A stretch of DNA of 27,718 nt from Methanotrichaceae archaeon (GCA_963754945.1 CAVWIG010000048.1:1-27718), one strand, 5' to 3'. Shown: positions 1 through 27,718, counted from the first letter of the stretch. Numbers and translations: made by a program. Notes: generated by a model from the sequence alone, not told the origin.

Positions 1-1
1 G

Positions 2-544
2 AAAGAGCTGGTAGATTCTCTGCTCAAAGCTGAGCAGAGGCTCAACATGGCCAAGGCAACCGAAGGGACTGTAGCCATTAACAGCGTGGCTTACTCGTTG
101 CAGAAGGAGCCCACCATCCAGCTCGAGTCGAGGAACATCATGGGCGTTGTGGTGCCCAAAATTGCCGCCGAATCAGTGCAGAAGAAGATGTACGAGCGCG
201 GCTACGGCATCATAGGAACGAGTGCTGCCATCGATGAGGCAGCCGATGCCTATGAGAAGTTGCTTGACAAGGTCATCCTGGCTGCAGAGGTAGAGACCGC
301 AATGATCAGGCTTGTCGAGGATATCGACAGCACTAAGAGGCGCGTCAATGCTCTGGAGTTCAAGGTGATTCCCGAAATCAAGGACACCATCAAGTTCATC
401 GCCATGGCCTTGGAGGAGATGGAAAGGGACAATGTGGTCAAGCTAAAGATGCTAAAGGGCAAGTCCGAGAGGAAAGCTGCAGTAGAAGAGGCCAAGAAGG
501 AAGCTCTGAAAGCGGCTGAAGCAGCCGCCAAGGCTTCTGCTTAA
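2..544 (+). CDS. atpD: A/V-type ATP synthase subunit D (5'-truncated by window edge)
   Basis: Frame open from base 2 into ORF 47..544; motifs 'RNIMGVVVP' and 'IDSTKRRVNALEFKVIP' are typical of subunit D. Confidence 0.95.
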   Translation, partial: KELVDSLLKAEQRLNMAKATEGTVAINSVAYSLQKEPTIQLESRNIMGVVVPKIAAESVQKKMYERGYGIIGTSAAIDEAADAYEKLLDKVILAAEVETAMIRLVEDIDSTKRRVNALEFKVIPEIKDTIKFIAMALEEMERDNVVKLKMLKGKSERKAAVEEAKKEALKAAEAAAKASA

Positions 545-552
545 CCTGAAAA

Positions 553-732
553 ATGTCGAACTGGTTCGAGCGAAAGGCCGAGGATTGGTTTGGAACAGCC
601 GAAAAGAAGATGAGGCTAATGCAGTGGTTGGTGTATATCACCAACCTCTACATCATCTTCGGGATTCTCGTCCTTATTTATCTCTTGTACGGGCCGCACA
701 TCATTGAGTTCTGGCATGAGCTGACTCGGTGA
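553..732 (+). CDS. Small membrane protein, 59 aa, possibly AhaG-like last gene of the ATP synthase operon (not in ORF track)
   Basis: ATG 553 to TGA 732: MSNWFERKAEDWFGTAEKKMRLMQWLVYITNLYIIFGILVLIYLLYGPHIIEFWHELTR; one hydrophobic helix; 8 bp after atpD stop; followed by T-tract. Confidence 0.75.
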   Translation: MSNWFERKAEDWFGTAEKKMRLMQWLVYITNLYIIFGILVLIYLLYGPHIIEFWHELTR

Positions 733-737
733 CCAAA

Positions 738-746
738 TTTTTTTTA
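738..746 (+). terminator. Oligo-T archaeal terminator of the ATP synthase operon
   Basis: T9 run directly after TGA 732, between convergent genes. Confidence 0.55.
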
Positions 747-773
747 AGGTCGTTTCTAAATTTTCAAATTATC

Positions 774-1325
774 TTAATTATTCTGCTTAGTTGATGTTAA
801 ATCTAGCTCCACAGCCCTGTCATACGCTTCAAGGGCGTCCTCATGCAACCCTAATTGATCAAGAGATTTGCCTTTTCCATACCAGGGCAATGCCCATTCG
901 GGATTAAGATCAATGGCTCTATCATATGTCGTGATGGATTCGTTGTATCTTCCTTGATCAAAAAGAGCTACACCCTCGTTGTACCAAGATTCCCCGTGAG
1001 TGGGGTCGAGCTTTATGGCAATATTGGACGCCGCAATTGCTTCGTTGTACTTGCCCATCTTCCGCAATGTGTCGCCTTTGTGATCCCAAGCCTCTACAGA
1101 GGAGCGATTGAGCTCTATGTCTCTGTCATACGCGTCAATGGACTCATTAAATCTGCTCATATCGAAAAGGGCACCGGGCTGAGCAAGCCATCCCAATTGA
1201 TTTGATTCGTTTGTGGTCGATATATTCCTGCAGCTCATGCCGTGCGCGGTTCCACAATCAACGGCTACAAATGCGATCAATATGATAACTGGCACCGATG
1301 ATCGTTTCGTCAACATATCTCTCAT
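774..1325 (-). CDS. Exported tetratricopeptide repeat protein
   Basis: Hydrophobic N-terminus (VPVIILIAFVAV); TPR repeats (AWDHKGDTL, SWYNEGVALF, PWYGKGKSL). Start uncertain (1337/1325/1316). Confidence 0.85.
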   Translation of the reverse strand: MRDMLTKRSSVPVIILIAFVAVDCGTAHGMSCRNISTTNESNQLGWLAQPGALFDMSRFNESIDAYDRDIELNRSSVEAWDHKGDTLRKMGKYNEAIAASNIAIKLDPTHGESWYNEGVALFDQGRYNESITTYDRAIDLNPEWALPWYGKGKSLDQLGLHEDALEAYDRAVELDLTSTKQNN

Positions 1326-1333
1326 CCTTAGCC

Positions 1334-1986
1334 TCACTGAACACGAATGAATTGTCTAGATGGCGTTGGTTTATCTCCTCGAATAAATATTCCCAAATGA
1401 TACTGTTTTTCGTTGTACAACGGTGCCGTTCCGCCTGGGTTGTGCCATCGTTCCAGGAACTCCCGGGCTGGAATGAACCCCCTGGACCCAAGAGTATACG
1501 GGTCCTCAAGGTAAACGTTCTTTTCGTCGATTCCTATGACGACCATGTAATGACCATCGTACCAATCATCGGCCCATGATTTATTCGAGTACGCACTGCC
1601 CATCCATGATTGGCGATCTATTATCACAGGTACGCCTTCTCTGATGGATCTTTCCAAATCTGCCAGCGTCAGATTATCTTTTAGTTCTGCCTCAAGGCCC
1701 ACCTGGCGAGCTACTCTTACCAAGTCCATTTCATCCGTACCGTAGTCGGGGCTGGTACCGAGCAACTCCATCAATTCATCTTCTTCGATGTCTATTCCCC
1801 AATAGTTAAGCACCGCCTGAAGAGCTGTGGCCCCGCAAGAGTAATTTGCACTCTGGCGGACGTCAGGCACGTGATACAAAATACCATTCTGTGCGATGTC
1901 TATATGTGCCTCCTCGGCGAGGCTTCCCACGATAGGACTTAAATGGATATTAGAAATACAATTATTAAAAGCAAGCCTTTCCGCAT
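1334..1986 (-). CDS. C39-family cysteine peptidase; signal peptide separated by an apparent 1-bp deletion at ~1941-1943 (ORF track start 1930)
   Basis: Q..C in 'VRQSANYSCGATAL', H in 'GHYMVVIG', D in 'YLEDP'. ATG at 1986 encodes MRKGLLLIIVFLISI then stop, one base out of frame with the main ORF. Confidence 0.85.
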
Positions 1987-2122
1987 GGCATATTATCTAT
2001 TACAGATCTATATATTTTTTGCTTACTCTGATGAAATGAAAATTAGTATCATTTAAGTGCTCCCAACGGCAAATTTGAGAAATAATATCATAATTTGATT
2101 GATGCAATATGAGAAAAAGGGC

Positions 2123-2791
2123 CTAATGGCCTTGCAGCGCCCTGGCCCTTGCAAAGGCGTCGTTGGCCTCATTGGTGCGATTGAGGGCTACGAGGTCCAA
2201 TCCTTTGCCCTGCCATGCAGCGGCATTCTGAGGTTCCATGTACAGAACGGTCTCGAAGGCGTTCAATGATTCCTGGTACCTGCCAAGGAAGTAGAATGCA
2301 TTTCCTAGGTTGAGCCATGCAGCCCTTAATGACTGATCGAGGTTTACCGCCCTGGTGTACATGGCGGCTGCCTGCTCATAAGAACCGGCCTTGTAGAGCC
2401 GGTCGCCCTCGTTCATCCAGTACGAAGCAGTGACATATCCGGGTGCAAGATAAGATCCAACAGGGACGCCGTAGTTGGAAGGCCGGTAGACCGGGTATCC
2501 TGTGTCGCCGTTGAGGAAAGCGTAAGTTTCAGCTTCCCACATGGCCTGCTCTCGGTCTGCTTGGCTAGGACAAGTTCCGTTGTAGTAAGACCAAATATCG
2601 CAGTATCCACCATCCGGGAAATAGCACTTTCCGGATTGAGGAATTCCCCCGTGGTTCATGCAGTAAGCCACCGCCGAGTTTGTCACTCTTGCCGGACCGA
2701 TCATTCCCAATCCCTGGCCCAGGACTGGTTCCAATACGGTCAACGCCAGAGACACGATTAGCAGCATCAGTAACCAATTGTTCCTTTTCAC
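2123..2791 (-). CDS. Exported DUF333-like domain + TPR protein
   Basis: Signal peptide; 'SAVAYCMNHGG...GKCYFPDGGYCDIWSYYNGTC' matches the four-Cys DUF333 pattern; C-terminal TPRs (AWLNLGNAFYFLGRY). Confidence 0.8.
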   Translation of the reverse strand: MKRNNWLLMLLIVSLALTVLEPVLGQGLGMIGPARVTNSAVAYCMNHGGIPQSGKCYFPDGGYCDIWSYYNGTCPSQADREQAMWEAETYAFLNGDTGYPVYRPSNYGVPVGSYLAPGYVTASYWMNEGDRLYKAGSYEQAAAMYTRAVNLDQSLRAAWLNLGNAFYFLGRYQESLNAFETVLYMEPQNAAAWQGKGLDLVALNRTNEANDAFARARALQGH

Positions 2792-3016
2792 AACTAACCC
2801 CGCCTACTCTTATTTCGATTTGATTGAAGATCCCTCTATCTACAACGTATTATCTAATATTTATGGGTAGGCGTCAGCTATCATCGGAGTTAAAATTGAT
2901 AGGACGAGAATAGCGCCGCCGTTATGCAGTGTAGTAGTGACGTACGCTAGTCGATTTTTTGCACTGCCTAAAATGTGGGTTCCTGGGGTCACCCAAGCTT
3001 CTTGTATTTGCTGGTT

Positions 3017-4138
3017 TCAATAACCAACGCCCTTGGGACCTGGCTTTATAGCACTAACCTTAAAGCCGTCAGTGGACTGATGTGCTTCCCAGTCGTTCCA
3101 TGTGTAGAGGCTGGAATTGTACCCCATGAGTTGGAGTGCGTACCATACCAGAGAAGCGTTCAATCCGTCCTCTGAGTATACAACAACAGGTTTGTCTTTT
3201 TCGAGGTCGGAAAATGTGTCGTTCAACCGCGCTGAACCCTCAATCCTACCGTTCTTCAGAACCTGCGCCGAATCGATCGAGATAGATCCGGGTATACGTT
3301 TCTTGCCGAACTCCTGGAAGGTCCGGGCATCGACTATCTGGGCTTTTCCGCTCCTAACATAATTGTAATTGGCTAGAAGCTCCCGTCTGATAATCGGTTC
3401 ATAGCCTGTCGGCTTTCTGATGATCAGTCCAGACTCCAACGGCAGGCTTGCACTCCTCCAATCGTTCAATCCGCCGTCCAGGACCTTTGCATCGTCCAAT
3501 CCTAGATATCGCATGACCCAAAAGACGAAGGTAGTGTCGTCCGGGGCCGAGTCGTCTCCGTAAATTACTGCCCTGTCCACTCTGGCGATCCCGGCATTCC
3601 CAAGAATTCCGGCCAATTCTGGCGCAGGCCGCAGGGTTCCGTTCTCGTAAAGAAAGCTCTTCGAAGGCAGATGAATAGCGCCCTTGATATGGGGTTGGTC
3701 CGAGTAGTTGTTGCCGTTGGTAGCATCGATCACAACATCAGAACCGGAGATGCCCAAAAGCGGCTTGAGAAATCCTCCATTCGCAAAATTATCTGAACGG
3801 GTTGCGGTTGAGACGTAATTCATAGCTTCGGTCTGGATGCTGATTGCCGTCGCGTTATTCAAAGGCTTCTTACTGGTCGCTTTGTCGCTAGATATTTCGT
3901 TACTAACATCTGCCTTCAGTGCATTGCTCGATATGAAGGTGTCGGGTACATCCGAGTTCAAGAAGGCATTGGCCGAGGATTCCCAATCCCCTGAGTTGCC
4001 TCCGCATCCACCACTTATGCTACATGCTGCATTTGCGTTAGATATTAGGACTAATACTAAGAGAATTGCAAGAAATCCTTTAACGGACCAGGACTCTTTA
4101 ATGTCTGGTCTTCCGAAGAGTAAATCATCCTTCAACAT
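3017..4138 (-). CDS. Exported tandem rhodanese-like (sulfurtransferase fold) protein, catalytic Cys absent
   Basis: 'HIKGAIHL', 'KVLDGGLNDW', 'IVDART...RIPGSI'; C-domain loop reads VVVYSEDG (TCA=Ser) where Cys is expected; hydrophobic N-terminus. Start uncertain (4168/4138). Confidence 0.85.
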   Translation of the reverse strand: MLKDDLLFGRPDIKESWSVKGFLAILLVLVLISNANAACSISGGCGGNSGDWESSANAFLNSDVPDTFISSNALKADVSNEISSDKATSKKPLNNATAISIQTEAMNYVSTATRSDNFANGGFLKPLLGISGSDVVIDATNGNNYSDQPHIKGAIHLPSKSFLYENGTLRPAPELAGILGNAGIARVDRAVIYGDDSAPDDTTFVFWVMRYLGLDDAKVLDGGLNDWRSASLPLESGLIIRKPTGYEPIIRRELLANYNYVRSGKAQIVDARTFQEFGKKRIPGSISIDSAQVLKNGRIEGSARLNDTFSDLEKDKPVVVYSEDGLNASLVWYALQLMGYNSSLYTWNDWEAHQSTDGFKVSAIKPGPKGVGY

Positions 4139-4464
4139 GCATATCACTGGTGGTTGAATGCATAACAACAGGGCCGCCTAGATGATGAAATTTTCGGGTA
4201 CGAGTCGTCTTGCAGTTGTATCAAAAAAAACCACATAGTTAATTTCATTCAACCTGAAAGAGATATATATGAATATATCACGGGCAAAAATGAGTGGGCT
4301 TTGATAAAAACATAGAGCATCCGGAGACTGTAATCATCTCTCAGACCTAATTATCGATTCGTACGGCTTTTCTCTCAAAAGAGTTCAATCATGGGGTTTT
4401 CAGAGAATGGCTTATAGGGCAGATGTGAGAATATGGAGCATAAGAGCATGCATGGAGCCAACAG

Positions 4465-5043
4465 ATGTCCAGAATTCCAGGTTCGATTAACGTGGGACTG
4501 GTAGCGACGTTGCTGGTCGCTACATTCTTAACAGCTTATATAGCCGGGTCCTCAGCAGGCGACTTGCAGGGGTACAAACCAGTTTACTCATTGGGTTCTG
4601 GAAAGGAAGACTGGTGGGTAAAATATCCGGATCAGAGCCCTAATGCAAGCTCCCCAGTCGATCATCTTTCATGGATCGTCGATGATCTTAAACAGAAGCC
4701 TGTAATTGTTTTTGTTCATAGAACAGACTGCAAGGCCTGCAAAGTTCAAGAGAATGACCTAGATAAGGTTCTTGCTACCTACGGCGAGGACGCGAAATAT
4801 TACGATATGGTAGCCGACGTTCCTGATGAAAAAATTCTCAGTGTCTTAAATGTCTATTACCCAAATAGCGGTGTGCCAACAGTGCCCACGACCGTGATAC
4901 TCACCCTGGTTAAAGATACAAATGGCAAGGTGACAGTTGGCTGGCACAGCATGGACGATGCGATGGGCGAAGATGTAGTAGCCTCCTATGTAAAGGATGC
5001 TATTTATTATTACCATCAGAACTCTGCAGACTGGAATAAATGA
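4465..5043 (+). CDS. Exported thioredoxin-fold protein
   Basis: Signal/anchor helix; 'KPVIVFVHRTDCKAC' CxxC; 'VPTT' cis-Pro loop. Confidence 0.85.
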   Translation: MSRIPGSINVGLVATLLVATFLTAYIAGSSAGDLQGYKPVYSLGSGKEDWWVKYPDQSPNASSPVDHLSWIVDDLKQKPVIVFVHRTDCKACKVQENDLDKVLATYGEDAKYYDMVADVPDEKILSVLNVYYPNSGVPTVPTTVILTLVKDTNGKVTVGWHSMDDAMGEDVVASYVKDAIYYYHQNSADWNK

Positions 5044-6440
5044 ATCACAACATGCAAAATTCCATAAAAGCTCTGCTCCTGAGCCTTTTATCTTTATCAA
5101 TCGTAATAGCCTTTGTAGCGGCCTATGACTCATCGAACGTCTTAACAAAGGCCATAGCAACTGCTCCGGACTTCAACATAACGGATAGAAGTGGAAGCAC
5201 CTTTGCTCTGAGCGACCTGAAAGGCGAGCCTGCAATTATCCACATAACGAATATTGAGATTCCAATTTGCCAAGAGTGCGAGAAGGATCTAAGATCCCAG
5301 ATAAGCGAGTTAGCCAAGCTCAAGGCTGCTTATCCGGACACTCAGATTATAACCATCAACCTCAGAAAGAATCCTTACTCTACGGACGGAAGATCTTTGG
5401 TCCAGAAGTGGTGGCAAGTAAACATAAGCTGGCCCTGGACGGAGGATTTGGAACCTTATAAGATCGGAGGAAAGTACATCGATTACTGGGATGTGCGTGG
5501 CGGCTTTTCCAACCCTACGCTTCTACTAATTGATAAGCAAGGCAGGATCGCCGGCATATACCACGTGTACCGTGTCGGTGAGGGCGATATCGATGGTGTT
5601 CAAAGTGCTGAAACGCTCCACAATAAGCTGGAGGAGCTGAAGAGATCAGAATGGTCCGGCCTGAAAGGTGAGATCTCTAAGCAGAGTGTCTCCGTCCTTG
5701 GGATGTTCTTCCTTGGAATAGTAACTTCGCTCGCGCCCTGTTCCATCGCCCTGATGATCGCCGTCTTCTCCTATGTCCTGACGATTCGAAGAAAAGACGA
5801 ATACCTGAGAAAAAACACATCTACCTCAAGGGAGGGTTTTATGATAGGCGTGGCCTTTACTCTGGGCATGGCCATGGTCTTTTTCGTCCTAGGCCTGTTT
5901 ATTTCTCAGGTGGGCATCTTTGTAAGAGACTCCAGGTTCTTTGACTTGTTAGCTGGCGGGATTATGATCCTCTTGGGAATAAGCAACATAAAGCCACTCG
6001 ACGAACTTCTGGAGCCAGCAATTTCTTTTATAAGACGAAACCAACAAGAAGTCCATGTAAATGGTGAAGGCTTAATTCAGAGGTCCGTAAAGACATCGAT
6101 TTGGCTGTTTAAATACTCTGCTTTCATCGGGGCTTTCTCATTGGGGATCTTCTTTGCACTTGGATGGGCACCATGCGCTTTATCCATGGTCTTTCCGGTG
6201 CTAATTTGGCTCGCGTCCCAGAACGTGACACCCCTAGCAGGCGGCATGATGCTCTTCGTCTTCGGCCTTGGCCATGGAGTGCCTATAATTCCCATATCCA
6301 CCTTCTCCCGGACAGTTGGCGGAAGAATCGGGGATAAGTACATCTACGTTGGGAAGTGGACCACAAAGTTCTTCGGGCTTCTTGTGATTGCTGTTGGGGT
6401 GGTGTATGCGGCAAGGTACTTCGGATTTGCCCTTTGGTGA
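5040..6440 (+). CDS. ccdA: Redoxin (TlpA/ResA-like) domain fused to CcdA/DsbD-type transmembrane electron transporter
   Basis: 'APDFNIT...LSDLKG', CQEC, 'PTLLLID' then TM domain with two conserved PC motifs (SLAPCS, WAPCA); ATGA overlap with upstream gene. Confidence 0.85.
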   Translation: MNHNMQNSIKALLLSLLSLSIVIAFVAAYDSSNVLTKAIATAPDFNITDRSGSTFALSDLKGEPAIIHITNIEIPICQECEKDLRSQISELAKLKAAYPDTQIITINLRKNPYSTDGRSLVQKWWQVNISWPWTEDLEPYKIGGKYIDYWDVRGGFSNPTLLLIDKQGRIAGIYHVYRVGEGDIDGVQSAETLHNKLEELKRSEWSGLKGEISKQSVSVLGMFFLGIVTSLAPCSIALMIAVFSYVLTIRRKDEYLRKNTSTSREGFMIGVAFTLGMAMVFFVLGLFISQVGIFVRDSRFFDLLAGGIMILLGISNIKPLDELLEPAISFIRRNQQEVHVNGEGLIQRSVKTSIWLFKYSAFIGAFSLGIFFALGWAPCALSMVFPVLIWLASQNVTPLAGGMMLFVFGLGHGVPIIPISTFSRTVGGRIGDKYIYVGKWTTKFFGLLVIAVGVVYAARYFGFALW

Positions 6441-6697
6441 GAATATTATAAAGGTTATGCCATTCATCTTTATTATTAAACGTTCAAATGGGCGATTACT
6501 ATGAGTTTACCTAACTGAAATCGTATTATACGTACTCATAAGACGGTTCAGCCATAAAACGTGATATTGCCTGCCAGCTGATATAAAGGAACGAGAGAAC
6601 GGAATAGAAAACGTAATCGCGTTAGGCGAATTTGCGAGATTGCGAGATTTTTGAGTATGATATAGGGGCTGACAAACTACTGATAGATTATCTAATC

Positions 6698-7039
6698 TCA
6701 TTCTTGGCTTTGCTCGAGGCTTTCTTTCACCCTAGCTCTTATCCTCTCAAGAGTTCCTTTGGTTAGCTCATGATTGTCGCAGTGGGAGAAATCCTTCGGG
6801 CTGCAGCTGCCCAAGAGATTCATAAATATATCTGCGATCCGATCGCACCCCATATCTTCAAGTTTCTGCAGAAAGACTGCAGAAAGTCTGTTGAATTCCC
6901 TGCATTTGGCAGAGTTAGTTGTGGTCTCTTCGTGGAGCTTGTATAGCTCCTCCAGTTCTTTCTGGATCTCGATCCACGCTCTCCTGCAAATCTTATCCGA
7001 CACGTACAATACCCTTTCGTGTTTGTATGTTTTGATCAA
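6698..7039 (-). CDS. Hypothetical helical protein with 5 Cys
   Basis: 113-aa ORF with protein-like composition; no family recognised; start uncertain. Confidence 0.6.
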   Translation of the reverse strand: MIKTYKHERVLYVSDKICRRAWIEIQKELEELYKLHEETTTNSAKCREFNRLSAVFLQKLEDMGCDRIADIFMNLLGSCSPKDFSHCDNHELTKGTLERIRARVKESLEQSQE

Positions 7040-7188
7040 TAAGAAAATCCGATATCAATAAGGCTATCTGAAGATCCTGTCTAGAATCTCTTTAAACTGA
7101 AGCGACATTCTTTTGGGTTAAATCATTCAAGAGGTACGTCTAACCTTTCCTAAAAAGAATAAAAAAGAAGGCTAGTTCCTCAATAACG

Positions 7189-7668
7189 CTAAATGCTATG
7201 AGTCAGTATGGGTTGGCCTATTTCTTGGGCTAATGCCCACGGATCCTCTGATAGGTATGGGGAGGCAATCTGCTGACTGTTCAGACCACGAGGTCCAGTT
7301 TGGGCTACATTGAGTGTCCTGTTATCAACATAGTAGCCGGAACCAAGAGGTGGTAACTGGCCTGCCTCAACTTTCGGAGCAGACATTAAGCCTGCCAGAA
7401 TCGAAGTGCCCTGACCCTCAGCGAAGGCCGGATAGACTAGCCGGGTATCGCCTTGATCACCTGTGGATACCAATTTACCGCCCTGAATTGTGTTTCCTAG
7501 TGGAATTTGGCCCCATGACCAGAGTCCAGTTGCGTTCGTTGAATATATGTCCTTATTCCCGGTAGTTGCAATCCAATTCGAACCGAAGCTTCCGCCAACA
7601 TCTACTGCCTGGCTAAGCAATGGTACAGCTAATAGTGCGATTAAGAGTGTCGTTAATAAGATCCTCAC
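7189..7668 (-). CDS. Exported hypothetical protein
   Basis: Clear signal peptide (MRILLTTLLIALLAVPLLSQA); 'GGSFGSNW' and 'GLWSWG..P.G' motifs; BRE/TATA-like element upstream. Confidence 0.8.
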   Translation of the reverse strand: MRILLTTLLIALLAVPLLSQAVDVGGSFGSNWIATTGNKDIYSTNATGLWSWGQIPLGNTIQGGKLVSTGDQGDTRLVYPAFAEGQGTSILAGLMSAPKVEAGQLPPLGSGYYVDNRTLNVAQTGPRGLNSQQIASPYLSEDPWALAQEIGQPILTHSI

Positions 7669-7700
7669 TTTGATCCCTCTGAACTTGTAGTTAACTTAAA

Positions 7701-7715
7701 CGGATAAAAGTCTTT
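7701..7715 (-). promoter_or_regulatory. Putative BRE/TATA promoter for the 7668 gene
   Basis: Minus strand reads GAAAGACTTTTATCC about 35 bp upstream of the start. Confidence 0.45.
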
Positions 7716-8038
7716 CTGTCGGGAATTCTTTGATAAAACTGTAATTCTTAAATTCAGTGAACGTCGGCTTGTGCAAGGAGTATTGAATTCTTTGATCAAT
7801 TTTCCTATTGCGAATCAAATAAGCACTATTAATGACTAATAACCCTATGATTTATGTGATTGGCCAGTCTTTAATACAAGGAATCCCGCTTTGAAGGTAA
7901 ATCCATGTTTGGCACCTTCGCCTAAGAAGTTGACGCTCTTGTATAGGAACAGTTTATTGCCGCTTTGGAAAGGTGGTTTTAAATCAAAGGCCTGACAATA
8001 AAGGATGATTACTCCAATGAGCTGCAACTGGGCCAACC

Positions 8039-8719
8039 ATGAAGACCAAAAACATCCAGATTCTCATCTCGTGCCTTATCCTGGCCTCTTTCCTATTGGG
8101 AGCCTATCTTTACCCCATCATGCCCGAGCGGATAGCCTCTCACTGGGACGCGAGCGGCAGCGTTAACGGCTACATGCCCAAGCTCTTGGGACTCTTCTTT
8201 ATGCCGGTTATATCGACGGTTCTCTTTCTGGTCTTCCTGGTCATCCCCCGGATTGATCCTCTCAAGGAGAACATTGCGAAGTTCAGAGCCTACTTCGACC
8301 TGTTCATCCTGCTGCTCTTCGGCTTCCTGTTCTGCCTTTATCTGCTCACCATACTCTGGAACCTGGGCTACAGGTTCAACATCATCCAGCTCATGGCACC
8401 GGCCATCGGCCTGCTCATCTTTTACGCCGGAGTCATGACGGAGAACGCCAAGCAGAACTGGTTCATCGGCGTTAGAACTCCCTGGACTCTCTCCAGCGAG
8501 TGGGTGTGGAACAAGACCAACAGGCTGGCAGGCAAGCTCTTCAAGGCGGCAGGAATCCTGGCAATGCTAGGCGCTGTCTTTCCTGAGCACGCCATCTGGT
8601 TCATACTGGTGCCTGTTGTTCTGGCTGGGGTCTATCCAATCATATATTCCTATCAGGAGTACCAGCGGGAGATTAGGGGGGGAAAATCGGAGGAATCTTT
8701 AATAAAGGTATGTGTTTAG
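8039..8719 (+). CDS. SdpI-family / DUF1648 membrane immunity protein
   Basis: 'MPERIASHWDASGSVNGY' (DUF1648) and 'NWFIGVRTPWTLSSEWVWNKTNRLAG' (SdpI signature). Confidence 0.92.
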   Translation: MKTKNIQILISCLILASFLLGAYLYPIMPERIASHWDASGSVNGYMPKLLGLFFMPVISTVLFLVFLVIPRIDPLKENIAKFRAYFDLFILLLFGFLFCLYLLTILWNLGYRFNIIQLMAPAIGLLIFYAGVMTENAKQNWFIGVRTPWTLSSEWVWNKTNRLAGKLFKAAGILAMLGAVFPEHAIWFILVPVVLAGVYPIIYSYQEYQREIRGGKSEESLIKVCV

Positions 8720-8937
8720 CTCCTCTCAATCAGCATCTGTAAACCGATTTCGTGATGTCATCAGCAACCAGTTCCTAAAGGATAATTGCACGCAACATCG
8801 GCAATAGATATTGGTTTTAGATTTGGGCGAATTTGTTGATCGTCGTGCCTTCATCGAAGAAACCCGCATCCATCGAACAAGCAGATGGAGCTAAACACGT
8901 ACTAATAAAGATGATCTCCATAATAATCAGGAAGAGG

Positions 8938-9163
8938 ATGCCTGAAGATAGATAGTCGTCGATCCAGAGGTTGCTCACGGTAAGCCTGTCATCAAAGGTT
9001 CCAGGGTGCCTGTGGAGATTGTTCTTGGATCTTTGGCCGGTGGCATGGAGATTAACGATAACGATGTAGCAGAAAAGTACGGACTGGAGAGAAAGGACGT
9101 GCTGGCGTCGTTCAGATATGCGGCCAAGATTGTAGCAGAGAAGAGATCTGCGCTTATGCCTGA
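8938..9163 (+). pseudogene. DUF433-family antitoxin, frameshifted
   Basis: ATG CCT GAA GAT AGA then shifted frame IVVDPEVAHGKPVIKGSRVPVEIVLGSLAGGME...YGLERKDVLASFRYAA (DUF433 pattern); 1-bp deletion at ~8952, probable second at ~9140. Confidence 0.8.
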
Positions 9164-9193
9164 TCTTAAATATGAAAATGGATAACGGTGTAC

Positions 9194-9802
9194 ATGATGC
9201 GAAAACTCGTCGCTTACGTTTCCGGAAAAGTGCAGATGACGGGGTACAGGTCCAAGGTAGTGACCATCGCCAGAGCATTTGACCTAAAGGGCTATGTAAA
9301 GAACTTGCCAGATGGCCGGGTGAAAGTTCTGGCAGAAGGTTCCGATGCGGATCTTGAGAGATTCGTCAAAGCGATTAAGATTGAAAATGCTTTGACTAAA
9401 GTAGAAGATATCCAGGTTGAGCTATCGGATGGAACGGAAGCCTATGACGACTTCTTCAAGGTGGTCGGAGAGCATGAGACGGATAAGCGTCTGGATGTGG
9501 CTACAGAGCATCTCAAGGAGCTAATACTCGTGGTGAGAGAGGGCTTCGGTGACATGAGAGAAGGCTTTGATGCCATGAGAGGGGGCTTCAGTGATATGCG
9601 AGAGGGCTTTAAGGAGAATAATGCCTCCTTGAAAGAGATGTCTGCAAAGCAGGACGATCTAATTGATTCCGTCAAAGAGGCCAGAGAGGGCATAGTTGAA
9701 GAAGTTCAGGGCCTGCGCTCGGATCTGAAGGGCCGCACTGAAGAAAGGCTTCAGAGGATTGAGAGCGATGTCGTCGAGATAAAGGCCCGGATGAAATCAT
9801 GA
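9194..9802 (+). CDS. Acylphosphatase-domain protein with long C-terminal coiled coil
   Basis: 'VSGKVQMTGYR' and 'GYVKNLPDGRVKV' (Arg/Asn catalytic positions kept); ~110-aa helical tail. Confidence 0.88.
   Translation: MMRKLVAYVSGKVQMTGYRSKVVTIARAFDLKGYVKNLPDGRVKVLAEGSDADLERFVKAIKIENALTKVEDIQVELSDGTEAYDDFFKVVGEHETDKRLDVATEHLKELILVVREGFGDMREGFDAMRGGFSDMREGFKENNASLKEMSAKQDDLIDSVKEAREGIVEEVQGLRSDLKGRTEERLQRIESDVVEIKARMKS
9533..9616 (+). repeat. In-frame 21-bp tandem repeat, about 4 degenerate copies
   Basis: GTGAGAGAGGGCTTCGGTGAC / ATGAGAGAAGGCTTTGATGCC / ATGAGAGGGGGCTTCAGTGAT / ATGCGAGAGGGCTTTAAGGAG. Confidence 0.85.
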
Positions 9803-10006
9803 CCGTAAAGGGCAGATGATAGGTGGCCAAAGAGCCACATTGCGAAAGTGCGAACTAACGCACCGAACTGGTAGGACCGGTCCGGGTCTTGGTCGAAGAT
9901 TGAATTGCTGGCGAATGTAAATGGCCCATGTCTTAGCTTGATCTCGTTTTTCTGTACTCCGACATGATCAAGACCAAGATTGATGGCCCCCAATATGTGC
10001 TAATTG

Positions 10007-10228
10007 ATGTCCTCCAAGGCTGATGCTAGAAGTACCGACGAAATAAGAAGGCAGGGAATAGAAGCCCTTGCAGCCGCCCTTGGGCCGGTTGACGCAGTTA
10101 GGTTCCTTCAAATCTTTGAGCTAGGAAAGGGCGATTACACTAAGGATCGTGCGAAATGGTTGGACATTGAGATCGATGAGGTAGTCCGCGAGATCGAGAA
10201 GAGAAAGAAGAGCGAAATAACCGAATAA
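10007..10228 (+). CDS. Small putative antitoxin-like protein
   Basis: 'EIRRQGIEALAAALGPVDAVRFL...GKGDYTKDR' resembles small proteins I recall next to PIN-domain toxins; no toxin adjacent here. Confidence 0.65.
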   Translation: MSSKADARSTDEIRRQGIEALAAALGPVDAVRFLQIFELGKGDYTKDRAKWLDIEIDEVVREIEKRKKSEITE

Positions 10229-10262
10229 GGTCTATCGTATCACGGTCCTGTTTCCTTTCTCC

Positions 10263-10430
10263 GGGTGTAAACGAGATCAACAGGCTGGCTGGCAAGCTCC
10301 TCAAGGCAGCCGGAATTCTGGCAATGCTAGGTGTAGCATTTTCCGAGCATGCCATCTGGTTCATACTTGTGCCTGTGATCATGGCTGGGTCTATCCAATC
10401 AAATAATCTTATCAGGAGTACCAAAGAGAG
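10263..10430 (+). pseudogene. Degenerate duplicate of the 3' end of the SdpI-like gene (8502-8670)
   Basis: Directly alignable, e.g. CAACAGGCTGGC, CTGGCAATGCTAGG, GCCATCTGGTTCATACT, GTCTATCCAATCA, TATCAGGAGTACCA; has a 1-bp deletion (GGG vs GGGG). Confidence 0.9.
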
Positions 10431-10501
10431 AACTGAGATGTGATCTGGGTCGTTGCTTCAGAATGTATTTAATCTAAAGGATTGATTTTTAATAGGGATT
10501 T

Positions 10502-10635
10502 ATGCTCAAACAGTTATCTCTTGCTCGAAGAAAGAAGAAAAGAAGATTGTCGGCCTTACTCCGGAGCAGCGGAGGCACCTTGAGCAGAGTCTGCAAGAAA
10601 ACGACGAATTGATGAGATGCCTGGCTGAGATGTGA
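10502..10635 (+). pseudogene. Possible small antitoxin remnant
   Basis: Frame AQTVISCSKKEEKKIVGLTPEQRRHLEQSLQENDELMRCLAEM*; joins ATG 10502 if one G is restored; C-terminus resembles short antitoxins preceding Doc/Fic toxins (inference). Confidence 0.4.
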
Positions 10636-10943
10636 CGGTTCAGACTCTTTGACATTTTCTCAGATCCATTGCTTTATTTGGTCAAGATTACAATCATAGA
10701 GCGCGATTCTGCGCAAAAAAGTCGCAGATCTCTTCTTTGTAGCCGGACATGCGTAGGCCGTTCGATCTCAAAATGATATCTGCAACCTGAAATCCAGTCC
10801 TCTTTTGACCGTCGTTGAAGGGATGAATCATAGGGGCAGGTCCACCTTGTTGAAGCGAAAATCTATAGCAAAAGATATAAAATGAAACTGAAATAAGACG
10901 TAATTGGAGATCTGATCTGTTGGCATCATCGATAAATCCTCCG

Positions 10944-13071
10944 ATGGCTTCAGGACCATATCGTTTTGAAGCTGGGCGTTTTGAGCATGAGAAGCCAACG
11001 CTTTTGGATTTGGGTCTACTACCCGTCGAAGATCTTGCAAAACTCGCACTGCGTGAAGGACAAAGGCCACGTCAATTATATCAGGTTCATAAGTGGTTTG
11101 CGCGACGGTTTGGTTGCGAGTTTCGGGCGCTTCTTACAGCTTCTGTGTTACCAGTAGAGTCTGATTTTTGGAGTGCTTACTATCAAGGTGTGGACTTAAG
11201 CGGATGTACTGTCCTTGACCCATTTGTAGGGGGCGGCACATCGATTATGGAGTCAATGCGTTTAGGTGCCAATGTGATCGGCATCGATATTGATTCTGTA
11301 GCTTGTGCAATAACTCGATTCGAGAGTCATATGGCTAAAACGCCCGATTTAATTCCTACTTTGGAGACGCTTAAAAATCAAGTTGGTAAAAAAATTGACT
11401 GCTATTATCGAACCCTCACTGAGGGCGGAGACGAGAGATCTGTCTTGCATTATTTTTGGGTTCAAATAGTAAGGTGCCGTCGTTGTAGCAGACTGGTTGA
11501 AGCACATCCTCATTACCGACTTGCCTATGAAGTAGAAGGCAATATACAATGGACTTTTTGTCCTGTATGTCATGAAATTTACGCAATTAATCGCAAAGAA
11601 AGCAATCTTTTTTGTAGAAAATGTGGAACCGAGACACGTATCGAAAACGGGCCAGCAAAAATGGGAAAGTTTACTTGTCCCCACTGCAACAGAGAAGAAC
11701 GCTTAATTGAAGTTGCTTCTCACGCAAATTGCCCACCGACATGGCATCTCTTCGCATTAGAAACTCTGGAGCCGCCCATTAAGAAAAGACTTCCAATGTC
11801 TCAAAGGTGTTTCCGACCTGGCGTCGAGATACGATCAATCAGTACTGGACATGGCGTCTTCTGCCTTAAAGAAAAGGCTAACTGAAGTGCCACATTGGAC
11901 TTCTACGCGAATTATTCCTGCAGAGGGAAGAGCTGATAATCGACTTTTAAAATATGGTTATAAATATTATAGAGATATTTTTAATGAGCGCCAATTGCTT
12001 CATTTATCCTATTTGGCAGAGGCGATTGACGGATTGAATGACCCACTGCGGGAAGCAATGGCAATAGCTTTTAGCGATCACTTAATAACCAATTGCATGA
12101 TGACAAGTTATGCATTCGGATGGCGTCGCCTTGTACCTCTGTTTTCATTAAGAGCTTTTAGACATGTGACTCGTCCTGTCGAACTAAATCCATGGATCGA
12201 TGGCACAGGAAGAGGTACATTTCCTAACGCCGTTCACCAGATACAGAGAGCTATTCAATGGTTGCATTCACCTAGAGAACCATTGGTGAATGGTGGTTTT
12301 GTTAATATAATGGACCATGATAATAAATTGGAGCCTCCGTTGTCCAAAGTCATTCAGGGAAATTCTCAGGATATCGGTTTCATTAATGATGCCACAATAG
12401 ATATTATATTGACCGATCCACCATATTTCGATAATATATCCTATTCTGAATTATCAGATTTCTTTTTGCCATGGCAACAGCTACTTGGCCTCGCCCCAAA
12501 AGATGGATCTAGTGAACTTGCTTTTCATGACAATCTATCTGCTAACGGAAGAAATGAGACATCAATAGGCAAATTTCAAGTTTCGTTGGGAAAATGTTTT
12601 TCGGAAATTGCCCGAGTAATTAAACCTAATGGCAAGGTAATTTTCACATATCAGCATAAAACCCCAGGAGCATGGGATGCTCTTGCATCGGCCATCAGTA
12701 GAAGTGGACTCAGACCAATCCAACTTTTTCCTTTGCTTGGGGATTGTTCCACGGGCTTACATAAACACGAAGGTAGCAGCAAATGGGATGCAGTATTCGT
12801 ACTTAAAAAGGATTCTGGATTAGGCGTTTCAGATTTGAGTATATCTGATGAGGCACTAGAATCTGCTCAAAGGCATCATTCATTATGGACGCAAAGACTA
12901 GAAAGAAACACAAATGGATTATTTAAAGATGCAGATCGGAAAAACTTTAATTACGCCTGCCTTGTTGCAAGCGCATTAGGCATGTTCCCAAATACTAATC
13001 AGGATCGCGGGCAGAAAATATCGTTAAAAAAATCCCTGGGGGACGTATTTAAACCTACCAGCAATAATTAG
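10944..13071 (+). pseudogene. COG1743/DUF1156-like Zn-ribbon DNA amino-methyltransferase, split by +1 frameshift at ~11820 (about 708 aa restored)
   Basis: 'YQVHKWFARR', motif I 'VLDPFVGGGT', four CxxC (CRRC, CPVC, CRKC, CPHC) in ORF 10920-11885; motif IV 'ILTDPPYFDNISYSELSDFF' in ORF 11851-13071; deleting one G from CCTGGCGTCG gives CFRPASRYDQSVLDMASSAL. Alternative start TTG 10920. Confidence 0.88.
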
Positions 13072-13073
13072 AC

Positions 13074-13078
13074 GGTGA
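13074..13078 (+). promoter_or_regulatory. Ribosome-binding site GGTGA for the nuclease-helicase gene
   Basis: TAG-ACGGTGAATAA-ATG; 11-bp intergenic gap. Confidence 0.6.
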
Positions 13079-14911
13079 ATAAATGCCACATCTAAGTAAG
13101 AAGGTAATCTCTCAATATCTCCGAACGGAATGCAAACGTCAATTAAGGCTAAATCTATCACCAGATAATCTCCAATATAAAGCAGAGAGAGATCGTCAAG
13201 ACATGCCGCCTAAGCAGCCTCCAAGACCAGGCCTAGAGTACTTTACTGAGGCAGGAGATGAGTGGCAAGCTGAAAAATTGAACGACTTAACACAGACTTT
13301 TGGCGCCGAAACGATAATAGGTCAACCATTTATTCACAGCTCCGGACAAACCAGATATCGGCCGATTTCGTTAGATGAAGCTTTATCAAGGTCCAGACCT
13401 AATCAGTTTATTGTAGAATCCGAATACAATATAGAGAATGAATTTGAGAGAGCATTCCAAATTAGCGATTACAGGGCAAGATTCCACCTAGATTACGCAA
13501 CGCTTCGCCCAGACATCATTGAGGTTCTGCCAGCGCGAACATTTTCGAGTTTGGTTACACCAGCCGGCGATTTAAGTCGTCTATCTGAAAGTGATGAGAG
13601 GCTGCAACTGAGAGTGGCTGAAATAAAGCTGACATCGGAACCTTCCGCCGGATATTTTTCTGAAGTAGCATACTACACAATGGCACTGGCTGGGTGGCTC
13701 GTAGACCACGATTTCAATGAGAGATTTTTGGTTGTTCCAGATGGCGTAATATGGCCTGGCTCTCATGAGGCATCAAATCTAACATTAATTCACAATAAAC
13801 TTACAAGAGATGGTCAGACTCCAACATTTTTGCAGCTTTTCAATGCCATGGAAAAGGATTTGGAGTCAGTTCCATTCGAAGTGTTTGTGTTCCGTATTAA
13901 GCGATTCCTTCAGGATGAAATACCTCAAATACTAAATACAGAATCTTGGCGCGAATTGGATTGGCATGTTGATAATAGATGCAAAGGTTGTGATTATCTC
14001 GGTTATCCTTGGAGAAATTCACAAGGACAATTAACAAATCATTGTGATCACTGTTGGCAGATGGCCGAAAGAGAAGACCATCTAAGCAGAGTGGCTTTCA
14101 TATCACGCGGCGCTAGATCATCACTTGAGAATCAGGGCGTCGATAATGTAGCTTCTTTGGCTCAATTCGCTAGCGACAGTCCTTTATTTGACTCTCACCA
14201 AGTTTTGCGAGCGACACGCACTGTAGTCTCTGGAAGAGCTACTTCGCTTCAAACCCAAAATTCTCGAATACCAGATGAAGCAGGGACATCTGCTATCATG
14301 CCAGGATGGGCGGATCTTAGGATATATCTTTCTGTAGACTTCGATGTGAGTAGTGCAATTACCTTTGCATTTGGGCTCAAGGTATTTGGCCGTGACACTC
14401 ACAGTACACCCCCACGCAGAAGAAGGATATTTATCGTGTATGAAAAAAACCTGCAGGCTGAACAGAGAGTATTGCTAGGATTCTTAGATCTGGTCAATTC
14501 GCTGCTAATTGAGGCAAGAGATCAAGATGCAAACACCAGTGTTCAATTTTATCTGTGGGATCAATTACAATACGATCATTTGACACGCGTAATAGGCAGG
14601 CACTTGCAAGCAATTTTAAATAATCATAGTATAAGCCACTTAGCTTGGCTCTTTCCCCCGGAAGAACTCTTATCTAATCCGAGAATGATCATGCGTCGTT
14701 CGACGATTACGGTTGTGCGTGATGTAATTCGTTCCATACTCGCAGCGCCGATGCCACATTATTATAGTCTATTAGGACTTGCCAGAATTTACCATAATCC
14801 GAACCTGCCAGAAAATATATCTCAGTTTAGTATTCATCCACTATTTGAAGATCCGCTTAGCGATCAAATTCCGTCAGAGCGAGCTCACGAAATCTGGTCA
14901 CACTCCACGTC

Positions 14912-14919
14912 GATAAATC
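14912..14919 (+). repeat. Left target-site duplication GATAAATC
   Basis: Identical to 16448-16455 and abuts the IR. Confidence 0.95.
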
Positions 14920-16447
14920 GTACTTGCTCAATAATCAGTTGATTTTACTAGCACTGAGAATGAGATCGGATAACTTTGGCATAGAATAACTATCTGAGAA
15001 TATATCATAAAGATATTTGTAAAAGCTTATTCCGAGCTTCCTGCAAGTATCGATTATAGAGAGCATGTTTTCCCATGCAAGCTTGCCGAGTTCACTTCTT
15101 GTTCCATAACTGATTTTTCTCTTGATCACACCTTCTCGCACAGCTATCTCTGCGAGATTGTTATGAAGCGGAACATTTGGAAAATCCAACACCAGCAACA
15201 ACTCTTGTTTCTTTTTCTTAGTCTTTGTAATGCGATCATCCAACGTCCCGTAACCAGTTACTGTCGAGAATATCGAATCAAACCTCTCCTGGACATACTT
15301 ACTCATAATTTTATTAGGATTCTCCTTATATTGTGTAAGCAATTCATAGAACTTCCAAAGCTCAGTTAAAAACATATTAAGAACCGACTTATGATGAATT
15401 AGAAAAGGATTCATCTTTTTGTAGTGTCGTATTTCATGTATCCAGCACAGAGCATGGTGTGACGATACATCTATGTACTGCCCGGCATCATCCGAGATAA
15501 TGGGTAAATCTATCTGCTCCTCATCATTTAGCCCAAAGAAATGTCTGATTGTATCACTTCCTTTGGTTTGCCTGATAAAGAAAGCACTAAAGAACTTGTT
15601 GCAGACAACGTGCAAATAATGGTTATTGCCTTTATGCCTCGCGCCTGTCTCATCAATGTTAAGATAATCAGCCCGATTCACACCAGTTTCAAATAAGGCC
15701 TGCTTCTCTATCGCATATGCATTGCTCTTTTCCTTGGTCAGTATGTTTGAGATCTCGCCTTCCGAGATTATTATGCCGATCTCTTCTAGGATCTTGTGGA
15801 TCCTATTCTCAGTAACCCTTCCCGCATAGTAGAGGTAAGCGATGAATGCTTTCAGATGACTTCCAAATTCCGTGTTCTTAAGGGACTCGGCAAGTTCTGC
15901 TTCATAGGTCTTTTTCAGGGACGGCGAATAGTAGCGTTCCAACCAATATTCCACGTTGTCGGTTTCAAATTTTATGTTCTGCTTTATGACCCGTCTATAG
16001 CCGTTATGCTTGGCATCATGTGGAAGAATCGATTTATCAATTTTAATGTATTCTGTCCTGTCGATTTTTATCTTTGGTTTCTTGCTATCTTTATGCCATT
16101 TTTTGGGTTTTTCCTTCGGCACATTAGCCTGGTATTCAGGATTGTCCGGCAGTATTTTAGGACGGCCTTTCTCACCTTTCATCCGGTTTATTTCATCCTT
16201 TAGCTGTTGATTGTCTTTGCGGAGTTCTTGATTTGACTGGGCTAATTGCTCTATTGTGCTTAGAAGCTGGAGGATCAATTCTTTCATCGCTTCTTTATCG
16301 TCGAAGTTGATCTTGTCTACATCGAGGTTGATTATGGCCTCGTGTATGATATCTGGCACAAACAAAATATTTTAGATATATGTATTAATAATTTTTGGTC
16401 CATGCACTCACTCGATTGGGGAATTCAACGTAATATTGAGCAAGTAC
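14920..16447 (-). mobile_element. IS66-family insertion sequence (single-ORF, ISBst12-like group), 1528 bp
   Basis: Terminal inverted repeats GTACTTGCTCAATA (14 bp perfect, 20/23 extended); 8-bp direct repeats GATAAATC at 14912-14919 and 16448-16455. Confidence 0.95.
14935..16365 (-). CDS. IS66-family DDE transposase
   Basis: N-terminal coiled coil; 'NIDETG', 'IISDD', 'LCWIHEIR', 'HNNLAEIAVREGVIKRKIS.GTRS' motifs; intact 476-aa frame, stop inside the IR. Confidence 0.93.
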   Translation of the reverse strand: MFVPDIIHEAIINLDVDKINFDDKEAMKELILQLLSTIEQLAQSNQELRKDNQQLKDEINRMKGEKGRPKILPDNPEYQANVPKEKPKKWHKDSKKPKIKIDRTEYIKIDKSILPHDAKHNGYRRVIKQNIKFETDNVEYWLERYYSPSLKKTYEAELAESLKNTEFGSHLKAFIAYLYYAGRVTENRIHKILEEIGIIISEGEISNILTKEKSNAYAIEKQALFETGVNRADYLNIDETGARHKGNNHYLHVVCNKFFSAFFIRQTKGSDTIRHFFGLNDEEQIDLPIISDDAGQYIDVSSHHALCWIHEIRHYKKMNPFLIHHKSVLNMFLTELWKFYELLTQYKENPNKIMSKYVQERFDSIFSTVTGYGTLDDRITKTKKKKQELLLVLDFPNVPLHNNLAEIAVREGVIKRKISYGTRSELGKLAWENMLSIIDTCRKLGISFYKYLYDIFSDSYSMPKLSDLILSASKIN

Positions 16448-16455
16448 GATAAATC
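16448..16455 (+). repeat. Right target-site duplication GATAAATC
   Basis: Identical to 14912-14919 and abuts the IR. Confidence 0.95.
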
Positions 16456-18938
16456 ATCCTTGGGAACAACAAATGAGTATCCTTGAGGAAACAATATCGA
16501 AAAGACTTACCGCGTTAGAAACAATTACACAAAGATTAGGTATGGATCTTGGACAAGCGCTTAACCAACAAGCACCTACAATAAATATCGGCCCACCTGA
16601 ACGAGAAAACCGATTGAGTGTTGATGGACAGCTCTGGTATGGTTTTGCAAAGCTAAATGAAGCGCTTAATGAGCTTGAAATTCACAAGATACGAGCAATG
16701 CCGCCACATGAAAGAGAGGCAAGATTCCATAGCGCGCGATTGATACGAAGGCTCATTGGACAAGAAGAATTAGATGCTATGGCCAGACTTTTTCCTGGAG
16801 TCGTAGCTAATTGCCGTGTTTATGAAATGAGGCCGGAGTCCTCAGAGGTAAAGCTGCATGAAGGTGATTTCAACTACGCTTTGTCTCCGGAAGATCAGCC
16901 GATTTTTCTAGACCAATCACTAATGTCAGTGACTCAGGGAACGCGGTTGCAACCTGATGATGGCAGAGGTTTCTACATTCGTATGGAGAACGTAACGTCA
17001 GTTACCGTAATGGCTATCGATAGAGAAAATCGTCTAATAGTTTTAAGGCCTAATCAGCGATGGCCAACCATGTTGGAAGACCTTGAGGAGCTAGGTTTAG
17101 CCAACTTTGCAGAGAATGTAATTCTTGATCCAACATATCACGATTTTTTTACCAAGAAGCTTTTGGCAACCCTTAAAGCGATCGGAAATCCTCCTTCTGC
17201 AAGAGACAATTCTTTGGTTCAAAAAGCTATGGGATTATCTGGCCGTGGTGCCCGTCGCACTCCGCATAATCCTCCCGAAGATTTCCTATGGAATGCTCCA
17301 AGAATGCATGAATTACTAATTGAACACGATTTAGAGACAACGAAAAACATCTTGGAGCAGCATGATATAAATTTAGATCCCAGCCAATGGACGGCTTGGA
17401 GGTCTGCATTATCTAGTCGCCTTCAACTCGTTTGGGGGCCACCAGGAACAGGCAAGAGCAGAACAGCGAGAGCTATTGTAGTTGGCGCTACAGTAGATGC
17501 ACACAACAGAGGAGAGCCAATCCGCATTCTCATCTGTGCTAATAATTACACCGCTATGGATAACGTTTTGAAAAATGTCTACGAATATATTCAGGAACTC
17601 CTACCGGATTCCGAATATGCAATTTTTCACCTTAGATCTTATTCGAGAACACCTCCAACGGATACCTCTTTGAGAAATATCGATCTTGAAATTAATGGAT
17701 ACAATCCATCTCCTGAGGTGATCGACCTTAAGTTACGTCTAGTTAGTTCCAGTGGAATCACGATTGTCGGAACAACGCCTTCACAAGTCCATAATTTGCT
17801 AACTCTTAATAACGGAAACGCTCAAGCAGAGCTCTTCGATTTAATACTAATAGACGAAGCATCACAAATGGATGTACAGTTTGCTATTCTCGCAATTAGT
17901 TCCTTGGCAACTAACGGTAGTCTGATACTCGCAGGTGACCCTAAACAACTTCCTCCAATTCACGCAGCCGAAGCACCTTTGAACTTGGAAAATGTAGTAG
18001 GATCGATATTTAATTTTTATAATTTAAATAGTAATATAGACTCCACTATGCTCAATGTGAATTATCGTTCGAACAAGATTTTGGTGGATTTTTCCCTGAA
18101 TGCGGGTTATGAGAGGGAATTGCATAGTTATTCTCCCCAACTCCGGCTGAATTTCGTAACACCACTTCCAGTTGATCGGCCACAAGACTGGCCTCAAGAC
18201 CTCTATTGGACAAACGAATGGGCCGACATACTGGACCCAGAGAAACCTGTAGCCTGTTTTGTTTACTCTGAAGGCAGTAGTAGTCAATGGAATCAATTTG
18301 AAGCGGATGCAGTCTCGTCCTTGGTTTTATTGCTTTATAATCGTCTTGGAAACAAGCTAGAAAATGAGAGAGATCCTAGCACAGGCGATATTATCCAACT
18401 AACCAATTCCTCTGCCTATTCGGAGTTGGATTTTTGGGAGAAAGGGATTGGCATTGTTACACCTCATCGGGCCCAACAAGGAAAGATCGTGAGCCGCTTG
18501 CAGCAGATATTTGGAAACATGGGCATCATAACGCCAGAAATGACTAATGCTATTCGCAATGCGGTAGACACAGTCGAGCGCTTTCAGGGACAACAGAGGG
18601 ACATTATTGTTGCCTCCTTTGCAATGAGCGATCCTGACGCAATTCGTGATGAAGATGAATTCCTGATGAGCTTAAATCGGTTCAATGTGATGGCTTCTAG
18701 AGCCAGAGCTAAGCTAATTGTGTTGATATCTCAACAGGTAGTGGATCATTTATCCGATGACCCCGATACTCTAAGAGACTCCAGATTATTGAAAAGCTAC
18801 GTAGAATCGTTTTGCCAAAGCACTCGCAGCATGAATCTAGGCTATTACCAAAACGGAAATGCAATAGAAGTGGAAGGCATTTTCAAGCATAGATGAATTA
18901 ATTTAAAACAATATAAAAGTTGAAAAGTAAAGGATAAC

Positions 18939-20543
18939 TCAGGCTTTGCGCTTCCGCTTCATCGCCTCCACAAACGCCAGGAACGGCGGCGACGGCCTGC
19001 CCGGACGGGACTTCATCTCCGGGTGGAACTGCGATCCAAAGAAGAAAGGATGCTCCGGTATCTCGCAGATCTCCATCAGGTCCATGTTGGTTCCCGAAAA
19101 GATCATGCCCTTCTCTTCGATCTGCGATATATATTCGGGGTTTACCTCGTACCTGTGCCTGTGGCGCTCGACGATGTCCGAGGTCCCATAGATCTTGTGG
19201 GCCATGCTGCCCTCTTTCAGGTGGGCCGGATAATTTCCGAGTCGCATGGTTGCTCCCATCTGCCTGATCTTCTCCTGCTCGGGCAAAAGCGCTATCACGG
19301 GATGAGGCGTGGGCCCGAACTCAGTGCTGTTGGCTCCCTCCAGGCCGCAGACATTTCTTGCGAACTCGACGACTGCAAGCTGCATCCCAAAGCAGATTCC
19401 CAAGAACGGTATCTTCCTCTCACGGGCGAAGGTGACGGCCTTGACCTTCCCCTCTGTGCCTCGCGAGCCAAAGCCGCCTGGCACAAGGATTCCGTCCATG
19501 TCCCGGAGCATCAGCTCTGGTGCGCCCGCTTCAAGGGCCTCTGAGTCCACCCAGGTGATCTCCGGCTTGACACCAGTCTCAATGCCTGCATGCTTCAAGG
19601 ACTCACGGATGGACAGGTAAGCGTCCTCCATTGGGTCGGCGCACTGAGATCCTATGGTGTACTTGCCGACGATTGCCACCCGGACTTTGCCCTCGACCTG
19701 GTCCATCCTCTTGACCAGCTCATCCCACTCCTGGCGTTCCTCAAGTGGCCACAGCCTCATGGCCTTCATGAGGTATGTGGTCAGACCTTGTTGCTCCAGC
19801 TCCAGAGGGACCTTGTAGATGTCGTCTGCGTCATGGCAGCTTATGACCGCCTCAACAGGCACGTCGCAGAAGTGGGCAATCTTGTGCTTCGTCTCATCGA
19901 GCAGGGGCTTCTCACACCGCACGGCTATCATGTCAGGGCGCAGTCCAAGCTCCCTCATCTCCTTGACGCTGTGTTGGGTAGGCTTTGTCTTCTGCTCGCC
20001 GTCCATGGTCGATGGGGCCAGGGTGACGTGGACGAAGAATATGTTCCCCGACTCCTCATGCCGAAGCTGCCTCATGGCCTCCAGGAATGGCATCGACTCG
20101 ATGTCGCCCACAGTGCCCCCGACCTCTATCAGGCAGATCTCGCAGCCGCCTTCCCGGGACACCTGGCGGATGCGCATCTTGATCTCCTCTGTGATGTGGG
20201 GGATGATCTGGACGGTCTTGCCTAGGTACTCGCCCCGGCGCTCCTTCTCGATGACTGTGCTGTACACCTTTCCGGTGGTGATGTTGTGGTCGCGGGTAAG
20301 CTCGACGTCCAAGAACCGCTCGTAGTTGCCCAGGTCCAGATCCACTTCGCCCCCATCCTTCAAGACGAAGACCTCTCCGTGCTGGAACGGGCTCATCAGC
20401 CCTGCGTCTATGTTGATGTACGGATCTATCTTTATGGCCGTTACTTTATATCCCCTGTTCATGAGCAGCCTGCCGATTGATGCGGCAGTAATGCCTTTTC
20501 CGAGGCCGCTCATGACCCCGCCTGTGACCACAATATATCTCAT
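18939..20543 (-). CDS. pyrG: CTP synthase
   Basis: '[13 protein letters not shown]', 'KIDPYIN', 'KTKPTQHSV', 'GICFGMQ', '[10 protein letters not shown]', 'QFHPE'. Confidence 0.99.
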
Positions 20544-20546
20544 AAC

Positions 20547-21527
20547 TCACGCCTTCAGGAGCGTAGCCGCTCCGTATATGATAAGGGTAACGATCAGTAT
20601 TGATGACGTCAGAGCGCCCAGGAACTCCGGGATGGTTGAAGTGTAAAATGTGAGGGCTAGAACAACTATTATCATGACGAACATTATGATCGGAACTATC
20701 TGTTCCGAGACAATGTCCAGCCCAAAGATCCCGCCTTTTGTCTCTACGTCGTCCTCTGCCACTTCGTCCGAGCCAGGATACGATAGCTCTTGGCTTGTTG
20801 CTGAAGAGTCATCGCTTCCTACGGTTTGATAAGGGGTCTCTTTTTCCGCGACGTAAGGCTGGTTGTAATCCTGACCGCCCCGGTTGCGGCTGCCTGGATC
20901 GCTCCAATATCGGCCCTCCTCGTGGTCGGCATAAGACCGGTGATCATGACGATCTCGGCGCTCGGTAGCAATCCCGTCGCCAGTCACGCCTCTTCGACTG
21001 GGCTGAGTTCTGTAGTTCCGGTAGCCTTCGTCGTCAGAGGAATCGACGTCCGGATCCGTCGGCACTACTTCTTCCGAGCCCTCCTCTTTGTCCTCGTCAT
21101 CATATGCGCCGTAGTCGTCTTTGACTTCAAGGGATTCAGCCTCATCTTCTTTGTAGATGCCCTCGTCATCGAAGTCTTCTGCCTCTCTTACGAGGGAGAT
21201 GGGCACCCTGCTGGTGCCGCTCTCGCCGGTGACAAGAAGCTCGCCATCAACCCGCTCAACATCATCGGGCATTCTGGCCAGGACCGGGATAATCTCCTCC
21301 AGCTCAACATAGTGGTTGGATCTTTTGAGGCGCATGGCCTTGATGAGAGGAGGGCTGGCATCAACGGAGATGTTGGAAGGGTCTCCGTGGTTTACCACCC
21401 GCAGCTCGAAGATGGTCTCCTCACCTGGGAGGAGACGAAGCACTATGGGCTTGACTTCCTCGGTGCCGTCGTTGATGTGCACAACATAATCCGTATCTAA
21501 ACCCCCTGCTCCAGATAGGATAAGCAA
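20547..21527 (-). CDS. Membrane-anchored protein, DUF7524-like N-terminal beta domain + acidic low-complexity linker + two C-terminal TM helices
   Basis: 'VVHIN...VVNHG...SNHYV' recalls the euryarchaeal family found beside trm112 (family name from memory); D/E-rich middle; hydrophobic C-terminus. Start uncertain. Confidence 0.7.
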   Translation of the reverse strand: MLILSGAGGLDTDYVVHINDGTEEVKPIVLRLLPGEETIFELRVVNHGDPSNISVDASPPLIKAMRLKRSNHYVELEEIIPVLARMPDDVERVDGELLVTGESGTSRVPISLVREAEDFDDEGIYKEDEAESLEVKDDYGAYDDEDKEEGSEEVVPTDPDVDSSDDEGYRNYRTQPSRRGVTGDGIATERRDRHDHRSYADHEEGRYWSDPGSRNRGGQDYNQPYVAEKETPYQTVGSDDSSATSQELSYPGSDEVAEDDVETKGGIFGLDIVSEQIVPIIMFVMIIVVLALTFYTSTIPEFLGALTSSILIVTLIIYGAATLLKA

Positions 21528-21564
21528 TAATATCTAATAAATATTTCGCCTGTAGTATTCCAGG

Positions 21565-21747
21565 CTAGTCTCTTAGGTCCGGCGGTAGCATGTTAGGTAT
21601 GCCGTCCTCGATGGGATAGCATTCGTTGCAGGCTTTGCAGAAGAGCTTGCCGGTGATTATTTCCAAGTCGTTCTCCTCGAAGACCTCTATGGTCAAGTCT
21701 CCTTTGCACAATGGGCAAGCCAGGATGTCCAGAAGATCTCGCTTCAT
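21565..21747 (-). CDS. trm112: Methyltransferase activator Trm112
   Basis: 'MKRDLLDILACPLCKGDL...C..C...YPIEDGIPNMLP'. Confidence 0.95.
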   Translation of the reverse strand: MKRDLLDILACPLCKGDLTIEVFEENDLEIITGKLFCKACNECYPIEDGIPNMLPPDLRD

Positions 21748-21770
21748 AACTCAGCGTTTATAATCCTGAA

Positions 21771-21785
21771 AAGTATAAACCTTTG
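21771..21785 (-). promoter_or_regulatory. Putative BRE/TATA promoter of trm112 unit
   Basis: Minus strand CAAAGGTTTATACTT about 25-35 bp upstream of ATG 21747. Confidence 0.55.
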
Positions 21786-21805
21786 TGGAGGTATATCAGG
21801 CAAAA

Positions 21806-22888
21806 TCAGATTATCCCCAGCTCGGATAATCTCTCCGGAAGGTATGTCTTGGTCACATAGTCCAAGCCCTTTCCTGCGAATGCCTGCTGCTCTGCTTTCT
21901 TCTTCAGGTCTATCTGTAGCTGGATCTGCTTTTTCCAGTAATCGGTGTTGAACCTCGGATCCGTCAACTCAGAGCGTAAGGCGTGCATGTCCTGGTCGGT
22001 CAGCTTGTCCGTAGACAAGTTGTATTCCACAATGTCGCTAGGCTGTACGCCTATGAACTTAGCCGAGGGCGTCACAAGGTGCTCAGACAAGTGAGCACTC
22101 TTTATGGCTCCATATGCCAGGCTGGCGAAGATCCTGTAGGACCAGGGATCGCCGTCTGTAAAGACGACGACGGGTAGGTTCAGTTCCCCGTTTAACCGCT
22201 TAATTATGCGTCTGGTGGACCTGGCCGGCTGGCCTTTGATGTGAACCAGGATGCATTTATACTCCTCATCGAAGCCATTCTCGATGAGCCGGGCGTACAT
22301 TCCGCCGCTTTCTATGGCCATGACCATTCTAGCATCGTGCTTCAAGAACTGGATGTTGTCAACGTTGAATGGTATCTGGTACCCGGCTTCGCCCACATCC
22401 TCCTGGCAGTGTATCTCCCGTTCTCCCCGTCGTGTCTGCTCACGGAGCCGTAGCGGGCCGAAAACAGCAGCACCATCCTCCTCCGGCCGGATGTGGAAAT
22501 TCTCCCTGTGCAGGCCAGTCACGATCTCCAGGTCCTCGATCAGCCTGTCGCTCTCCGCCTGCTCGTGGAACTTGGCGATATCCCAGCCTTCGGAGATGTA
22601 GTAGATCTCCCTCAGGGTGGACCCTCTGTTGTTCTGCAGATGCTCCTTTATGAGCAGTTCCGCCAGGTAGACTGTCTTGAGAATGCTCTTAGCACCTCGA
22701 ATGGTCTTCACCGACCTGTTGGTCTCTTGATCCCCGTAGACCCACACGTCGTCTTTGATGCTGTACTCGATATTGCCCTTCGTCCTAGACGGCAAGGACA
22801 AATGGGGAATTATTCCCTTCTGGAATTGCCCATAGAGGGATCTGGCCAGATCGAGGAGCTTGTCCTGGGCTGTTTCTATATTGGTCAT
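21806..22888 (-). CDS. top6A: DNA topoisomerase VI subunit A
   Basis: 'STLREIYY' catalytic Tyr; TOPRIM 'AIESGG' and 'FTDGDPW'; 'KAEQQA'. Confidence 0.98.
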
Positions 22889-22890
22889 GA

Positions 22891-24726
22891 TCAGATCACC
22901 CTGGCCCCTGTTACTACCTCTGCCTCCAGCCCTTCAACCACTGGGTCTGAGAAGATGTGTCCCTCCGAGCGGACCTTGTAGCTCAAGGAAGCCTCTTCAC
23001 CAGGAGCAAGGGACAACCTCCAGTGATAGTCGTAGCCGTTGCCAATGGGTATTGCCTTGGCGGTCGGCGATACGTCGGAGGCCTCCTGGGGTATCAAATC
23101 GTGGAGTTTGAAGGTCCGAGCCGCTTCGCCGTGGTTCTCGACAGCTATTCTGACAACCGTCAGTCCATTCTCTATCTCGATTATACGCCTGACGCTAACG
23201 TTCCCCATGATCTTGGCCACAACCGGTGATATGTCCGGCTCGTCCTGGTGCAGGATGTCGGAGAGCTTGCTGGCAATTCGGGGGAGGATTTTTCTTATGA
23301 TCTCCTCCTTCTCCCGACGCACGGAGAGCGCGCTCTGTCTGGTCATGTACCTTCGCAGCTTCCGGCCAATCTCCTTCAATCCCAGTTCGACCTCAGCCAG
23401 GATCTCGGGGACGTCCGCTATGGCATCCTTGGACTCGGATGTGAAAGGGATCCGGGTGGAGGCCACGTGAACCAGCAGCACTGCAGGCCCTGTCGGTATC
23501 CCTTCACCGCCTGGCTGTGCAAGGTCGTAGTTCTTCCAGGTGATTCCTTCTATGGCGTGGGTTATGGCGCAAGCTCCCTGCTGGTAAACCAGAGGCACTC
23601 GGTTGGCAAATCGCAGTACGTCCACTCGCCCTTCCCTGTCCAGCTCTCCTCCGTAACCCAATCCCACTTCAACCAGGAAGGGGTTGCCGGAGTATACTGA
23701 CACAGGTCGGATGGTTGTGACGATGAAGTCCAGACGGTACTCTTTCTCTAGGCCTGTTTTGATCAGCGATTCGCCTATCGGAGACAAACAGTCCACTGGT
23801 GGCGATTTGACTTTTATCTTCTTGAAGGCGGAAAGAAGCCGTTTGGCTTCAGCGTGATCCAGGCTGCCTGGAGGTCGGTCTGGGTCCAGGTCAGCCATTT
23901 TGCACAGCTCTTGGGAGGTTATCGATCCGATGCTAGAGAATGTCTCCTTCAGGAAGCCGGCCAGCTTCTTGCGCTCGGTGTACCTCAGCAGCTTGATCAG
24001 CTCGCCGAGCTCGATCCCCTCTGGATGAGGCTGAATGGCATAGGACTTCTTCGGAAGGGTCTCGGTGGCTCTCTCGAAGACCTCAACGTTGCCATCAGGC
24101 TCCACAAGGGTGATCCTCGCGTGAGGGTTGACGATGGCTACGCTTTTGAGAGAGCCGTAGACTGATTGGCGTCGGCTTCGAACATAGGCTCCTTCCATCT
24201 CGAGCTCAATCCTTGTGCCTCGGGGCCTTTCCCAGTCGACCTCCTCAGTCCTGAGAACTTCAGGCTCGTTCTTGGCGGTGTTTATCACTACTTCACAGTA
24301 CGTGGCCCTGTGACCCGGTCCTATCTTGGACGTGACCCTGGCCGGTTTGCCGCTGGTAAGCTGGGAGTATAGGACGGCAGCCGAGATCCCTATTCCCTGC
24401 TGGCCTCGGCTCTGTCTGAGAACATGGAACCGAGATCCATAAAGCAGCTTGGCGAATACCTTTGGAACTTCATCGGCGACTATCCCCGGGCCATTGTCTT
24501 CTATGGCGACTGAATAGTAATCTCCGCTTCTTTTTATCTGAACGAAGATGTCCGGAAGGATACTGCCGTCTTCACAGGCATCGAGGGAGTTATCCACAGC
24601 CTCTTTAACGCAGGTGATCAGGGCCCGGGGTGCAGAGTCGAATCCCAGTATCTGGCGGTTCTTCTCAAAAAATTCTGCTACTGAAATGGCCTTCTGGTTT
24701 TTGGCCAGCTCTTCTGCTATCTCCAT
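22891..24726 (-). CDS. top6B: DNA topoisomerase VI subunit B with C-terminal extension
   Basis: GHKL motifs 'EAVDNSLDA', 'EDNGPGI', '[11 protein letters not shown]'; 'RFANRVPL'; 'PFTSESKDA'. Confidence 0.98.
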
Positions 24727-24740
24727 AAAAAAGTGGGGGG

Positions 24741-24971
24741 CTACAGCTCAGCCCCAACTACGGTCTGGGTTGCGGTGACGTTATCTATCTCCCGGATCAC
24801 GTCCACCAACTTGTTGAGCATGCTAAGGCCTTCGACTTCAATCACTACCACAAAGTCGAATTCGCCGAACACGTGGTAAACATCTTTGATCCCGTCTATC
24901 TCCTGAAGAGCATTATAGACGGACTTCTCCTGGCCGGGAACGACCTTTACCATTGTTACTCCTATCACCAT
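24741..24971 (-). CDS. Stand-alone Lrp/AsnC ligand-binding (RAM) domain protein
   Basis: '[15 protein letters not shown]...[12 protein letters not shown]'; 76 aa, no HTH. Confidence 0.88.
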
Positions 24972-25002
24972 TTTCAGTTCACCGCTGTTATAAACTTCTG
25001 CA

Positions 25003-25020
25003 TATTATATAAAACTTTTC
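25003..25020 (-). promoter_or_regulatory. Putative BRE/TATA promoter of Lrp-top6B-top6A unit
   Basis: Minus strand GAAAAGTTTTATATAATA upstream of ATG 24971. Confidence 0.55.
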
Positions 25021-25900
25021 AGCTCTTCTTAAAGACAGGGATGGTCTCTACATCATCCTGTTCACTGTCGGGAAAGCCAGAGAGAAGGGTCTCTCTTGCA
25101 GCAGATGCCTTTGACTTGCTCTTCTTGGTTGAATCCTGTTTTGCTTCCAGTTTGACCTTTCCCTGGTCGCCAGCCACTATCCGGGACTCGTCGGGCTTGG
25201 GGTTTTCTGATTCGACTACGTTCACCCTGTTAGCATCAGGGTTGACAGCTTCGAGCGACCTCGATTTCGAGCCCTGGCCTAGATCGGCTCTCAAGGAGTT
25301 CAGGGCCCTGATTACCATCTTCCTGTACTGCATGATATCTGTGTTGTAGTGCTGCTTGGCCCGATCTACATCCATGGCTGGCAAAGCTACCGCTTTATCT
25401 GCTGTGGAGAACTCGTTCGAGGCAGGCGCGGCCTCCTCCATAGCTTTCAGCCTCTCTTGGGTTCGGCTGGCGGTGTCCAGGATCCACCTGTCCCTTGTAT
25501 TCTCATCCACCTTCTGGATAGCCTCTGCTCTCAAGGATATCACCACATTGCCGTCCTCCGTCTGATAGAGGTTGGGCTTCCCGACCACAGCCACATAGGC
25601 CGGAGGCTCAATGCTGGACAACTTCTGGGCAGCTTCTGGCTGGTACTGTCCGGCGTAGACAAGGATGCTGCTCGTGGGGTCCACAATTCTTCCCCGCCAG
25701 TACTCAGTATCGCCGCCTATGTCGTCCCTCTCGGTTAGAGTACCCACTATGAAGACGCGATTGCATTTTGCGCCCGTTGGGGTTAGAAGGTACATAGGTG
25801 CGTACTGGTGCTGATCCTCGCCGTCTCTGAAGGACAGGTTAGAATTGCGCAGCTCCTCAGTGAATATCCTCCTTGCCACCTCTCTTGAAAATCCGGCCAT
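25019..25900 (-). CDS. RPA-associated OB-fold protein (RPA32-like) with disordered C-terminal tail
   Basis: 'REVARRIF..EL', 'LLTPTGAKCNRVFIVGTL', 'YAGQYQPEA'; directly downstream of RPA. Confidence 0.88.
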   Translation of the reverse strand: MAGFSREVARRIFTEELRNSNLSFRDGEDQHQYAPMYLLTPTGAKCNRVFIVGTLTERDDIGGDTEYWRGRIVDPTSSILVYAGQYQPEAAQKLSSIEPPAYVAVVGKPNLYQTEDGNVVISLRAEAIQKVDENTRDRWILDTASRTQERLKAMEEAAPASNEFSTADKAVALPAMDVDRAKQHYNTDIMQYRKMVIRALNSLRADLGQGSKSRSLEAVNPDANRVNVVESENPKPDESRIVAGDQGKVKLEAKQDSTKKSKSKASAARETLLSGFPDSEQDDVETIPVFKKS

Positions 25901-25901
25901 C

Positions 25902-27134
25902 TCAATCTACCTCCACCAGGCTGATCAGTTCGTCCACGTCTTTGGCCGCAACCGCAGGTGCTTCATTTATGGTCTCCACAAGGATGTAACGATCCACTCT
26001 TGGTCCTGTAACGGTGTAGTATCTTCCGAGGAGCTTCTCTTCAATCATACTTCGAACCACCTCGTGGTCTAGGGTGTCCATGGCCATCTTCTTGGCTTCT
26101 TCCAGTGTCAGGTTTACGAGTCTCTCAGTTGTCTCCCGGTTGATTATTATGTCCTGAGCCCTTCGCCCATCGTCCAGCACCGCCTTGATCCTCAGGTCGT
26201 ATGTGCCGTCCACCTTGCCGTGCTCGCCGCATATGCCCTTTGTCAGAGATCTCTTGCATATCGGGCAGCGCTTGATTAAGCCCGATCCTTTCTGGATGTC
26301 CACCATGGCACCGGTAAAGATAATGGATTGCGATCCTACCTCTATGTCGGCGTCCAGCTCTATGATTTGGCTGGTGCGGTTGAGCTTGACGCTGAACCTC
26401 CCTTGGTACTCGTCCGTGACCACGTTCTGCAAGGAGTAGCTCTTGCCTTCGGCTAGCTCGGAGAGTCCCGCCTTGGCCCATTTGACGAACTTCAGGGAAC
26501 CCGTCTCGTCTCCGACGAGGCCTGACTGAGAGATGGTCTCGCTGTTAGAATCCCAGAGCTGAACAACCTTGACCCTCAGATTCACCCAAAGGCCAGCCTC
26601 GGCGATATCTGCAATCTTCTTATCTTCTGTCGGTCCACTCCTCATCGGTGCTACAGCATCTACATCATGATCCAGCTCTGCCACCTGGCTTGTCCTGTTA
26701 AGTTTTACGCTGGGCTTTCCCTGGTAGTCATCGGTGACAATCCGCCTGATGGAGTAGCTCTTGCCCTCCACAAGGTCCGGTAGCCCCGATTTGGCCCATT
26801 TGACGAACTTGATGTTCCCTGTAGAATCTCCCACCAGGCCAGTCTGGGAGATGGCGTCGCTCGCCGGATCCCACAACGCCAGGACCTTGACCTCCAAATC
26901 CACCCATCGATTCGGCTCTGAGATCTCGTTCACTTTTACAAGTTCAGAGCTAGCCCTGACCAGAACAACTCCGTGCTCCTTTAGAAAATAGTTGACAACA
27001 GAACGCCTGGCCTCCGCCTCGGGAACGTGGAACTCATCCACCAACTTCTTTAAGCGGGCCACAATCTCCTCCTCAGGGACCTCGATGTTCTGATCCTTGA
27101 GGCGGGTCTTTATCTGCTCTACGAGTTCTTTCAT
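25902..27134 (-). CDS. rpa: Replication protein A (multi-OB-fold with Zn finger)
   Basis: Two near-duplicate OB folds (WV.L.VKV..LWD...GLVGD.TG..KFVKW) and 'GSGLIKRCPIC...CGEHG...YDLRIKAVLDDG'. Confidence 0.93.
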   Translation of the reverse strand: MKELVEQIKTRLKDQNIEVPEEEIVARLKKLVDEFHVPEAEARRSVVNYFLKEHGVVLVRASSELVKVNEISEPNRWVDLEVKVLALWDPASDAISQTGLVGDSTGNIKFVKWAKSGLPDLVEGKSYSIRRIVTDDYQGKPSVKLNRTSQVAELDHDVDAVAPMRSGPTEDKKIADIAEAGLWVNLRVKVVQLWDSNSETISQSGLVGDETGSLKFVKWAKAGLSELAEGKSYSLQNVVTDEYQGRFSVKLNRTSQIIELDADIEVGSQSIIFTGAMVDIQKGSGLIKRCPICKRSLTKGICGEHGKVDGTYDLRIKAVLDDGRRAQDIIINRETTERLVNLTLEEAKKMAMDTLDHEVVRSMIEEKLLGRYYTVTGPRVDRYILVETINEAPAVAAKDVDELISLVEVD

Positions 27135-27185
27135 ACAATTCAGCCCCTGTTTTTTTAATTGAGAGGTGAACTGTAACAGAGCCCG

Positions 27186-27199
27186 TATAGTATATAAAG
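27186..27199. promoter_or_regulatory. TATA-like element in the divergent rpa / nop5 intergenic region
   Basis: TATAGTATATAAAG between the divergent starts at 27134 and 27255. Confidence 0.45.
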
Positions 27200-27254
27200 A
27201 GGACCAGCGCAGGCCGAAAGTAATCTATGGTATGATCTTCTTGTTAGGAAGATA

Positions 27255-27718
27255 ATGGAATTAGTAGCCTGGTTTGGCCGAATCAATCCGGAGTCGACGT
27301 CAATTGTAGCCACGAGGGACGTGGACCAGATGGTTGAGAATTGACCGATCCTCCCCTATAACCGAAAAAATTCAGCCTGACCTACGGGCGTATGCAAAGG
27401 CTTGTCACTATGTCGAAGACGATTGTGAGTATAACCGCTTTCTAAGAGAAGTGGCCTTGGAGCTTGTCAGAAGAGAGCTTCGATCCCTGTCCACAGTTGA
27501 GCAAGATGTACTCCAGATGATTGAAGCCCTGGATGACATGGACAAGTCCATCAACCTCCTGGATGAACGGCTCTACGAGTGGTCACTGCTACACAGAGAC
27601 GATATAGCTCGAACAAAGGATCTGCCTCTTTCGCTTGCCGGACAAGGACTGGTCGGAGAGCTTGCCACCGCCATAATTGATTTAAGAAGGTCGCGCCAGA
27701 GGATCGAAGAGGGGCTGA
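27255..27718 (+). CDS. nop5: Nop5/Nop56-family C/D box sRNP protein, 3'-truncated, with apparent frameshift at ~27337 (not in ORF track)
   Basis: ATG 27255 MELVAWFG...DQMVE then shifted frame IDRSS...EYNRFLREVAL...EQDVLQMIEALDDMDKSINLLDERLYEW (Nop5 coiled-coil signature), open to window end. Confidence 0.85.

Follow-up and report, generated by a model that had tools for sequence, protein, structure and literature searches.

A decayed methyltransferase and nuclease-helicase gene pair in a Methanotrichaceae archaeon, a candidate restriction-modification-like defence module with an SF1B Dna2/Upf1-type motor

We analysed a stretch of 27,718 nucleotides from a Methanotrichaceae archaeon (GCA_963754945.1 CAVWIG010000048.1:1-27718; hereafter the window), in which an initial annotation had proposed that, after repair of one frameshift and removal of one insertion sequence (IS), an AT-rich island holds just two co-oriented genes. 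This layout is borne out by ORFs that align with homologues and by related contigs: the first gene codes for a predicted DNA methyltransferase (MT) and the second for a fused nuclease-helicase (NH; Table 1). A direct reading of the sequence likewise agrees with the annotated 11-nucleotide gap and its GGTGA element. The island has a G+C content of 0.39-0.45 at 10.5-18.5 kb versus 0.50-0.58 past pyrG, and it is bounded, as had been described, by TA debris (a weak Fic/DOC remnant and an SdpI fragment) on one side and by pyrG on the other. The ORF list and Pfam searches also confirm that the island has no SNF2 or DUF499 ORF, and neither is conserved across 80 related loci. Two same-genus genomes are collinear with the window as far as the end of pyrG and divergent beyond it, and NH was found neither in these two nor in 58 further genomes of the same family.

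Table 1. Features of the island and its flanks, in window coordinates
Feature	Coordinates	Strand	Remarks
Copy of SdpI C-terminal fragment	10180-10440		
Fic/DOC remnant	10697-11071	-	weak (E 0.006)
MT and NH, co-oriented, in this order	10944-18896	+	ORFs, homologue alignment
MT 5' part, frame 3	10944..11820	+	ORF list, tblastn of P0121/P0122/P0125
MT HKWFARR motif	11088-11108	+	
MT SAM motif I DPFVGGGT	11217-11240	+	
MT four CxxC pairs	11475-11486, 11559-11570, 11613-11624, 11676-11687	+	
Frameshift	11819..11822	+	one extra base in CCTGGCG versus homologues; tblastn, sequence, X3/X4 contigs
MT 3' part, frame 1	11821..13071	+	stop TAG 13069-13071; ORFs, tblastn
MT catalytic motif IV DPPY	12415-12426	+	
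Shine-Dalgarno-like GGTGA	13074-13078	+	inside 11-nt gap upstream of NH ATG 13083
NH 5' part	13083..14919	+	ORF 13083..14942, homologues, alignments A1 and A4
NH C17	13122-13142 region	+	
NH RPD	13506-13526	+	
NH E-I-K	13617-13634	+	
NH CxxC	13977-14003	+	
NH HCDHC	14040-14054	+	
NH invariant D421, D493	14331-14345, 14550-14561	+	
8-bp target-site duplication GATAAATC	14912-14919, 16448-16455		flanks the IS
IS66-family element, 1528 bp	14920..16447	-	inverted repeats, Pfam, empty site in relatives
IS transposase ORF	14935..16365	-	Pfam DDE_Tnp_IS66 2.1e-22, 80.3 bits, cut-off 23.1
NH 3' part: linker region and SF1B helicase	16456..18896	+	ORF 16473..18896
NH Walker A GPPGTGKS	17436-17459	+	
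NH Walker B LIDEASQ	17847-17867	+	
NH TPHRAQQ	18459-18479	+	
NH RFQGQQRD	18579-18602	+	
pyrG	18939..20543	-	flank of island

The MT is spread over two ORFs (10920/10944..11885 in frame 3 and 11851..13071 in frame 1), which when joined align end to end with homologues of 713-723 aa; the repaired protein has a length of ~710-720 aa. At the point where the window changes frame, the homologue P0121, which is 70% identical to the 3' part (68-69% by tblastn), reads ...RCFRPASDFDQS..., and contigs from two studies (runs X3 and X4) have one letter fewer at 11821; as these covering contigs are only ~91% identical to the window, the extra base may be either a genuine mutation or an artefact of assembly. 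The columns of the HKWFARR, DPFVGGGT, CxxC and DPPY motifs are nearly invariant in the homologue alignment (A5). The combination of DPFVGGGT and DPPY is that of the N6/N4 amino-methyltransferases, and DPPY predicts N6-adenine methylation. The predicted architecture is an N-terminal DUF1156-like helical motif and a Rossmann core that is interrupted by a large insert carrying two four-cysteine zinc ribbons. Against Pfam, the 5' part scores 16.8 bits with DUF1156 (PF06634; E 0.0076, cut-off 24) and an MT fragment 25.8 bits with N6_N4_Mtase (PF01555; E 1.2e-5, cut-off 26.7), while the NCBIfam model DUF1156_antiphage (NF042963) gives 59.3 bits, with the 3' part (E 2e-16), and 20.6 bits (cut-off 1000). 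Seven of 12 homologues exceed the PF01555 cut-off and two (L119, L098) reach that of PF06634; the best PADLOC matches of the MT are HmaB (3.8e-14), PglXI (7.6e-13) and DUF1156_MTase (1.9e-10). The earlier designation as a Zn-ribbon COG1743 methyltransferase hence stands as regards a DUF1156 relative with CxxC pairs, but the protein lies under the thresholds of the DUF1156 models.

The NH, a single polypeptide of ~1425 aa after repair (459 longer homologues have about 1430 aa), is split in the window by an element of the IS66 family, as seen from its DDE_Tnp_IS66 transposase, its terminal inverted repeats (beginning GTACTTGCTCAATA) and an 8-bp target duplication of the kind typical of IS66 elements. 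The transposase also matches NCBIfam transpos_IS66 (8.8e-44, 150 bits, under the cut-off of 180), and the same genome carries six other copies over bases 1-1528 and one from base 14, all at ~100% identity. The X3 and X4 contigs are free of the IS, 14910 being joined to 16447 with 1536 nucleotides skipped and nine letters fitting either side of the joint. With the IS and one repeat copy removed, the translation reads SINHPWEQQM and continues in the frame of the ATG at 16473; the identical text is found in the homologue P0001 (1384 aa, 92% identical over the N-terminal part of NH). Since NH is interrupted by the IS and the MT frame is broken, the module cannot function here, and this copy is dead; all catalytic motifs of both proteins are preserved.

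The C-terminal region of NH matches Pfam AAA_11 (4.4e-20, 73 bits) and AAA_12 (1.1e-20, 74.5 bits; cut-off 27), its helicase motifs are intact, and the profile of alignment A4 retrieves mouse Dna2 (5eax, 7e-34) along with Upf1/NAM7, IGHMBP2 and Sen1; the protein is accordingly an SF1B Upf1/Dna2-like helicase, as the initial annotation had it. The RecB/Cas4-like nuclease that was also proposed fared less uniformly: PD144, E180-x-K182 and the four cysteines C17/C300/C303/C324 are invariant or nearly so (alignments A1 and A4), but the scores of the window fall under the family cut-offs. Its nuclease part has no Pfam match, and TIGR03491 (TM0106 RecB-like) reaches 19 bits at 14040-14192 (5.2e-4), its matches across NH N-domains (1.1e-13 to 5.2e-4, 19-52 bits) all lying far under the cut-off of 97. 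PDDEXK_1 and Cas4 match distant NH relatives, PDDEXK_1 above its cut-off only in L003 and L005. To judge from its sequence, the four-cysteine cluster probably binds Fe-S. Between nuclease and helicase lie ~600 residues without an assigned fold. ESM Atlas look-alikes of NH fall into PDDEXK_1/Cas4/RNase_H_2 clusters, which we take as a lead only; this feature similarity is the sole hint of an RNase_H_2 domain in NH. That candidate (PF13482, at ~400-610) was rejected, with no match within an NH gene of five genomes at E<=0.01 nor in 19 proteins at E<=0.05.

Searches with the NH N-terminal domain recovered 80 metagenome loci, in which the MT is immediately upstream on the same strand in 47, immediately downstream on the same strand in 5 and nearby on the opposite strand in 3. 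Dereplication at 95% nucleotide identity reduced the set to 57 groups. Among the 48 groups that share >=35% identity with the window, the MT is upstream in 33, downstream in 4, on the opposite strand in 3 and missing in 1, with 7 not or half decidable. The expected recurrence of the two orthologues side by side is thus found, the MT being in the locus in 40 of 41 decidable groups and adjacent on the same strand in 37 (gaps of 15-241 nucleotides between tblastn matches). The pair is also seen in Rubrobacter xylanophilus, where NH (ABG04749.1) and MT (ABG04750.1; labelled by RefSeq as 'DUF1156 domain-containing protein') have consecutive accessions, and as MT then NH in a Competibacteraceae MAG (L007). 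Beyond MT and NH the loci have no conserved gene in common: the family that comes next in frequency among the neighbours occurs in 9/87 loci. MT and NH distances are strongly correlated across 32 dereplicated loci (Mantel r = 0.87, 0/2000 permutations as high), although the common ancestry of related loci means that both this test and the adjacency counts overstate independence. Both genes together are intact, each as one long ORF, in 38/44 fully covered loci, and this intactness, together with the kept motifs, points to purifying selection. Clustered at 50% identity, the NH family amounts to 486 representatives, of which 204 match at E<=1e-30; its members come from archaea and from six or more bacterial phyla, and NH identities of 50-60% among archaea, Actinomycetota, Cyanobacteriota, Planctomycetota, Chloroflexota and Spirochaetota indicate horizontal spread. 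A hypervariable target-recognition region such as Type I/III systems show is seen in neither the MT nor the NH family.

Neither protein reaches a system model in PADLOC-DB 2.0.0 or NCBIfam 20.0, which hold none for the pair, and we found no description of it in the literature; the earlier failure to match it to a named system therefore persists. According to passages of PMC7641849 and PMC12839542, COG1743 methylases are usually accompanied by a DUF499 ATPase and an SNF2 helicase; such systems, 'Hma' in PADLOC, appear as 'Type-1/2/3 BR systems' in PMC12839542, and the operon is noted in PMC7641849. The MT shares with these the HxW(F/W)ARR helical motif, the N6-type core, the nested four-cysteine zinc-finger insert and DPPY, and the RM-like logic with a helicase-nuclease effector, as those passages outline it, is also similar. 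However, the DUF499 ATPase and SNF2 (SF2) effector are missing here, the effector being SF1B with an N-terminal Cas4-like nuclease, and the MT has ~720 rather than ~950 aa and falls under the Pfam and NCBIfam DUF1156 cut-offs. Membership of Hma/Type-1 BR was rejected, as the island has no DUF499 gene, no third family emerges from the 87 loci and the families that the partner resembles, AAA_11/AAA_12 and Dna2/Upf1, belong to SF1B rather than to the Swi2/Snf2 group of SF2. An SNF2 gene occurs in one locus only (L130), 6 kb away, where its neighbour is a genuine DUF1156 gene. The succession of a methylase and a tightly coupled ATP-dependent helicase-nuclease, with no separate specificity subunit, recalls Type III RM. 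In Type III RM the Res subunit has an SF2 motor and carries its nuclease at the C-terminus, whereas the NH motor is SF1B and its nuclease is N-terminal with a cysteine cluster; ResIII matches only marginally (E 0.003-0.036, in some homologues), and this membership was rejected too. DpdJ and Mokosh (MkoA-MkoC) were discarded as identities for NH since the matches cover the helicase core only (DpdJ 1e-44 over profile positions 41-480 of 2112; MkoA 1e-29), and so were PLuB and ProA, with PLuB_AAA at 89.5 bits versus 999 and ProA at 57.7 versus 1500. The NH N-half matches no PADLOC model at E<=0.01. Dna2 of eukaryotes and archaea has the same nuclease-then-SF1B order and a cysteine cluster bracketing the nuclease, but the NH N-half has no sequence match to it and, unlike Dna2 and TM0106, NH is sporadic, island-borne and methylase-linked.

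The MT is not the only methylase that accompanies these enzymes. In a sister NH clade of ~31% identity (7 rows in one clade, support 100), every NH is accompanied instead by a convergent PF01555 methylase of ~380 aa that has SPPY (annotated on a Rhizobium plasmid as 'site-specific DNA-methyltransferase'), the sole MT-less group (L078) has another PF01555 DNA methylase (1.8e-45) ~400 nucleotides downstream, and the distant NH of L003 has a D12-class methylase 12 nucleotides downstream. The partner has thus been replaced by other DNA methylases in related NH lineages. Their predicted chemistry varies (DPPY or DPPF versus SPPY), which is hard to reconcile with one simple mark read-out.

A single-protein precedent is offered by Nhi of Staphylococcus, which combines, like NH, an N-terminal PD-(D/E)xK nuclease and an SF1B helicase in one polypeptide; the preprint 10.1101/776245 reports proven antiphage activity and Upf1/Dna2 as structural kin, and presents Nhi as acting alone, with no dedicated methylase. 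NH differs in its four conserved cysteines and ~600 extra residues, and there is no Nhi-named model among its matches, though the library may hold none. NH could accordingly be a self-sufficient defence protein of this sort, sensing free ends or replication intermediates of the invader, with the methylase as separate cargo (an orphan, an anti-restriction factor or half of another RM system). Such a division would suit the distant NHs (20-25% identity) of L004, L145 and L146, which have no DNA methylase nearby, and that of L005, which has none on the upstream side (its contig stops after the gene); these suggest that gating by methylation is not necessarily inherent in such enzymes and that they can apparently exist without a protecting methylase. 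It would also suit L098 and L100, where a divergent MT sits in its own Type II-like convergent operon with a 380-aa PD..ExK-like ORF, and L085, with two methylases around NH. At L131 the partner methylase is split and NH whole, which, if real, argues against strict NH toxicity without the methylase. We nevertheless consider independent action unlikely, given the MT's near-constant retention next to NH, the co-variation of their distances, the substitution of another DNA methylase where the Zn-ribbon MT is missing and the lack, in most loci, of a third gene that could serve as the MT's nuclease.

In line with the proposed defence-island setting, orthologues of the pair sit among known defence genes, including those of BREX, Hachiman, Wadjet, Azaca and Type I/IIG/III RM; 23/58 neighbour representatives match PADLOC at E<=1e-15, as a raw, uncontrolled count. 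Integrase genes also recur (cluster 3, Phage_integrase, in 8 loci), relatives occur on conjugative plasmids as well, and the distribution is sporadic, with the island at a variable spot. As post-segregational killing is established for some Type II RM systems, the pair might be a selfish addiction or replication/transfer module of mobile elements, rather than a mainly antiviral system, with NH eliminating any cell from which the element, and hence the methylase, has been lost. We hold this to be improbable: the neighbours are mostly defence genes with few for transfer or replication, mobile-element matches amount to five plasmid records and a single phage record, all at <60% identity, and addiction would in any case not preclude defence, as classical RM systems combine the two. 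That NH is a housekeeping repair or replication enzyme (Dna2/AddAB-like end processing), with the methylase an epigenetic regulator and chance neighbour, might be read from the best solved relatives of its helicase half (Dna2, Upf1, IGHMBP2, Sen1) and from the label 'DNA replication ATP-dependent helicase Dna2' that many homologues bear in the JGI annotation. This is very hard to credit for a protein that was not found in 100 related genomes searched, barring one weak match, and has spread horizontally across archaea and bacterial phyla, lies in a low-G+C island in defence-gene surroundings, and is inactivated in the Methanotrichaceae genome.

Based on the domains, intact motifs, adjacency, co-divergence, defence context, sporadic distribution and methylase swapping, we favour, with a probability of roughly 0.7, the reading that the two genes form a horizontally mobile, RM-like defence module whose restriction subunit is of the SF1B Dna2/Upf1 type and, jointly, that this locus is a decayed copy of it. 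In such a module the MT would mark the host's own DNA, and NH, as the putative restriction subunit, would load on DNA without the mark, use ATP to translocate or unwind and degrade this DNA, either reading the mark itself or being aimed by the methylase. A further-reaching version, which we offer tentatively as a rather long shot, is that NH adds a fourth class to the ATP-dependent restriction motors: a 'shredder' of the SF1B, Dna2-like sort through which single-stranded DNA would be threaded, and which would be checked by amino-methylation generally (m6A/m4C) and not by a single recognition sequence. A general check of this kind would account for the swapping of unrelated methylases (Zn-ribbon DUF1156-like, two PF01555 types and D12-class) and for the absence of a variable target-recognition domain from both proteins; if true, methylation would be to NH roughly what Chi is to RecBCD, a mark of self that the enzyme reads while it translocates.

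To our knowledge, the described ATP-dependent RM types and the known COG1743 systems all use SF2 motors. If the proposed function is true, a new restriction-subunit architecture, a Cas4-like nuclease with an SF1B Dna2/Upf1-type helicase, joins the RM repertoire, and so large and widespread a family points to a gap in current defence-system catalogues. The exchange of partner methylases poses a testable question on how a conserved nuclease-helicase reads the self mark, and the intact pair in the cultured and non-pathogenic Rubrobacter xylanophilus (ABG04749.1/ABG04750.1) makes testing practical. For the Methanotrichaceae genome itself, the locus signifies ordinary decay, in which an acquired, putative defence island has been disabled by an active IS together with an apparent point indel.

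We found that the Zn-ribbon DNA methyltransferase (MT, ~710 aa) and the nuclease-helicase (NH, ~1425 aa) of the window constitute a recurrent gene pair. The NH family shows 459 longer matches and the MT family 392, while an exhaustive NH search returned 486 representatives at 50% identity, mostly of 1400–1500 aa. A genome-contig scan with full-length alignment hit generic helicase motifs, such that 7 of its 55 loci (L001–L007) are relatives over the N-terminal half and the remaining 48, which matched the helicase part only, were set aside. The metagenome scan seeded from the NH N-terminal domain alone recovered 80 loci; MT immediately precedes NH on the same strand in 47 of them, directly follows it in 5 and lies nearby on the opposite strand in 3. 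These dereplicate into 57 groups, and the initial annotation had staked its reading on the co-localization of orthologs, which was indeed recovered in 40 of the 48 that share ≥35% identity with the window (upstream 33, downstream 4, opposite strand 3; none in 1, half decidable in 5 and undecidable in 2). The sole group without MT (L078) displays another DNA methylase (PF01555), convergent and ~400 nt downstream. Both genes are whole in 38 of 44 fully covered loci, and the loci show no further recurrent gene family, as the most frequent neighbor family occurs at just 9 of 87. The MT and NH distances are correlated across 32 dereplicated loci (r = 0.87, a value inflated by shared descent). The two genes carry consecutive accessions in Rubrobacter xylanophilus (ABG04749.1 for NH and ABG04750.1 for MT), and MT is followed by NH in a Competibacteraceae MAG. 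The predicted defense-island setting also holds: the pair is neighbored by BREX (BrxL, BrxA, PglZ, BrxHI/II), Hachiman, Wadjet, Azaca, Type I, IIG and III RM, PD-T4-6 and integrases, and 23 of 58 representatives, drawn from the neighbors of the pair only, matched PADLOC at E ≤ 1e-15. Integrases are part of this company; that the pair is an addiction module of a mobile element we consider quite unlikely.

MT retains an N-terminal HKWFARR, the SAM motif I DPFVGGGT, four CxxC pairs and DPPY, all nearly invariant across 24 aligned sequences. Its best system-level matches (PADLOC HmaB, PglXI and DUF1156_MTase; NCBIfam DUF1156_antiphage) lie far below membership level and only 2 of 12 MT relatives reach Pfam DUF1156, which together make it a shorter relative of the COG1743/DUF1156 methylases; in GenBank, the R. 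xylanophilus ortholog bears the COG1743 name. The helicase half of NH matches Pfam AAA_11/AAA_12, and its profile matches mouse Dna2 (7e-34), Upf1/NAM7, IGHMBP2 and Sen1, placing it in SF1B, in agreement with the Dna2/Upf1-type SF1 partner originally described. The N-terminal half of NH, which has no sequence match in Pfam, PADLOC or PDB, features an invariant P143-D144 and K182 (E-I-K in the window) and the cysteines C17, C300, C303 and C324. The RecB-like TM0106 profile is matched weakly by this half of the window protein (5.2e-4) and better by its relatives (3.9e-8 to 1.1e-13), and distant relatives reach PDDEXK_1 and Cas4. From these residues and profiles, a Cas4/RecB-type nuclease, as had been proposed earlier, is a well-supported prediction, and its Fe-S cluster a probable one. 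The window copy preserves every one of the helicase and nuclease motifs. An RNase H-like (RNase_H_2) domain at NH residues ~400–610 was suggested by language-model look-alikes, from an ESM Atlas search in which the homolog P0028 (residues 1–620) took the place of the window protein; it found no Pfam support and was not confirmed.

The closest known systems are the COG1743-DUF499-SNF2 'Hma/BR' systems (PMC7641849, PMC12839542) and Nhi (preprint 10.1101/776245); Type III RM and Dna2 are also among them. Hma/BR is defined by a DUF499 ATPase and an SF2 motor of the SNF2 type; the window has neither, both having been tested and found absent as first noted, and the SF2 Res of Type III RM is likewise not matched by NH. 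Neither PADLOC 2023 nor NCBIfam 2026 contains a model for the pair and we found no published description of it, consistent with the earlier failure to match it to a named system, although it might be listed in the supplements to PMC12839542, PMC7641849 and the YprA and Nhi preprints.

The analysis of more distant loci, arranged on an NH tree built with FastTree (long branches L003, L004 and L005 being uncertainly placed), uncovered exchange of the methylase. A clade with NH ~31% identical to that of the window (7 rows, support 100) is always linked to a convergent ~380-aa PF01555 methylase with an SPPY motif and overlapping 3′ ends. On a Rhizobium plasmid, NH is annotated as 'AAA family ATPase' and its partner as 'site-specific DNA-methyltransferase'. 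L078 is nested inside the main NH clade and has a different methylase again, while in L003 a D12-class methylase comes after the distant NH; the predicted chemistry varies among the partner methylases. Arguing against universal methylase pairing, the most distant NH relatives have no DNA methylase nearby: this applies to L004, L145 and L146, and to the upstream flank of L005, whose contig stops just behind the gene. The alternative that NH is a stand-alone Nhi-like enzyme with the methylase as a passenger is, in our estimate, unlikely. Neither protein has a hypervariable stretch that could serve as a variable target-recognition segment; nothing usable came from two further searches, one for segments whose conservation is confined to the MT-linked clade and one for an NH segment whose covariation with MT exceeds that of the whole protein (partial r ≤ 0.30).

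Individual loci in these sets show further variation. At L131, of the sister clade, the 380-aa partner methylase (14252–15399, minus strand) is split into two ORFs (263 and 132 aa) with NH whole; either the assembly is wrong here, or this NH naturally has no functional methylase. A 380-aa ORF with a PDF...EAK (PD..ExK-like) stretch, assigned to no family by Pfam or PADLOC, is present in L098 (5693–6835, minus strand) and L100 (14293–15435, minus strand). It separates NH from a divergent Zn-ribbon MT, lies within the MT's own convergent operon, and may represent a classical Type II endonuclease that employs this methylase family. On the Methylorubrum extorquens AM1 megaplasmid (L138; NC_012811.1, 770010–771930 and on), an NH relative of 33–36% identity appears as two tblastn pieces abutting at 7855/7857, which may mark a frame break, and our queries detected neither a Zn-ribbon nor a 380-aa methylase in the 7 kb flanking it on each side.

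Features of the window at and around the MT-NH locus
Feature	Coordinates	Strand	Remarks
SdpI/YfhL-family gene	8039–8719		intact
Acylphosphatase fusion	9188–9802	+	
Small ORF	10004–10228		
Partial SdpI/YfhL copy	10180–10440	+	C-terminal end
Small ORF	10486–10635		
Fic/DOC-like frame	10697–11071	-	stop-to-stop
MT 5′ ORF	10920..11885	+	different frame from 11851..13071
MT 3′ ORF	11851..13071	+	
NH 5′ ORF	13083..14942	+	
IS66-family element	14920–16447		1528 bp
IS66-family transposase ORF	14935..16365	-	
NH 3′ ORF	16473..18896	+	
pyrG	18939..20543		convergent with NH

The initial annotation had reconstructed the locus with one frameshift, one IS and two co-oriented genes 11 nt apart, and every particular was confirmed, GGTGA lying inside the 11-nt gap that separates the stop of MT from the start of NH. 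MT homologs of 713–723 aa span both first ORFs end to end, and the homolog P0121 (70% identity to the MT 3′ part; 68–69% by tblastn) reads RCFRPASDFDQS where the window changes frame within CCTGGCG (~11819–11822), indicating one extra base in the window. In contigs from two runs of two studies (X3 and X4), which share ~91% identity with the locus, a single letter is missing at 11821. No near-identical contig crosses this position, the 99–100% identical short contigs of X1 and X2 lying elsewhere, and none of the sequencing runs contained more than 0.30 of the query words; the extra base is either a mutation or an assembly error. Programmed frameshifting was rejected, as the site is not slippery and the X3/X4 contigs lack the extra base.

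The third and fifth ORFs are halves of a single NH gene. The element that separates them has inverted ends, encodes an IS66-family transposase and is bordered on both sides by the 8-bp direct repeat GATAAATC. Removal of the element and one repeat copy restores an in-frame SINHPWEQQM, identical to the text of P0001, a metagenome NH homolog (92% identical), and the X3/X4 contigs join 14910 directly to 16447, their IS site being empty. The window's own 2.97-Mb assembly has six other full-length copies (contigs C10, C13, C46 and three on C17) and one from base 14, along with several contig-end fragments elsewhere, all at ~100% identity, from which we infer recent activity of the element in this genome; its copies probably account for many breaks in the assembly. 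Compared with the ~91%-identical contigs, the window also lacks a base at 14800 and carries an additional one at 14810, a compensating pair altering ~3 NH codons just upstream of the IS.

The window (27.7 kb, the whole contig) also encodes topoisomerase VI A and B, and its G+C is 0.39–0.45 over ~10.2–18.9 kb versus 0.50–0.58 to the right. Both same-genus genomes are collinear with the window as far as the pyrG end and diverge beyond it, and in one of them the SdpI gene is ~2 kb away versus 10.2 kb in the window; the module forms an acquired island, located at a variable genomic spot. NH was not found in these 2 same-genus or in 58 further same-family genomes, and a housekeeping repair enzyme appears a very improbable reading. 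A second, partial SdpI copy (Pfam SdpI 0.0015) occurs where the low-G+C island has its left edge, ~1.5 kb downstream from the intact gene, and may be a scar from insertion or recombination at this spot. The toxin-antitoxin debris recorded beside the island fits a frame with HPFNDGQKRTG that overlaps the MT start region and weakly matches Fic/DOC (E 0.006, last 20 profile positions only). The two small ORFs have no family match, and in the acylphosphatase fusion the domain (7.2e-19) continues into a C-terminal tail containing repeated (D/E)MREGF units and coiled-coil-like sequence.

A modification-dependent (Type IV-like) reading was rejected because the linked methylase would be self-toxic. 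We posit instead, with a probability of about 0.7, a two-gene RM-like defense module, in which MT would mark self DNA and the SF1B nuclease-helicase would act as the restriction subunit; in this genome the module is dead.
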